Of a stretch of 64,000 nt of DNA, positions 1-64,000 are shown piece after piece. The DNA comes from a virus, in the IMG/VR virus record IMGVR_UViG_3300022848_000777, positions 32,001-96,000 of that record; one strand, 5' to 3'. How positions within the stretch are numbered: position 1 is the stretch's first letter; every line of letters starts with the position of its first letter. A program made the translations under genes and the position numbers. Below the pieces are notes generated by a model, which searched no databases, was not told the DNA's origin, and was given only the letters and a program-made list of their open reading frames with translations.

Positions 1-450
1 ACTGAAAAATCACCACTAGAAAACTCATCTCAATTCTTAGGAGAAACTAATGTCAATGGATTAGAAAACTCATCTCAATTCTTAGGAGAAACTAATGTCA
101 ATGGATTAGAAAATAATTCCCAATTCTTAGGTGAAACTGAAAAATCACCACTAGAAAATAATTCCCAATTCTTAGGTGAAACTGAAAAATCACCACTAGA
201 AAATAATTCCCAATTCTTAGGTGAAACTGAAAAATCACCACTAGAAAATAATTCCCAATTTTTAGGAGAAACTGAAAAATCACCATTAGAAAACTCATCT
301 CAATTCTTAGGGGAAACTGACACGAAGCAATTAGGTAATGATTCTCAATTCTTAGGAGAAACTAATGTCAATGGATTAGAAAATAATTCTCAATTCTTAG
401 GAGAAACTGACACGAAGCAATTAGGTAATGATTCTCAATTCTTAGGTGAA
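1..450 (+). repeat. Coding tandem repeat, 10 x 45 bp (T-x5-x-N-x-SQFLGE-like 15-mers), begins before window
   Basis: Units start at 1,46,91...406; constant caattcttagg(a/t/g)gaaact core with three alternating variable segments (TEKSPLE, TNVNGLE, TDTKQLG). Confidence 0.95.
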
Positions 451-2241
451 ACTGAACCAACTACTGTAAACTTCATAAGTGATATGCATGCAGAGGGGTT
501 TACCCAAAATATAAAAGGAACTAAATATACAGGAATCAATAAAGTTGGTACAATATTTGACAGTACTAATTCATTATATTCTAATATAGACTCCAATTCT
601 TTTACAGTAGGTAGTACTTATGAGACTAATTTCCGAAAGCTTGGTGGGCTAAATTCAGGTGAAACTGGTTTTGGATTAGGTAAATCCCATGCAAAGAGAA
701 ATTCACCATCATACTTAGATGAGTTATATAATAGATATAATTTAAAAGATGATGCATATAATACACAATTTACATTATTTAAACATCCATTAATACTAAG
801 AGGGATTCAACGTCGAGGTGTTAATAAAAAAGAACCGCAATTTTGGGGTACTAAATTACAAAAGGGTTCTGTTAATTTAATTAGAGGTGGGGCATTAGCA
901 TCTACTGAAAGAGCGTTAGTTGATGTAGTAAGGATTTCAGGATGGTTGGCATCACCGCAGGGAGTATTATGGTCGACAATGCAGGTTGGATTACAACGAA
1001 CTAACAGATATGGAAAGCAGTGGACACCGTTAGGATTATTAGCAGCAGTTGGTGTTCAACATTTGGGATTAAAACCAGATAGAGCTGGAATATTACCATT
1101 CGCACCTAAACTATACAAATATGGTCAATTTGCTAATAGTGTAAATATATTAGGAACGGCTGGTCTCGGCCCTTTAGGTGTGGTGGTAAAGAAAACTCTT
1201 AGATATGAAGATATTATATCAATGTACCGAAAATTGGAATCTCAACCTGATAATCGTTATATGGCTTGGAAAAATGACAGAAGAGGTGGATTTGATTCTC
1301 TGTATGGTATTGGTCAGACTACAACAAATAGATTCACAAGCACATTTGGGAATGAAAAGAATACTGGAGTTGACAGTAGTATTGGATTAGATCCTCTAAA
1401 ATCCTATGAAACATTACCTCTTGATAAATTAGTAAAAAGTAACTCTAATAGATATAATGATTTCAGATTGAGCTTATCATTGGGGAATCAACACAGACAG
1501 TTGGCGCAGGATGCGGGCTATGATTTTCAGAAGATAAGAATCGGTTACGAGTCGCTACCGATTCTTAATTTAGATATCAATACAAGTAAAGGAATTTTAT
1601 TAGGAAATCCAGGTAAAGTTGATAAGGATTTGGTTAGTATATCTAAAACCACATCTGCAAAGTTATCCATTGATCGGGAACTGCATGATAGTTTAAACGC
1701 ATCAGATGTTTCAGCTAAAGAGCATAATGATTTAGTTAAATTTTGGATAAAAGCTGATGGTGGTGAGAGTGTTCAATTTAGAGGAACTATTAATGGTCTC
1801 AATGACACATTTTCTCCAGGATGGGATTCTTTTAAATATAACGGTCGTGCAGATCAATCATATAAATACAGTACATTCGAACGATCTGTAACTTTCAATT
1901 TTCAAGTATATGCAACATCCAGGGTTGAAATGAAACCGATTTGGAATAAAATAAATTACTTAGCAACGATGACTATGCCTAAATATGGTGGTTCTCCTGG
2001 ATATGAAGGTACGTTAGTTAATTTCACATTAGGTGATTTGTATAAAAAGAAATTAGCATTTGTGGAATCTCTGAATTACACTATGCCTGATGAATTACCT
2101 TGGGATATTAACCATGATGATAATTTAGCAGTAATACCAACGGGAATTGATGTAAACATATCCTTTAGAATATTAGATAATCTAAGACCTGAAATCGGCC
2201 AAAAAGTTTATGATGCTAATTTTATAACAACTTATTTATAA
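1..2241 (+). CDS. Structural (baseplate/tail-tube-initiator-like) protein, 5'-truncated by window, with N-terminal 15-aa repeats
   Basis: Frame 1 is open from base 1 into the track ORF 484..2241; C-terminal ~170 aa (QFRGTINGLNDTFSPGW..YNGRAD..Y.TFERSVTFNF) resembles contractile-tail tube-related baseplate proteins; followed by a LysM wedge gene. Confidence 0.6.
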   Translation, partial: TEKSPLENSSQFLGETNVNGLENSSQFLGETNVNGLENNSQFLGETEKSPLENNSQFLGETEKSPLENNSQFLGETEKSPLENNSQFLGETEKSPLENSSQFLGETDTKQLGNDSQFLGETNVNGLENNSQFLGETDTKQLGNDSQFLGETEPTTVNFISDMHAEGFTQNIKGTKYTGINKVGTIFDSTNSLYSNIDSNSFTVGSTYETNFRKLGGLNSGETGFGLGKSHAKRNSPSYLDELYNRYNLKDDAYNTQFTLFKHPLILRGIQRRGVNKKEPQFWGTKLQKGSVNLIRGGALASTERALVDVVRISGWLASPQGVLWSTMQVGLQRTNRYGKQWTPLGLLAAVGVQHLGLKPDRAGILPFAPKLYKYGQFANSVNILGTAGLGPLGVVVKKTLRYEDIISMYRKLESQPDNRYMAWKNDRRGGFDSLYGIGQTTTNRFTSTFGNEKNTGVDSSIGLDPLKSYETLPLDKLVKSNSNRYNDFRLSLSLGNQHRQLAQDAGYDFQKIRIGYESLPILNLDINTSKGILLGNPGKVDKDLVSISKTTSAKLSIDRELHDSLNASDVSAKEHNDLVKFWIKADGGESVQFRGTINGLNDTFSPGWDSFKYNGRADQSYKYSTFERSVTFNFQVYATSRVEMKPIWNKINYLATMTMPKYGGSPGYEGTLVNFTLGDLYKKKLAFVESLNYTMPDELPWDINHDDNLAVIPTGIDVNISFRILDNLRPEIGQKVYDANFITTYL

Positions 2242-2245
2242 TCCA

Positions 2246-2542
2246 ATGAATAGATATGATAAAATACAAATTCGAAATACAGATAGAGGTAGACGATATA
2301 GATCTACCGTAAAGTACCCTATCATAAGAAATAAACCTACTGATATATACATCATCGGTAGAATTGGTGATAGGTTAGATAACCTATCATATATGTATTA
2401 TGGTGATACTCGATTCTGGTGGATTATAGCCAGAGCAAATAATATTGGTAAGGGTGACTTAAATGTGCCTAATGGAATCCAATTGAGAATACCACAAGAA
2501 CATCTTAGTGTAATCGATGAATATAATAAAATAAATTCATAA
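2246..2542 (+). CDS. LysM-like baseplate wedge / tail X-like protein
   Basis: GDRLDNLSYMYYGDTRFWWIIARAN...GIQLRIP motif. Confidence 0.8.
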   Translation: MNRYDKIQIRNTDRGRRYRSTVKYPIIRNKPTDIYIIGRIGDRLDNLSYMYYGDTRFWWIIARANNIGKGDLNVPNGIQLRIPQEHLSVIDEYNKINS

Positions 2543-2543
2543 T

Positions 2544-4604
2544 ATGAGCTTAAATTTTAATCCAGATTTTCCAAAAGATATAAGTTCTACTCTAAACAGT
2601 AGAGCTAGTAACGTGTCTAATCGGGAAAAGAATTGGAATTACAAAAAGTATGCTTGGGTTAATATATCCACTACAGGCAAAACAAAATCTATTATATGTA
2701 CTCAAAAAATGAGTATTGGTGATGGTAATATTAGATCGGGTGGAGCTGCATCATTATACACATCTGAGGGATCTGTAAGAAAATACAAACCAACTTTAAA
2801 TTCAGTTAATATATCCAATAATGCTGCTGGTGGTGATTATGTAGATGCATATTTATATGAAGTAGATGCATCATTTAAAGTATTTACATTGGTAGATTTA
2901 GAATTGGTAGAGCAATCCTTTTTCAGAATCGGTGCAGAAATGAAAGTGGAATTTGGGTGGAGAAATCGAACTAGTGATGGTGATAGTGGTGTAGTATACG
3001 CTAATATTTATAACTTTTCATACTCAATAGACAGTGATGGTGGTTATAATTGTGAAGTTAAGGCTATAAGCCCATCTGCTTTATGGCAATCTGATGAATT
3101 GGGTAGTACTGTTCCACCTATAGTTAATTATTTTGAAGATTTGGAAAACGAACTTAAAATTGCTTTTGGTGTTGAAGATTCAGATGACACCTTATCAGCT
3201 GCATCATCAGATGATGGCGCAGTATCAGATATAGGTGAAATGTCAGATGTATTACAATTAGAAAGAACTTACAAACCGAAATTCTTATATATTGTAATGG
3301 ATACTGCGCCATTTTATTCCTTATTTGGTGATGATACGTTTATAAAATATACAACATTAGGTACGTTAATTAGATATATTAATGATAAGCAATTAAAATT
3401 AACCATTGGTGGTGAGAATCCTGATTTTAAATATGAGACAACCAATGCTGGAGAGCCAGGTTCGGATTTCCCACAATTAGAAGAAATAGGTTCTGCCGAT
3501 CCTACTAAATTCATATTGCCAGGTATACAATCATCATATGGTAAACGATTTAAAGATGATGATCGGCAGACAAATATGGCATCTTGGCCTGAGAAACTAA
3601 CAGATGATGTTGATGTTTCGAGAATAGCATCAATAGCAGTTTCCATTGGGTATTGTAATAGGGTGTGGAATGATGCAGCAGAATCTGCTGAAACTAAAGG
3701 TGGCCTAAAGCAAAATCCCAAAATAAGTGAATTTTTTACTAAAATATTTGAAGAATTGGAATATTTAACGGGTGGTTTGTTAAGTTTGGGGTTTGTTCCT
3801 ACTGATAGTGATGGAAACCTACACACACAACTCAGTGATAGCACTGATACTATTATAATGAAGTTAATAAATAGAAAAAATGTTACAAATAAATCATTAT
3901 TTAATAAAAGCACTGTTTATGAATTTAAAACATTAGGTGATGATTCTATTTTAAAATCAGTTTCATTGGAAAGTAATTTTGATTCAGATTACATTATGAT
4001 GGCGAGTCGGAAATCACTGAGTGCTAATTCATCTAATTATAAAGCAGCACTTGGCATTTTTACATGCCCAGAACCAATCGAAACACTTACCACACCAAAT
4101 ACTGAATCTGAAAATGATAACACCACGGGTCAACGAAATATTAATAATTTTAATAATGGGCCAGGCTTAGTGAAAGATGTGAAGCTATCATTTGAAAAAC
4201 AAATAGGTGATTACAGTGCGGGTGATATACCAGCACCCCCAGTTGAGGTAAAAACATCAGCTACTAATTTGAGAGATATACGGCATAAATACGGACAATT
4301 GGGAATGGATGATTTCAATATAACATCATATGCAAATGCTTGCAAGAATCATATATTGCAAAACGCAAGAACTGATCGACAATTAAAAGAAAATAGATAT
4401 TCTGAAATCTTATTCACTCTTGATTTAGGAGTCACTATTGATGGTATTTGGGGAATTCCCTTACTATCACCGATAATTATAGATCGAATACCAACATCAT
4501 TTAAAAAGAAGGGTGTTAAGTTCTCAGTGATCGCGGCAGATCATGCATTCGATGGGCAGGGAAATTGGGATACTTCACTTAAAACTGTTATGAGGATAAT
4601 ATAA
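2544..4604 (+). CDS. Putative baseplate hub-like structural protein
   Basis: 686 aa; VEFGW..NFSYSI...YNCEV and C-terminal VTIDGIWGI..DRIP..HAF...WDTSL motifs; baseplate context. Confidence 0.5.
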   Translation: MSLNFNPDFPKDISSTLNSRASNVSNREKNWNYKKYAWVNISTTGKTKSIICTQKMSIGDGNIRSGGAASLYTSEGSVRKYKPTLNSVNISNNAAGGDYVDAYLYEVDASFKVFTLVDLELVEQSFFRIGAEMKVEFGWRNRTSDGDSGVVYANIYNFSYSIDSDGGYNCEVKAISPSALWQSDELGSTVPPIVNYFEDLENELKIAFGVEDSDDTLSAASSDDGAVSDIGEMSDVLQLERTYKPKFLYIVMDTAPFYSLFGDDTFIKYTTLGTLIRYINDKQLKLTIGGENPDFKYETTNAGEPGSDFPQLEEIGSADPTKFILPGIQSSYGKRFKDDDRQTNMASWPEKLTDDVDVSRIASIAVSIGYCNRVWNDAAESAETKGGLKQNPKISEFFTKIFEELEYLTGGLLSLGFVPTDSDGNLHTQLSDSTDTIIMKLINRKNVTNKSLFNKSTVYEFKTLGDDSILKSVSLESNFDSDYIMMASRKSLSANSSNYKAALGIFTCPEPIETLTTPNTESENDNTTGQRNINNFNNGPGLVKDVKLSFEKQIGDYSAGDIPAPPVEVKTSATNLRDIRHKYGQLGMDDFNITSYANACKNHILQNARTDRQLKENRYSEILFTLDLGVTIDGIWGIPLLSPIIIDRIPTSFKKKGVKFSVIAADHAFDGQGNWDTSLKTVMRII

Positions 4605-5239
4605 TGGCTGATAATCGAAGAAGAGTATATTATACAAAAGATCAAATCACCGATGGGTTATTAACCGATGGTGAAGAATTTATGTCGACTAGTGGTATTG
4701 AGTACAAAGGTCAATATCATAAATATAGCACTGGAGAGGTATTCACAGAAGCAACCTATATAGATGGTAAATCATCAAAGTTGATTCCATATGTAGATTT
4801 GAATAATGATGTTACATCAATAAATGGAATTTCTATAGATTTAGGAAAATCATTTGAATATGATGGTATAAAAGAAATTGAGATACCATCATCTTCGATG
4901 CCTAATTCTTCAAAAAATAAACCAATAGATAGTGATTATTACAAAGGGTATGTTATTAGATATTTCGGTACAAAAGTAAATGAAGATCGTGTTATAGAAT
5001 TATCTGAAAAAGATTTTAAAAAAGTTGGTAAGTCAAATGGATTACCAAAACTACTTTGGAATTCATTCTTATTAAGATGGAAGGTATCGGGTCAAATTGA
5101 TGATATACTCAATCCAAATGGAACTATTAATCAACCTGGAGTTATATCCACAAATAAACGTACAATTGATTTACTATCAGAGGATTATCCGACATTAAGG
5201 GGTATTTTAACAAATCTAACTGAATTTTATCAACCGTAA
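4604..5239 (+). CDS. Conserved phage protein, probably structural
   Basis: TAATG coupling; GEEF..SGIEYKGQYH and YVIRYF motifs. Confidence 0.5.
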   Translation: MADNRRRVYYTKDQITDGLLTDGEEFMSTSGIEYKGQYHKYSTGEVFTEATYIDGKSSKLIPYVDLNNDVTSINGISIDLGKSFEYDGIKEIEIPSSSMPNSSKNKPIDSDYYKGYVIRYFGTKVNEDRVIELSEKDFKKVGKSNGLPKLLWNSFLLRWKVSGQIDDILNPNGTINQPGVISTNKRTIDLLSEDYPTLRGILTNLTEFYQP

Positions 5240-5240
5240 A

Positions 5241-5271
5241 TTTGGAATTTCATAAAGTAATTCGTATATTG
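5241..5271 (+). promoter_or_regulatory. Class B promoter TTTGG-N19-TATATTG
   Basis: Same bipartite motif with identical spacing at ten intergenic sites; resembles Bacteroidota -33/-7 promoter. Confidence 0.75.
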
Positions 5272-5287
5272 TACCAAATCAAAAAGT

Positions 5288-5542
5288 ATGGATACTCCAA
5301 TTACAGAAAAAGATCAGCAAGAATTATACGAAAAATACGCCCCAGTTCCATTTCAACGTAGTTATTCCCGAAATTCATTACTTTTATTATTATCATTACC
5401 ATTAGTGTGGAATCCATTCCATCACTGCGAATGGCTTTATTGGAAATATGGTAAGGCTGATCGGTTACATAGAATATGTTGGACGTGTCGTAAGAAAGAA
5501 AAAAAACATCAAGGTGAGTGGGTAAAAGATCCAGTACTATGA
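5288..5542 (+). CDS. Hypothetical protein
   Basis: ORF downstream of promoter; ATGA overlap with next gene. Confidence 0.55.
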   Translation: MDTPITEKDQQELYEKYAPVPFQRSYSRNSLLLLLSLPLVWNPFHHCEWLYWKYGKADRLHRICWTCRKKEKKHQGEWVKDPVL

Positions 5543-6783
5543 TTAACTATATAATGAGTGGTTCAATATCCACTACAAATGCATTTGTGTATCCATTGTG
5601 GATGAGTGATACTATACACTCAGCAGTAGTTGGGTTATCAATTATATACATATATGATTTGGATTCTGAAAAGGAATATATTATAAATATAAATCATATG
5701 GATTCTGATAAAACTACGTTAAATGATGTTCAGTTGGATATCGACACGGCTTTTATATACAATATGAAATCAGCATTAAACTCAGAACTTAGGTTTAATA
5801 ATATGTATGATGCTGATATGTTGAAGTACTTACAGAAAAACGAAAAGTTGATCGATGAATTTACAACAGCTCATACGTTTTTCCATAGGAAATTTAGAAA
5901 CCTACAATTGATAAATAATTATATACCGATTGTAAAGCATTTAGAATCAATACGTGAATCTTTAGATGATTTTTTGAAATTCTACGAAAATCGAGATGGT
6001 GAATTGTTAGAGAAATTTTCAAAGTATTACTGCAAATCACTGTACGGTGTGGAGTCTAATGGTATTATGACAACAACAGGGTTAGAATATACCCACTACA
6101 ACCCATATACTTTGACATCCAGACCATCAAATACATTTAATGGTACAAACTATGCGGCACTTAAAAAAGATGATGATACCCGTAGTAGATTCATTTCCAG
6201 ATTTGTAGATGGTAAACTGATTCAATTCGATTATGATGCATATCACGTTCGTATTATAGCTGAAATGATAGGGTTTGAATTACCAATCGATCAATCGGCT
6301 CATAAGATTTTGAAAGAATACTATGGTGATGTATCATATGGTGATGCAAAGGGTATCACATTTAGACAATTATACGGTGGCGTTGAAGATAAGTACGCAC
6401 ATATTCCATTCTATCAAAGAATTGAGAATTTCAAAGATATTCTTTGGGATGATTTTCAAAAAAATGGTTATATAGAAACTGAATTAGGTAGAAAAATGAA
6501 AAAAGAATACTATACTGATTTCAATAAGAATAAACTATTCAATTACTTATTACAATCGACTGAGACTGAAAAGAACCTACAGAAAGTTTTAGAAATAAAT
6601 AAACAATTAGAGGATTATAAATCTAAGTTAGTTTTATATACCTACGATTCATACTTATTTGATGTATCACCCGATGAAGCTGGTGTATTATCTAAATTGA
6701 AAATACTTATAGATGAGGGTAATTTCCCCAGTAAGATTGAAATAGGTGAAAATTATTCCAAAATGGAAAGTTTTAATAAATGA
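5539..6783 (+). CDS. Compact family A DNA polymerase-like protein
   Basis: TLTSRPS, DYDAYHVRII (motif A), AKGITFRQLYG (motif B), LLQS, YTYDSYLFDV (motif C variant); ATG 5539 overlaps upstream TGA. Confidence 0.8.
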   Translation: MINYIMSGSISTTNAFVYPLWMSDTIHSAVVGLSIIYIYDLDSEKEYIININHMDSDKTTLNDVQLDIDTAFIYNMKSALNSELRFNNMYDADMLKYLQKNEKLIDEFTTAHTFFHRKFRNLQLINNYIPIVKHLESIRESLDDFLKFYENRDGELLEKFSKYYCKSLYGVESNGIMTTTGLEYTHYNPYTLTSRPSNTFNGTNYAALKKDDDTRSRFISRFVDGKLIQFDYDAYHVRIIAEMIGFELPIDQSAHKILKEYYGDVSYGDAKGITFRQLYGGVEDKYAHIPFYQRIENFKDILWDDFQKNGYIETELGRKMKKEYYTDFNKNKLFNYLLQSTETEKNLQKVLEINKQLEDYKSKLVLYTYDSYLFDVSPDEAGVLSKLKILIDEGNFPSKIEIGENYSKMESFNK

Positions 6784-9103
6784 GATTGATATGTTAGATG
6801 GATTTATAGATGAATTAGTGGGTGATTGGTGGGTTGAATGTAGATTTAAGGAAATTTATTTAGACCCGAATAATAGCAGATGCCTATCCATATTGGAAAC
6901 TATGCTACGTGATAAATATGATTTCTCAGAACATGCAATAAATTATGTAACTGAGTTGATGAAAACACCATCTCGACCGACACCAACACATCTTGATCGC
7001 AAAGGCCCTACTGATTCTGGTATAGATGTAGAGGATGATGAAACATCAGTATCAGCTCACATTGATGGTTTTGATGAAGATGAAGAGGAAACTGATGATG
7101 AAGAAAATGAAGATGATGAATTAAATGAAGAAGTTTGGGTTAAGAATATTAAATCAGGTAACGTATATAAAGCAAAAGAACTTAATCCCAAAACACAAAC
7201 AAAACCATCTGATCAGGAAATAAGTCAGAAAGAAAAAGAAGGTGATTCGCAAAGTAGTAAAGATGATACCACATCTGATGATAATGATTCGAATGATGAT
7301 AATCAAGCCGATCAGCCAGATGAGGATACTGATGCGAGAGATAAAGCGGAAGCTGATATAAAAGTAAATTCATTAACAGCATTAGAAAAAGCTCAAAAAA
7401 ATGAAAAGGAAGAATCTAATACTGATAAATCATACGAATCGGCAAAGCAAAAAGTAAAAGAACTATATGGTGATGGTGGTAAGTTACTTCAAAACTCAAA
7501 AACTTCCGATCAATCATTAAATAAGGGGTTCCAAGAAGGAAAAGATTGGGTAGCGAGAGGAAATGCTGGTTCAAACTTTAATGAGAATATGTCTAATGAG
7601 GCATCTCTAATCATTGAAAAATATTCTGATATTAGTGAATCTGAATTATCATCTATTATCTTTGAAAAAAGTAAAAATACTAAATTAGGTAAGCAACAAA
7701 AAAAAACAATAATTCAAAGTCCAAGTCAAAATGATAGGGGTGAAATACCATCTTCTATATCAGCAAATGAGAGGGATTTATATAGAGCATGTATTATAGC
7801 AGCTCGATCAGGTGTAACAAAATCAAAAAGAGCAAATGAAGGTGCTAAATTAGCACAAGAAAAAGTTGGGTTTGGTAAAGAAACTAAAATATCATCATTT
7901 GGTGGTACTACTAAGGATAAAGAAAATCTAAAAAAAAAAATAGATTCAGCTGAAAAGATATATGTTACAGATGATGGGGGGGTAATCGAAGTACCTAAAG
8001 ATGCAATGCAAGAATGGGTAGATGGTTCAGGTGGTGGTGAAAACGCATCCGATACGGTAGTTATTACGGAAGATGAAAATGGTAATTTAATTTACGATGG
8101 TTGGAGTGATAAAAAAGGATTTAGTGATATTCAAGGGAATTCTACTCTAAATGATGATTATACAAAACAAACTAAAAATATCGATTCATTAGAAAAAAGT
8201 GGTAGAGTTAGTAAAGAAGATGCATCCAAAGCAAAATCTATTGTAGAGGATTCTAAAAAACAAAGTTCTGAAATTGAAAAGAACTATAATAATGCGGCTT
8301 TACAAGAAGCTAAGTTTTTAGGAACTTATACGGGTGAGGATAGGGGTAGATTAGTTAAGAATCTTAAAAAGTTAGAAGCTGGTTTTAAATCATCTGGTAT
8401 AAAAAATGATGTAGCTGATGCTATGAAAAAATATAAAGTTAAATCTCACGATGAACTATTAGATAAACTATCTGATGAAGCAGGTAGGGGTAAATCATCA
8501 TCAAATAGATTGAGACTTATTTCTAGATTAGCAGGAGAAGAAAGGAAGTTCCAAAAAGTTAATGGTAATGAAGTTCCTAATGAGTTAGATACTAATAAGC
8601 TAATATCTTCATCTAGAGAAAAGGCATTATCACTTCAAAGGGAAACTCATAACAAACTAAATGAGATAACAGGAAAAACATCAAGTGGTAAAGAAAAACC
8701 ATTAGGTGCTATTATAGGTTTCCAAGAAACAATAGATTTCTTACACTTAGATAAAATTAAAGAAGCTGATGCGGGTGATTTTAAACAAGTGTTAAAAAGA
8801 AATACTCAGTTAGTAATGGCAGGTAAGGATGTTACACCAAAAGCACTAAAAAAATGTTTAGGTGTAGATAATCTAAAAGATGCAGAGGATAACTTTGTGG
8901 TTGTTAGTGATGAAAAATTAATAAAAAATAAAGAAAAAACACTTACTACTGGTAAAGTTGTTTATATATACGCAGTTGACCAGAAAGATAGTAGTAGAAA
9001 GTTTATTGGTGAAAAACGATATCGTTCAAGATCAGGCGCAACAGGTAAAACTACAAATACAATTCAATGGTCACCTGATATGCAAAAATGTTTTGATAAG
9101 TAA
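6746..9103 (+). CDS. Large hypothetical protein with acidic linker
   Basis: 785-aa ORF; D/E-rich region; LINE/LNEE motifs; possible nuclease-like motif SDTVV..D.NG....WSDKK. Confidence 0.6.
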   Translation: MKIIPKWKVLINEIDMLDGFIDELVGDWWVECRFKEIYLDPNNSRCLSILETMLRDKYDFSEHAINYVTELMKTPSRPTPTHLDRKGPTDSGIDVEDDETSVSAHIDGFDEDEEETDDEENEDDELNEEVWVKNIKSGNVYKAKELNPKTQTKPSDQEISQKEKEGDSQSSKDDTTSDDNDSNDDNQADQPDEDTDARDKAEADIKVNSLTALEKAQKNEKEESNTDKSYESAKQKVKELYGDGGKLLQNSKTSDQSLNKGFQEGKDWVARGNAGSNFNENMSNEASLIIEKYSDISESELSSIIFEKSKNTKLGKQQKKTIIQSPSQNDRGEIPSSISANERDLYRACIIAARSGVTKSKRANEGAKLAQEKVGFGKETKISSFGGTTKDKENLKKKIDSAEKIYVTDDGGVIEVPKDAMQEWVDGSGGGENASDTVVITEDENGNLIYDGWSDKKGFSDIQGNSTLNDDYTKQTKNIDSLEKSGRVSKEDASKAKSIVEDSKKQSSEIEKNYNNAALQEAKFLGTYTGEDRGRLVKNLKKLEAGFKSSGIKNDVADAMKKYKVKSHDELLDKLSDEAGRGKSSSNRLRLISRLAGEERKFQKVNGNEVPNELDTNKLISSSREKALSLQRETHNKLNEITGKTSSGKEKPLGAIIGFQETIDFLHLDKIKEADAGDFKQVLKRNTQLVMAGKDVTPKALKKCLGVDNLKDAEDNFVVVSDEKLIKNKEKTLTTGKVVYIYAVDQKDSSRKFIGEKRYRSRSGATGKTTNTIQWSPDMQKCFDK

Positions 9104-9117
9104 AACGGAGAGAATGG

Positions 9118-9507
9118 GTGAGAACGCAACTACTATGTACTTTCACAAACGAAAGTCAAATCGATGAAACGATAGAAAAAATACAAAAAGAATATCAACT
9201 ATTTACAGATATGATATTTATACTTAAATTAGATGATGATGATAAGTATATAATAACTTATAATGTAATGGCTGGTGGAAACTTCCAATTTTTAAAAGAT
9301 ACTATTTTAGTACATAGAAAAAAGGAAACAAACACATTATATACTATAAACTCACTAAATAATTTAATTCGTGATTTAAATTATGGTGAATTAGATAACT
9401 CATTCATAGTTGATTGGGGTAATTATCAAAATTCAGTAATACTTAGTGATGGTGGTGGTTATAGGGTAATTGGTACACAATTGCACAACATTTTTAGATT
9501 GAATTAA
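9118..9507 (+). CDS. Conserved phage hypothetical protein
   Basis: GTG start; QLLCTF..TYNV..VHRKKETNTLYTINSLN motif upstream of SSB/RecA. Confidence 0.7.
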   Translation: MRTQLLCTFTNESQIDETIEKIQKEYQLFTDMIFILKLDDDDKYIITYNVMAGGNFQFLKDTILVHRKKETNTLYTINSLNNLIRDLNYGELDNSFIVDWGNYQNSVILSDGGGYRVIGTQLHNIFRLN

Positions 9508-9516
9508 AATTATTTG

Positions 9517-9525
9517 ATACTTATA
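9517..9525 (+). promoter_or_regulatory. Putative late promoter ATACTTATA
   Basis: Recurrent ATA(C/T)TTATA motif shortly upstream of starts. Confidence 0.55.
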
Positions 9526-9544
9526 CATACACAAGGAAACTACT

Positions 9545-9976
9545 ATGGCTAATATACAAAAGAATAGAAAATTAATGGTTGAGCAAATGGGTTCTATTAG
9601 AAAACTCTTAACTGAATATGGAACAATGCCACCATCCAAAAATGGAGTTGATATAGATAAATACGTACTTGATTTTCAAATCAAAGTAGGTACTAGCTCG
9701 AAGGTGGGTTCGTTTACACCTAATATGGATTCGCATTCAGGAACCGTAACCTGAGAAAGTCCGAAGCATGATGCAACTATACTAGCAACCCCATTCTGGG
9801 ATCATAATCCACATCTACCCATTAGGATTGAGTCATATGATGGTACGGTGATACTCGATAAGGTACTCAAATTCAAACCTACATATGACATGGATACGGA
9901 TATGAAAACATATCAAAAAATGTTAAAACCATTTTTGAAAGTGGCAAAATCATTGAAGGCTCGGGGCTGGAAATAA
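9545..9976 (+). pseudogene. Hypothetical protein interrupted by in-frame TGA at 9752 (pseudogene, readthrough or error)
   Basis: Frame stays open and protein-like for 73 codons after TGA until TAA 9974-9976. Confidence 0.6.
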
Positions 9977-10025
9977 AGTAATTATAAAAGAAAATTAAAA
10001 ATTAAAAAATAAATATTAAAAAAAG

Positions 10026-10056
10026 CTTGGTTATCACAAAGATAATCACTATATTG
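10026..10056 (+). promoter_or_regulatory. Class B promoter CTTGG-N19-TATATTG
   Basis: Motif and spacing match other copies. Confidence 0.7.
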
Positions 10057-10085
10057 TACAAAATAAATAATAAAAACTAAAAATT

Positions 10086-10892
10086 ATGGCAATTGATTTA
10101 AACGCAATTCGAAATCGTCTAGACAGTCTACAGACAAAAACTACAAAGAATGATAACCTGTGGAAACCGAAACCAGGAACACAGCAAGTAAGAATAGTAC
10201 CTTACATTCATAATGAATCCAATCCTTTTATTGAATTACTCTTCCACTATGGATTCGGTGGTAAAAATATGCTATCACCACAAACCCACGGTGAGCCTGA
10301 CCCATTATTGGAATTTGCAGAGCAATTGAAGTCGACTGGTGATAAAAATGATTGGAACTTATCTAAAAAACTGACACCAAAATTGAGAACATATGTTCCT
10401 GTTGTAGTACGTGGTGAGGAAAGTGAGGGGGTTAAGTTTTGGGGATTTGGTAAAACAGTGTACCAAGAACTATTATCATTTTTCTCCGATCCAGATTATG
10501 GTGATTTAACCGATCCTATAAATGGTAGGGATATTACAGTGGAGTTCAAAACAGCAAAAGAGTTGGGTAAAACCTATCCAGAGACTTACATTAGAGTCAA
10601 GCCTAAACAAACACCAATTACTTCTGACCAAAACGTTATCCAAATGTTGAAAGATCAGGTTGAATTACCAAAGATGTTTAAGCAGTACACTTATGATGAG
10701 ATGAAATCTAATCTTGAGCAGTGGCTAGAGACTGGTGATGTATCTGATGAAGAAACTGAGGAATCTCCAGTTAGCACATCTACAAATGGAAATTCATCAA
10801 CCGATGTCCCATTTGAAGCCGACACTAAAACGGTTGTAAAATCAACAGCGGGTGTGAATGATGCATTTGATCAACTATTCAATAAGAAATAA
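10086..10892 (+). CDS. Single-stranded DNA-binding protein (gp32-like)
   Basis: LWKPKPG..VRIVPY, GVKFWGFGKTVY, DPINGRDITV, acidic tail ending DAFDQLF. Confidence 0.85.
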   Translation: MAIDLNAIRNRLDSLQTKTTKNDNLWKPKPGTQQVRIVPYIHNESNPFIELLFHYGFGGKNMLSPQTHGEPDPLLEFAEQLKSTGDKNDWNLSKKLTPKLRTYVPVVVRGEESEGVKFWGFGKTVYQELLSFFSDPDYGDLTDPINGRDITVEFKTAKELGKTYPETYIRVKPKQTPITSDQNVIQMLKDQVELPKMFKQYTYDEMKSNLEQWLETGDVSDEETEESPVSTSTNGNSSTDVPFEADTKTVVKSTAGVNDAFDQLFNKK

Positions 10893-10899
10893 ATAAAAT

Positions 10900-12012
10900 A
10901 TGTCAAAAAATAATCGTGATGAATTAGCATCGCTATTAGCTGACAATCTCAATACTAAATTCAAAAAAACAGGGCAGCATGCCTACTTTTTAGACGGTTC
11001 CGAAGAGACACCCACTGATTTAACAGAGTGGGTGTCCACGGGAGATGATATGTTGGATTTAGCGATATCAAATAGACCACATGGTGGTTTTCCCGTTGGT
11101 AGAATTATTGAGATTACAGGCTTAGAAGCGAGTGGAAAATCCCTATTAGCAGCACATACGTTAGCCAACACACAAAAGAAAGGTGGATTGGCAGTGTATA
11201 TTGACACAGAAACTGCTATTAGTGAGGACTTTTTATCAGCAATTGGTGTTGATACAAAAGAAATGTTATACTTGCCGTTAGAAACGGTTGAGGATATATT
11301 CGAAAGTATGGATTCTATAATTGATACTATTAGAAAATCTGATAAAGATAGATTAGTTACAATAGTTGTGGATTCAGTAGCAGCCGCATCTACTAAGGTA
11401 GAGATAGCCGCAGATTACGATCAAGCAGGTTGGGCTACTCAAAAAGCAATTATCATATCTAAAGCTTTACGTAAGATTACCAATGTAATTGGTAGAGAAC
11501 GTATCTTATTAGTGTTTACAAATCAACTTAGAGTTCGGATGGGTGTAACTTTTGGTGACCCGTACACCACATCAGGTGGTAAAGCTCTTGGGTTCCATGC
11601 AAGTTGTAGACTTAGAATGAAGCAAATGGGTAAGATAAATGCCAAAATCGGTGGTAAAGATCAACCAATTGGTATCAAAACTAGAGTACAGGTTTCTAAA
11701 AATCGAATGGGGCCACCTCATAGAACTACAGAATTTGACATATACTTCGACAGAGGTATTGATAAGTATGGTTCTTGGTTGAGTACGATGAAGGCTTATG
11801 AGTTGGTAAATCAGGGTGGTGCTTGGTATACTTGGGTGAGTAAATCCACTGGCGAAGTACATAAATTTCTAAGTAGGGATTTTGAAAAACTAATAGATAG
11901 TGATTCTGAGATTAAAAAAGAAATATACGATGAAATTTGTGAAGCTTATATACTAAGTTATAAACAGCCAGATGTATCAACTATTAAGATAGAAACAACC
12001 GATGAAGAGTAA
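10900..12012 (+). CDS. recA: RecA/UvsX recombinase
   Basis: GRIIEITGLEASGKS Walker A, IVVDSVAA, FTNQLR, TSGGKALGFHAS. Confidence 0.95.
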   Translation: MSKNNRDELASLLADNLNTKFKKTGQHAYFLDGSEETPTDLTEWVSTGDDMLDLAISNRPHGGFPVGRIIEITGLEASGKSLLAAHTLANTQKKGGLAVYIDTETAISEDFLSAIGVDTKEMLYLPLETVEDIFESMDSIIDTIRKSDKDRLVTIVVDSVAAASTKVEIAADYDQAGWATQKAIIISKALRKITNVIGRERILLVFTNQLRVRMGVTFGDPYTTSGGKALGFHASCRLRMKQMGKINAKIGGKDQPIGIKTRVQVSKNRMGPPHRTTEFDIYFDRGIDKYGSWLSTMKAYELVNQGGAWYTWVSKSTGEVHKFLSRDFEKLIDSDSEIKKEIYDEICEAYILSYKQPDVSTIKIETTDEE

Positions 12013-13042
12013 TTATAAGGAAATGCTAAATAACCTATCAGAGACATCGGATGATAAAAATGTTAATGATAGAGTGATGATAGTGGATGGTTTGAATGCA
12101 TTTATCAGAGTGTTCGGTGCAGTACCGACATTAAATGATGATGGACAACACATCGGGGGAATAACAGGTTTTCTGTTATCCCTCGGTGCTCGTATTAGGG
12201 ATTACAACCCAACGAGGGTCGTACTGGTCTTTGATGGTAAGGGTGGTTCGGCAAAACGTAAAAAGATATTTCCGAATTATAAAGCAGGTCGATCTGGTTT
12301 AACTAAACTAAATCGTTTGGCTGGTTATGAGGATTTAGAAGATCAATCTAGATCAATGAAAGTGCAATTTTCAACATTAATTGAATATTTACAGATGTTG
12401 CCAGTTGATGTTTTATACATAGATCACGTTGAGGCTGATGATGTTATTGCATATGCAGCGAATCACATCTTCAAAAAACAAGTTAATATTGTATCATCTG
12501 ATAGGGATTTCTTACAGTTAATCAATAAAAGAATTTCAATTTGGGCACCTACAAAGAAGCGAATGTATACTGAGCAATCACTATTAGATGAATATGGTAT
12601 TAGTTCAACTAATTTCCTACTATATCGTGTAATAGAGGGGGATTCGGGAGATAAGATTCCAGGAGTAAGTGGAATTGGTAAAAAGACCTTACTAAAATAC
12701 TTCCCCGATTTCGCCACTGATAAAGTACTCACTATTGACACTTTAGTTAATGAATTAGATGGACTTGAAAAGCCTAATAAAGCTATACTAAAGATAAGGG
12801 AATCTGTAGAGCAGATGGAGTTGAATGATAGGTTAATGCAATTGAGAGATCCAGACATCGGTGCATCTATAAAATCCAATATTCGGGGGATATTAGAATC
12901 TCCTGTGAATAGATTAAACACATTTCTATTCAAAAAGCAGTTTATGATTGATAAATTATATACTGCATTTAAAAATATTGAATATTGGATCGGTAATACT
13001 TGGACTGATTTAGATAAATATGCTAAAACTACTCATAAGTAA
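12002..13042 (+). CDS. 5'-3' exonuclease / flap endonuclease (T4 RNase H-like)
   Basis: IVDGLN, FDGKGG, YKAGR, EADDVI, SSDRDFLQL, GDSGDKIPGV. Confidence 0.92.
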   Translation: MKSNYKEMLNNLSETSDDKNVNDRVMIVDGLNAFIRVFGAVPTLNDDGQHIGGITGFLLSLGARIRDYNPTRVVLVFDGKGGSAKRKKIFPNYKAGRSGLTKLNRLAGYEDLEDQSRSMKVQFSTLIEYLQMLPVDVLYIDHVEADDVIAYAANHIFKKQVNIVSSDRDFLQLINKRISIWAPTKKRMYTEQSLLDEYGISSTNFLLYRVIEGDSGDKIPGVSGIGKKTLLKYFPDFATDKVLTIDTLVNELDGLEKPNKAILKIRESVEQMELNDRLMQLRDPDIGASIKSNIRGILESPVNRLNTFLFKKQFMIDKLYTAFKNIEYWIGNTWTDLDKYAKTTHK

Positions 13043-13073
13043 TTTGGATTACTGAATAGTTTTTTGTATATTG
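13043..13073 (+). promoter_or_regulatory. Class B promoter TTTGG-N19-TATATTG
   Basis: Motif upstream of helicase. Confidence 0.7.
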
Positions 13074-13109
13074 CTTCTAATATACCTACACTAAATCACA
13101 TGAAAATAT

Positions 13110-14420
13110 ATGGATACATTCGGAAAGAGATTTGGTTCAAGTTTCCAAATAAAAATTCTATCAGCATTATTATCAGATAGGATATTTTTACAGACTATTT
13201 ATGATATTATAAAAGATGATTATTTCGATTCTGATGCAAATCAATGGATTTTAAGTAAAATATTAACCCACTTTGATAAATACAAACAAATACCAACCTT
13301 AGATGTATTTAAAACGGAATCAGATGCACTTAGTTCTGATATTCTAAGACAATCTGTATCAGATAACCTTAGAAATGTATGGGGTGGATTAGAATCCACT
13401 GAGTTAGAATACATAAAAGAGCAATCACTAGAGTTTTGTAAGAATCAGGAAGTTAAAAATGCTATCCTTGAATCGGTAGGTTTGCTTGAGAGTGGTAACT
13501 ACGAAGAAATTCAATCTAAAATAACCGCAGCTATGAAGGCTGGGCAGGATACTGATATCGGGCATGAGTATAATATTAGTATTGATGAACGTTATGCCGA
13601 TAGTGTTAGGAATGTAATTACAACAGGATGGCCTGCAATTGATGAATTAGTAGATGGTGGTTTCGGAAAAGGTGAATTAATTATCTTCGCAGCACCGCCA
13701 GGAATTGGTAAATCATGGGCTCTTATTAATGTGGGTATGGCTGCTGTCAGAGCTGGAAAAACGGTGGTACATTATACTTTAGAGTTAAACGAGGGATATG
13801 TTGGTCAGAGATATGATGCTGTGTTAACTAATATGGCAGTTACTAATTTGAAATATAACATAGATGATGTTAAATCTAGTATTAAAGAATTATCAGGTGA
13901 GCTTATAATAAAATATTGGCCCACAAAATCAGCATCCGTTAATTCCGTAAGGGCATCGGTTGATAAGCTCATATTACAAGGAAAGAAGCCTGATATCATT
14001 ATAGTTGATTATGCAGATTTACTTAAAGGCAATTCGAAGCGAGAGAAGCATGAAGAAATTGAAGAAGTAGTTGAGGAACTTAGAGGTTTGGCAGGGGAGT
14101 ATGAAGTACCATTATATACAGCATCTCAAATAAATCGTTGTCATAATGTAAATGATAACGTGGAAACTCCAACTGGTGATAAAAGGATTGGTGATGTGGA
14201 GATTGGAGACCAAATATTAACACATAAGGGATTTAAGAAAATAACAAATGTATTCCCAATTGAACGACAACCAACCTATCGTATTAAGCTTAAAGATGGT
14301 AGAGAGATAAATGTTTCAGCAGAACATATGATACCAACCCAATACAACAAAATAAAATCCATAGCAGATGGACTTTCAGTAGGTGAGAAATTATTTGTAA
14401 AAAAGAGTGGAAAAAAGTAA
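13110..14420 (+). CDS. Replicative helicase (DnaB/gp41) N-part fused to split-intein N-fragment
   Basis: AAPPGIGKS Walker A, IIVDYADLL, ASQINR followed by Cys-initiated intein sequence. Confidence 0.93.
   Translation: MDTFGKRFGSSFQIKILSALLSDRIFLQTIYDIIKDDYFDSDANQWILSKILTHFDKYKQIPTLDVFKTESDALSSDILRQSVSDNLRNVWGGLESTELEYIKEQSLEFCKNQEVKNAILESVGLLESGNYEEIQSKITAAMKAGQDTDIGHEYNISIDERYADSVRNVITTGWPAIDELVDGGFGKGELIIFAAPPGIGKSWALINVGMAAVRAGKTVVHYTLELNEGYVGQRYDAVLTNMAVTNLKYNIDDVKSSIKELSGELIIKYWPTKSASVNSVRASVDKLILQGKKPDIIIVDYADLLKGNSKREKHEEIEEVVEELRGLAGEYEVPLYTASQINRCHNVNDNVETPTGDKRIGDVEIGDQILTHKGFKKITNVFPIERQPTYRIKLKDGREINVSAEHMIPTQYNKIKSIADGLSVGEKLFVKKSGKK
14139..14417 (+). mobile_element. Split intein N-fragment (93 aa)
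   Basis: CHNVNDNVETPTG (block A)...YRIKLKDGREINVSAEH (block B). Confidence 0.92.
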
Positions 14421-14439
14421 GGTTTTGCCATGCAGTTAT

Positions 14440-14448
14440 ATACTTATA
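14440..14448 (+). promoter_or_regulatory. Putative late promoter ATACTTATA upstream of endonuclease
   Basis: Recurrent motif. Confidence 0.55.
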
Positions 14449-14463
14449 TAAAAAGGATATAAT

Positions 14464-15555
14464 ATGGCATCAGTAAAGCAAGCTTGGATAACTAGATACG
14501 GAGAAGGGGAAGGTCTTCGTATGTGGGAAATACAAAAAAAGAAATATGGTAAAACACATGATGAATTGAGAACGAAACACGGTAATGATTACGTTGAATC
14601 GTTAGCAAAGAAGAAAAATACATTTTCATTAAAAGGGTGTATTGCCAAATATGGAAAAGTTGATGGTGCTGTTAAGTGGAATGATAGATTAAAAACCAAG
14701 TTAAAAACACAATCTGTTAATTTTAAAAACAAAAAATGGAATAATGGTAGAACCTTAGAATCATATCAACTTAGATACGGGGTAGCGGATGGTTACAGTA
14801 GGTGGGATAAACGGAATAAGCATCAATCCTATATGGCATCAACTCAACGTTATTTGGATGAATTTGGTGAAGATGGGTATGATATAATAAGAAAGATAAA
14901 AGATAACACATCTTTAGAGGCGTATCAAATTCAATACGGTGATGTAGATGGTTTAGTTCATTATAATAAGCACGTTGAACTGATGAAGAACGCATCAAAG
15001 AGGTGTATTGATTATTGGTTAACGTACCATAATGGTGATATTGAGTTAGCAACGCAATCGTTATCAGAGTATCAGAATAATACATCGTTATCATCATTTA
15101 CAAAACGATATGGTAAAGAAGTTGGGTTAGTTAAATATTTAAAATGGGTTGAGGCGGTAACAAAGTATGGATATAAAAGTTATAGTAAGATATCACAGAC
15201 ATTCTGTTGGAATTTGTATGATTCGCTAAATTTATCAATAAATGATACACAATTTTATGAATTAAATAATGAACAATCATTCTACTTTGGTAATAAGTTG
15301 ATTAAGGTTGATTTTAAGTATAAACAAAAGATTATAGAATTCAATGGTGATTATTGGCATGCAAATCCTAATCTGTATAGTGAATCTGATATGATAAAGG
15401 AATATACCGCTAGTGAAATATGGCATCGTGATTCCAATAGAATTGATTTATTAGAAAAAGCTGGTTATGATGTCTTAGTTGTATGGGAATCGGAGTATAA
15501 TGCGAATGGGAGTGATATCATAAACAAATGTAAAAAGTTTTTAGAAAATGAATAA
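14464..15555 (+). CDS. Free-standing homing endonuclease, Vsr/DUF559-like PD-(D/E)XK, with YG-x-x-(D/E)G repeats
   Basis: C-terminal KVDF...IIEFNGDYWH...D..R...GYDVLVVWE; inserted between helicase halves. Confidence 0.85.
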   Translation: MASVKQAWITRYGEGEGLRMWEIQKKKYGKTHDELRTKHGNDYVESLAKKKNTFSLKGCIAKYGKVDGAVKWNDRLKTKLKTQSVNFKNKKWNNGRTLESYQLRYGVADGYSRWDKRNKHQSYMASTQRYLDEFGEDGYDIIRKIKDNTSLEAYQIQYGDVDGLVHYNKHVELMKNASKRCIDYWLTYHNGDIELATQSLSEYQNNTSLSSFTKRYGKEVGLVKYLKWVEAVTKYGYKSYSKISQTFCWNLYDSLNLSINDTQFYELNNEQSFYFGNKLIKVDFKYKQKIIEFNGDYWHANPNLYSESDMIKEYTASEIWHRDSNRIDLLEKAGYDVLVVWESEYNANGSDIINKCKKFLENE

Positions 15556-15688
15556 ACATAATTTAAATCCAGATGATTTTGATTTGGTCGAAATTGAGAG
15601 TATTGAGCTAATCGGCGATTCAGATACTATTGATATTACCGTAGAGGATACACATATGTTCTTCGCTAATGGGGTATATAGTCATAAT
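15548..15688 (+). mobile_element. Split intein C-fragment (47 aa)
   Basis: Blocks F/G ending His-Asn; Ser+1 at 15689. Confidence 0.92.
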
Positions 15689-16018
15689 TCAGGCGCAGAT
15701 GATGATATTATTACAGGTACCAAAATAGCAGGTTCATTCTCAAAACTTATGACTGCTGATTTTGTAGTTTCACTGAGTAGAAAAATTGAAGATAAGTTAG
15801 CAGGTACGGGTCGATGGCATGTTATAAAGAACCGTTTCGGGCCCGATGGTACTACATTACCATCCAAAGCTAATATGTCCAGCGGTAAAATAGAGATATT
15901 TTCAGATAATTCAGTTGATGGTCAAAATACAAAAAAAGATATGAAAGAGGGGGAGACTTTTGTTAGACAGAATTTATTTCAAAAGTATAAAGAAATTAAC
16001 AACAAAGTTAACTTTTAA
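15548..16018 (+). CDS. Split-intein C-fragment fused to helicase C-part
   Basis: DTIDITVEDTHMFFANGVYSHN|SGADDD, then ADFVVSL and KNRFG arginine-finger motif. Confidence 0.93.
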   Translation: MNKHNLNPDDFDLVEIESIELIGDSDTIDITVEDTHMFFANGVYSHNSGADDDIITGTKIAGSFSKLMTADFVVSLSRKIEDKLAGTGRWHVIKNRFGPDGTTLPSKANMSSGKIEIFSDNSVDGQNTKKDMKEGETFVRQNLFQKYKEINNKVNF

Positions 16019-16062
16019 TACTTTGAGATGATATTTATTAACACACAATTAAAAGGAAATTT

Positions 16063-18702
16063 ATGAATAACGATAAGATAGATATAGAATCTACACAACC
16101 ACCATTAGAGTATTTTAAGGGTGATGATTTAGCCGCAAATGTATGGTTAGATAAATATGCAGCTGATGGTGAAATAAATCCAGATGCGATGCATAAGAGA
16201 ATGGCCGCTGAGTTCTTTAGGGTTGATGAAATCCATGAGAAATTAGAACGACATCTGGATGTCAGAAGATCTAAGGACTTATCATTATACGGTAGATCAC
16301 GAAATGAATTAACTTTTAATAGTATATATGGTCTTTTTAAAGATTTTAAATACATAGTACCGCAGGGTTCAATTATGGCTACGTTAGGCACCCCTATAAT
16401 TGCTAGTCTTTCTAATTGTTGGGTAACTGAAAGTCCGTATGATTCATATGGTGGTATTTTAAAAACAGATTCAGACCTTGCTTATTACTATAAACGAAGG
16501 GGTGGTGTCGGTGTTGATATTTCAAACCTAAGACCTGAGGGAACACTAACAAAAAATACGGCAAAAGCAACTACAGGTGCAGTTTCATTTATGCATAGAT
16601 TTTCATCAACAACTAGAGAAGTTGCAATGGAAGGTAGGCGTGGTGCATTAATGTTATCAATCTCTATTAACCATCCTGATGTGATGGAGTTTATCAAAAT
16701 TAAGAGAGATGGAACATCCGTAACAGGGGCTAACATTTCAATTAGACTTAATGATAAGTTTATGAAATCGGTTGAGAATGATGAAGATTATATCTTACAA
16801 TTCCCGTGTGATGGTCAGCTAGATTTAGCTACACCAATCGAAACATTAGAGTATGGTAAATTAACTACAATTGATTATGGTGAAGTTGAAGGTGAGGATG
16901 GTGATAATTATTCCTTTAAAGGGTATGTTAAAAGAATAAAAGCAAAAGAATATTGGAATGAGATTATAAATTCAGCAAAGAATCATGCTGAGCCAGGCCT
17001 TATGTATTGGGATACTGTTATCAATAACGATCCAGCAGCGGTATACCCACAATTTACACCAAAGAGCTCAAATCCATGCGGGGAGCAATTCTTAAATCCA
17101 TATGATTCATGTAGGTTGATGGCACTAAATTTACTCAGTTTTGTAAATAAACCATACACCGATGGGGCTGAAATTGATTTTGACAAACTATATGAAGTAT
17201 GTTATGAACATACACGACTTGGTGATGGTCTTGTTGATTTGGAATTAGAATATATACTACGAATTATAGAAAAAATAAAATCTGATCCTGAGCCCGATTA
17301 TATTAAACGTGATGAAATGGAACTTTGGGAAAAATCATACAATAATACTAAAGCAGGTAGGCGAGTTGGATTGGGAATTACCGCATTAGCAGATATGATC
17401 GCAAGTCTAAATTTAGCATATGATTCAGATGATGGTATTGCTATTATCGATAAAGTAATGGCGGCTAAAATGAGAGCAGAACTCGATTGTTCAATTGACC
17501 TTTCAATATTAAGAGAGCCATTTGAAGGGTGGGATAATGAAATGGAATTTCCAACAATAGATGGTGTTATAGTTCCAGGAAATAAGTTTTATAATACTTT
17601 ACTTAATGAATTCCCAGAGCAGGTAGCTAGAATGCAGTTATTTGGACGTAGAAATGTGTCTTGGTCTACAATAGCACCGACAGGAACGGTTAGTTTAATG
17701 ACACAGACCAGTTCGGGATGTGAACCTCTATTTCAACCATATTACATGAGACGTAAGAAGATTAACCCAAGCCAAAAGGGTGTTAGGGTTGATTTTGTAG
17801 ATGATATAGGTGATAGTTGGCAAGAATTTGCGGTGATACATGAACAATTTAGAAAGTGGATTAGAACCTCACATTTCTTCTATGATGATGATGATTTCAA
17901 TAATACTATTAATAAAAAAGGGGTATTAGAGGATTATTTCAAAGCATCCCCTTGGTTTAAATCTACAGCTAATGATATTGATTGGAATAAACGAAATCAA
18001 ATCCAATCAGTTTTACAGAAATACACTACAAACGCAATTTCATCTACTATCAATTTACCCTCAACTGTAACTGAGAGTGAAGTATCTGATATATATTTAT
18101 CTGGCTGGAAATACGGATTGAAAGGACAAACTGTTTATGTGGATGGATCTAGATCTGGCGTTCTCGTATCTAATGATGAGAAGAACCCAAATGGAGTTTT
18201 TAAACAAATGGATGCAATAAAACGGCCTACATCGTTAATGTGTGATGTTCATACAACGACATCTGCTGGAAAGAAATATAATGTGTTTATTGGATTATTA
18301 GATGGTAAGCCATATGAAACATTTATAACATCATTCATCACAACTGAAAATCAACTTGAGTTGAAAAAAATCAAACGAGGTCGTTATGATTTATTAAAAG
18401 ATGATGTTCTAATCTATGAAAGTATTACAATGGATATGACTGATGAGCAAGAAGCAATCACACGATTGGTCAGTACAAATCTAAGACATGGTGTTGATAT
18501 TAAATTTATAGTAGAACAGTTAAATAAAACATCTTCGGAAAATATGTTTACATTTATCAAATCACTATCTCGTGTTTTGAAGAAATATATTCCTGATGGT
18601 TCTAAATCAACTGTAACTTGCAATGATTGTGGATCTGATAATGTTATATTTGAGGAAGGTTGTAATAAGTGCCTTGACTGCGGTTCAAGTAAATGCGGTT
18701 AA
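16063..18702 (+). CDS. nrdJ: Class II (adenosylcobalamin) ribonucleotide reductase
   Basis: SLSNC, RRGALM, NPCGEQ, IAPTGTVS, AISSTIN, C-terminal CxxC..EEGCxxCxxCG; no beta subunit nearby. Confidence 0.9.
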   Translation: MNNDKIDIESTQPPLEYFKGDDLAANVWLDKYAADGEINPDAMHKRMAAEFFRVDEIHEKLERHLDVRRSKDLSLYGRSRNELTFNSIYGLFKDFKYIVPQGSIMATLGTPIIASLSNCWVTESPYDSYGGILKTDSDLAYYYKRRGGVGVDISNLRPEGTLTKNTAKATTGAVSFMHRFSSTTREVAMEGRRGALMLSISINHPDVMEFIKIKRDGTSVTGANISIRLNDKFMKSVENDEDYILQFPCDGQLDLATPIETLEYGKLTTIDYGEVEGEDGDNYSFKGYVKRIKAKEYWNEIINSAKNHAEPGLMYWDTVINNDPAAVYPQFTPKSSNPCGEQFLNPYDSCRLMALNLLSFVNKPYTDGAEIDFDKLYEVCYEHTRLGDGLVDLELEYILRIIEKIKSDPEPDYIKRDEMELWEKSYNNTKAGRRVGLGITALADMIASLNLAYDSDDGIAIIDKVMAAKMRAELDCSIDLSILREPFEGWDNEMEFPTIDGVIVPGNKFYNTLLNEFPEQVARMQLFGRRNVSWSTIAPTGTVSLMTQTSSGCEPLFQPYYMRRKKINPSQKGVRVDFVDDIGDSWQEFAVIHEQFRKWIRTSHFFYDDDDFNNTINKKGVLEDYFKASPWFKSTANDIDWNKRNQIQSVLQKYTTNAISSTINLPSTVTESEVSDIYLSGWKYGLKGQTVYVDGSRSGVLVSNDEKNPNGVFKQMDAIKRPTSLMCDVHTTTSAGKKYNVFIGLLDGKPYETFITSFITTENQLELKKIKRGRYDLLKDDVLIYESITMDMTDEQEAITRLVSTNLRHGVDIKFIVEQLNKTSSENMFTFIKSLSRVLKKYIPDGSKSTVTCNDCGSDNVIFEEGCNKCLDCGSSKCG

Positions 18703-18720
18703 TTTTAAATAAAAAAAGTT

Positions 18721-19149
18721 ATGAATGTAAATATAAAGTTATTAAATTCAGATGCAGTATTACCGACTTATGCAAAATTCGGTGATGCTGGTATGGATAT
18801 GTACGCAACCCATATTATAAAATGGGATAATAATCAAATAACATACGGTACTGGTGTGGCAATGGAAATCCCATCTGGATTCGTTGGTTTGATTTTTCCG
18901 AGATCATCAATACGTAAGATGGATTTACAATTGAGTAATTCAGTTGGTGTTATTGATAGTGGGTATCGTGGTGAAATTCAAGCCACTTTTAACAGAACTT
19001 CGACTGCGTTAGGCACTAATATATATGATATTGGTGATAGGGTAATGCAAATAATTATAGTACCCTATCCGCAAATTGAATTTAACTTAGTAGATGATTT
19101 ATCAAAAACCGAACGTGGATCTGATGGATTTGGTTCAACAGGGGATTAA
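18721..19149 (+). CDS. dut: dUTPase
   Basis: DAGMD, PRSS, GVIDSGYRGEI, RGSDGFGSTG. Confidence 0.96.
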   Translation: MNVNIKLLNSDAVLPTYAKFGDAGMDMYATHIIKWDNNQITYGTGVAMEIPSGFVGLIFPRSSIRKMDLQLSNSVGVIDSGYRGEIQATFNRTSTALGTNIYDIGDRVMQIIIVPYPQIEFNLVDDLSKTERGSDGFGSTGD

Positions 19150-19151
19150 GA

Positions 19152-19355
19152 ATGGCACTTCGTGGAGAGCAGCATCCTCAACATAAACTAACGGCAAAGC
19201 AAGTAATATCCATTAGAAAGTTGTGGAGAATTGGACATAGGAATCTCAAAGTAATTGCTAGAAACAACGGAGTTACTACTTCTAATATCCGTAGGATTGT
19301 TAGAAACGAGACATGGGTTCATTTGACATTTGGGAAATTTGATGATTATCAATAA
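19152..19355 (+). CDS. Small HTH protein (HNH-associated C-terminal DNA-binding type)
   Basis: RGEQHPQHKLT..QV..IR...IARNNGV...I..IV..ETW. Confidence 0.7.
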   Translation: MALRGEQHPQHKLTAKQVISIRKLWRIGHRNLKVIARNNGVTTSNIRRIVRNETWVHLTFGKFDDYQ

Positions 19356-20152
19356 TGAAAGAAAATAAATTATATGTTGATATTAGCAGGGTGCATATTG
19401 CACCTATTGCTAAATCAATAGCTAAGAGTATTATCATAAAAAAACATTACAGCCACTCATGGACTGCTTGTAGGTATTCATTGGGAATTTATTATAAAAC
19501 AGAAGATGACTCACAATTCGGTGATAGTAAGTTAATTGGGTGTCTTATATATGGATTTCCAGTGGGTTCCAGGGCAGCCACATCTATTTGTGATGGATTG
19601 ACAAAGGATAACGCATTGGAGTTGACCAGATTGTATATAGATGATGGTTACGGTTCTAATATAGAATCATATGCAATGGGTCAGAGTTTTAAATGGTTAA
19701 AAGAACATGATAAGAATATCAAACTACTTTTATCATATGCAGATACGGAGCAAAATCACTTAGGTTCAATCTATCAAGCTACTAATTGGGTATATCAAGG
19801 TACTAATGATATGATAGCACTCATGCCAACTTATGGAATATCATTATCAAACGATCCTTATAATTGGATTCATAGTAGAACTGTATATTCACTTTGGGGT
19901 TCTAGTAACGTAGAACATTTGAAAAAAGAAATTGGTAAACAAGGTCATACCGTATTCTGGAGAAAAATGGAATCACCAAAACATCGGTACATCCAACTGA
20001 TATCACAGAATAAAAAAGAAAAGCGTGAATTGATGAAAAAGTTGAAACATAAAATTTATCCATATCCGAAAAACGCAAGTGATTTTAATAAAGAAATAAC
20101 AACACATACGACATACGAACCTGATTCGGATTTAGAAACTAAATTTTGGTAA
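19355..20152 (+). CDS. Mom-like DNA-modifying GNAT acetyltransferase
   Basis: KHYSH, LELTRLY, NIES, LLSYAD..QNHLG.IYQATNWVYQG, KHRY. Confidence 0.8.
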   Translation: MKENKLYVDISRVHIAPIAKSIAKSIIIKKHYSHSWTACRYSLGIYYKTEDDSQFGDSKLIGCLIYGFPVGSRAATSICDGLTKDNALELTRLYIDDGYGSNIESYAMGQSFKWLKEHDKNIKLLLSYADTEQNHLGSIYQATNWVYQGTNDMIALMPTYGISLSNDPYNWIHSRTVYSLWGSSNVEHLKKEIGKQGHTVFWRKMESPKHRYIQLISQNKKEKRELMKKLKHKIYPYPKNASDFNKEITTHTTYEPDSDLETKFW

Positions 20153-20175
20153 TCTCATAAATAATTCGTATATTG
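20145..20175 (+). promoter_or_regulatory. Class B promoter TTTGG-N19-TATATTG
   Basis: Motif upstream of PolB. Confidence 0.75.
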
Positions 20176-20196
20176 TATAAAATAAGCAAATTGTAA

Positions 20197-22149
20197 ATGG
20201 CATATCAGAACGTATTTTATGATAGTGATACTAGAATAATTCATTCATGGGATGATGTTCTTGGTTACGAAACGAGTAAGTATTCACCATATGCATACGT
20301 AAGAGATGGTAATGGTGCGCATACTTCAATATATGGTGATAGGGTTAAGAAAGTAACCTATTGGAAAGATTACAATCCTAATGATCTATTTGAATCTGAT
20401 GTAAATGAAATTACTAGATTTCTAATAGATAAGTATGGGGAATCTGATGAAGTATCTAAAAATCATTGTACACTTACATTTGATATTGAGGTAGAAATGA
20501 ATTCAGGTTTACCCGATACCACTAAAGCTGAAAATGAAGTAACTGCAATAGCATTTCACGATTCTATAACAAATGACAAAGGTGTTTATGTAGTTCATAC
20601 GGGTAAAGAAATTGATAGGAAAATAAAAGGTGCTAATGTAAAATCCTTTAACACTGAGGCTGATATGCTATCTGCATTTTTAAATAAATGGGTAGATATA
20701 TCGCCAACAATAGTGACGGGTTGGAATATTGATTACTTTGATGTTACATATCTTTACAACCGATTGTGTAATGTATTCTCAACGACTGAGGCTAACAGAT
20801 TGTCACCAATTGGTAAAATAAAGTATAATAAATATAGAAAACGTTACCTTATAGCAGGTGTATCTTGTTTAGATTATATGGCATTGTTTAAAAACTTCAC
20901 ATACACAGAACACCCGAATTATAGACTTGATACTATAGCAACTTTAGAGTTAGGTCGTGGTAAGATTGAATATGATGGTAACTTAGATCAATTATTCAGA
21001 GATGATATTGAAAAGTTTATTGAATATAACCTAGTCGATGTTGAGTTGGTTGTTGATTTAGATAAGAAGTTACAGTTTATTGATTTGGCAAGGGCAATAT
21101 GCCACACAGGCCATGTTGCTTATGAGGATTTTCTTTTCTCTTCAAAGTGGTTAGAGGGGGCTATGCTCACATTTCTACGTAGAAGTGGTAGGGTTGCACC
21201 GAATAAACCCAATAGAGTTTCACTAAAGATAAACTCAGGTAAAAAAGGTGAAAATCGAATCTATTTAGAGAATTTACCGAATCTAACACCCCGATCAGGG
21301 AAACTAAAGATTTGGAAATCGAAATCATCTAAGATATCAGTAGAGTATGATGATATTGATTTCTCTACCAATTCATTTATATTGAAGCACCCATTAAAGG
21401 AAACCTTAAAAAAAGAATGGATACTTAAACTTGATTTTGAGGGGGCTTATGTAAAAGAACCAAAACCAGGACTATATAAATGGGTATATGATTTAGATTT
21501 AACATCAATATATCCCTGTATCATTATGACTATTAACATATCACCCGAAACTCAAGTGGGTAATATAACAAATTATTCCACAGAGGCTTATATGCGGCAT
21601 GATATTTCTAAGTTTGAAATAACAGATATTCATGGTAATATATCAGATCCGATGGATAGGGTTGAGTATGATGCATTCATTACAAAGATGAATCTAAGTG
21701 TAGCTGCTAATGGTACATTATACGACCAAAGTAAAGTTGGTATAATTCCTGAAATTTTGAATGTTTGGTTCGACAAGAGAGTTGAATATAAAGATTTGAT
21801 GAAGAAGTTCGGAAAAGCAGGTGATGATGATAAGTATAAATTTTACAATCAACGGCAATCCGTGCAGAAGATTATGCTCAATTCCCTTTATGGTGTACTT
21901 GGTTTGGAGTCATTTAGATTCTATAATGTGAAAAACGCGGAAGCGGTAACACTTACAGGGCAGACTGTAATTAAAACCACTGAGTTAATAGCTAATAATT
22001 ATTATAATAGTGTAACGGGCGATGCTTATGTAATTCAATTAGAAAATGGTGAAACTGTTAGTATGGGTGGTAATCTACCTGTTACGTTAACTAATGGAAT
22101 GATAAAGAAAGTTTCAGAATTAACAGAAGAAGATGATGTTTTATTATAA
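20197..22149 (+). CDS. Family B DNA polymerase, N-part (exonuclease, motifs A and B) with Hint-like C-terminal tail
   Basis: FDIE, GWNIDYFD, YNLVDV, DLDLTSIYP, KIMLNSLYG, VTLTGQ; lacks YxDTDS. Confidence 0.93.
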   Translation: MAYQNVFYDSDTRIIHSWDDVLGYETSKYSPYAYVRDGNGAHTSIYGDRVKKVTYWKDYNPNDLFESDVNEITRFLIDKYGESDEVSKNHCTLTFDIEVEMNSGLPDTTKAENEVTAIAFHDSITNDKGVYVVHTGKEIDRKIKGANVKSFNTEADMLSAFLNKWVDISPTIVTGWNIDYFDVTYLYNRLCNVFSTTEANRLSPIGKIKYNKYRKRYLIAGVSCLDYMALFKNFTYTEHPNYRLDTIATLELGRGKIEYDGNLDQLFRDDIEKFIEYNLVDVELVVDLDKKLQFIDLARAICHTGHVAYEDFLFSSKWLEGAMLTFLRRSGRVAPNKPNRVSLKINSGKKGENRIYLENLPNLTPRSGKLKIWKSKSSKISVEYDDIDFSTNSFILKHPLKETLKKEWILKLDFEGAYVKEPKPGLYKWVYDLDLTSIYPCIIMTINISPETQVGNITNYSTEAYMRHDISKFEITDIHGNISDPMDRVEYDAFITKMNLSVAANGTLYDQSKVGIIPEILNVWFDKRVEYKDLMKKFGKAGDDDKYKFYNQRQSVQKIMLNSLYGVLGLESFRFYNVKNAEAVTLTGQTVIKTTELIANNYYNSVTGDAYVIQLENGETVSMGGNLPVTLTNGMIKKVSELTEEDDVLL

Positions 22150-22156
22150 TTAATAC

Positions 22157-22164
22157 TACTTATA
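22157..22164 (+). promoter_or_regulatory. Putative late promoter TACTTATA upstream of endonuclease
   Basis: Recurrent motif. Confidence 0.5.
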
Positions 22165-22187
22165 TATAGAAACGGGGGTATCAACGT

Positions 22188-23015
22188 ATGATTGAATGTA
22201 AAATATGTAATAAGAAGTATAACACCATCACAGCAACTCATTTAAAGACACATGGTATTAGTATGGCAGATTATCGAACTAAATTTCCCAATGTACCAAT
22301 CCAATCAGATGGGATGATTCAGAGGGGAGTTCACTCATTAGAAAATATGATACGAAGGCATGGTGATGTTCAAGGTAATATTAGATGGGAAGATTATAAA
22401 CAAAAACAGGCGTATACGAATACATTTGAATACAAACGTGATATTTGTGGTTGGGATGAGGATCAGTTCAATGCGTATAATAAAAAGAGAGGTAGTTTTG
22501 GTGAGTTGAATGGTAATCATGGGTCATCGTATTATCAGATTTGGATTGAAAAGTATGGTAGAGATGTGGCAGATGATATGAATTTTCAGTTATCTAAACG
22601 TAAAGCTAGACATGGTGAAGATAATGGTAACTATAAGAGATCAAAAAGACCTGATGAACTGAAACGAATGAGTGTATCTGCAATAGAGCGTGTAAAACGT
22701 AATGGGATGCCACATTCATATAATCCAAATTCAATTCCAATTATAGAACGGTATGGGTTGGATAATGGATATACATTTCAGCATGCTGAAAATGGTGGTG
22801 AGTATCAAATACCAGATAATACGTTTTTTGTAGATGGGTATGATAGATCAAATAATGTAGTGATTGAATATGATGAACAACGACATTTTAGAAACGGAGA
22901 ATTGCATCCAAAAGATATATGGAGAATGAACTTGATTATATCGAAATTAAAGTGTGTGTTTGTAAGAATCGATTATAAGGGCAATATAACAAAATATGAA
23001 AATAAAAACAATTAA
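22188..23015 (+). CDS. Free-standing homing endonuclease, N-terminal C2H2/MucR-like finger plus PD-(D/E)XK domain
   Basis: CKIC...HLKTHGIS..DY..KFP; G.xNGN repeats; FVDGYD...VVIEYDE..H; sits between PolB halves. Confidence 0.85.
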   Translation: MIECKICNKKYNTITATHLKTHGISMADYRTKFPNVPIQSDGMIQRGVHSLENMIRRHGDVQGNIRWEDYKQKQAYTNTFEYKRDICGWDEDQFNAYNKKRGSFGELNGNHGSSYYQIWIEKYGRDVADDMNFQLSKRKARHGEDNGNYKRSKRPDELKRMSVSAIERVKRNGMPHSYNPNSIPIIERYGLDNGYTFQHAENGGEYQIPDNTFFVDGYDRSNNVVIEYDEQRHFRNGELHPKDIWRMNLIISKLKCVFVRIDYKGNITKYENKNN

Positions 23016-23909
23016 AAAAACAAACGTCGGCGTAGATTACAACATCTACGTCGACACGTAACTGATTCAGTATTTTATGAAGCAGCTCCATTGGTTAAGG
23101 CTAGAAATCCTAAAATCGATGTTAATTCTGATGAAGAAATGATACCTGCCATTCTTAGTGTTGCAAAAGAAGTGCAAGATCACATCAATAAAACATATGA
23201 TGTGATGGCTAAATCCATGTTTAATACCAGTAACCATAGATTTGACATAAAGCAAGAAACAATCGCAAAGGGTGGATTTTGGGTATCTAAAAAACGATAC
23301 GCTCAGTGGATTATAAATGATAACTCTGTTAATTGTGATAAGTTGGATGTAAAGGGGTTAGATGTAAAACGAAGTTCATTTCCTGTATACTTTAAGGAAG
23401 TGATGTCTGAAATATTATGGTCTATTCTAAAAGATGATGCGAAATTGAACATCGATAAAAAGATATTAGATTATAAAGATGGTATGGAAAATTACTACTA
23501 TGTTGATATTGCAAAGAATTCAGCAATTACGGATATGAGTAAGCATTTATTTAAAAACCAAGCTCTTGGTGAGTTTCAAAAGGGAACACCCGCTCACGTT
23601 AAAGCAGCAATAACTTATAATCAATTATTAAAAAAGTTCAATACTGCTTTTAAATACGAACCAATTAAAGATGGTGATAAGGTTAAATGGGTGTATTTAA
23701 AGAATAATCCATTGGGATTGAATGGGGTTGCATTGAATGGGTATAATGATCCTGATGAAATAATTGAGTTCATTAAAACCTACATAGATTTCGAATTAAT
23801 TTGGGAAAAAGAACTTCAAAATAAATTAGATGATTTCTATGATGCAATGAAATGGGATTTACCAAACCCAAACTTAGATAAAGCAGCAGAGTTTTTCGAC
23901 TTTAATTAG
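22996..23909 (+). CDS. Family B DNA polymerase, C-part; needs a +5 nt skip (net frame change) at 23056-23063
   Basis: 22996..23061 encodes MKIKTIKKTNVGVDYNIYVDT*; another frame from 23061 reads TDSVFYEAAPL...SKKRYA...KGLDVKRS; together they give YVDTDS. Confidence 0.85.
23026..23055 (+). other. 12-bp RNA hairpin ending immediately before the ACG-TAA break
   Basis: GTCGGCGTAGAT / TACAAC loop / ATCTACGTCGAC: 11 Watson-Crick pairs plus 1 G-U. Confidence 0.85.
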
Positions 23910-23936
23910 GATAATCGAAAATAAATTCGTATATTG
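23906..23936 (+). promoter_or_regulatory. Class B promoter TTAGG-N19-TATATTG
   Basis: Motif upstream of clamp. Confidence 0.7.
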
Positions 23937-23957
23937 TATAAAATAAACAAATTATAA

Positions 23958-24668
23958 ATGGATAAAAAGACAATTGAAAACTTTATAAACCGATATAGTA
24001 TTGGTGGTGAGGTAGAATCAGTTACAATAAAAGTTGATTCAGACAAAATGAGTGTAAATTTCATATCAGATGATAAAACATTATTAGGAACTGTTACCTC
24101 TGATGTAGTGGGCTTTCCCGATGGTGAGTTCAGTATATACACAACATCGCAACTTAAAGCTATGTTAAATATTCTTGAATCTAGCATAACCGTTGGTAGT
24201 AAAGTTAATGAGGCGAGTAAAGAGGCATTCATTAAGTTCTCAGATAAATCTACATCTGTTACTTATATGTTATGTGAGCCATCTGTAATTCCAGTAGTAC
24301 CACCTTTGAAGGCAATTCCTGATTTTGAGGTAAAAATTGACATAGATGATGATTTCATTTCTAAGTACACCAAAGCTAAATCGGGTATCAGTTCTGATAA
24401 GTTTACTTTCATTCGAAATGAAAAAGATGCTGAAATCGTTTTAGGTTACTCATCACGGAATACAAACCGTGTATCAATTCAGATTGATTGTAAATGTGCC
24501 ACTGATGTAGATCCAATTTCATTTTCTTCAAATTATCTTAAAGAAATATTGACATCAAATCGAGGTTCTAAATCAGCAACAATGGAAATATCCACTAAGG
24601 GGCTGTGTAGGCTTGTATTTAAAACAGATGAAATTGAGAGTACCTATCTATTAGTTCAAATGAAATAG
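23958..24668 (+). CDS. Sliding clamp (gp45/PCNA-like)
   Basis: 236 aa, beta-rich, between PolB and clamp loader; FSSNYLKEIL..ISTKGL C-terminal pattern. Confidence 0.75.
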   Translation: MDKKTIENFINRYSIGGEVESVTIKVDSDKMSVNFISDDKTLLGTVTSDVVGFPDGEFSIYTTSQLKAMLNILESSITVGSKVNEASKEAFIKFSDKSTSVTYMLCEPSVIPVVPPLKAIPDFEVKIDIDDDFISKYTKAKSGISSDKFTFIRNEKDAEIVLGYSSRNTNRVSIQIDCKCATDVDPISFSSNYLKEILTSNRGSKSATMEISTKGLCRLVFKTDEIESTYLLVQMK

Positions 24669-24675
24669 AAGATAT

Positions 24676-25887
24676 ATGGAGTTTTGGGATAGTACGCCAG
24701 ACAAACCTGAGTTTGTTTTTGAAGATCAAAAGAGGTTGTTAATTGAGAATATGGATTACTTATCCACTATGACGGTAGAGGAACAAACTCTATACAAAAA
24801 GTGGGTAGAGTTGCAAGAGGAAGTAATGATGGTTAATAAATCTCATATTACTGAATTATACGATTCACAATGGAATCCTACTGACATCAATGACGTTGAA
24901 CAAACGGTAAAAGAAATTGAAAATATTGATCCGTATGTTCAAATCGTAGATGATCCGAATGATTCAACTCAATGGTCTTATCTTAGAAAAATGATTCATT
25001 CTATGAGTTTTGTAGCAAATCCAGGCCGCAACGTTAAAGTTAATGTAAAGGATAGGGTTAGTGGTAAACTGTTAGGTCAGATATCATTAGCATCTGATGT
25101 TACTTCAATGGCGGCACGGGATAATTACATAGGGTGGACACGTGATGATCGGTTTAAGAAAGGTAAGTTAAACCACACATCTATAGCATCAACTATAGTA
25201 TGTACTCAACCGTTGGGTTATAACTTTTTGGGTGGTAAACTTATCGCAGCTATGGCTACTGTTTCAGAGATTCGTGATTATTGGAAATCTAATTACGGTC
25301 AAACTTTGATAGCAGTGGGTACTACATCTCTATATGGAATACATTCGCAGTATAATGGTATACCACATTTCAAAACAGTTGGGGAATCTGCAGGTAAGAT
25401 ATCAATTAAACCTGATGATAAGTTCTACGATCCGTGGCATCAGTGGTTAAAAGAAAACCATAGTGAGTGGTATGAGACAAATATAACCGAAGAAAGAGCA
25501 CGTAATGGTGAAAGTATGGGTTATGATCGAAATGGGCCTGTGAGTGGTATTAAACAAAAGATACTATCAAAAATACTTAAAGAGTGTGGTATCAAACAAT
25601 CTGAATATCATCATGGATTTCATAGGGGGGTGTATTTGGCAATGATGTATGATAATGGGAATGAATTTCTTTGTGATACAATCAATGAAGATGATTTGGT
25701 AATGAAGAAGAAGTTTATCGAAGGTATTGATTATATTACTAAATGGTGGAAGCCAAAAGCAATACGCAGATATAAGAAATTACATTCAGAGGGTAGATTG
25801 AAACCAGATCATCTATTTTATGGTGATGGTATTGGAAAGGATTGGGAGACATTTAAAAAAGAACGGTTAAAAGAAATAGGTAGATGA
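24676..25887 (+). CDS. DUF4338 / DruA-like protein
   Basis: PGRNVK, GQISLASD..ARDNYIGW, QPLGYNFLGGKLIA, TTSLYG..SQY. Confidence 0.7.
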   Translation: MEFWDSTPDKPEFVFEDQKRLLIENMDYLSTMTVEEQTLYKKWVELQEEVMMVNKSHITELYDSQWNPTDINDVEQTVKEIENIDPYVQIVDDPNDSTQWSYLRKMIHSMSFVANPGRNVKVNVKDRVSGKLLGQISLASDVTSMAARDNYIGWTRDDRFKKGKLNHTSIASTIVCTQPLGYNFLGGKLIAAMATVSEIRDYWKSNYGQTLIAVGTTSLYGIHSQYNGIPHFKTVGESAGKISIKPDDKFYDPWHQWLKENHSEWYETNITEERARNGESMGYDRNGPVSGIKQKILSKILKECGIKQSEYHHGFHRGVYLAMMYDNGNEFLCDTINEDDLVMKKKFIEGIDYITKWWKPKAIRRYKKLHSEGRLKPDHLFYGDGIGKDWETFKKERLKEIGR

Positions 25888-25952
25888 TGGATTATAGAGA
25901 AATACATGGTGATTTGATTAAATTAGCAGAAGAAGGAAATTATGACAAATAA
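25884..25952 (+). pseudogene. Remnant N-terminus of a macro-domain-like gene
   Basis: MMDYREIHGDLIKLAEEGNYDK*, ATGA-coupled; resembles the start of phage macro-domain proteins. Confidence 0.45.
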
Positions 25953-26874
25953 TAATGAACATTCACTTTTTGTGGAAAAGTATCGTCCTGATACATTAGA
26001 TGGTTACGTTGGTAATGAAACCATACTACAAAAAGTCAGAGGGTATATTAAGAATGAAGATGTACCACATCTACTTCTATATGGTGGTGCAGGTACGGGT
26101 AAAACCACATTAGCAAAAATCATTACAAACTCAATTGATTGTGATGTGATGTATATTAACGCATCTGATGAAAACAACGTAGATACTGTTAGAGATAAGA
26201 TCCGTGGCTTCGCATCATCAATGGGATTTAGAACATGGAAAGTTATCATATTAGATGAATCTGATTATCTAACACCAAATGCACAAGCTGCATTACGGAA
26301 TCTAATGGAAACCTTTTCAAGAACAACGAGATTTATTTTGACTTGTAATTATGTTGAAAAGATAATTGATCCAATTCAGAGTAGATGTCAGACATTTGGA
26401 ATCATACCACCATCAAAGGCAGAGGTAGCTAAACGATTGAAAGACATTCTTGATACTGAGAAAGTATCATATCAGATGGAAGATTTGGCAACCTTAGTTA
26501 ATAGTGGGTATCCTGATATTAGAAGAGTATTAAACTCAGCACAACGACAAATTGTAGATGGTGAAATTCAGATAGATAAGCAATCAACTATACAGGCTAA
26601 CTATATGGGTGAGGTGATATCTGAATTAAAATCCAGTAGTGATACTAAGGTATGTTTTATGAACATACGTAAGATAATTGCAGATTCGAAGGTAAGAGAT
26701 TTTACACCATTCTATAGTTTCTTATATCAGAACGTAGATGAATATGCAAACGGTAAGGTGGGTAATACTATCCTAAAAATAGCAGATGGTCAATATAAAG
26801 AATCTGCCGTTGTCGACAAAGAGATAGCTATCATGGCTATGTTACTCGAAATTATAATAGATATAAAATCATAA
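25942..26874 (+). CDS. Clamp loader AAA+ subunit (gp44/RFC-small)
   Basis: VEKYRP, GGAGTGKT, NASDE, LDESD, QAALRN, SRC. Confidence 0.95.
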   Translation: MTNNNEHSLFVEKYRPDTLDGYVGNETILQKVRGYIKNEDVPHLLLYGGAGTGKTTLAKIITNSIDCDVMYINASDENNVDTVRDKIRGFASSMGFRTWKVIILDESDYLTPNAQAALRNLMETFSRTTRFILTCNYVEKIIDPIQSRCQTFGIIPPSKAEVAKRLKDILDTEKVSYQMEDLATLVNSGYPDIRRVLNSAQRQIVDGEIQIDKQSTIQANYMGEVISELKSSSDTKVCFMNIRKIIADSKVRDFTPFYSFLYQNVDEYANGKVGNTILKIADGQYKESAVVDKEIAIMAMLLEIIIDIKS

Positions 26875-26891
26875 ACAAAAAAAGTAAAATT

Positions 26892-27071
26892 ATGGAACCA
26901 CAAACACAATCGGAAATAACATTCCAAGAAATGAAAGCTCTATTCGAAGCATTTGAAAAAGAGCATTACGGTACAACAAAAGCATCGAAAGGTAGGGCTA
27001 GAAAACACATTGGTGAATTGAAGAAGTTAGTAACTGATTATAGAAAAGAATCTGTAAATGAATCAAAATAA
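26892..27071 (+). CDS. Histone H1-like Hc1-family nucleoid protein (59 aa, not in track)
   Basis: MEPQ...TTKASKGRARKHIGELKKLVTDYRKESV, matching the KAAxxRARK..ELxK...xRK pattern. Confidence 0.7.
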   Translation: MEPQTQSEITFQEMKALFEAFEKEHYGTTKASKGRARKHIGELKKLVTDYRKESVNESK

Positions 27072-27322
27072 TGGGTAAACTTATAGATATGAATGGTGGT
27101 AACGGGTCGGAGTTACCACCAACTAAGTTAGATCCGACGAAATTGGAGACATTGAAATGTTCTAATTGTGATGGTATATTTTTTGAGGAAGTTACATTGT
27201 TCAAAAGAGTACCCGCTATGCAATCACCAAATGGGCAGAAATCAATGTTACCAATTCCAATGATTATTTGCAAGCAGTGTGGGCAACCGCATGAAGATTT
27301 ATCACCAATTAATCTAATCTAA
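27071..27322 (+). CDS. Small zinc-ribbon protein
   Basis: CSNC...CKQCG. Confidence 0.7.
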   Translation: MGKLIDMNGGNGSELPPTKLDPTKLETLKCSNCDGIFFEEVTLFKRVPAMQSPNGQKSMLPIPMIICKQCGQPHEDLSPINLI

Positions 27323-27771
27323 TGGGTGCTAAATCCACAGTGAAGAAACCCCGTAGTATATTTCAGCACCTCTCAGGAATAAAAGAGCAGAAAGTAAAGT
27401 GGGATACCCTAACCGAAATGGATAGGAAATCATTCTCACCATTCATTATTAATAGATCGATTTCCATGAATATGGATTATCTGCCAATTATAAATGAGTT
27501 GCAGAAATATACTATAGGGTTATTAAAGCCACGTGAGGTTTATAAGTTGTATTTGGATTTCCTACCTAAGAAGAAAACATTTGATAAGTACATCAAAGGT
27601 GATAAATCTGAGAAATACAATAAAGATTTATTGATGTACTTATCCAAATGGTATGGTGTATCTCAACGTGAAACTATTGATTATTTGGGTATCTTATCTA
27701 AAGATGCGGTGATTGAAATTGTAATGAAATATGGATTGAGTAATAAAGAAGCTAAAAAGTTATTAAAATGA
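27322..27771 (+). CDS. Clamp loader small subunit (gp62-like)
   Basis: FSPFIINRSIS..YLPIINEL..LSKWYGVS; context. Confidence 0.7.
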   Translation: MGAKSTVKKPRSIFQHLSGIKEQKVKWDTLTEMDRKSFSPFIINRSISMNMDYLPIINELQKYTIGLLKPREVYKLYLDFLPKKKTFDKYIKGDKSEKYNKDLLMYLSKWYGVSQRETIDYLGILSKDAVIEIVMKYGLSNKEAKKLLK

Positions 27772-27989
27772 AAGATAAAGAAATTGAAAAAACAATTGAA
27801 TACGCTAGAAGTAGAATTAGAAGTTTTACAAATGAAATTCAAAGTAATTTAAACAATACTAATCCTACAGATTCGACGTATGTCACCACAGGATATTTAC
27901 TTGATGAACTTGCTAGATATGATGCACACATACAGATGATGAATAAATATATCATCAACGGAAATACAAAACAACTATTAAATGGATAA
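27768..27989 (+). CDS. Hypothetical protein
   Basis: Overlapping, coupled ORF. Confidence 0.6.
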   Translation: MKDKEIEKTIEYARSRIRSFTNEIQSNLNNTNPTDSTYVTTGYLLDELARYDAHIQMMNKYIINGNTKQLLNG

Positions 27990-28383
27990 TATGATAAATG
28001 AACGTAATAATGGTATAATCATTGCTGACACAGAGGATGGTTTTTCAGTTTCACCAATGGTGGAGTGTGCAACTAGATACCCGTTAATGACAGAAGAATT
28101 CCGCAAAATTCAACAAGAACAATATGAATTATTTTGTAGAAAATCCTTAAATTATGGCACAGGAAACATATCTTTAGGAAGTACACTTGAAACATCTGAT
28201 GATGTTAAATTATCATTGACTGGTATTTGGTTTAGGATGCAAGATAAAATAAACCGATTAAAGCAATTGGTAGTGTTATCAAAAGATGATTTAGTAGGTG
28301 AATCGTTAGAAGACACCTATAGTGATTTATCAAACTATAGTATTATTTCTCAGATAGTAGGAAGGGGTAAGTGGGGTAAGTAA
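27982..28383 (+). CDS. DUF1599 / nucleotide-modification-associated domain protein
   Basis: K..NYG, RMQDKINRL, ESLEDTYSDLSNYSII. Confidence 0.75.
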   Translation: MDNMINERNNGIIIADTEDGFSVSPMVECATRYPLMTEEFRKIQQEQYELFCRKSLNYGTGNISLGSTLETSDDVKLSLTGIWFRMQDKINRLKQLVVLSKDDLVGESLEDTYSDLSNYSIISQIVGRGKWGK

Positions 28384-28407
28384 TTAATAAATTTTTAACA
28401 TTAAAAG

Positions 28408-28438
28408 CTTGGTATATCCAGGCTTTTTTTGTATATTG
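28408..28438 (+). promoter_or_regulatory. Class B promoter overlapping an inverted repeat (possible terminator)
   Basis: CTTGG-N19-TATATTG within aaagcttgg..ccaggcttttttt. Confidence 0.65.
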
Positions 28439-28453
28439 TATGCACATATAATT

Positions 28454-28645
28454 ATGAAGAAGGTTGAAATAATAGGAAAGGAATTTGCATTAGATTTGAG
28501 CAATTCATCGCCAGTTTTAGTAAAAGTTAAGGATATTACCGATACTATTGTTATCGTTGAATATTTAAATTCAACATACGGAAGAACTGAGACGTTCTTA
28601 ATATCTGATTTTGAATATTTAGCAATGATTAAAATTCAATTATGA
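28454..28645 (+). CDS. Hypothetical protein
   Basis: ATG 28454 after promoter (track start lies inside the promoter). Confidence 0.6.
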   Translation: MKKVEIIGKEFALDLSNSSPVLVKVKDITDTIVIVEYLNSTYGRTETFLISDFEYLAMIKIQL

Positions 28646-29625
28646 AAGAAAGTAAGATAAATAATATACTATCATTTAATATAGTTGAACCAAAAGATGG
28701 TGAGAAATCTGTATCGTATTCACAATATACGATGTACGCTAAATGCCCACATCAATGGAAGTTAGCATATAAGGATAAGATTCGGAAGTTTGATCCAAGT
28801 GTGCATTTGGTATTTGGTACGGCAATGCATGAGGTATTGCAAGATTGGTTACATACATTATATACTAAATCAATAAATGAAGCATCTGAAATGAATTTAT
28901 GTCAGATGTTACATGATAAGTTGATATTTCAGTATGTGAAAATGCAGGAAGAGTGTGGTGGTGATCATTTCTCTACACCATCTGAGCTAGAAGAGTTCTT
29001 TCAAGATGGATGTGATATCATAGAATTTGTTACAAACCGAAGGTCAGATTATTTTAGCACAAAGCAATTGGAGTTGGTGGCTATAGAGTTACCAATATAC
29101 AGTCAGGCAGTAGATGGTTATTCAGTTTACATTAAAGGGTATCTAGATTTAGTTTTTCAGAATAAATACACAGGTAAGATTGAGATATGGGATATAAAAA
29201 CCTCAACTAAGGGTTGGAATAAATATCAAAAGGCCGATAAGACTAAGATAGCGCAGTTAATTCTTTATAAGATATACCTTTCTAAGCAGTTTGGATATCC
29301 AGTGGATGGTATTGATGTTAAATATTTTATAGTTAAAAGAAAGCTATATGAGGGGATGATGTTTGCACAGAAACGTGTGCAAATGTTTTCACCTGCAAAC
29401 GGAAGTGTAACAGTGAATGAACTTACTAAAAAGTTTGAATCATTTGTGAAAAACGCATATAATCCTGATGGTAGTTTTACAGAAAGTGGTAAGTTCCCAG
29501 CAAAGGTGGGTAAGAATTCAAAAAATTGTAAATATTGTGTTTTTAAAGATGATTTCGAACGGTGTCCAAAAGAGAACAGAACAAAACCACCTACACCACC
29601 TAAAGCACCTAAAGCACCTAAATAA
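28642..29625 (+). CDS. PD-(D/E)XK RecB/Cas4-like exonuclease
   Basis: SYSQY..Y.KCP, FGTAMHE, GYLDL..IWDIKT, QLILY, CKYC..C. Confidence 0.85.
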   Translation: MKESKINNILSFNIVEPKDGEKSVSYSQYTMYAKCPHQWKLAYKDKIRKFDPSVHLVFGTAMHEVLQDWLHTLYTKSINEASEMNLCQMLHDKLIFQYVKMQEECGGDHFSTPSELEEFFQDGCDIIEFVTNRRSDYFSTKQLELVAIELPIYSQAVDGYSVYIKGYLDLVFQNKYTGKIEIWDIKTSTKGWNKYQKADKTKIAQLILYKIYLSKQFGYPVDGIDVKYFIVKRKLYEGMMFAQKRVQMFSPANGSVTVNELTKKFESFVKNAYNPDGSFTESGKFPAKVGKNSKNCKYCVFKDDFERCPKENRTKPPTPPKAPKAPK

Positions 29626-29710
29626 TCCAAAGGTATAACAATACCTAGTCAGATTGAAAAAGATTCAAAAAGACAAACTGAAATCGAAGCACATCTTATG
29701 TGTGAATTCA

Positions 29711-29741
29711 TTCGGATAAGTGAATAATAATACGTATATTG
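29711..29741 (+). promoter_or_regulatory. Class B promoter TTCGG-N19-TATATTG
   Basis: Motif and spacing. Confidence 0.65.
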
Positions 29742-29764
29742 TAGTAATAATTTAAATTCATAAT

Positions 29765-30262
29765 ATGAAATATTTGATATTAATAACATCGTTATTTTTA
29801 ACATCCTATACGTTGGTAAGTACAACGCCAGAGGTTTATATAGATTCAATACCCATTAAAACCATTGAGTTGGTAGAGGAATCTCCTGAATTGAAAATTG
29901 AGGTTGTTGATTATACTAATTTAGAATCATTAATTAATGCTATTATTATGGTGGAAAGTAGTGGTAATGATTCTGCGTATTGTAAAAAAGAAAAAGCAGT
30001 CGGATGTTTACAAATAAGACCTATCATGTTAGCTGAGTGTAATCGAATTCTAAAGATTCAAAACTCACCACACCGATATCTACCATCAGATAGATGGGAT
30101 CGTGATAAATCAATAACTATATTTAAAATAGTATCTAATTACCATAACAAATACTCTACTTATGAATCTATTGCTCGGTTTTGGAATGGTGGGCCTAAAT
30201 GGTCTAAGAAAAAACAGACTAAACTGTATTGGAATAAAGTAAAAAGAAACCTTAAAGTATGA
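29765..30262 (+). CDS. Secreted lysozyme-like / transglycosylase
   Basis: Signal peptide; AIIMVESSG, AVGCLQI, ARFWNGG. Confidence 0.8.
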   Translation: MKYLILITSLFLTSYTLVSTTPEVYIDSIPIKTIELVEESPELKIEVVDYTNLESLINAIIMVESSGNDSAYCKKEKAVGCLQIRPIMLAECNRILKIQNSPHRYLPSDRWDRDKSITIFKIVSNYHNKYSTYESIARFWNGGPKWSKKKQTKLYWNKVKRNLKV

Positions 30263-30654
30263 AGATTGCAATAATAGGTGGTGAACGATATGATGATATT
30301 AGGAAAATAAGAGAGTTTATCTTTAATATAAAGAAAAAGATAGGAACTGATATTAAAATTGTGACACGAGGGAAACGTGTGGGTTGTGAGTTTTGGGTGA
30401 AAAAATATACACTTGAATTTGGATTAGATTATGCAGAGTATAATCCAGCCCATACACAAAGAACACTATATAGTGGTATGCCTGATGATTACTATGGGAA
30501 AGTATATCACCCAACGCAACGATTACATCAATACGATTGTATTGTTAAGAATTGTAATAAAATAGTCTACTTCGGTGGAATTAAAAAAACTGAAAAAACC
30601 CACTTTGAAAGGTTACTGAAACGATCGGGTAAGACAGTTGTTTACGTTAATTGA
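30259..30654 (+). CDS. SLOG/YspA-like Rossmann-fold protein
   Basis: MKIAIIGGE.Y, IVTRG..G. Confidence 0.55.
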   Translation: MKIAIIGGERYDDIRKIREFIFNIKKKIGTDIKIVTRGKRVGCEFWVKKYTLEFGLDYAEYNPAHTQRTLYSGMPDDYYGKVYHPTQRLHQYDCIVKNCNKIVYFGGIKKTEKTHFERLLKRSGKTVVYVN

Positions 30655-30664
30655 ATAGAAAATA

Positions 30665-30673
30665 ATACTTATA
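30665..30673 (+). promoter_or_regulatory. Putative late promoter heading the glycosylation island
   Basis: ATACTTATA. Confidence 0.55.
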
Positions 30674-30689
30674 TATAAAGTTACAATGT

Positions 30690-31292
30690 ATGAATAATAA
30701 TAAAAGAAAAAAGCCATTAATACTACTTCTTTCAGATGATTTGAGATTACATAGTGGTATAGCCACTATGTCCCGTGAAATAGTATTTAATACTGTTAAG
30801 AAATTTGATTGGATTCAAGTCGCAGCTGCCATCAACCACCCCGATAAGGGTAAATTCTTTGATATTTCAGATTCAGTTAAAAAAGAAACCAACATCCACG
30901 ATGCGAACGTTAGATTAATACCCCATGATGGGTATGGGAATCAGGATTTAATAAGACAAATTCTCGCATCCGAACGTCCAGATGCAATATTGCATTTTAC
31001 AGATCCTAGATTTTGGGATTGGTTGTATGCTATGGAAGATGAAGTAAGAAGAGTCTGCCCGATAATGTATTATTCAATCTGGGATGATGGCCCTGATCCT
31101 GATTATAATCACCCATTCTATGGAAGTTGTGATGCTATATTTGGTATTTCAAAGCAATCATATGGTATTCACCACAGGGTACTTAAAAACAATAACGGAT
31201 CGGTTATACCATTAGATAGTGATGGGTCGGTAATTGGGAATTTTGATGAATTAGTAGATTGGAATGAAATTGAAGGTAAAAACTTATGGTAA
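30690..31292 (+). CDS. GT-B glycosyltransferase, N-terminal domain
   Basis: ILLLSDDLRLHSGIAT, FTDPRFW, IWDD. Confidence 0.8.
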   Translation: MNNNKRKKPLILLLSDDLRLHSGIATMSREIVFNTVKKFDWIQVAAAINHPDKGKFFDISDSVKKETNIHDANVRLIPHDGYGNQDLIRQILASERPDAILHFTDPRFWDWLYAMEDEVRRVCPIMYYSIWDDGPDPDYNHPFYGSCDAIFGISKQSYGIHHRVLKNNNGSVIPLDSDGSVIGNFDELVDWNEIEGKNLW

Positions 31293-32209
31293 TGAAAGAA
31301 AAGTATAGTAAACATTTAGAGGGTAATACAACATATACCGCATACATACCGCATGGTGTCTCAGCACAATTCAAACCAATACCTCACCTATGTGATGAGT
31401 ATTTAGAAGTGATGAAACTAAAAGAAAAGTTAGGTATAATTCTTAAAGACTTTGTAATTTTATTTAACAATAGAAATATTAGAAGAAAGCAGCCAGGAGA
31501 TTTAATACTAGCGTATAAGGAATTTTGTGATACCTTACCAAAAGAACAATCAGATAAATGTGTTTTACTAATGCATACTGAGCCTGTTGATATGAATGGT
31601 ACTGATATATTATCAATAGTAGATATGCTCTGCCCTGATTATGATGTTGTATTTACAATGACAAAATATGATACTCAGAATCTTAATCGTTTATATAATT
31701 TAGCAGATGTCACTTTAAACATTTCTTCAAATGAGGGTTTTGGATTGGCAACTGCTGAATCATTAGCATCAGGCACACCTATAATTGTTAACGTAACTGG
31801 TGGATTGCAAGATCAGTGTGGGTTTACTGTCAATGGTGAGTATTTGAATAAAATTGATTATGTGAATAAACCATCCCTGCATGATATAAAAAACCTACCT
31901 CATAATTTGAGTTGGGGTCGTTGGGTGAATCCAGTATGGCCGACAAACCGATCACTACAGGGATCACCCACTACACCTTATATTTTTGATGATAGGTGTT
32001 CATTTTTAGATGTTGCTAAGGCATTGCGAAAATGGTATGATACCGATGAAAGTGTAAGAATTGAATGTGGTATTGAGGGATCTGAATACGTAAAATTAGC
32101 AGAAGTTGGAATGAGTGCAGATCTTATGGGTGATAGATTTATAAATGCAATGGATACCGTTCTAAATGAATGGAAACCCAAAAAATCTATAGTAATTTGG
32201 AAAATATGA
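31292..32209 (+). CDS. GT4 glycosyltransferase, C-terminal domain
   Basis: YIPHG, NRNIRRK, EGFGLATAESLASGTPII; TAATG coupling. Confidence 0.85.
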   Translation: MKEKYSKHLEGNTTYTAYIPHGVSAQFKPIPHLCDEYLEVMKLKEKLGIILKDFVILFNNRNIRRKQPGDLILAYKEFCDTLPKEQSDKCVLLMHTEPVDMNGTDILSIVDMLCPDYDVVFTMTKYDTQNLNRLYNLADVTLNISSNEGFGLATAESLASGTPIIVNVTGGLQDQCGFTVNGEYLNKIDYVNKPSLHDIKNLPHNLSWGRWVNPVWPTNRSLQGSPTTPYIFDDRCSFLDVAKALRKWYDTDESVRIECGIEGSEYVKLAEVGMSADLMGDRFINAMDTVLNEWKPKKSIVIWKI

Positions 32210-32239
32210 AATTAAAAGAAATAGATAATATTAAAAATA

Positions 32240-33562
32240 ATGGATAAGAAATACGTAGTTATATCAGCACCAGTAGCAACCAGAAGTGGTTATGGTGCAA
32301 GAAGTAGAGATTTTATAAGAGCATTAATTGAGGCAAAACCTGAATGGGATATTCACATCTTACCGCAACGATGGGGTTCAACACCAATGGATGCATTGGT
32401 AGAAAATGTTGATAGTGATTTAATCAATCGATTAATCCTAACTGGGAATTTACCTAAAAAACCAGATGTTTGGTTTCAGATAACAGTACCTAATGAATTT
32501 CAAGCAGTTGGTTATTATAACATCGGTGTAACTGCGGGTGTTGAGACTAGTATAATGCCTCCTGAGTGTATTGAGGGTATTAACCGAATGGATCAGATAA
32601 TTGTATCATCTGAATTTACTAAAACCGTTATTGAGCAAACTAACTTTGATAAAAAGGATAAAAATAGTGGCAAGATTGTTGGTAACTTGAAATCATCTAC
32701 TAAAATTGATGTCTTATTTGAGGGTATTAATACCGACATATATGATAATAAATCCGATAGTGAGCCTAGAGTGAATGATGCACTTTCTACTGTTAGTGAA
32801 GATTTCGCATTTCTATTTGTAGGCCATTGGTTGAAAGGTGATTTCAGAGAAGATAGAAAAAATGTAGGTGGTTTAATTTGGACTTTTCTCGAAACATTCA
32901 AAAATAAGAAAAATAGACCAGCTCTTATTTTAAAAACAAATAGTGGTGGAACATCATTGGTTGATCGTGTCGCAATTGAGAAGAAAATAAAAATTATAAA
33001 AGAAAGTATCGATGCTAGAACGTTACCAAATATATACTTAATCCATTCAGATTTGACTGATTCTGAAATGAATGCACTTTACAATCATAATAAAGTAAAG
33101 GCCCATGTTTCATTTACTCGTGGTGAGGGATTTGGTAGACCTTTGTTAGAAGCAACTATAAGTGGGAAACCTATAATCGTATCACAGTGGTCGGGTCCTG
33201 TTGATTTTTTACACCCAGAATATGTAACATTTGTAAAGGGAACATTCGATAAGGTACATTCATCAGCAGTTGATAATTTTATACTGAAAGATTCAGAATG
33301 GTTTACAATCGATTACAGTGAAGCTGGTGGGTATATGAGAGATGTAGTTAAAAATTACGATAAATACCTTGCATTATCAAGAAAGCATCGAAAATTCACT
33401 AAAGATAACTTCACATATACACATATGGTAGGTGTTATTTCTCAGTTAATACCAAACGAAGTTGGTGATAACGTACCAAAAAACGTACCGTTGCAATTAC
33501 CTAAATTGAAAAAAACAGAAACACCTAAGATACAATTACCTAAATTGAAAAAAATAAAATAA
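32240..33562 (+). CDS. GT4 glycosyltransferase
   Basis: RSGYG, FLFVGHW, RKN, GEGFGRPLLEA. Confidence 0.9.
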   Translation: MDKKYVVISAPVATRSGYGARSRDFIRALIEAKPEWDIHILPQRWGSTPMDALVENVDSDLINRLILTGNLPKKPDVWFQITVPNEFQAVGYYNIGVTAGVETSIMPPECIEGINRMDQIIVSSEFTKTVIEQTNFDKKDKNSGKIVGNLKSSTKIDVLFEGINTDIYDNKSDSEPRVNDALSTVSEDFAFLFVGHWLKGDFREDRKNVGGLIWTFLETFKNKKNRPALILKTNSGGTSLVDRVAIEKKIKIIKESIDARTLPNIYLIHSDLTDSEMNALYNHNKVKAHVSFTRGEGFGRPLLEATISGKPIIVSQWSGPVDFLHPEYVTFVKGTFDKVHSSAVDNFILKDSEWFTIDYSEAGGYMRDVVKNYDKYLALSRKHRKFTKDNFTYTHMVGVISQLIPNEVGDNVPKNVPLQLPKLKKTETPKIQLPKLKKIK

Positions 33563-33565
33563 ATA

Positions 33566-34006
33566 ATGGGGTATTATACTGAGCATTTAAGTAAGACTAA
33601 AGAACCAAAGGTAGTGGCTACCAGTCGATTGGAGAGGGGTATGGTTGTTATTCTCAGATACAAACCAATCGATGAGATGGTATCAAAACCATACTTATTG
33701 TTTGTTTTACAACCTAAATTTCCGAAGGATTCTAAGGGAAAATTACACGCTCTTTCATTAGACAATGTAAAGCCTGAGGATTTTATGAAATTCGCAAAAG
33801 ATTATAATGAGGTAATGGCCACATCTACAAGAGTACGTAAACTAAACATACCAAAGTTAAAGATAGATAAATCTTCACGAAGATTCTATATTACAGAGAT
33901 AAAAAGTAACCCTGAATTTAAAGGAGCTTATAGGGTATTTGATTTAAAGAGAGTGGGTATCACATCAGCAGTTAATTACGATTACGGAAAATACGATAAT
34001 ATATGA
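33566..34006 (+). CDS. Hypothetical protein
   Basis: 146-aa ORF in operon. Confidence 0.65.
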   Translation: MGYYTEHLSKTKEPKVVATSRLERGMVVILRYKPIDEMVSKPYLLFVLQPKFPKDSKGKLHALSLDNVKPEDFMKFAKDYNEVMATSTRVRKLNIPKLKIDKSSRRFYITEIKSNPEFKGAYRVFDLKRVGITSAVNYDYGKYDNI

Positions 34007-34620
34007 AAATCAGTTACGCAATTACAGTCCACAATGAATTAGATTCGATACGAAATCTAATACCATATCTTTTAAAGAGAATCAAAAATTCAGATGAAAT
34101 AGTTGTTCTTATGGATGATAAGGGCCCTGAATCAGTTTGGAACTTTCTAATATCAATAGAACATTCTTTGGGGTGTTTAAATCGATTGAAATTTAATGAT
34201 GATTTTTCAGAGTGGAAGAATAAACTAAACTCAATGTGTTCGGGAGATTACATAATAAACATAGATGCAGATGAACTGCCTAGTGGGTTTTTAATTGAGC
34301 ATATACATGATGTATTAAAACTCAATAAAGATATTGATTTGATAGCAGTTCCTAGAATTAATATGGTTAGTGGGATAACCACAGATCATATCACCCAATG
34401 GAATTGGAAGATAAACGAAAAGGGTTGGATAAATTTCCCCGATTATCAGATGAGAATCTATAGAAATGATCCATCTATAAAATGGATCAACAAAGTGCAT
34501 GAAAAAATAGATGGGTATAAGACATCATCACTTTTACCAATGGAAGAAGTATGGGCATTTTTTCATTCAAAGGATATTGATATACAGGAGAAACAAAACA
34601 AATATTATAATGAATTATGA
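34003..34620 (+). CDS. GT2 glycosyltransferase
   Basis: ISYAITVHNE, IDADE, PRIN, PDYQ.R, VHE. Confidence 0.88.
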   Translation: MKISYAITVHNELDSIRNLIPYLLKRIKNSDEIVVLMDDKGPESVWNFLISIEHSLGCLNRLKFNDDFSEWKNKLNSMCSGDYIINIDADELPSGFLIEHIHDVLKLNKDIDLIAVPRINMVSGITTDHITQWNWKINEKGWINFPDYQMRIYRNDPSIKWINKVHEKIDGYKTSSLLPMEEVWAFFHSKDIDIQEKQNKYYNEL

Positions 34621-35459
34621 TATTCTGGAGAACTTATAATAATAAAGTGTACTCAATTCAGGAAACCGACAAATTGGGATTCTCTACTAACGATCCATCA
34701 TATATACCTGATGAATATTTAGAAAATGGTGAATTTGTAATTCTAAGGACTGCATTTGGTGTGGGTGATTGGGGAATATTATCAGCTTTCCCTTTTAAAC
34801 TTAAAGAGAAATATCCAAACTGTAAGGTTTTAATACCATCACCAAAATTACTTAGAAATCTTTTCGGTGGACTGGAGAAAAACTGGAGTTCATGGGATGA
34901 TCCATTTAATGTAGTTCATACTATATTTGACAATAACCCCTACGTTGATGGGTTTATTGATTCCTTTGAAGGTGATGTTTTCAATGATCACTATCGAATA
35001 TATGGCACTGATGATGTGCCTTTAATGGAAGAAATCCTTCGATTCTGGCAGTTTGACAATTTCGATAATATCGAACCAGAATTATATTGGTCAAAAGAAG
35101 AATGTGAACTTGGTGATAAGATTATTAAAGAGCATTCTGATGGTATATTTGGCACTCTCCTTATATCGAATCGGTTTGATGGTGTGGGTATTGATAGAAT
35201 CCAAGATGTGATTGATCAATATGATTTACCCATGTTTTATTGGATTAAATCGCCTGAAATTGAAGGATTGGAATTTACAAAAGCTCTAGATATGAGGCAT
35301 GTGAATATTCGTATTCAATTATACATTAAAAGAAAAGCACAATTCAATGTAGGTAATCAATCAGGTGTTAATGATACGATTGCAAATTACACACCAACCT
35401 TCACGGTGGCACGGCCTAATCTCGGTTCTAATATAATCCATAATCAGAATTATTTATGA
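34617..35459 (+). CDS. GT9/heptosyltransferase-like protein
   Basis: GVGD...LK.KYP, NNPYVD, VGNQSG. Confidence 0.6.
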   Translation: MIFWRTYNNKVYSIQETDKLGFSTNDPSYIPDEYLENGEFVILRTAFGVGDWGILSAFPFKLKEKYPNCKVLIPSPKLLRNLFGGLEKNWSSWDDPFNVVHTIFDNNPYVDGFIDSFEGDVFNDHYRIYGTDDVPLMEEILRFWQFDNFDNIEPELYWSKEECELGDKIIKEHSDGIFGTLLISNRFDGVGIDRIQDVIDQYDLPMFYWIKSPEIEGLEFTKALDMRHVNIRIQLYIKRKAQFNVGNQSGVNDTIANYTPTFTVARPNLGSNIIHNQNYL

Positions 35460-36157
35460 AAATAGTAGTTTATACAGCAATTATAGGTGGGTATGATACA
35501 TTAACTGACCCATTGGTGAAGCCAGATGGTGTTGATTTTATTTGTTTTACTGATAGAGATATTAGTAGTGATGTATGGGAAATCCGAAAAGTTTTACCTT
35601 TATATGATGATAATACTCGAACTGCCAGAAAATACAAAACACTATCACATCGATATTTGAAAGGATATGATTGGTCAATTTGGGTAGATGGTAATATAAA
35701 AATAAAGTCGGATATTACAGAATTATGTACTGGTAATTCGTGTAAGACTTACGATCATATGAAAGTGATGGACAAGTGGAATTGTGTATATGATGAAGCT
35801 AATATGATAATTCAATATGGTGAAATTAATTCAAAAAAAACACCAGATCGGGGTATTTCTAATTGGAAAGATGACCCTACTGTAATTGAGAAACAAATGA
35901 GGTTGTATAAATCCATCGGATATCCATCAAACAACGGTCAAGCCACCACACCAATAGTAGTTAGAAATCATAATGATGTTGATGTAATAAAACATAACGA
36001 AGATTGGTGGGCTGAGATAAAGTATTATTCAAAACGTGATCAATTAAGTTTTAACTATGTTGCTTGGAAAAATGATTTCAATTTCACATATTTAGAAGGT
36101 GATTCTCGGTCTAATAAATACTTTATGAGTATGGGAAAGCATAGTGGTAGACAGTAG
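35456..36157 (+). CDS. DUF616-type glycosyltransferase
   Basis: VYTAIIGGYD, CFTD, SIWVDGN, RDQLSF. Confidence 0.8.
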   Translation: MKIVVYTAIIGGYDTLTDPLVKPDGVDFICFTDRDISSDVWEIRKVLPLYDDNTRTARKYKTLSHRYLKGYDWSIWVDGNIKIKSDITELCTGNSCKTYDHMKVMDKWNCVYDEANMIIQYGEINSKKTPDRGISNWKDDPTVIEKQMRLYKSIGYPSNNGQATTPIVVRNHNDVDVIKHNEDWWAEIKYYSKRDQLSFNYVAWKNDFNFTYLEGDSRSNKYFMSMGKHSGRQ

Positions 36158-36162
36158 TTAAT

Positions 36163-37155
36163 ATGAAACGTATATTATTTATAACATCACAATATCGGAC
36201 TGGTGAGAGAATTTATCCAATAATACCAAATCTTGCATCTGAGTATAATATTGATTTACTAAAAGTGTATCAGATGGCTGGTAATCATAAGTGGGTTGGT
36301 GATATTGACATGAGGCAAGTGTTTGATAAAAAATATTCAGAATACTTCCAGAATATATATCAACATAAGTGTGATGTATCAAACTATGATCTTATTATAT
36401 CCGATGATAATAGAAATAATGCAAAGACTAATCTAAAAGATGTGTATTCTAAAAAGAATTGTAAACTTATAGCGTTTGAGCATGGTAACTCTGAAAAACC
36501 CTATTTTAAACAAGGGCATATGGTTGTATTTGATAAATGTATGGTTTTCGGTAAAAAAGACATCATCCATAGTGATTGTATAGCTAGTGGTATACCCGCT
36601 AATGACACTCTTATTAACTATAAAAATATACCCAAAAAACATATATTAGTTATAGTTAACTTCTTAGGTAATAGAAGTTCACCGTTTAAGCAAAACTTTG
36701 ATGAATCCTTTTTCAAAAAGATTGATATATTAAACATACAAAAGCATTTTAATCTTATCGTAATTATAAAATTAAAGAGTAGGGCTAATGATGGTGGTTA
36801 TGCAGGAAATATCACATACCTACGTAAAATACTACCAGTTGGGTTAGATTATAAAATAGTAGTTGATACTGATAATGATAATAAACTAATATCGGAAAGT
36901 AAATGTGTTATTTCAGCACCATCGACTCTTGCATTTAAACCAATTCAGATTGGTATACCTACTGTTTTAATAAAAGGTACGGGCCAAGAGGGTAGCTTTT
37001 CTGATTACAATTATTTATTTGATATTAATACAAATATATTACCGCACCTATCACATAATATTAATAATAATGATTGGATATTAAATTCAATCGAAGGTGG
37101 TTTATTATTTAATAGTACTGATGTTGTGATTAGCACTATAAAGCAATTTATATAG
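36163..37155 (+). CDS. GT-B fold polysaccharide protein (possible sialyl/nonulosonyl transferase)
   Basis: EHG, GIPAND, SAPSTLA..GIPTV; next to neuAB. Confidence 0.5.
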   Translation: MKRILFITSQYRTGERIYPIIPNLASEYNIDLLKVYQMAGNHKWVGDIDMRQVFDKKYSEYFQNIYQHKCDVSNYDLIISDDNRNNAKTNLKDVYSKKNCKLIAFEHGNSEKPYFKQGHMVVFDKCMVFGKKDIIHSDCIASGIPANDTLINYKNIPKKHILVIVNFLGNRSSPFKQNFDESFFKKIDILNIQKHFNLIVIIKLKSRANDGGYAGNITYLRKILPVGLDYKIVVDTDNDNKLISESKCVISAPSTLAFKPIQIGIPTVLIKGTGQEGSFSDYNYLFDINTNILPHLSHNINNNDWILNSIEGGLLFNSTDVVISTIKQFI

Positions 37156-37171
37156 TAAACAGTTAAAAAAT

Positions 37172-38134
37172 ATGAAAGAAAGTATAATAGTGTATGTTTC
37201 ATCTAGAAATAACTATGATATGGTTGAGGGTGCAGTTTTAAAAAATATTAAATTAAATGGTTATGAATTTGTCAATGTAGATGATGGTAGTAGTGATATT
37301 GAGATATCTAAAGGTAAAGAGCAATCAAAACGAATTGGATTCACATTCCTAGAAAATAAGAAGTGTGGGGTACAATACGCAACTCAAACAGTGATCGATT
37401 GGGTAAATGAAAATAGACCTAATTGTAAATACGTAGTTTGTTTTCAACATGACAACTACCCAATAACTGATAATTTCTTTGATTCGATGGAACATCAGGT
37501 TAAATTATTGGAAAATGAAAAAGTGGGTTTAATTGGATTTAATCACTTAGATAATGGATCTTACACAGGAGATGCATTGAAACGATATAATCGAAATGAA
37601 GATAATGTTAAGGGAATACTTGGGTTATGCCATTTAAGCATAAAGGATAATCGCAAACGATGGTTATGTCCCGTTAGACAGCCTGAGTTAATTAAACACA
37701 TTAAATTCAACCGACCATTTGCAATAGAATTCCCGATGTGGGCTGCACTTGGTATTAATGTAAAAGCATGGAATGATGTAATTAATCCCACAGAGGATTA
37801 CCAATTTCATTTATGGGCTCCTGATGTAGCATTTCAATTCAATTTCAAAAATTACATGTCAGTAATTCTGCCAAATTTATATTGTATGAATGATCAGAGC
37901 TTGAAATTGAAGTTTGGAATAGATGTGAATAGTGCTCATGGTGCTAAAGCTGGTAATAATTATCATTTTGGGGAATACGGCCCCCATTTGATTAATTTCA
38001 AAAAAAGATGGGGGTGGGATTATGAGAATGTAAAAGGAACATTCCCAATCGTAAAACATAAATATACTGGTACTCTAATAGATCAGTACTATACACACAA
38101 TATAAAAAACGGACCAATATGGGTAGGATATTAG
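37172..38134 (+). CDS. GT2 glycosyltransferase
   Basis: VDDGS, FQHD. Confidence 0.75.
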   Translation: MKESIIVYVSSRNNYDMVEGAVLKNIKLNGYEFVNVDDGSSDIEISKGKEQSKRIGFTFLENKKCGVQYATQTVIDWVNENRPNCKYVVCFQHDNYPITDNFFDSMEHQVKLLENEKVGLIGFNHLDNGSYTGDALKRYNRNEDNVKGILGLCHLSIKDNRKRWLCPVRQPELIKHIKFNRPFAIEFPMWAALGINVKAWNDVINPTEDYQFHLWAPDVAFQFNFKNYMSVILPNLYCMNDQSLKLKFGIDVNSAHGAKAGNNYHFGEYGPHLINFKKRWGWDYENVKGTFPIVKHKYTGTLIDQYYTHNIKNGPIWVGY

Positions 38135-39066
38135 TAACAGGCTGCGCAGGCCTGATTGGAAGTCATGTAGTAGAAACGCTTTTAAAAGCAGATCATTATG
38201 TGATCGGAGTTGATGATTTAAGTTATGGATCGAATATGAATGGGCATCCGAACTTTAAATTTGTAAAAAGTAAAGTTCAAGATTTTACAAACGTAGGTGA
38301 ATTGGATGCAGTTTTCCATTTAGCAACACTAAAGAAAACATTCAGTGGGGTGAAATGTGATGCATCCGAAGTTATGATAAATAGTGTTACAATGGCAGAG
38401 AGGATTAAATCTATATGTAAATCAACGGGTGCATTCCTCATATTTAGTAGTACATCTGATGTGTATTCAAATTCAACCACATTCAATGAAACTGATAGAT
38501 TAACAATTGGCCCACCTAATATAAAACGGTATAGTTATGCTGTAACCAAATTATGGGAAGAACAGTATTATATGGATTTATTTAAAGAGGGTTATATTGA
38601 AGGATCAATTGCAAGAATATTCGGATGTACTAGCCCCAGAGCAGCCAAAGGGTGGAGTGGTGGTCATATCCCATTATTTTTACATAAGGCAATGCAAGGT
38701 GATGATATTATCATACATGGTGATGGTCTTCAAACGAGAAGTATTTGCCATGCAGAAAGTATATCTACTGGATTAATCCGAATGTATGATCGGAAGCAGT
38801 TGACCCGATCTGAGATATTTAATTTAGGTTCTGATAAACAAATGTCAGTTCGTGATGCAGCGGAATTAATTAATACAATCGCAGGGAATAACTCAAAAAT
38901 AAAATATATAAGTACCACTGAGGCATTTGGTGAATATCCTGAAATTCAGATAAGATTTGCCGACACGGATAAGGCTCGGAGAGTTTTAGGTGTTACTTTC
39001 GATGAGGAATTAATTGATATAGTAAACGAAATGATCAATATCTGGTCAGTTAGTAGTACCCACTAA
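38119..39066 (+). CDS. NAD-dependent nucleotide-sugar epimerase/dehydratase
   Basis: VTGCAGLIG, STSDVY, YAVTK, GDGLQTR. Confidence 0.92.
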   Translation: MGRILVTGCAGLIGSHVVETLLKADHYVIGVDDLSYGSNMNGHPNFKFVKSKVQDFTNVGELDAVFHLATLKKTFSGVKCDASEVMINSVTMAERIKSICKSTGAFLIFSSTSDVYSNSTTFNETDRLTIGPPNIKRYSYAVTKLWEEQYYMDLFKEGYIEGSIARIFGCTSPRAAKGWSGGHIPLFLHKAMQGDDIIIHGDGLQTRSICHAESISTGLIRMYDRKQLTRSEIFNLGSDKQMSVRDAAELINTIAGNNSKIKYISTTEAFGEYPEIQIRFADTDKARRVLGVTFDEELIDIVNEMINIWSVSSTH

Positions 39067-39088
39067 AATTTAAAGTAAAATTAAATTG

Positions 39089-40015
39089 ATGATAGATAGA
39101 AAAATAATAGTAATAACACCAATAAAGCATATAGTGGGTGCAGTTGAACTTTTACAATCAAAGGGTGATGTGATTTTTTATGAAGAAGCATCAAAAATGG
39201 ATGTGAGATCGATATTACTAAGTAGTGGTGTTAATACCATCTTATGTAATCCAAATCAACAAACGTATAAAATTGATAAGGAGTTATTAGATGGTACTGA
39301 TATTGATCTAATCAATACGTGCTCAACAGGAATGAACCACATCGATATCAAATATTGTGAGGATAGTGGTATTTTAATATATTCATTAACCAATGATATG
39401 GGGCTTATTAATGATTTACCATCTACATCTGAACTTGCATTTGGTTTACTTTTAGATTTGATGAGAAATATCACAAAATCAAATAATATTACAAAACGTG
39501 ATCTGAGTTGGGATTACCTACCATTCGTAGGGCAGCAGATGAAAGGTTATAGAGTGGGTATAGTGGGGTATGGTCGGCTTGGGAAGATGATGGCTGGGTA
39601 TTGTAGATCGTTTGATGCTACAGTGGATATCTACGACCCATATTCAAACGAATCAACTGTTGATACCTTAGAATCGTTATTTGATAAGTGTGATGCTGTG
39701 TCATTGCATGTCCATGTTAACGATGAGACTAAATATATGATCGATTACAAATTACTTTCCCGTAATGTTAAGTTTTTAGTAAATACATCTCGTGGTGAAA
39801 TTGTAAATGAATCCGATGTTGTCAGATCATTACAGGAATCTAAATTAATTGGATATGCATCTGATGTCATTGAAGATGAATTTGATGATATTAAAAATTC
39901 ACCACTCTTTCATTTGGAAAATTCAAAATTAAATTGTATAGTTACACCTCATATTGGGGGTATGACTATACAAGGACAAACAAAAGCCTATATGTGGGCA
40001 ATTAACAAACTGTAA
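39089..40015 (+). CDS. D-2-hydroxyacid dehydrogenase family
   Basis: STGMNHID, GIVGYGRLG, NTSRGE, TPHIGG. Confidence 0.9.
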   Translation: MIDRKIIVITPIKHIVGAVELLQSKGDVIFYEEASKMDVRSILLSSGVNTILCNPNQQTYKIDKELLDGTDIDLINTCSTGMNHIDIKYCEDSGILIYSLTNDMGLINDLPSTSELAFGLLLDLMRNITKSNNITKRDLSWDYLPFVGQQMKGYRVGIVGYGRLGKMMAGYCRSFDATVDIYDPYSNESTVDTLESLFDKCDAVSLHVHVNDETKYMIDYKLLSRNVKFLVNTSRGEIVNESDVVRSLQESKLIGYASDVIEDEFDDIKNSPLFHLENSKLNCIVTPHIGGMTIQGQTKAYMWAINKL

Positions 40016-40020
40016 ATAAT

Positions 40021-40584
40021 ATGAAAGTATTAGTAATCATACCAGCAAAATTAGATTCCACTAGATTAGAAAAAAAGAATATCCGTGAGATTAATGGAAA
40101 GACATTAGTTGAGCATTCTATAGAATATGCATTGAATAGCAAGAATCAGATCCATGTGGTTGTTTCATCGGAAAGTTCGGAAGTTATGGAATCATTTGAA
40201 GGTAAGTATGGTGATATTGTGCAATTTCATAATAGAGATATATCCCTCTGTGGTGATGTGGAAGTTGTGGATGTGTATATGAGTGTACTTGCCGATAAAC
40301 CCACTGTTAATTATGATTTGGTAGTTGGATTGCAACCTGATAATCCTAATAGATGGCAGACATTAGATGATTGTATTGACTATATGTTGGAAAATAATTA
40401 CGATGATTTAGTTACTGTTAACCCTGAATATAAGAGAAGTGGATCAGTTCGTATTTTCAAATACCATTACTTAAAAAATGGGCAGGTTAGTAAACGACTA
40501 GGTTGTATAATGGACTCGGCTATTGATATACACACTGAGAGTGACCTAAATAAAACAAAACTAAAAATGAAAAATAATGATTAA
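40021..40584 (+). CDS. neuA: CMP-nonulosonate synthetase (cytidylyltransferase)
   Basis: IIPAK..STRL..KN, LQP..P.R, IDIHT..D. Confidence 0.85.
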   Translation: MKVLVIIPAKLDSTRLEKKNIREINGKTLVEHSIEYALNSKNQIHVVVSSESSEVMESFEGKYGDIVQFHNRDISLCGDVEVVDVYMSVLADKPTVNYDLVVGLQPDNPNRWQTLDDCIDYMLENNYDDLVTVNPEYKRSGSVRIFKYHYLKNGQVSKRLGCIMDSAIDIHTESDLNKTKLKMKNND

Positions 40585-41374
40585 AGTAATAGCAGAATTA
40601 GGATGGAATCACGGTGGGGATATGAACCTAGCCAAAGAAATGATACTCGCTGCAAAAGAAAGTGGTGCAACATATGCGAAGTTTCAAAGTTGGTCTGTTA
40701 GTAAATTAAAACCAGGCAAATGGGATGTAGATGGTCGCCGTGAAATATATCAAAAAGCGGAACTAACAAAAGATCGACATATAGAGTTAATTGATTATTG
40801 TAACAAAGTTGGTATTAAGTTCTTATCAAGTGTATTCAGTATTAGAGATGCTGAATTATTATTTTCATTGGGATTGAAAGAAGTTAAAATTCCAAGTTTT
40901 GAATCTAGAAATATAGATCTTATAAAATATTGTAATGATAACTTCGATACTATATTCATGTCGACTGGTACATCGGAGCATCAAGAAATCGTATTCAGTG
41001 TTACACATATTAACAAAGCAAAGTTATACTTACTTCATTGTGTTTCAACGTACCCATGTAAACCAGAAATGGCTAACATATCACGGATGGGTGAATTCAA
41101 ATACCTATCAACGGTTGGATACTCAGATCACATTCAAGGAGTTGAATCGGCAAAAATAGCAATTGGTGAGGGTGCAATGGTTATCGAAAAGCATTTTACA
41201 ACCGATAATAACCTACCAGGTCGAGATAATGAATTCGCAATATTACCACATGAAATGAAAAACTTAACGGATTATATTAATATGAGAGATAAAATGTTAT
41301 TTCCTTTAGGGTCAAACTACCAATTGAGTGAATTGGATTCTAGGATAAATTATACTGGTAGATTTGATGCATAA
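40577..41374 (+). CDS. neuB: Nonulosonic acid (NeuAc-type) synthase, lacking C-terminal AFP-like domain
   Basis: IAELGWNHGGD, KFQ, STG, LHCVSTYP, GYSDH, IEKHFT. Confidence 0.92.
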   Translation: MIKVIAELGWNHGGDMNLAKEMILAAKESGATYAKFQSWSVSKLKPGKWDVDGRREIYQKAELTKDRHIELIDYCNKVGIKFLSSVFSIRDAELLFSLGLKEVKIPSFESRNIDLIKYCNDNFDTIFMSTGTSEHQEIVFSVTHINKAKLYLLHCVSTYPCKPEMANISRMGEFKYLSTVGYSDHIQGVESAKIAIGEGAMVIEKHFTTDNNLPGRDNEFAILPHEMKNLTDYINMRDKMLFPLGSNYQLSELDSRINYTGRFDA

Positions 41375-41394
41375 TTTTAAAAAAAATAATTAAT

Positions 41395-42030
41395 ATGGTT
41401 AGTATTATACTTAGAAATAAAAATGAATTCAATCATATAGGATTTGCATTACAATCCATATGTGATTATATTCCCGATGCAGAGGTAATTGTTATTGATA
41501 ATAATTCAACCGATGATTCATTGGATTTGGTTGCATTATTTAATGATAGATTAAACATATCAGTGGTTGAGATATCCAATTATACTCCAGGTAAATCAAT
41601 TAATACGGCAGTTAAGATGTGTTCTAATGAAACTATATTGATTTTATCAGCACATTCTCAGATTACAGATATGGATGTTCCGTATGTGGTTGAGAAATTA
41701 AAAACCCACGCCGCTGTCTTTGGAAATCAAACACCAATTTATTATGGGAAACGGATCTCAAAACGATACATATGGTCTCATTTTACAGAAATTGAGACGG
41801 TAAATATGTGGTCATCAATTGAAGATAGACCATTCTTACATAATGCATTTTGTTTCTACAATAAAGCAGATTTAATGGATATTCCATTTGTTGAGAGTTA
41901 TTCTACTAAAGAAGATCGATATTGGGCCATATCCGCCTTATCAAAGAAAAAATCATATTTATATACACCATCAATAGGAGTGAATCATTATTATACCACC
42001 AATGGTGCAACGTGGAAGGGGATTGACTAA
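41395..42030 (+). CDS. GT2 glycosyltransferase
   Basis: SIILRNKNE, IDNNSTD, LSAH, ED. Confidence 0.85.
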   Translation: MVSIILRNKNEFNHIGFALQSICDYIPDAEVIVIDNNSTDDSLDLVALFNDRLNISVVEISNYTPGKSINTAVKMCSNETILILSAHSQITDMDVPYVVEKLKTHAAVFGNQTPIYYGKRISKRYIWSHFTEIETVNMWSSIEDRPFLHNAFCFYNKADLMDIPFVESYSTKEDRYWAISALSKKKSYLYTPSIGVNHYYTTNGATWKGID

Positions 42031-42580
42031 TCATAAAGATGTAAGGGTATTGCAATCACTTATGATAAGTGATGCTGTACCAGATGATATAATGAGGCCT
42101 GATGAACGTACTGGTATTATGATAGGTGGTAATATGAAATCGTGGTATGGTGGATTTGATTCGTTTATGTTAGCTAGTAGTGTTACTGATGATATACATC
42201 AACCTATGATGGGTCGACGTGCAGAAAGTGAAACATCACTGGGTATTAACCAATTACCTTATTTAGTGTGGCAGGATTGGATCACTGAATTGTCAAAAAG
42301 AAGGTTAGGTATTCATATGATGAGAACTCATGCAGCTGGAACTTTTTCGTTAAACTGTAGTTTCTTAGGAATTCCATCCATTGGATATGATACATTAGAT
42401 ACACAACGAATATTACACCCTAATTTATCAGTTAAAGATGGTGATATGGTTACTGCAAGACGGTTAGTAGATAAATTGTGGAATGATTTAGATTTCTACG
42501 AAGAAAATTGTATTTTAACAAAAGAATTATACATAAAACATTACAGTGAGAGTGTATTTAAACAGAAAATGAAGTTATGA
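42002..42580 (+). CDS. Glycosyltransferase-like C-terminal fragment (possibly N-truncated)
   Basis: GT-B C-domain-like AAGTFSLNC..GIP.IG; awkward start overlapping the upstream gene. Confidence 0.55.
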   Translation: MVQRGRGLTNHKDVRVLQSLMISDAVPDDIMRPDERTGIMIGGNMKSWYGGFDSFMLASSVTDDIHQPMMGRRAESETSLGINQLPYLVWQDWITELSKRRLGIHMMRTHAAGTFSLNCSFLGIPSIGYDTLDTQRILHPNLSVKDGDMVTARRLVDKLWNDLDFYEENCILTKELYIKHYSESVFKQKMKL

Positions 42581-43791
42581 TAAGTAAAAAAGATATAAGT
42601 TTTATTCAACCCAGTCGAAATAATTTAAAATATCTGAAATGGTCATATGATTCGATCAGAAAGAATGGTGGGCCCGATCCACATATATGTGTTGCAGATG
42701 ATTTTTCATCAGATGGGACCTGGGAATGGTGTCAATCTACAATGAAAATAGATCCAAACTTTCTAGCTATTAGAAATGAAGGGCCTGATAGATTAGGACA
42801 TACTATATTATATGATAGATTGATTAATGAAGTTGCACCTACAAAGATAGTTGGTATTTTCCACGCTGATATGTATCTTTGCCCAGGATCATTGGAATCT
42901 GTAATTGAGAACATAAAACCTAAAACAATTGTATCTTTAACTAGAATTGAACCACCATTACATCCTGATGGCCCTGAGAAGATTTTATTAGATTGTGGAA
43001 CTGAGCCAGAAACTTTTGATGAAGAAAAGTTATTAAATTCATTAAAAATCCCCGCCACTGGTAAGATCACAAATGGGATATTTGCCCCTTGGTTTTTGTA
43101 CAAAGATGATTTTCAAGAGATAGGTGGGCATGATGTATTATATGCACCACAATCTAAAGAAGATTCTGATATTTTCAATAGGTTTCAATTAAATGGGTGT
43201 GAGTTTGTACAAACCTGGGATGGGTGTGTGTATCATATGACTTGTAGGGGAAGTCGATTTAATCCAACAATCACCGAAGTTGGAATTGCATCGGATGAAT
43301 GGCAAAAGCAGAATATAAAATCCACAAGAAACTTTATTAGGAAATGGGGGCACTTTGTCAAACATGATACAATGATGAAACCAATCATACCACCTAAATA
43401 TGATATAGCATTTATAGTGGATAATTGTAGTAGTGAATTGATATCTTTATTGGAGCCGTGGTGTTCTGCAATATATCTAAAAGATAATAATGTAAAGTTG
43501 GTGGGTGATTATATTACATTAGAGCAACCAAATACTAAATTTAATCTAAAGACTCGGGTATCTCAGTTAGGTATTAATGATCCACATACTGAGCATGATA
43601 TTGTTGTAGAATTCGATTGTATGGGTGTGAGTAATTATATGTTTGAATTAATTACACAATTTTCAGAAATCTTAAACAGATCGGATTTAGAATCTGGTGA
43701 ATTTATTCTTGAGATATTTAAATTTACAGTGAATAGTGTAAAAACATATGAAACTGACCTGATTAATATAAATTCTAATATTTATAGGTAA
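42577..43791 (+). CDS. GT2 glycosyltransferase with C-terminal extension
   Basis: ADDFSSDGT, HADM, GGHD, EDSD, YHMTCRG. Confidence 0.88.
   Translation: MISKKDISFIQPSRNNLKYLKWSYDSIRKNGGPDPHICVADDFSSDGTWEWCQSTMKIDPNFLAIRNEGPDRLGHTILYDRLINEVAPTKIVGIFHADMYLCPGSLESVIENIKPKTIVSLTRIEPPLHPDGPEKILLDCGTEPETFDEEKLLNSLKIPATGKITNGIFAPWFLYKDDFQEIGGHDVLYAPQSKEDSDIFNRFQLNGCEFVQTWDGCVYHMTCRGSRFNPTITEVGIASDEWQKQNIKSTRNFIRKWGHFVKHDTMMKPIIPPKYDIAFIVDNCSSELISLLEPWCSAIYLKDNNVKLVGDYITLEQPNTKFNLKTRVSQLGINDPHTEHDIVVEFDCMGVSNYMFELITQFSEILNRSDLESGEFILEIFKFTVNSVKTYETDLININSNIYR
43778..43786 (+). promoter_or_regulatory. Putative late promoter ATATTTATA
   Basis: Recurrent motif (also 45102, 50138, 60218). Confidence 0.55.
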
Positions 43792-43807
43792 ATAAACGGT
43801 AATAACT

Positions 43808-44599
43808 ATGAGTGAATATAATTGGAAACATTGGATTTCCGAAGCTAACAATAGAAAACTTTACGATGAAAACCCACAACAAGCTTTAAGAGAGTACGGG
43901 TTTCAATTAAGTAAACGTCAACAGAAGTTTGATTATTATAAAACTTTAAATGAAGTGGCAAATGAAAATCAAACCGTACAGAATAGTGTTGGTATTGGTG
44001 GTAACACCTTTCTACCAGTTCCGCATTCAGGATATGGATTACTTTATAATTGGTTCGCCAGTGCAGATAGTCGTGGTATTGCACCCATTGGTTTTAGAAT
44101 TCCAACAGAAAGTGATTATGACGATATTATAAATAATTTCACCGCAGAAGAATTGAGAGCAGTATCGCCAATTTGGGATGGTACTAATTCATCGATGTTG
44201 AATTTATATCCATCTGGAATAAAAAATACTAATGGTTCTTTTGGTAATTTCACAAACGGATCTTTTAATTGGGCATCCAATGATGATGGTGATGATGCCG
44301 AAGTTTGGGGAACCGCAGCCACCTCAACAGTTGCAGCTGTTACTTATGACAAAAACGTTGGAGCCACAATTAGATGTGTATCAAGCAATGAGCCAGGAAA
44401 TGATGTGATCGAAGATGCATCAGGAAATGTCTATTCGTGGATTAAAATAGGATCTCTATATTGGTTGCAGCAGGCTTTGAAAACGACCAGATATAATAAC
44501 ACTGATGAAATTATAACAAATCTAAGTACATCTGATTGGGGATCGACATCAGTAGGTGCGTGGGATTATACAAATGGGGATAGGGATTTACTAACATAA
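43808..44599 (+). CDS. FISUMP (Fibrobacter major paralogous)-like domain protein, circularly permuted
   Basis: YGLLYNW..APIGFRIPT..IRC followed by DASGNVY..IKIG..W....LKTT.Y. Confidence 0.7.
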   Translation: MSEYNWKHWISEANNRKLYDENPQQALREYGFQLSKRQQKFDYYKTLNEVANENQTVQNSVGIGGNTFLPVPHSGYGLLYNWFASADSRGIAPIGFRIPTESDYDDIINNFTAEELRAVSPIWDGTNSSMLNLYPSGIKNTNGSFGNFTNGSFNWASNDDGDDAEVWGTAATSTVAAVTYDKNVGATIRCVSSNEPGNDVIEDASGNVYSWIKIGSLYWLQQALKTTRYNNTDEIITNLSTSDWGSTSVGAWDYTNGDRDLLT

Positions 44600-44603
44600 T
44601 CTG

Positions 44604-44825
44604 ATGAAATATTATATAGAAGTAAAAGATGGTAATCATTTATCTATTGGAGAAAAATCATTTAAAAACTTTTGGACAGATCAGGGATATGATTTACTAT
44701 TAGAAATAGTTTTCAAAAAACCACATCTTATTGAATCAATGAAGATAAAAGATGAACAATCAAAAGAATATAATGTAGAAGAATTTATAGATTTTTTGGT
44801 AAATCTAAACGTAATACAAAATTAA
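44604..44825 (+). CDS. Hypothetical protein
   Basis: ORF in operon. Confidence 0.65.
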   Translation: MKYYIEVKDGNHLSIGEKSFKNFWTDQGYDLLLEIVFKKPHLIESMKIKDEQSKEYNVEEFIDFLVNLNVIQN

Positions 44826-45038
44826 ATGGGAAAGATACCGATTAATATTGACTATGATCAAATTGATGATGAGTATGGTGGTACAGAGCCAATTAAAAAA
44901 TCCAAAAATGATGGTGGGGTGTATAAAGAAGATCCGTATGATCAAAACTTTCACGAATCACAAAGGGAATCTACTAGAGGTCGAAAGGGTGATACTCACA
45001 TCGGTATAGAAAAGAAAAGACGGAATTGGAACGGTTGA
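44826..45038 (+). CDS. Hypothetical protein
   Basis: ORF in operon. Confidence 0.6.
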   Translation: MGKIPINIDYDQIDDEYGGTEPIKKSKNDGGVYKEDPYDQNFHESQRESTRGRKGDTHIGIEKKRRNWNG

Positions 45039-45135
45039 GGTAAAAATCCCATCAATGAGGTGCCATCCATCATAGACCAGTGCGTTAAATAAAAATGTTC
45101 TATATTTATACTTAGGGTATTATTTAAAGGGTGAT

Positions 45136-45297
45136 ATGACATCTAAATGTAAATTATCGAAAGATCAATGGGAGTTTGTGTTATCTGTTAAGTTAGGACA
45201 CATACCACGTTCATCAGTGAGTATGCTTCAACGGAAGTTAGCTGATTCTACTGATGTTATTGATTTACGAAGGTACATAAAAAGTGCGGAAAATTAA
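45136..45297 (+). CDS. Small hypothetical protein (53 aa, not in track)
   Basis: MTSKCKLSKDQW...; downstream of ATATTTATA at 45102. Confidence 0.5.
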   Translation: MTSKCKLSKDQWEFVLSVKLGHIPRSSVSMLQRKLADSTDVIDLRRYIKSAEN

Positions 45298-45308
45298 AGA
45301 GATATCTT

Positions 45309-45908
45309 ATGAGTTATTATAGTTTAAAATTGATAAATAGAGCAGTGAAATCAAAAGGATATTCTTTTTTTACTGGTAAAAATTACGATGTAAATGTAAT
45401 TGGTGTACGTCGTAATCGAAGTAATGATATCACAAATGTATTTGATGATGTATTAACTATTTCATACAGAGGTTCAAATGGTAAGTGGAATTACCACGAA
45501 TATAAAGCAACTACTGATCCAGGAAAACATTGGATGAATCACCCGTTAAATTCAGATGGAACTGCAATTCTTGTTCCAGGTCAATATAGATCATCATACA
45601 AAATAGCCTTACATCAAGGTAAATATGAAGCATTATGCCAAAGAAAGCCCGTAAAGGTTTATAGGGATAATGATTTAGATAATGAGTATGATTTAGATCC
45701 AGATACTATTCAAAATGGATTGTTTGGTATAAACATACATAGGTCAAATCCGTATTCAGAATCATATTATGTAAATAAATGGTCGGCAGGTTGTCAGGTT
45801 TTCAAAAGAGTTAGTGATTTTGATAGATTTATGGGTATATTACATAACGCGGCATCTTTTTACGGTAATTCATTCACATACACATTAATAAACCATAGAG
45901 ATATATAA
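45309..45908 (+). CDS. YkuD/L,D-transpeptidase-like peptidoglycan enzyme
   Basis: TTDPG, GINIH.......WSAGCQV His/Cys catalytic motif. Confidence 0.7.
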   Translation: MSYYSLKLINRAVKSKGYSFFTGKNYDVNVIGVRRNRSNDITNVFDDVLTISYRGSNGKWNYHEYKATTDPGKHWMNHPLNSDGTAILVPGQYRSSYKIALHQGKYEALCQRKPVKVYRDNDLDNEYDLDPDTIQNGLFGINIHRSNPYSESYYVNKWSAGCQVFKRVSDFDRFMGILHNAASFYGNSFTYTLINHRDI

Positions 45909-45917
45909 GGTATTCTA

Positions 45918-48900
45918 ATGAATAAGATAGAACAAATAAAAAATATAATTGAAGAGGAATTAAATAATTTCAATTTCAATTTCGATGAAGTAACCATACT
46001 TGAAGCATATATACTATCAGAGGGTGATATCAGCAGAAAAAACATGCCACAGGTTGATAGTGATAATTTACCACAAGCTATTAAACTTGCATCCGATAAG
46101 GTTAAGGTTAGTAGTGAGAAAATAGCAGTTGGGAAATTAAAGAAATCACAGAAAGAACTTCATAAGAATAAGATAATTGGTATATCCAAATCATTCAAAA
46201 ATGCTAAAGATTTAAAACCATTAGTGATATCTTCTGATAATTTCATAGTAGATGGGCATCATAGATGGGCAGCTGCTATTTACAAATGGGGTGATGATGT
46301 ATTAATTCCTGTCATTAGAATAGGATTACCTAAGATCAAAGCAATTACATTATTTAACAACATAGCTGTTAAATTAAAACAACCGAAAAAAGAATCTATA
46401 GTAATTGAATCTATATCAACTTCTGATAAATTAAAAATCTATAATAATTTAAAGAAAGGTGACTTTGTTGACATAAAGTTTGATTCATCAATTAGAAAGG
46501 GTGATGATTACAAAACTTTCATAGTATCAAAGGGTAAAACCACAGTTGGTAAACGAAAAGTTGAACGAATTTCTCTTAAACTAAAAAGTGGAATTGCAGG
46601 TGGTAATCGATGTTTTCTCTATCACAGAAAAACAAACAACGGAAAAGATATGATTGAATTAGCCATTGGTGATATGGCGGCTAGCATAGTTGATATGAAA
46701 GCATCTGCAAATGAATCTCTTAATGAAGATGATCCATGTTGGGATGATTATAAAGTCGGATCTCCTAAAACAAAAACATCCTCTTCATCTGGTAAAAGAG
46801 TTAATAACTGCGTTCCTAAAAATGAATCTAAAAAAAAAAGCATAGTTGAGAATAATCGACGAATAAAAGTATTAGATGGGCACTTAACGGCACATGATAA
46901 GAAAGTTATTAACCAAATGATGGATAATAATATGGATTCAGGCAAAGTTGGCAAGAAGACATTCATCATTAAAGATTTAGGTGATGGTAAATATCACATT
47001 ACTCAAAAGATAAAAGACCGAGGAATGATTCCTGTTCCAGGATCAGCATTTAGAATATCAACACATATATCTAATATTATAGTTAAAGAGGCCATAACAG
47101 TACCAATTGAAATTGGTGATACTGTTCTTGGTGGTAAGTTCAAAAATAAGAAAATTGTGGTTAAGACTATAGATACGAATGAAAAAGGTGATATCACTAT
47201 AAATGGTAAGCCATTTATGAAATTCAGAATCCTAAAGGAAAGTAGTGGTGAATCAATTCAATGTCAAAGTTGTGATCATAACTGGGAACTTGAATTTGAT
47301 GATGATAGACCTTATCTATGTCACTCTTGTGGGTATGATCAATCAATGCAAAAAATAGATATTGTAGCATTTGAAGATTGGAAATCTCAAAACAAACAGA
47401 TATCAGAATTAAACGAAGTTCAATCAAAATTAAAATTGAGTATTCCAAAGAACGTATTAGATATACACAAGGCATTCAAAAAGGAAGGTAGGAAGTTATA
47501 CATTGTGGGTGGTGCAGTAAGGGATGCGATTCTAAAGCAGACCCCTAAAGATTTTGATTTAGCAACTGATGCTAAACCTGATGATGTTTTAGATATCGCT
47601 AAGAAGTATGGATTTAAAACAGCAGAAGTTGGTAAACAATTTGGTGTTGTCATAGTAAATGGTGAAGAGATCGCCACATTTCGAAAAGATATCGGTAAAG
47701 GTAGGCGGCCTGATGCAGTAGATTACACTGATATATATGGTGATGTTAAACGTAGAGATCTAACTATAAATGCACTATTCTATGATATAGATAGAAAGCA
47801 AATAGTTGATTTGGTAGGTGGTATCGCTGACTTAAAGAATAAATCGATTAAAACTGTCGGTGATGCAAAGGATAGATTTGATGAAGATCCATTACGAAAG
47901 TTAAGGGCTTTACGTTTTACTGCAAGAATTGGTGGTAGAATGGAAAAAGACACGGTTAATGCTATAAAAGATAACCCCGATATTAGTGGTGTCTCAGCCG
48001 AACGTATCCGTGATGAGTTTATTAAATCAATTAAGACTGCTAAATCATCTAAATCTTACCTAAAGATGGTAGATTCATTTAAAATGCTGAAACAGATACT
48101 ACCAAATGTCCGATATAATACGGACTTTATAGAAAATGGCAACTATAAATTAGTAATAGCAAATTTACTAAGAAAGAACACCGATGATTTGGTGTATAAA
48201 GTACTTAAAAAGTTAAAATACACAGATAAAGAATCATTAGATATCGCATTCTTAATAAAATTAGTGGGATTAAAATCCGATGATGTGTATAAGATGAAAA
48301 GGGCTCAGGTTAAAACAACATTAGAAATTGGCGAAATTATAGAATGGGGTAACATCATAGGAAGTGATTTGAAAAAGTTCGCTAATTTTAAATTAAGTTA
48401 TGGTGGTAACGATGTTAAATCACTTGGATTGAAAGGAAAGGATATTGGTGATAAAATTGAACAAATGGAAATTGAAAAGTACATAAATGAATCACTTAAA
48501 TCAGCAGGTATTAAAAACTTTAAAGATTTATTCAAAAAGATGCCATCTGATTTACAAAAGAGAGTTTATAACTTAAAGAATAGTGATCAGAGACGTGACT
48601 TTCATCCCGAAGGTAACGTATTAAAGCATACTATTGTGGTTGTCAATAGAGCAATAAAAGATGATGATATTGATATAGCATTGGCGGCAATGTTCCATGA
48701 TATAGGTAAAGATGAAACTGCATCTTCAAGTCTAAAAACACGTGGTACACAGCACTTAGGGCATGAGGCGGTTTCAGCATCATTGGTTAAGAAACATAAG
48801 AAATTTATTGAAGATGTTGGTGGGAATGCAGCTAATGTATTCTATATAGTTAAAAATCATATGAGAATAAAGAAAATGCCTGATATGCGAAAGAAAAAGC

Positions 48901-49328
48901 AGGATAAATTGAAATCATTTAGAGCATTTGATAAACTAAACAAATTCACTAAACATGATAGGGGTGGTTTCGATGAATCGAATATTAACGAAATGCCAAA
49001 AGCTGATCTAGAGAAAATAGATAAGTTTGCCGATACGCAGTTAAAACCAATTGATGTTGATTTAACAGGTGCACATTTCTTTGCAAGATTGAACGATCCT
49101 AGAAATAAAAAAGAGATATCCGTTGCGGAGTTAGTACGATTTTTCAAACAATTGGGTAGAAATAAAAAAGAATTCCTATCTCTACTTGATAAATATAAAT
49201 CGTTGGTAGCTACTGATGATAAGACCAACATAAACATACCATTTATGAAAAAATCCAACAGAGCTATAGCAAAAACGGTTATGAGGAAGCGGGACTTTAA
49301 ATCATCTGATAAGAAGATAACAATTTAA
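45918..49328 (+). CDS. Multi-module protein: ParB-like, small modules, Zn finger, CCA-adding nucleotidyltransferase, HD domain
   Basis: VDGHHRW; VGGAVRD..DFD, RRDLTINA, EDPLR, SAERI; HPEG.VL.H, HDIGK; modules separated by (I/L/V)xE motifs. Confidence 0.85.
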   Translation: MNKIEQIKNIIEEELNNFNFNFDEVTILEAYILSEGDISRKNMPQVDSDNLPQAIKLASDKVKVSSEKIAVGKLKKSQKELHKNKIIGISKSFKNAKDLKPLVISSDNFIVDGHHRWAAAIYKWGDDVLIPVIRIGLPKIKAITLFNNIAVKLKQPKKESIVIESISTSDKLKIYNNLKKGDFVDIKFDSSIRKGDDYKTFIVSKGKTTVGKRKVERISLKLKSGIAGGNRCFLYHRKTNNGKDMIELAIGDMAASIVDMKASANESLNEDDPCWDDYKVGSPKTKTSSSSGKRVNNCVPKNESKKKSIVENNRRIKVLDGHLTAHDKKVINQMMDNNMDSGKVGKKTFIIKDLGDGKYHITQKIKDRGMIPVPGSAFRISTHISNIIVKEAITVPIEIGDTVLGGKFKNKKIVVKTIDTNEKGDITINGKPFMKFRILKESSGESIQCQSCDHNWELEFDDDRPYLCHSCGYDQSMQKIDIVAFEDWKSQNKQISELNEVQSKLKLSIPKNVLDIHKAFKKEGRKLYIVGGAVRDAILKQTPKDFDLATDAKPDDVLDIAKKYGFKTAEVGKQFGVVIVNGEEIATFRKDIGKGRRPDAVDYTDIYGDVKRRDLTINALFYDIDRKQIVDLVGGIADLKNKSIKTVGDAKDRFDEDPLRKLRALRFTARIGGRMEKDTVNAIKDNPDISGVSAERIRDEFIKSIKTAKSSKSYLKMVDSFKMLKQILPNVRYNTDFIENGNYKLVIANLLRKNTDDLVYKVLKKLKYTDKESLDIAFLIKLVGLKSDDVYKMKRAQVKTTLEIGEIIEWGNIIGSDLKKFANFKLSYGGNDVKSLGLKGKDIGDKIEQMEIEKYINESLKSAGIKNFKDLFKKMPSDLQKRVYNLKNSDQRRDFHPEGNVLKHTIVVVNRAIKDDDIDIALAAMFHDIGKDETASSSLKTRGTQHLGHEAVSASLVKKHKKFIEDVGGNAANVFYIVKNHMRIKKMPDMRKKKQDKLKSFRAFDKLNKFTKHDRGGFDESNINEMPKADLEKIDKFADTQLKPIDVDLTGAHFFARLNDPRNKKEISVAELVRFFKQLGRNKKEFLSLLDKYKSLVATDDKTNINIPFMKKSNRAIAKTVMRKRDFKSSDKKITI

Positions 49329-49340
49329 TAACATAGTATG

Positions 49341-49371
49341 GTTTGATTTATCAAAATACTTTCGTATATTG
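49341..49371 (+). promoter_or_regulatory. Class B promoter GTTTG-N19-TATATTG
   Basis: Motif and spacing. Confidence 0.7.
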
Positions 49372-49397
49372 TTATTCAAATTGATATATATTTGCAT

Positions 49398-50099
49398 ATG
49401 TACGATAAAATTACAGGAGTAATCACAAAATCAGTAATGAGACAGATACGAAGGTGTATAGAACATAAACCAACAAAAATGGGTTGTTATCTTATCAGAA
49501 CTGACCCACCGATGGGTAAGGGGATTCATTATCTACTATCACATGATAATGATTCGATACACATAGGTGATTTTAAAGACAAAAAATCGAAGTTATCATT
49601 ATCAAGTTCACTAAAGATTAAAATATCAGATACGGTTCCTTCGGGTGATTTCTATATAAATGCATTCGCTGATGAAGGACTTTGGTGTGATTTGCAATTA
49701 TTAATTGCTGTAAACCCAACCGATGGTCATCAAATTCTAAGTAAAATAAATCCATATATAAGAGAAGCAGTGCGGCATGAAATAGAACATTTCACCCAAC
49801 GTGGTGATAATCTTAAAATTTCAAAGAAAATAAGACATAATAATTCCATACGGGCTAAGATCAATTCGGGATTGCTACCAGTGTATAGGTATCTAATACT
49901 ACCTGATGAGATTGATGCTAATATACATGGGTTATATGCTAAGGCTAAGAGTATTAAAGAACCTTATCAAATTGTAGTTGATAATCATTTAGATTTATTT
50001 GTAAAGGATGGTGATCTTACAGATCGTGAGAGAAGTATTGTGTATAGATCGTGGAAAAATCGAATTCCAAAAATAGGTGGAATTCCAAAATTGAATTGA
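49398..50099 (+). CDS. HExxH zinc-metallopeptidase-like protein
   Basis: VRHEIEHFTQ...YL..PDEIDA. Confidence 0.65.
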   Translation: MYDKITGVITKSVMRQIRRCIEHKPTKMGCYLIRTDPPMGKGIHYLLSHDNDSIHIGDFKDKKSKLSLSSSLKIKISDTVPSGDFYINAFADEGLWCDLQLLIAVNPTDGHQILSKINPYIREAVRHEIEHFTQRGDNLKISKKIRHNNSIRAKINSGLLPVYRYLILPDEIDANIHGLYAKAKSIKEPYQIVVDNHLDLFVKDGDLTDRERSIVYRSWKNRIPKIGGIPKLN

Positions 50100-50162
50100 T
50101 TTAAAATCAGTATTGGTGAGTAATTAAATTTATTAACATATTTATAGACATAAACAAAAACT

Positions 50163-50387
50163 ATGGATTACGAGAATCAAGCAATGTTAGTTACATATGG
50201 TATTTTGAAATCACCAGATTTTAAATGGGATGGTGATTGGCCTAATGAAATGAAAATAGCTTTACTTAAAATTCTGATTAACTATTTTGAAAAATCACAA
50301 GAATACGAACGATGTGTTCTTCTTCAAAATATGTTAGTTGATAGGGAGAATGATGGTGAATATAATGATAAAGCAATTGCAGAGTGA
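50163..50387 (+). CDS. Small protein with UvrB/C-like coiled motif
   Basis: YFEKSQEYERCVLLQ. Confidence 0.55.
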   Translation: MDYENQAMLVTYGILKSPDFKWDGDWPNEMKIALLKILINYFEKSQEYERCVLLQNMLVDRENDGEYNDKAIAE

Positions 50388-50523
50388 TGTAATTAGAAAT
50401 GGTGATGATTTGATAGTATACCTTCGAACTGAAAATGATGTCAATATTGAGGCTCACCTTTGTAATGGGAGTGGGTTAATTGAAATAGTGCAGAAATTAC
50501 GTAAAAAGATACAATCTATATGA
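50365..50523 (+). CDS. Hypothetical protein (start uncertain)
   Basis: ORF with ATGA coupling to next gene. Confidence 0.45.
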   Translation: MIKQLQSDVIRNGDDLIVYLRTENDVNIEAHLCNGSGLIEIVQKLRKKIQSI

Positions 50524-50750
50524 AGTTAATAATGTTAAATGATGATATACATAGTTTCGAAGAGGTGATCTACCTGTTGGGTTCTTATTTAACATATCCC
50601 AAATCACAACTAATATCAATAGTATCTTTGGTGGATAATGTTGGGTGGTGTTCTGTAATGGAAAGTGAGAATACTGCTAGTATATCAGATGCAATGTCTT
50701 ATTTAACTAAACAGGGTTTATCTTTAAAAATAGAGGATTCGGATGTCTAA
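50520..50750 (+). CDS. clpS: ClpS-like protease adaptor
   Basis: LIMLNDDIHSFEEVI..L......VDNVG...V. Confidence 0.7.
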   Translation: MKLIMLNDDIHSFEEVIYLLGSYLTYPKSQLISIVSLVDNVGWCSVMESENTASISDAMSYLTKQGLSLKIEDSDV

Positions 50751-50901
50751 ATCAAAAGGACTAGGTGATGATATTAAAAAGATAACTAAGTTTACTAAAA
50801 TAGATAAACTTGCCGAATCAATTGCTAAATATATGGGTAAGGATGATTGTGGTTGTGATGGAAGGGCTGATAAACTAAATACTTGGAAACCATACAAATA
50901 A
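50743..50901 (+). CDS. Small conserved phage protein (52 aa, not in track)
   Basis: MSKSKGLGDDIKKIT...DCGCDGRADKLN. Confidence 0.65.
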   Translation: MSKSKGLGDDIKKITKFTKIDKLAESIAKYMGKDDCGCDGRADKLNTWKPYK

Positions 50902-50919
50902 AATTAATTAGGTGTAAAA

Positions 50920-52182
50920 ATGAAAATAAGCGAATATATTGAACGTGGGGTATTATCTAGGATAGTTGAGGAAACTGTATCTGTTAATTATATGAATAAG
51001 GATAAAGGATTTAAAGCTGATAAGAAAATATTCAAAGGTAAGAATGCATATGATAAAGCAGTGGCTTGGGCAAAAACGAACTTAGAAAAGTTTAATATGG
51101 ATAACATCAAATATGAATCATCAAATGTTGTCGAAGCTAAATCTGATGAGTATGCACTTGATTATAATGATGACAGACGACGATTCGCAGTTTATAAAGT
51201 AAATGGTGGTAAAGTAGTAGAATATTTCAAAAACGAAAAAGATGCTATAGACCATATGGATAAACTAAACTCATCAAAGAATGAATCAAATGATCGTATT
51301 GATGAAAAGTTAATTACATTTTCTAATAGATCACCGTATGGTCAAATAGTACTCTTAGCAGGTGGGGCTGGAAGTGGTAAGGGATTTGCAAGAGATAAAT
51401 TTATTGATTCAACGGGTTTCAAAGTCAGAGATGTTGATGAGATGAAAAAGGCACTTGGTAGGTTAGATAAACTAGGTAAGGTATCAATAGATGCCGTGTA
51501 TAAGAAATACGGTGGTAATTTAACACCAAAACAAGACAGACATATTCAAGAATTCGTTTTAAATAAGAACATGTCTATTTCAGATTTAGCTGACAACCTG
51601 AGCAACCCTGATAATGTAGCATCATTACATGCTATTGTTGATGCAATGGGTCTTAAAGATAAGTGGTTGGTTAATATGTTGAATGGAAAATCGAATAAAG
51701 AAACATTACCTAACTTAATGTTTGACATGACCGCTAAAAAGATAACCTCAGTAACCAATCTGATCAAACCTCTGGTAGATCGGGGTTATGATGCAAAAAA
51801 TATTCACTTAATATGGGTTCTATCAAATTACGAATTGGCAGTGGAGCGGAACAAAAAGAGACCTAGAGTAGTGCCAGATGATATGCAATTACAAACACAT
51901 GAAGGTGCAGCTGAAACAATTTGGGGTATATTAACTAAGGCAATACCAAAGGGATTAAATGGTAGAATTGATGTGATATTGGGTAACACCGAACATACTA
52001 TCAGACATAAAGATTCCAACGGTGATGAAATAGAAGATTCTATTAAAGGTTTTCTAGCATTACCAATCAAACCACAAGGAAAATCTATATTCCCTGAAAA
52101 GAATTGGAAGATGAGATTATATAGATGGGTACTTAAAAATGCACCTAAGAGTGTTGATGTACGATCTGATTCAGATAGTTAA
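50920..52182 (+). CDS. Zeta-toxin-like P-loop kinase with N-terminal modules
   Basis: LAGGAGSGKG, DVDE, FDMT, RN..RPRVVP. Confidence 0.7.
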   Translation: MKISEYIERGVLSRIVEETVSVNYMNKDKGFKADKKIFKGKNAYDKAVAWAKTNLEKFNMDNIKYESSNVVEAKSDEYALDYNDDRRRFAVYKVNGGKVVEYFKNEKDAIDHMDKLNSSKNESNDRIDEKLITFSNRSPYGQIVLLAGGAGSGKGFARDKFIDSTGFKVRDVDEMKKALGRLDKLGKVSIDAVYKKYGGNLTPKQDRHIQEFVLNKNMSISDLADNLSNPDNVASLHAIVDAMGLKDKWLVNMLNGKSNKETLPNLMFDMTAKKITSVTNLIKPLVDRGYDAKNIHLIWVLSNYELAVERNKKRPRVVPDDMQLQTHEGAAETIWGILTKAIPKGLNGRIDVILGNTEHTIRHKDSNGDEIEDSIKGFLALPIKPQGKSIFPEKNWKMRLYRWVLKNAPKSVDVRSDSDS

Positions 52183-52273
52183 CAATTCCTTAACATACTA
52201 AATTAGGATTAATCAAATCAAAACAGTACCTTTATTTTGTTGGGTTGAGGAAGTAACCTCACCAATTTAAAAT
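52178..52273 (+). repeat. 96-bp promoter-hairpin cassette, copy 1
   Basis: Identical to 52525..52620; TTAACA x2, TTAGG-N19-TACCTTTA, TGAGG/CCTCA hairpin. Confidence 0.9.
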
Positions 52274-52302
52274 TATGATATTTGAATCAAATTAATATCA
52301 AG

Positions 52303-52518
52303 ATGAAAAAAGGGCAAACGTTTAAAATAAAGCATTCAGATGGGATCATTATCACCGAAGTTGTGGATATTGTTAAAAATATAAGAGAATTAAAAGCGGT
52401 TAATGTTTACCATCATATCCGAAAAAATAGTATAATACACACCTATTCAGAAGTTCTAAAAACTACTCTAGTAGTTTGTGAATCTTGCGCTGTTTACGAT
52501 TTAAAAGAAATAGTATAA
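52303..52518 (+). CDS. Hypothetical early protein between identical repeats
   Basis: ATG 52303; CESC. Confidence 0.6.
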   Translation: MKKGQTFKIKHSDGIIITEVVDIVKNIRELKAVNVYHHIRKNSIIHTYSEVLKTTLVVCESCAVYDLKEIV

Positions 52519-52524
52519 GAAAAC

Positions 52525-52620
52525 GTTAACAATTCCTTAACATACTAAATTAGGATTAATCAAATCAAAACAGTACCTTTATTTTGTTGGGTTGAGGAAG
52601 TAACCTCACCAATTTAAAAT
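52525..52620 (+). repeat. 96-bp promoter-hairpin cassette, copy 2
   Basis: Identical to 52178..52273. Confidence 0.9.
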
Positions 52621-52628
52621 CCAAAGAT

Positions 52629-52844
52629 ATGAATTTGATTAAAAAAGAAGTTGTTGATTATTTGAAAATGATCGATGTACAACTGTCTAATAGAATGCAA
52701 GAATTATCAGAATTGGTTATAGAAAATAACATTGAATATGTTACTATCTCCGTACTTCGAAATACACTTCCTATTGATATAGTAAAGGAAATGCAGTGTA
52801 ACGTAGTTAGTTATCTATTTCAAATAGATAATAGTAATTCTTAA
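52629..52844 (+). CDS. Hypothetical early protein
   Basis: ORF directly after cassette. Confidence 0.6.
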   Translation: MNLIKKEVVDYLKMIDVQLSNRMQELSELVIENNIEYVTISVLRNTLPIDIVKEMQCNVVSYLFQIDNSNS

Positions 52845-52895
52845 CAATTCCTTAACATTGAATTTTTGATTATTCAGATATATTTCGTATCTTTA
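52841..52895 (+). promoter_or_regulatory. Class A promoter with TTAACAATTCCTTAACAT box
   Basis: TTTTG-N19-TATCTTTA with the same upstream box. Confidence 0.7.
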
Positions 52896-52931
52896 CTATG
52901 TAATGATTGATAACCCCCAAATGATAAAAAT

Positions 52932-55046
52932 ATGATGAAAACCGATAACAAATATAGTTCCTTTTGGGCTGATTGTTTCAAACGAAATGGCAGTGGATTG
53001 GATGATGCCGAATCTAAATCGAATGATTTGATTCAAATGGCATCTTATAAAAAATCCATTGCGAACTTTGTAGCAATAACAACCAATCAAAATATCCCTG
53101 TTGAGTTCAATCTTAGAGGTGATGGTTCTTATACTGATGGTAAGGTTGTTACTATTTCAGCTAAAATGGATAACAACCATTTTGATTCTACAGTAGGATT
53201 GGCATTGCATGAAGGTAGTCATGTTAAATTAACTAATTTCGAAATATTAGTAGATCTAAATTGTAGTAGATTTCCATCGAAAATTACCGATGATTTTATT
53301 TCTGATTTGCAAGTAAAATATGGACTTGATTTATTTAAAACTAACCGTTATATAAAAGGTATTGTAAAGAACCTTTTGAATGTAGTTGAAGATAGGCGTA
53401 TTGATAATTACATCTACTCTACGGCCCCTGGTTACAAAGGATACTACCAAGCAATGTATGATAGGTACTTTAATGACCCACTTATTGATAAGGCACTTCA
53501 ATCGAATTCGAAACGAGATTTGGATTGGGATTCTTATATGTTCCACATCATCAACATTGTTAACAAAAATAGAGATCTAGATGCGTTACCAGTTCTCAGA
53601 GATGTTTTTAACTTAATTGATTTGAGAAACATCGATAGATTAAAATCCACCACCGATGCCTATGAATTGGCAGGTGAAATCTTTGTGATGATCGAAAATA
53701 GTTTACCAACCCCCGATGAAGGTGAAGGTGAAGGTGAAGGTGAAGGTGAAGGTGAAGGTGAAGGTGAAGGTGAAGGTGAAGGTGACGGTCAAGGTGAAGG
53801 TGAGGGTGAAGGTGATGAACTAGACAAATCTACTGGTAACAGTGGTGGTGGTGGTGGTGCAACTTCCAAAAATGATTCTGATGAATTAGATGATTCTGAT
53901 GGAGATTCTGATGGGGGTAAAGCTAAAACCGAAACCGAAATTGGTAACGGTAAATCAGGTGGTTCTGGTTCAGATTTGCGTGATCTAAGTAAAAGGCAAG
54001 AATCTCAACTTGAAAAAAAGATAAAGAAGCAACACGAATTTCAGAACGGTGCTGTTAAAAAAACATCAGTTACTGCGGCTGAGAAAAAACGATTGGATGT
54101 GTTATCCGAAGCTGACATTACTCAAAAAATAGCAGGTAAGGATTATGATTCTAATCATCCGTCAAGATCCAATTCAACTCCAGTTTTGATTGTTAATAAC
54201 TTAACTAAATCACTTGTTAATGGTGATGTGATTGGAATGTTATCAGATGGTTATAAAACACCTGACATGATAGAGGCGGTCAATAAAGGTGTTCAATTGG
54301 GTATGGCACTTGGGCGAAGATTGAAAGTTCGATCTGAATCTAAAAGTTTGTTTACTACTAGATTGAATGCAGGTAAGATTGATAGGCGGTTAATAAATGA
54401 AATCGGTATGGGAAATGATAAAATATTCTCTACACTGAAAGTCGAGAATCGCAAAAAGGCATTCATTCACATTAGTATTGATGCAAGTTCCTCTATGAGT
54501 GGCGGGTTGTTTAGATCAGCACAAACGACCGCAGTGGCCATCGCAAAGGCAGCTTCGATGACTAACAATATGGATGTTGTTATTTCTTATAGAGCAGTTA
54601 AGTATAATGGTTCACATGAATATCCATTGGTATTGATGGCATATGATTCTAGAAAAGATAAGTTTTCAAAAATCACATCACTTTTTAAATATATTTCACC
54701 ACATGGTACAACTCCAGAAGGTCTGTGTTTTGAAGCTATTAAAAAGCAAATAACATCAACTGTTAATCCTGATACTGATAGTTACCTATTGAATATTTCA
54801 GATGGTATGCCTGGGTTTTCAAATAAAGATGTTTACTATACAGGCACCAACGCCATTGCACATACCAGATCTCAAATTAAATCTATTGAAAGAACTGGTG
54901 TTAAGATACTATCATACTTTGTTTCCTCTTATGGTAATAATGCTCAACTTCCCGCATTTCAACAAATGTATGGCAAGGCAGCAGAAGCAATTTCTCTTAA
55001 TGAACTTCAACCATTAGCACGGTCGCTGAATAAATTGTTTGAGTAA
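52932..55046 (+). CDS. vWA (MIDAS) protein with N-terminal HExxH domain (CobT-like) and GE-repeat linker
   Basis: TDG, LALHEGSH, NVVEDRRID, IDASSSM, TPEG, ISDG.P. Confidence 0.8.
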   Translation: MMKTDNKYSSFWADCFKRNGSGLDDAESKSNDLIQMASYKKSIANFVAITTNQNIPVEFNLRGDGSYTDGKVVTISAKMDNNHFDSTVGLALHEGSHVKLTNFEILVDLNCSRFPSKITDDFISDLQVKYGLDLFKTNRYIKGIVKNLLNVVEDRRIDNYIYSTAPGYKGYYQAMYDRYFNDPLIDKALQSNSKRDLDWDSYMFHIINIVNKNRDLDALPVLRDVFNLIDLRNIDRLKSTTDAYELAGEIFVMIENSLPTPDEGEGEGEGEGEGEGEGEGEGEGDGQGEGEGEGDELDKSTGNSGGGGGATSKNDSDELDDSDGDSDGGKAKTETEIGNGKSGGSGSDLRDLSKRQESQLEKKIKKQHEFQNGAVKKTSVTAAEKKRLDVLSEADITQKIAGKDYDSNHPSRSNSTPVLIVNNLTKSLVNGDVIGMLSDGYKTPDMIEAVNKGVQLGMALGRRLKVRSESKSLFTTRLNAGKIDRRLINEIGMGNDKIFSTLKVENRKKAFIHISIDASSSMSGGLFRSAQTTAVAIAKAASMTNNMDVVISYRAVKYNGSHEYPLVLMAYDSRKDKFSKITSLFKYISPHGTTPEGLCFEAIKKQITSTVNPDTDSYLLNISDGMPGFSNKDVYYTGTNAIAHTRSQIKSIERTGVKILSYFVSSYGNNAQLPAFQQMYGKAAEAISLNELQPLARSLNKLFE
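53718..53813 (+). repeat. Coding hexanucleotide microsatellite (GAAGGT)n encoding Glu-Gly
   Basis: About 16 units with one GACGGTCAAGGT interruption and one GAGGGT variant. Confidence 0.95.
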
Positions 55047-55071
55047 TCTGATGGGGGTTAGATTATAAATC

Positions 55072-55102
55072 AATGAGGACATCTTCGGATGTTCTCATTT
55101 TT
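55072..55102 (+). terminator. Rho-independent terminator with cUUCGg tetraloop
   Basis: aatgaggacatc-ttcg-gatgttctcatt followed by T run. Confidence 0.85.
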
Positions 55103-55177
55103 AAAAATCTCTTAGCATTGAAAATTGGGATTAATCAAAGCAAACCCGTGAAACGCTTTATTTAAATTAACACTTAG

Positions 55178-56660
<1,483 letters not shown>

Positions 56661-56668
56661 TCAAAGAT

Positions 56669-56881
56669 ATGAAGTGGGTTAAACCAAGTGAACGAAATCC
56701 AGATGGTGTTTATTCATTTAAAACTATAAGTGAATGGGTGGCGGTTAAGTTCTTTAGTGAGTACAATAAAAAAGAGGTTACAGGAAGTGCAAGATACTGC
56801 CATGACAGAAATCAGTGGTTTATATCTGGTGGTCACGTCAATGGTGAGAAAATCGTAATTGAATGGTTAGATGAGGTATAA
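56669..56881 (+). CDS. Hypothetical protein (DUF551-like)
   Basis: MKWVKPSERNP...VIEWLDE; real ATG at 56669. Confidence 0.6.
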   Translation: MKWVKPSERNPDGVYSFKTISEWVAVKFFSEYNKKEVTGSARYCHDRNQWFISGGHVNGEKIVIEWLDEV

Positions 56882-56911
56882 GCAATGTTAACGAATTAAA
56901 AAATTAATACT

Positions 56912-57478
56912 ATGAAAAAGCACTTTTATTTTATGTTTGATGGGATGAAATTCAAACTTGGTACGAAGCACTTAATTCTATCACCAACGAGGTCAATTTG
57001 TATTAATCATGTAGCAGCGGCAAGTATCATTAAACAATACGTTAAGGCGAAGTTCCCTGATGTGTTAGTTTCTACCGCAAGTGAGAGTTATAGTATGGGT
57101 TGTTCAGCCAGAGCTTATATTTCTCACAAAGATGGTCGAGGAATAAATAAATCTGCTTACGATGATGTTCGTAATTTTGCTAAAAAGTTTCAAATGGGTA
57201 ATTTCAATGGAATGACCGATTCATATGAGTATAATGCAGATACTCTAAGCACTGATAGTGGTATGCATATTGATGCTTACACAAAATACATCAGCGTTGA
57301 AAATGAACCAAAGTTTGGAACTGTTGCACACATTATGAACTCTATAAAAGAACGTACTTCTATTAGTTCACAATATGCAGGTGGTGCTGTTTCTTTAGAC
57401 CAAGCAATCAAGGATTGTTCTTCATTCGCATCTGATAAAATAATTCAAACCGCAGTAGCAGAACTAGAAAAATTATAA
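56912..57478 (+). CDS. LPD29-like (large polyvalent protein-associated) domain protein
   Basis: AASIIKQYVK.KFP..VS..S.SYS.G.S....F..G.F.GMTD.Y.Y. Confidence 0.6.
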   Translation: MKKHFYFMFDGMKFKLGTKHLILSPTRSICINHVAAASIIKQYVKAKFPDVLVSTASESYSMGCSARAYISHKDGRGINKSAYDDVRNFAKKFQMGNFNGMTDSYEYNADTLSTDSGMHIDAYTKYISVENEPKFGTVAHIMNSIKERTSISSQYAGGAVSLDQAIKDCSSFASDKIIQTAVAELEKL

Positions 57479-57482
57479 AAAT

Positions 57483-57662
57483 ATGATAGAGATAACAATT
57501 TTAGCAGCAGTAATTATTGTAGTTGTACTAAACACTATACTAGATCACTTATTTAATTGGTGGATACGGGAATGGGACGATGATTCGTGCATCGTAGTAA
57601 TTAGTGTTTATATGTTTAAATTTGTGATTTTATTTGGAATTCTATTCGAAATATTAAAATAG
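57483..57662 (+). CDS. Small two-TM membrane protein (59 aa, not in track)
   Basis: MIEITILAAVIIVVVLN...VILFGILFEILK. Confidence 0.55.
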   Translation: MIEITILAAVIIVVVLNTILDHLFNWWIREWDDDSCIVVISVYMFKFVILFGILFEILK

Positions 57663-57664
57663 AT

Positions 57665-58117
57665 ATGAATATAGATACATCTGTAGAATTTGAGGTAGCT
57701 AAATTAGCAAAAGAACATGGATTTGATTGGAGAACCCGATGGTATTATCAGCATGCATTAACAGAACGGATTCATCCCGAAGATGGTGCAGCAGGGCCAT
57801 TTGGATGGAAACTTGGTGAAACTAGCCTACAGATTGGGCATTTTATTAATTTCTGTAAACTTAGTGATTTAACTAATGAAAGTTGGTTTCAATGTTCAGC
57901 ACCATATAGGCATGAAATTGAAAATTGGCTTAGAGTAGAATGTGGTATTCACTTGATGCATCGACCATTTTTTGATTCCATAGATGGTGATAAATATGTA
58001 TGTGATGTTATCAGACGATGTGATGGTAGGGTAATAAAATCAAGTCGATATGGTGATTATGTAGATGCATTTGATGAGGGATTGTTGAATTCATTCAAGC
58101 TGATTGCATTAAAATAA
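57665..58117 (+). CDS. Hypothetical protein (Bacteroidota phage type)
   Basis: VEFEVAKLAKEHGFD..SAP....WLR....Y..A..EGL. Confidence 0.65.
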   Translation: MNIDTSVEFEVAKLAKEHGFDWRTRWYYQHALTERIHPEDGAAGPFGWKLGETSLQIGHFINFCKLSDLTNESWFQCSAPYRHEIENWLRVECGIHLMHRPFFDSIDGDKYVCDVIRRCDGRVIKSSRYGDYVDAFDEGLLNSFKLIALK

Positions 58118-58126
58118 CATTCTAAA

Positions 58127-58157
58127 TTAGGAATTCTAATCTATAATTCGTATATTG
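58127..58157 (+). promoter_or_regulatory. Class B promoter TTAGG-N19-TATATTG
   Basis: Motif and spacing. Confidence 0.7.
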
Positions 58158-58192
58158 TACTTGTAATAAGTGATGATAACGAAACAAAATAA

Positions 58193-58663
58193 ATGAAAAA
58201 AATTGTATATTTCGACATGGATGGCGTACTAGTCGATTTCAAATCCGCCATTGATAAACTAAAAATCAGAGATGAACTTATCGTTCAAAAATATGGAGAT
58301 GATGTTGATAATATACCTGGCATTTTCTCAATGATGGAACCGATTGTGGAAATGGTTGATCTATTCAACCGTATGGTATGTGATGATAAATTCGATTGTT
58401 ATGTACTTTCTACACCACCTTGGGGCAATCCCTCTGCTTGGACTGACAAACTAATTTGGATTAAAAAATACCTTCCTCTAGCTCACAAACGACTAATACT
58501 ATCACATAATAAAAACCTATGTGCTGGTGATTATTTGATAGATGATCGAACGGCAAATGGGGTAGGTCAATTCAAAGGTAAACTTATTCAGTATGGTGCA
58601 TCTGATTTCCAAAACGCATCTCACGTCGAAGATTATATATATAGCAATGAAGAAGCATATTAG
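58193..58663 (+). CDS. HAD 5'(3')-deoxyribonucleotidase
   Basis: FDMDGVLVDF, LST.P, DK..W, LIDDR. Confidence 0.88.
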   Translation: MKKIVYFDMDGVLVDFKSAIDKLKIRDELIVQKYGDDVDNIPGIFSMMEPIVEMVDLFNRMVCDDKFDCYVLSTPPWGNPSAWTDKLIWIKKYLPLAHKRLILSHNKNLCAGDYLIDDRTANGVGQFKGKLIQYGASDFQNASHVEDYIYSNEEAY

Positions 58664-59687
58664 TTACCCAAAAATTCCTCAATTTAGAAACATAGTTTCA
58701 AATATTAATAGAGAAGTTGCATTTACTGGCTTAGATGCAAATGGTGATGCTATTTACGATCCATCAATTAAAAAACCCACTTTAACATTTAAAGGAACCG
58801 TTAAATTACATGGAACTAATGCAGGTGTTTGTTTTAATTCTGAAAATGGATTTTGGATACAATCCAGAGAGAACATAATTACAGTTGAAAAAGATAATGC
58901 TGGTTTTGCATTTTTTGCAGAAGGCTATAAAATACAACTATGTTCTTTATTAGATGATTTAATTGATGAAAACCAAATAGACACTAAAATATATACGGTT
59001 TCCATTTATGGTGAGTGGGCAGGAAAGGGTATTCAAAAAGGTGTGGGTATATCTCAATTAGAGAAAGCATTTTATGTGTTTGGTGTGAAAATATCCAAAA
59101 CAAATGATCCTAAGTTTAATGCATATTGGATTGATTCAAGTAATGTTAGAAATGTAGAATATCGAATATTCAACGTAGAAGATTATGAAACATATTCTGT
59201 TGATGTAGACCTTAATATGCCGCAATTGGCTCAAAATAAGTTTGCTGAGATAACTAATACGGTAGAAGATGAATGTCCAATATCTAAGGCGTTTGGTATT
59301 GATAATGGATTAGGTGAGGGTGTCGTATGGAGTACTGAATACAAAGGAACCGTTCATAGATTTAAAGTAAAGGGTGATAAGCATTCAGTAACAAAAGTTA
59401 AAAAGCTTGCCAGCATCGATGTCGAAAAGTTAAACTCAATTCAGGATTTTGTTGAATATTCTGTTACTGAAAATAGATTTAATCAAGCCATCGAAATCGT
59501 TTTTGGTAAGGAACCATTGGATGTAAGAAAAATGGGTGATTTTATAAGGTGGGTTGTTAATGATATTTCATCAGAAGAAATGGACACAATGATAAAAAAC
59601 GGATTAGAGCCGAAAGATGTGAATAAGTACATATCTAATAAAGTTAGAGAAATGTTCTTTGAAGCACAAAATTCACGTGAATTTTAA
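58647..59687 (+). CDS. Rnl2-family RNA ligase
   Basis: Start MKKHISYPKI (ATG 58647); KLHGTN motif I, QSR, YGEW.G.GIQ, GEGVV, FKVK. Confidence 0.85.
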   Translation: MKKHISYPKIPQFRNIVSNINREVAFTGLDANGDAIYDPSIKKPTLTFKGTVKLHGTNAGVCFNSENGFWIQSRENIITVEKDNAGFAFFAEGYKIQLCSLLDDLIDENQIDTKIYTVSIYGEWAGKGIQKGVGISQLEKAFYVFGVKISKTNDPKFNAYWIDSSNVRNVEYRIFNVEDYETYSVDVDLNMPQLAQNKFAEITNTVEDECPISKAFGIDNGLGEGVVWSTEYKGTVHRFKVKGDKHSVTKVKKLASIDVEKLNSIQDFVEYSVTENRFNQAIEIVFGKEPLDVRKMGDFIRWVVNDISSEEMDTMIKNGLEPKDVNKYISNKVREMFFEAQNSREF

Positions 59688-59727
59688 TACTTAACTACAT
59701 TTTAAATGGCAGTTATAAAATCAAAAA

Positions 59728-60207
59728 ATGAAAGTAGTTAGGAATGTAAATAAAGGTAAACGTAGGACACGTAAGCACCATTACACCATTGGCACCGCAG
59801 TTGTTTTCAAATGGGATGGGTTTAGGGATTATGGGTACATCGGTGATCTAACTAATACCAACGATGGTTATTCGACATACACAATTAGATCAACTGGTTC
59901 AATTGGTTGCATATACCATGAAATGGAAATGGATGATGCGAGTGATCCATATAGCTATCTATCATCAATTTTAACTAAATCAATATCGCAGAGGGAATTG
60001 GATAATATATCCAAACATAAACAAAATCGAATAGAACTCACAAAATCTGGTACTCCAGGTGAAATATTCACAAGATTTAAAGTTAAAAAGAACTCAACTA
60101 CTAAAAAGAAAAAAACTATTAAAAAGAGCACCAAATCGGAGTTAGATGCGGCCATTCAAAAGCAGAAAGATTTTATTGATGGTAGTGTCAATAAGTTTTG
60201 GAATTGA
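59728..60207 (+). CDS. Hypothetical basic protein
   Basis: 159-aa ORF. Confidence 0.6.
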   Translation: MKVVRNVNKGKRRTRKHHYTIGTAVVFKWDGFRDYGYIGDLTNTNDGYSTYTIRSTGSIGCIYHEMEMDDASDPYSYLSSILTKSISQRELDNISKHKQNRIELTKSGTPGEIFTRFKVKKNSTTKKKKTIKKSTKSELDAAIQKQKDFIDGSVNKFWN

Positions 60208-60231
60208 TTTAATTTTGATATTTATAGGTAT

Positions 60232-60837
60232 ATGAGTGAATGGAAAAAAGGACAAATACTATCTAATGGGTATGTTATAGGTAAAGGTAGGACACCACTG
60301 AACCTAACAGAAGCTCAAATTAGATATGCTATGAAGAATAGTAAATCAAACTCAGAGGCAGCTAGGTTTCTTAATGTATCGACATCTACGTATTGGAAAT
60401 ATTCAAGACAATATACAGATGAAGAAAGTGGAGAAACTTTATGGGCAGTCCATAGTAATAAGACAGGTAAGGGTGTAAAACGAACGTATATCAATTCTAA
60501 ATACAACTTGAATGATATATTAGAAGGTAAGCATCCAAATTACCCTGTTTATAAATTGAAACAACGGTTAATAAAGAATTCCCATGTTATAAACTTCCCA
60601 TATGAGTGCCATAATTGTAGGTATAATGAAAAAAGAATCATAGATGATAAAATGCCATTGGTGTTAGATCATTTAGATGATGATTGGCATAATCATAGAA
60701 GAGAAAACATCAGATTTCTATGTTACAATTGCTATCATAATTTAAAAGGTAATTTGCGTGGAAGTCAACCACAATGGAGAATCGCGCAAATCACACAAGC
60801 AAAGAAAACATCAGAAAACAAAAATAAAAAAAGTTAA
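60232..60837 (+). CDS. HTH plus HNH endonuclease-like protein
   Basis: SNSEAARFLNVS..TY; CHNC...LDHLD...N..ENIRFLCYNC; preceded by ATATTTATA. Confidence 0.8.
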   Translation: MSEWKKGQILSNGYVIGKGRTPLNLTEAQIRYAMKNSKSNSEAARFLNVSTSTYWKYSRQYTDEESGETLWAVHSNKTGKGVKRTYINSKYNLNDILEGKHPNYPVYKLKQRLIKNSHVINFPYECHNCRYNEKRIIDDKMPLVLDHLDDDWHNHRRENIRFLCYNCYHNLKGNLRGSQPQWRIAQITQAKKTSENKNKKS

Positions 60838-60843
60838 AATAAA

Positions 60844-60874
60844 TTTGGAAAATCGGAATAGATTCCGTATATTG
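60844..60874 (+). promoter_or_regulatory. Class B promoter TTTGG-N19-TATATTG
   Basis: Motif upstream of groEL. Confidence 0.72.
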
Positions 60875-60921
60875 TGAGAAGAATTTAATACTTATTAATA
60901 AACAACAAAAAAAGAAGTTAT

Positions 60922-62550
60922 ATGCATAAACAAGTTATATCAGGAGATTCAGCGAGAGCTAAGCTATTAGAGGGTGTTAATGATTTAGCAAATACCGTAG
61001 GTGGTACATTAGGGCCCAGAGGGCGAAATGTTATTATACAAAAGAAAAACGGAAGTCCGTATATCACCAAAGATGGTGTAACTGTAGCTAAAGAAATATC
61101 ATTCGAAGATGCAGCTAAGAACTTAGGTTCTGAGGCGATTAAGGAAGCTGCACAACAAACCGCAGATGCAGCGGGGGATGGAACTACAACCTCAACTGTT
61201 TTGGCTCAAGCAATATTCAAAAATGGTTTTGAACTGGTTGAAGCTGGTGCAAACCCAATTGAACTTAAACGTGGTATGGATATCGCAGTATCTCATATTG
61301 TTAGAGAATTGAAGTCGATGTCTAAGAAAATTGATTCAAATGATTTCTTACAATCAATCGCTACTATTTCAGCAAATAATGATTCTGCAATTGGAGAAAT
61401 GATCGCAGAAGCACTTAGTGAAGTTGGAAGGGATGGTATCATATCAGTACAAGAGGGTTCTTCTAATGAAACTGAGTTAGAAATCGTAGAGGGGCTTGAA
61501 TTTGATAGGGGATATCTTTCACACTTTTTTATGAATGATAAAGATAAGTTGGCTTGTATACTATCCAATGTTAAGGTATTGTTATTTGATGGATCTATAT
61601 CAAATATGGATGATGTTATACCATTATTAGAAACATGCCACGGTAAGGGTGATGCAATTGCAATAATTGCACATAATGTGGAAGGGCAGGCACTCGCTAC
61701 TATGGTAGTAAATGCAGCAAGGGCTGGATTGCAAGTTGTAGCCGTAAAAGCTCCTGGCTTCGGATCAGATAGAACTGAGATTCTAAAGGATATGGCGGCT
61801 CTCACAGGTGCTACTTTAATATCAAAGGAAATTGGTATAGGGATGGATGAGGTAACGTATGACCACTTAGGGCAATGTGATAGAATTGTATCACAAAAAA
61901 CTAAGACTGCTCTTATCGGTGGTAAAGGTACTGCCGATTCTATTAATGATAGAGTTGAATTTATTAAGAAACAAAAAGATAAATCAGATTCAGATTTCGA
62001 AAAAGGTAAGTTGGAGAGTAGATTATCTAAGTTAGTTGGTGGTGTTGCTATAATTAAAGTCGGTGCTCAATCTGAAATTGAAATGAAGGAGAAGAAAGAT
62101 AGAACTGATGATGCTGTTTTAGCAATCAAAGCTGCTATCGAAGAAGGAATTGTGCCAGGTGGTGGATCTGCCTTACTTCATTGTATGCAGTGTGCAGATG
62201 GGAGTTTATTAACACGAGATAAATTAAAGGGATATGATATCGTATTCGAAGCATGTAAGGCTCCATTTAAGAGAATAATGGAGAACGCTGGGTTAGACTC
62301 TTCCCAATTACTCAATGAATTTGATTTAATTAATCGAAGTCTTGATAGTACTAATTCAATGGGTTATGATGTTGTATCTGAAAAGTTTACCGATTTAGTG
62401 GTATTAGGTATAATCGATCCAACTAAAGTGACTCGTACTGCACTTGAGAAAGCAGTGTCGGTTGCAGGTACATTGCTAACTACCGAATCGATGGTAATAT
62501 TCGATAAAGAATCAGAAGAAAAAACAAATAACAATTCAATAGATCAATAA
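60922..62550 (+). CDS. groEL: GroEL-type chaperonin
   Basis: TLGPRGRNV, TKDGVTVAKEI, AGDGTTT, FDRGY, EEGIVPGGG, IIDPTKV. Confidence 0.97.
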   Translation: MHKQVISGDSARAKLLEGVNDLANTVGGTLGPRGRNVIIQKKNGSPYITKDGVTVAKEISFEDAAKNLGSEAIKEAAQQTADAAGDGTTTSTVLAQAIFKNGFELVEAGANPIELKRGMDIAVSHIVRELKSMSKKIDSNDFLQSIATISANNDSAIGEMIAEALSEVGRDGIISVQEGSSNETELEIVEGLEFDRGYLSHFFMNDKDKLACILSNVKVLLFDGSISNMDDVIPLLETCHGKGDAIAIIAHNVEGQALATMVVNAARAGLQVVAVKAPGFGSDRTEILKDMAALTGATLISKEIGIGMDEVTYDHLGQCDRIVSQKTKTALIGGKGTADSINDRVEFIKKQKDKSDSDFEKGKLESRLSKLVGGVAIIKVGAQSEIEMKEKKDRTDDAVLAIKAAIEEGIVPGGGSALLHCMQCADGSLLTRDKLKGYDIVFEACKAPFKRIMENAGLDSSQLLNEFDLINRSLDSTNSMGYDVVSEKFTDLVVLGIIDPTKVTRTALEKAVSVAGTLLTTESMVIFDKESEEKTNNNSIDQ

Positions 62551-62563
62551 TTAAACAAAACAC

Positions 62564-63157
62564 ATGAAAGCTTTAAAACAAATAGTATCTTACATTAATT
62601 GGCAACAATTCGCAATGTCTGACTCACACTATAAATTACCTAAAACACTATGTTCAACCTTTTGGTTAACATTGATTGGGGTAATTACAATACCACTAAC
62701 TTGGATAGGTAATTTTTGGAATCTCATACGATGTAGATTCAGAATCGGATACCAAGATAACGACAAAATTAATTTTGTGGCAGGGGCTGGTATTAATCTT
62801 GTATTAGTCGCGTTTGGAAAACTTTTAGATATTCTAGCATATCCCGCCTATAATATAATCACAGAGGTTGAGTTTTTGGCGAGCCCATTGTTAGGTTACT
62901 TTAAATTAATTGGAAGTGGTCTTTTATTTTGTATTCCATTTGGTATTACTATACTATTACTTTATCTTTTTATTGCAGGTATAATATCTATTGCAAGCTG
63001 GATATCTAATTTCTTTGAAGATAAGAATATCGGTTCCAAATCAGATAAAGATAGTAATCTAATTGCATCTACTTTAAAAGGAATGCATTCCATTAAGAAT
63101 AAATATTGTCCAATTATTGAATGGGATGATGTTATAAAGAGTGATAAATACAAATGA
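62564..63157 (+). CDS. Membrane protein
   Basis: Several hydrophobic helices; C-terminal KNKYCPIIEW. Confidence 0.65.
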   Translation: MKALKQIVSYINWQQFAMSDSHYKLPKTLCSTFWLTLIGVITIPLTWIGNFWNLIRCRFRIGYQDNDKINFVAGAGINLVLVAFGKLLDILAYPAYNIITEVEFLASPLLGYFKLIGSGLLFCIPFGITILLLYLFIAGIISIASWISNFFEDKNIGSKSDKDSNLIASTLKGMHSIKNKYCPIIEWDDVIKSDKYK

Positions 63158-64000
63158 ACAATTTAGATGAAACATATCAAATCCTATTAACTGACATCTT
63201 AGAACATGGTGTTACTAAAGAAGATAGGACTGGTACAGGAACTCTTAGTGTATTTGGAAGGCAAATCAGACATAAAATGTCTGATGGCTTTCCATTACTT
63301 ACTACTAAGAAAATGGCTTGGAAACAAATCGTAACTGAATTGCTATGGTTTTTAAGAGGTGATACAAATATTCAATCTTTACTGAAAGATGGTAATAATA
63401 TTTGGGTAGGTGATGCTTATAAGAAATACCAAGGAAATCAATTAAAAGGTAAGAATGTAGATAAAGTATTATCAAAAGAAGAATTCATTAACAAAATCAA
63501 AACAGATGATGAATTTGCAAAAATGTGGGGTGAATTGGGCCCTATCTATGGTAAGCAGTGGAGAGATTGGGGAAGTGGGATTGACCAAATTCAAAATCTA
63601 ATCAATGATCTAAACAACAATCCTGATAGTAGAAGAATGGTGGTTAATGCTTGGAACGTATCTGATATCGATAAAATGACATTACCACCATGTCACTATG
63701 GTTTTCAAGTTTATACAAGGGAATTAAGTACTCAAGAAAGATGGGATTATTATAGAAATGGAGCTCATGGTAGACCTATTAAAATGGTTAATTTCATTAT
63801 CAACAGAGATGAAAAAGATAATTCCCACATTCGTGTTTGGTTAGATAGATATGCTGACTTTGCCCCAACAAGAGCAATATCCTTAATGTGGAATCAACGG
63901 TCAGTTGATACATTCTTAGGTTTACCATTTAATATAGCATCTTATGGGTTGTTATTAGAGATTTTGGCTAAAATGGTGAATATGGTACCCGAAGAATTAA
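63154..64000 (+). CDS. thyA: Thymidylate synthase, 3'-truncated by window (not in track)
   Basis: DRTGTGT, FPLLTTKK, ELLWFL, LGPIYGKQWR, SRR, LPPCH, QRSVD.FLGLPFNIASY. Confidence 0.96.
   Translation, partial: MNNLDETYQILLTDILEHGVTKEDRTGTGTLSVFGRQIRHKMSDGFPLLTTKKMAWKQIVTELLWFLRGDTNIQSLLKDGNNIWVGDAYKKYQGNQLKGKNVDKVLSKEEFINKIKTDDEFAKMWGELGPIYGKQWRDWGSGIDQIQNLINDLNNNPDSRRMVVNAWNVSDIDKMTLPPCHYGFQVYTRELSTQERWDYYRNGAHGRPIKMVNFIINRDEKDNSHIRVWLDRYADFAPTRAISLMWNQRSVDTFLGLPFNIASYGLLLEILAKMVNMVPEEL

Follow-up and report, generated by a model that had tools for sequence, protein, structure and literature searches.

The replicative polymerase gene polB of the salt-lake phage studied here is split into two genes, and the second of these carries a short insert which interrupts the invariant active-site motif YxDTDS. 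Comparison with about thirty related phages makes it very probable that ribosomes cross this insert by a hop of the peptidyl-tRNA driven by an RNA hairpin lying immediately upstream, and that hairpin and insert belong to a mobile endonuclease cassette. This cassette resembles that of T4 gene 60/MobA, to which it is unrelated and compared to which the hop is far shorter. Very few natural cases of programmed bypassing are known. The element described here occupies only some 40 bases and is available as 32 natural variants together with natural controls lacking the insert. The variants directly test the proposal that refolding of the exiting mRNA drives bypassing, as well as how much pairing at the landing codon matters, and they suggest a way for a homing endonuclease to settle in an active-site motif with neither an intron nor a working intein to remove it.

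The split polB locus and its hairpin

The window, the whole stretch of DNA that was analysed, comprises 64,000 nucleotides (positions 32,001 to 96,000 of IMG/VR record IMGVR_UViG_3300022848_000777) of a 174,750-base phage genome with a single polB and no second copy; coordinates are those of the window and the features of the locus lie on its + strand. The N-subunit gene (20197–22149; 650 aa; PF03104 and PF00136) encodes the exonuclease and motifs A and B and ends in a 43-aa tail (22018–22146), missing in unsplit relatives, which is similar to the latter half of an intein N-fragment. It is followed by a free-standing putative homing endonuclease gene (22188–23015), assigned by motif only to the Vsr-like/EDxHD type, which shares 20 nt with the leader ORF of the C-subunit. 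The leader (22996–23061) starts at ATG 22996 and contains 21 codons, the last specifying Y-V-D-T, before a TAA. The proposed take-off codon ACG (Thr; 23056–23058) is thus immediately 5′ of this stop (23059–23061), which overlaps the proposed landing triplet ACT (23061–23063) by one base, and reading would resume with GAT, the codon of the catalytic Asp, and continue through the remaining C-subunit with its palm and thumb (23064–23909; PF00136). The gap separates YxD from TDS, and the motif resumes 5 nt on with GAT TCA. This is the layout described in the original prediction, with one correction: the codons for take-off and landing, both Thr, differ in their third base (ACG/ACT) and are synonymous rather than identical. 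Among the 27 tRNA genes there is a single tRNA-Thr, with anticodon UGU, and since the nearly full tRNA set (genome positions 130937–139810, outside the window) mostly provides one U-starting anticodon per four-codon box, this one tRNA may read both ACG and ACT.

The insert is not an assembly slip. Over its full length the window is matched by a contig at depth 13.7, which may be its source; a 2019 contig from a different sample is identical over 23041–23236 (with 18 bases 5′ of the gap, too few for bridging); and 47 other contigs carry this design.

The C-subunit is 69–77% identical to its 80 closest viral relatives, in which polB is unsplit where the region is in view (L031, whose sequence starts at the motif, was not usable for this count). 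The exception, L053, has the same split with a GIY-YIG endonuclease; its stop is TGA, and changes in its hairpin compensate one another. By identity the closest relative is L487 (79%), whose landing triplet is ATT. A Mom-like DNA modification gene (19355–20152) precedes polB, and a DruA-like gene (24676–25887) lies after the clamp, as it does in relatives. SD-like sites are modestly enriched in the genome (24/115 against 8.5 expected), which does not fix the host, and a scan of genome contigs for a host gave no PolB match; a Bacteroidetes single-cell match (L500) was rejected as not being PolB.

The 12-bp hairpin predicted at 23026–23055 was also borne out. Its arms (23026–23037 and 23044–23055) enclose a 6-nt loop, include one G-U pair and close on the last base of the Asp codon, immediately 5′ of ACG. 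Genome codon usage agrees that the stem is built from unusual codons: GTC accounts for 5% of Val, GGC for 5% of Gly, GAC for 7% of Asp and ATC for 14% of Ile codons. The hairpin has a z-score of −3.42, with none of 200 shuffles equally stable, and 300 synonymous recodings of the leader yielded no fold of equal stability. Mean MFE is −20.7 in 20 elements, compared with −6.2 for the corresponding DNA of 40 relatives in which polB is unsplit (p about 4e-10).

Insert-bearing relatives, natural controls and mobility

Pattern scans identified the 5-nt design in 24 distinct sequences, the window included, and eight further variants came from a protein search with the DNA fetched and from one relaxed scan, giving 32 distinct elements. 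To guard against circularity, scans were repeated without an imposed take-off codon, stop or gap length: among the matches listed, every true PolB match with a gap read Thr codon-stop. The protein search likewise set no stop as a condition. Two loose variable-gap scans returned mostly chance matches among those listed. L091 was a chance match, and an apparent 2-nt gap in L190 and L225 proved spurious, the polymerase there being unsplit and its motif F-G-H-T-D-S.

The gap measures 5 nt in 27 elements, 6 in two and 7 in three. The take-off codon is ACN in every case (16 ACG, 9 ACT, 6 ACC and 1 ACA), the next codon is always a stop (17 TGA, 13 TAA and 2 TAG), and the codon of the catalytic Asp follows the extra bases in all 32. 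Because the three gap lengths cover all three frames, only take-off from Thr and resumption at Asp fits every element. The landing triplet is ACN in only 25, the others being ATG (three), ATA, ATT, GCT and TCA, and only 8 of 20 clusters have the same codon at take-off and landing. Six of the seven non-Thr landing triplets are one G-U wobble from Thr; the seventh, in L489, is TCA, a poor partner for tRNA-Thr. The landing triplet drifts and the take-off codon never does, which indicates that the Thr residue comes from the first codon and leaves the landing triplet free to drift, mostly to G-U near-matches.

A hairpin is present in all 32 elements. In nine aligned copies with the same loop, 100% of cells pair and 5 of the 12 pairs change on both sides; no shuffle out of 500 matches the covariation score and slid controls reach 17–44%, counts which are inflated by the relatedness of the sequences. 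Other elements have longer stems, with quite different upper parts on the same base. In all 29 folded elements the loop lies at least 12 nt from the take-off codon, and in 27 the stem closes on the Asp codon. G-U pairs, and a sense strand more stable than its complement in 18 of 20 cases, indicate that selection for the hairpin acts on the transcribed strand. It is the only structure found by folding: the folds show no intron core, bulge-helix-bulge or conserved structure 3′ of the gap, and neither a take-off stem-loop nor a mini-SD occurs in elements with 5–7 nt gaps. Only L488, with a gap of 43 nt, has a stem-loop in the gap. This sister of L081 (L488:250–295; one contig only) has the same upstream hairpin, and its 43-nt insert is bounded by matching GAT triplets and holds its own stem-loop with a stop in the loop; its appearance is that of a longer bypass of the gene 60 type occupying this site.

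Annotation obscures these genes. A database protein (L486:161–1111) has been called by reading the TAG of the element as Gln, and in other copies the predicted start is a GTG, a TTG or a codon farther downstream. Standard gene calling truncates insert-bearing polymerases, which lose their catalytic motif.

Natural controls are provided by 21 split C-subunits in which the same leader is in frame with the motif and there is no insert. Comparison shows the predicted hop product to be equal to this natural protein. Three of them were read as DNA: the same N-tail is present and the hairpin is absent (−3 to −6 kcal/mol). The hairpin therefore goes with the insert, since insert-bearing copies have the stem and copies without the insert have none, and the translation start, the split itself and the amino acids of the leader are all removed as reasons for the stem. 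The original prediction had proposed that the hop gates production of active polymerase. This is unsupported: close relatives make the same subunit without an insert, so that the hop seems to mend the damage done by a selfish insert and not to serve control.

The Lys-rich leader also occurs in C-subunits without insert, so that its presence is no evidence for a nascent-peptide stimulator of the gene 60 kind; derivation from an intein strand accounts for it better. It opens with a short basic strand, missing in unsplit genes, like that of an intein C-fragment. The profile of the N-subunit tail matches the intein structures 2lcj (E 0.0013) and 4e2u, a likeness at the level of fold only, and PF14890 was found in 4 of 18 tail members; a search with the tail alone returned only the window's own protein. 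Alignments of tails and leaders contain no N-terminal Cys or Ser, no block B His, no C-terminal His-Asn and no +1 nucleophile. As the residues for splicing are missing, the enzyme is probably a two-chain complex. Prediction of a complex between tail and leader of the L477 pair supported their pairing weakly, with a score of 0.32 (best control 0.01), contact agreement of at least 69% and a partner pLDDT of at least 51. Of 80 solved pairs 58 attain this mark, as do 2 of 110 mismatched ones, and a pass at so low a score is wrong in most cases when the interaction is not already likely. The score may be due to likeness to solved inteins.

The YxD/TDS site is a known target for homing elements, since many viral PolBs carry inteins there, among them true split inteins in other phages (L390, L442 and L412). 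In L412 a repeat array and a TnpB-like ORF lie upstream of the intein C-fragment. Within the window, a DnaB-type helicase gene (13110–16018) is also fractured, by an apparently intact split intein with Cys at the N-part and His-Asn-Ser at the C-part; a second Vsr-like endonuclease gene (14464–15555) lies inside it, with a hairpin over its start.

The polB-associated endonuclease retains invariant D, E, H and D residues in 12 aligned copies; it gave no match to a nuclease family, with 3r3p reached only at E 0.34. A GIY-YIG gene occupies the same slot in L053 and L483, and in several copies only 0–30 nt separate the two polB halves. Inserts persist with frames intact after decay or loss of the endonuclease (L081, L084, L112, L122 and L126). 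Insert-bearing C-subunits are under purifying selection: dN/dS is 0.04–0.11 between close pairs and up to 0.23 in others, and downstream frames are intact in all long contigs. The distribution of the insert is patchy. On a quick tree built from 80 C-subunits, genes with the insert, split genes without it and unsplit genes intermingle. The hop label must change 17 times, and well-supported branches force at least 11 of these changes, which fits repeated spread and loss of the element. By analogy with T4, the earlier suggestion that the insert protects its site from endonuclease cleavage is plausible. It is weakened by L477 (3501–3580), where a split polB with an intact-looking endonuclease has no insert; the unusually C/G-ending motif codons of L477 are possibly another route to cleavage avoidance.

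The proposed ribosomal hop and its alternatives

We propose that the ribosome, having started at ATG 22996, opens the hairpin and comes to a pause in which peptidyl-tRNA-Thr occupies ACG and the stop lies in the A site. About 12 nt of mRNA 5′ of the P site lie inside the ribosome, so that the loop would just be emerging. The stem would then re-zip and push the ribosome forward, the tRNA would release and re-pair 5 nt on at ACT, and decoding would resume at the catalytic Asp to yield a single chain with YVDTDS. This C-subunit would associate with the N-subunit, the intein remnants, which do not splice, probably acting as the clasp. The tail, endonuclease, leader, hairpin and insert together would form a homing cassette spreading between phages, whose insert probably spoils the endonuclease's own target. 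The programmed 5-nt hop that rebuilds YxDTDS in response to a hairpin, as first proposed, is in this form well supported by the comparison, with synonymous rather than identical codons and shorn of its gating role.

Part of this scheme has experimental precedent. In 70S lysates an upstream 12-bp hairpin drives +1 shifts at a stop codon, an effect seen only without RF2 (PMC6321510), which implies that something further must overcome competition with release factor. Pairing of the exiting mRNA has been proposed as the driver in gene 60 (bioRxiv 2024.12.09.627546). We lean, with a confidence only somewhat better than even, towards regarding the polB elements as natural bypasses of a minimal class: their main signal would be a hairpin directly beside the P-site codon, hops of 5–7 nt would reach even non-synonymous triplets, and efficiency would suffice to supply a replicative polymerase.

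Four other explanations were weighed, all of them far less probable. The one which survives best, itself improbable, is termination followed by reinitiation: the 21-aa leader would be released and the C-part restarted at the codon overlapping the stop, giving a three-piece enzyme. An ATG, GTG or TTG does occur at or just before the landing site in 14 of the 32 elements, including the three with ATG as landing triplet. However, the other 18, the window (GTA) among them, offer no usable start, the catalytic motif would be cut in two, and leader and motif belong to one chain in the natural subunits without insert.

Marginally weaker is the alternative, raised in the original prediction, of RNA excision, by which a nuclease would remove the 5–7 bases beside the hairpin and a phage ligase rejoin the mRNA. 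The genome does encode the RtcB (55184–56569) and Rnl2-type (58593–59687) ligases named there, and neither occurs in five 87–97% complete relatives with unsplit polB. These genes are nevertheless 32 kb away, and their link with the insert rests on one genome; no RtcB was found in the other insert-bearing records, which is uninformative as these are only 16–31% complete fragments. Excision needs no stop, yet every element has one, of three kinds, and the piece to be removed varies in length and sequence. Nor does the cut have an intron core or conserved structure on its 3′ side, and a Thr-like landing triplet is kept in most elements. With the constant stop and the gaps of 5, 6 and 7 nt left unexplained, we consider excision unlikely.

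A transcriptional jump, in which the hairpin, as it forms on the nascent RNA, drives RNA polymerase past the insert and leaves it out of the mRNA, has still less in its favour. It would suit a stem whose selection acts on the transcribed strand and which is directly followed by a short repeat, but that repeat provides only 2–3 nt for realignment, and the constant in-frame stop and codon-phased boundaries would be unexplained. A dead allele or a simple −1 frameshift is largely excluded: a −1 shift joins the frames in the 5-nt cases but would add two residues to an invariant motif, lacks a slippery site and cannot account for gaps of 6 or 7 nt, while a dead gene is at odds with dN/dS near 0.1, the intact frames, the covarying stem and the lack of another polymerase.

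Comparison with known systems

A literature search, which left most subscription papers outside its reach, found no report of the polB element. Its closest counterpart among those systems we compared is the 50-nt bypass of T4 gene 60, which belongs to the MobA homing cassette (PMC7026636; bioRxiv 2022.08.31.505936). In both, an essential replication gene is split by a free-standing endonuclease gene, the second ORF has acquired a new N-terminal leader overlapping the endonuclease end, the gap lies inside an invariant motif with a stop right after take-off and with synonymous take-off and landing codons, and the spread is patchy. The polB element is not, however, a member of that family, from which it also differs in sequence. 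The T4 host gene is a topoisomerase gene and MobA an HNH endonuclease, in contrast to PolB and a Vsr-like or GIY-YIG enzyme here; the gap is 5–7 nt rather than the 20–50 of gene 60 and its homologues; the take-off stem-loop and the mini-SD of the gene 60 gap are both missing; and landing tolerates non-synonymous triplets, unlike in gene 60. The 5′ hairpin is conserved here, whereas the 5′ stem-loop of the gene 60 family is not (bioRxiv 2022.08.31.505936).

The 10-nt bypass in Streptomyces phage Hau3, which lies in its terminase gene (PMC10732093), is likewise a short gap in a phage gene, with a 5′ stem-loop as proposed stimulator and a slow codon in the A site. It differs in its rare UUA trigger, its proposed regulatory role, the involvement of an SD and the absence of an endonuclease cassette. 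Among short bypasses, Hau3 and the synthetic stop-hops come nearest to the polB element; its architecture is that of fractured genes. In the fractured genes with split inteins (Dassa 2009, PMC2677866), as here, the break surrounds a free-standing Vsr-like or GIY-YIG endonuclease gene, ORFs overlap and the endonuclease is lost in some copies; the split gp43 of Aeromonas phages and Aeh1 nrdA/mobE are kin of this kind. The polB intein parts differ in having no splicing residues, leaving a two-chained enzyme, and no recoding is described in that paper. The byps of Magnusiomyces mitochondria (Lang 2014, as covered in PMC7026636 and PMC5009743) are also short mobile inserts rendered harmless by hopping; according to these accounts they rely on a codon without assignment and on a hairpin within the gap itself, whereas the polB element has a true stop and a hairpin before it.

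Finally, two laboratory systems share features of the polB element. The synthetic stop-hops of +5 and +6 (Weiss 1987, as summarized in PMC5009743) have the same geometry, a Thr codon, a stop and an overlapping second codon, and in the upstream-hairpin +1 shifting (PMC6321510) the hairpin abuts the E site, as it does here. As far as those accounts describe them, both are constructs that operate at a low level, whereas the polB case is natural, conserved and needed for an essential enzyme.
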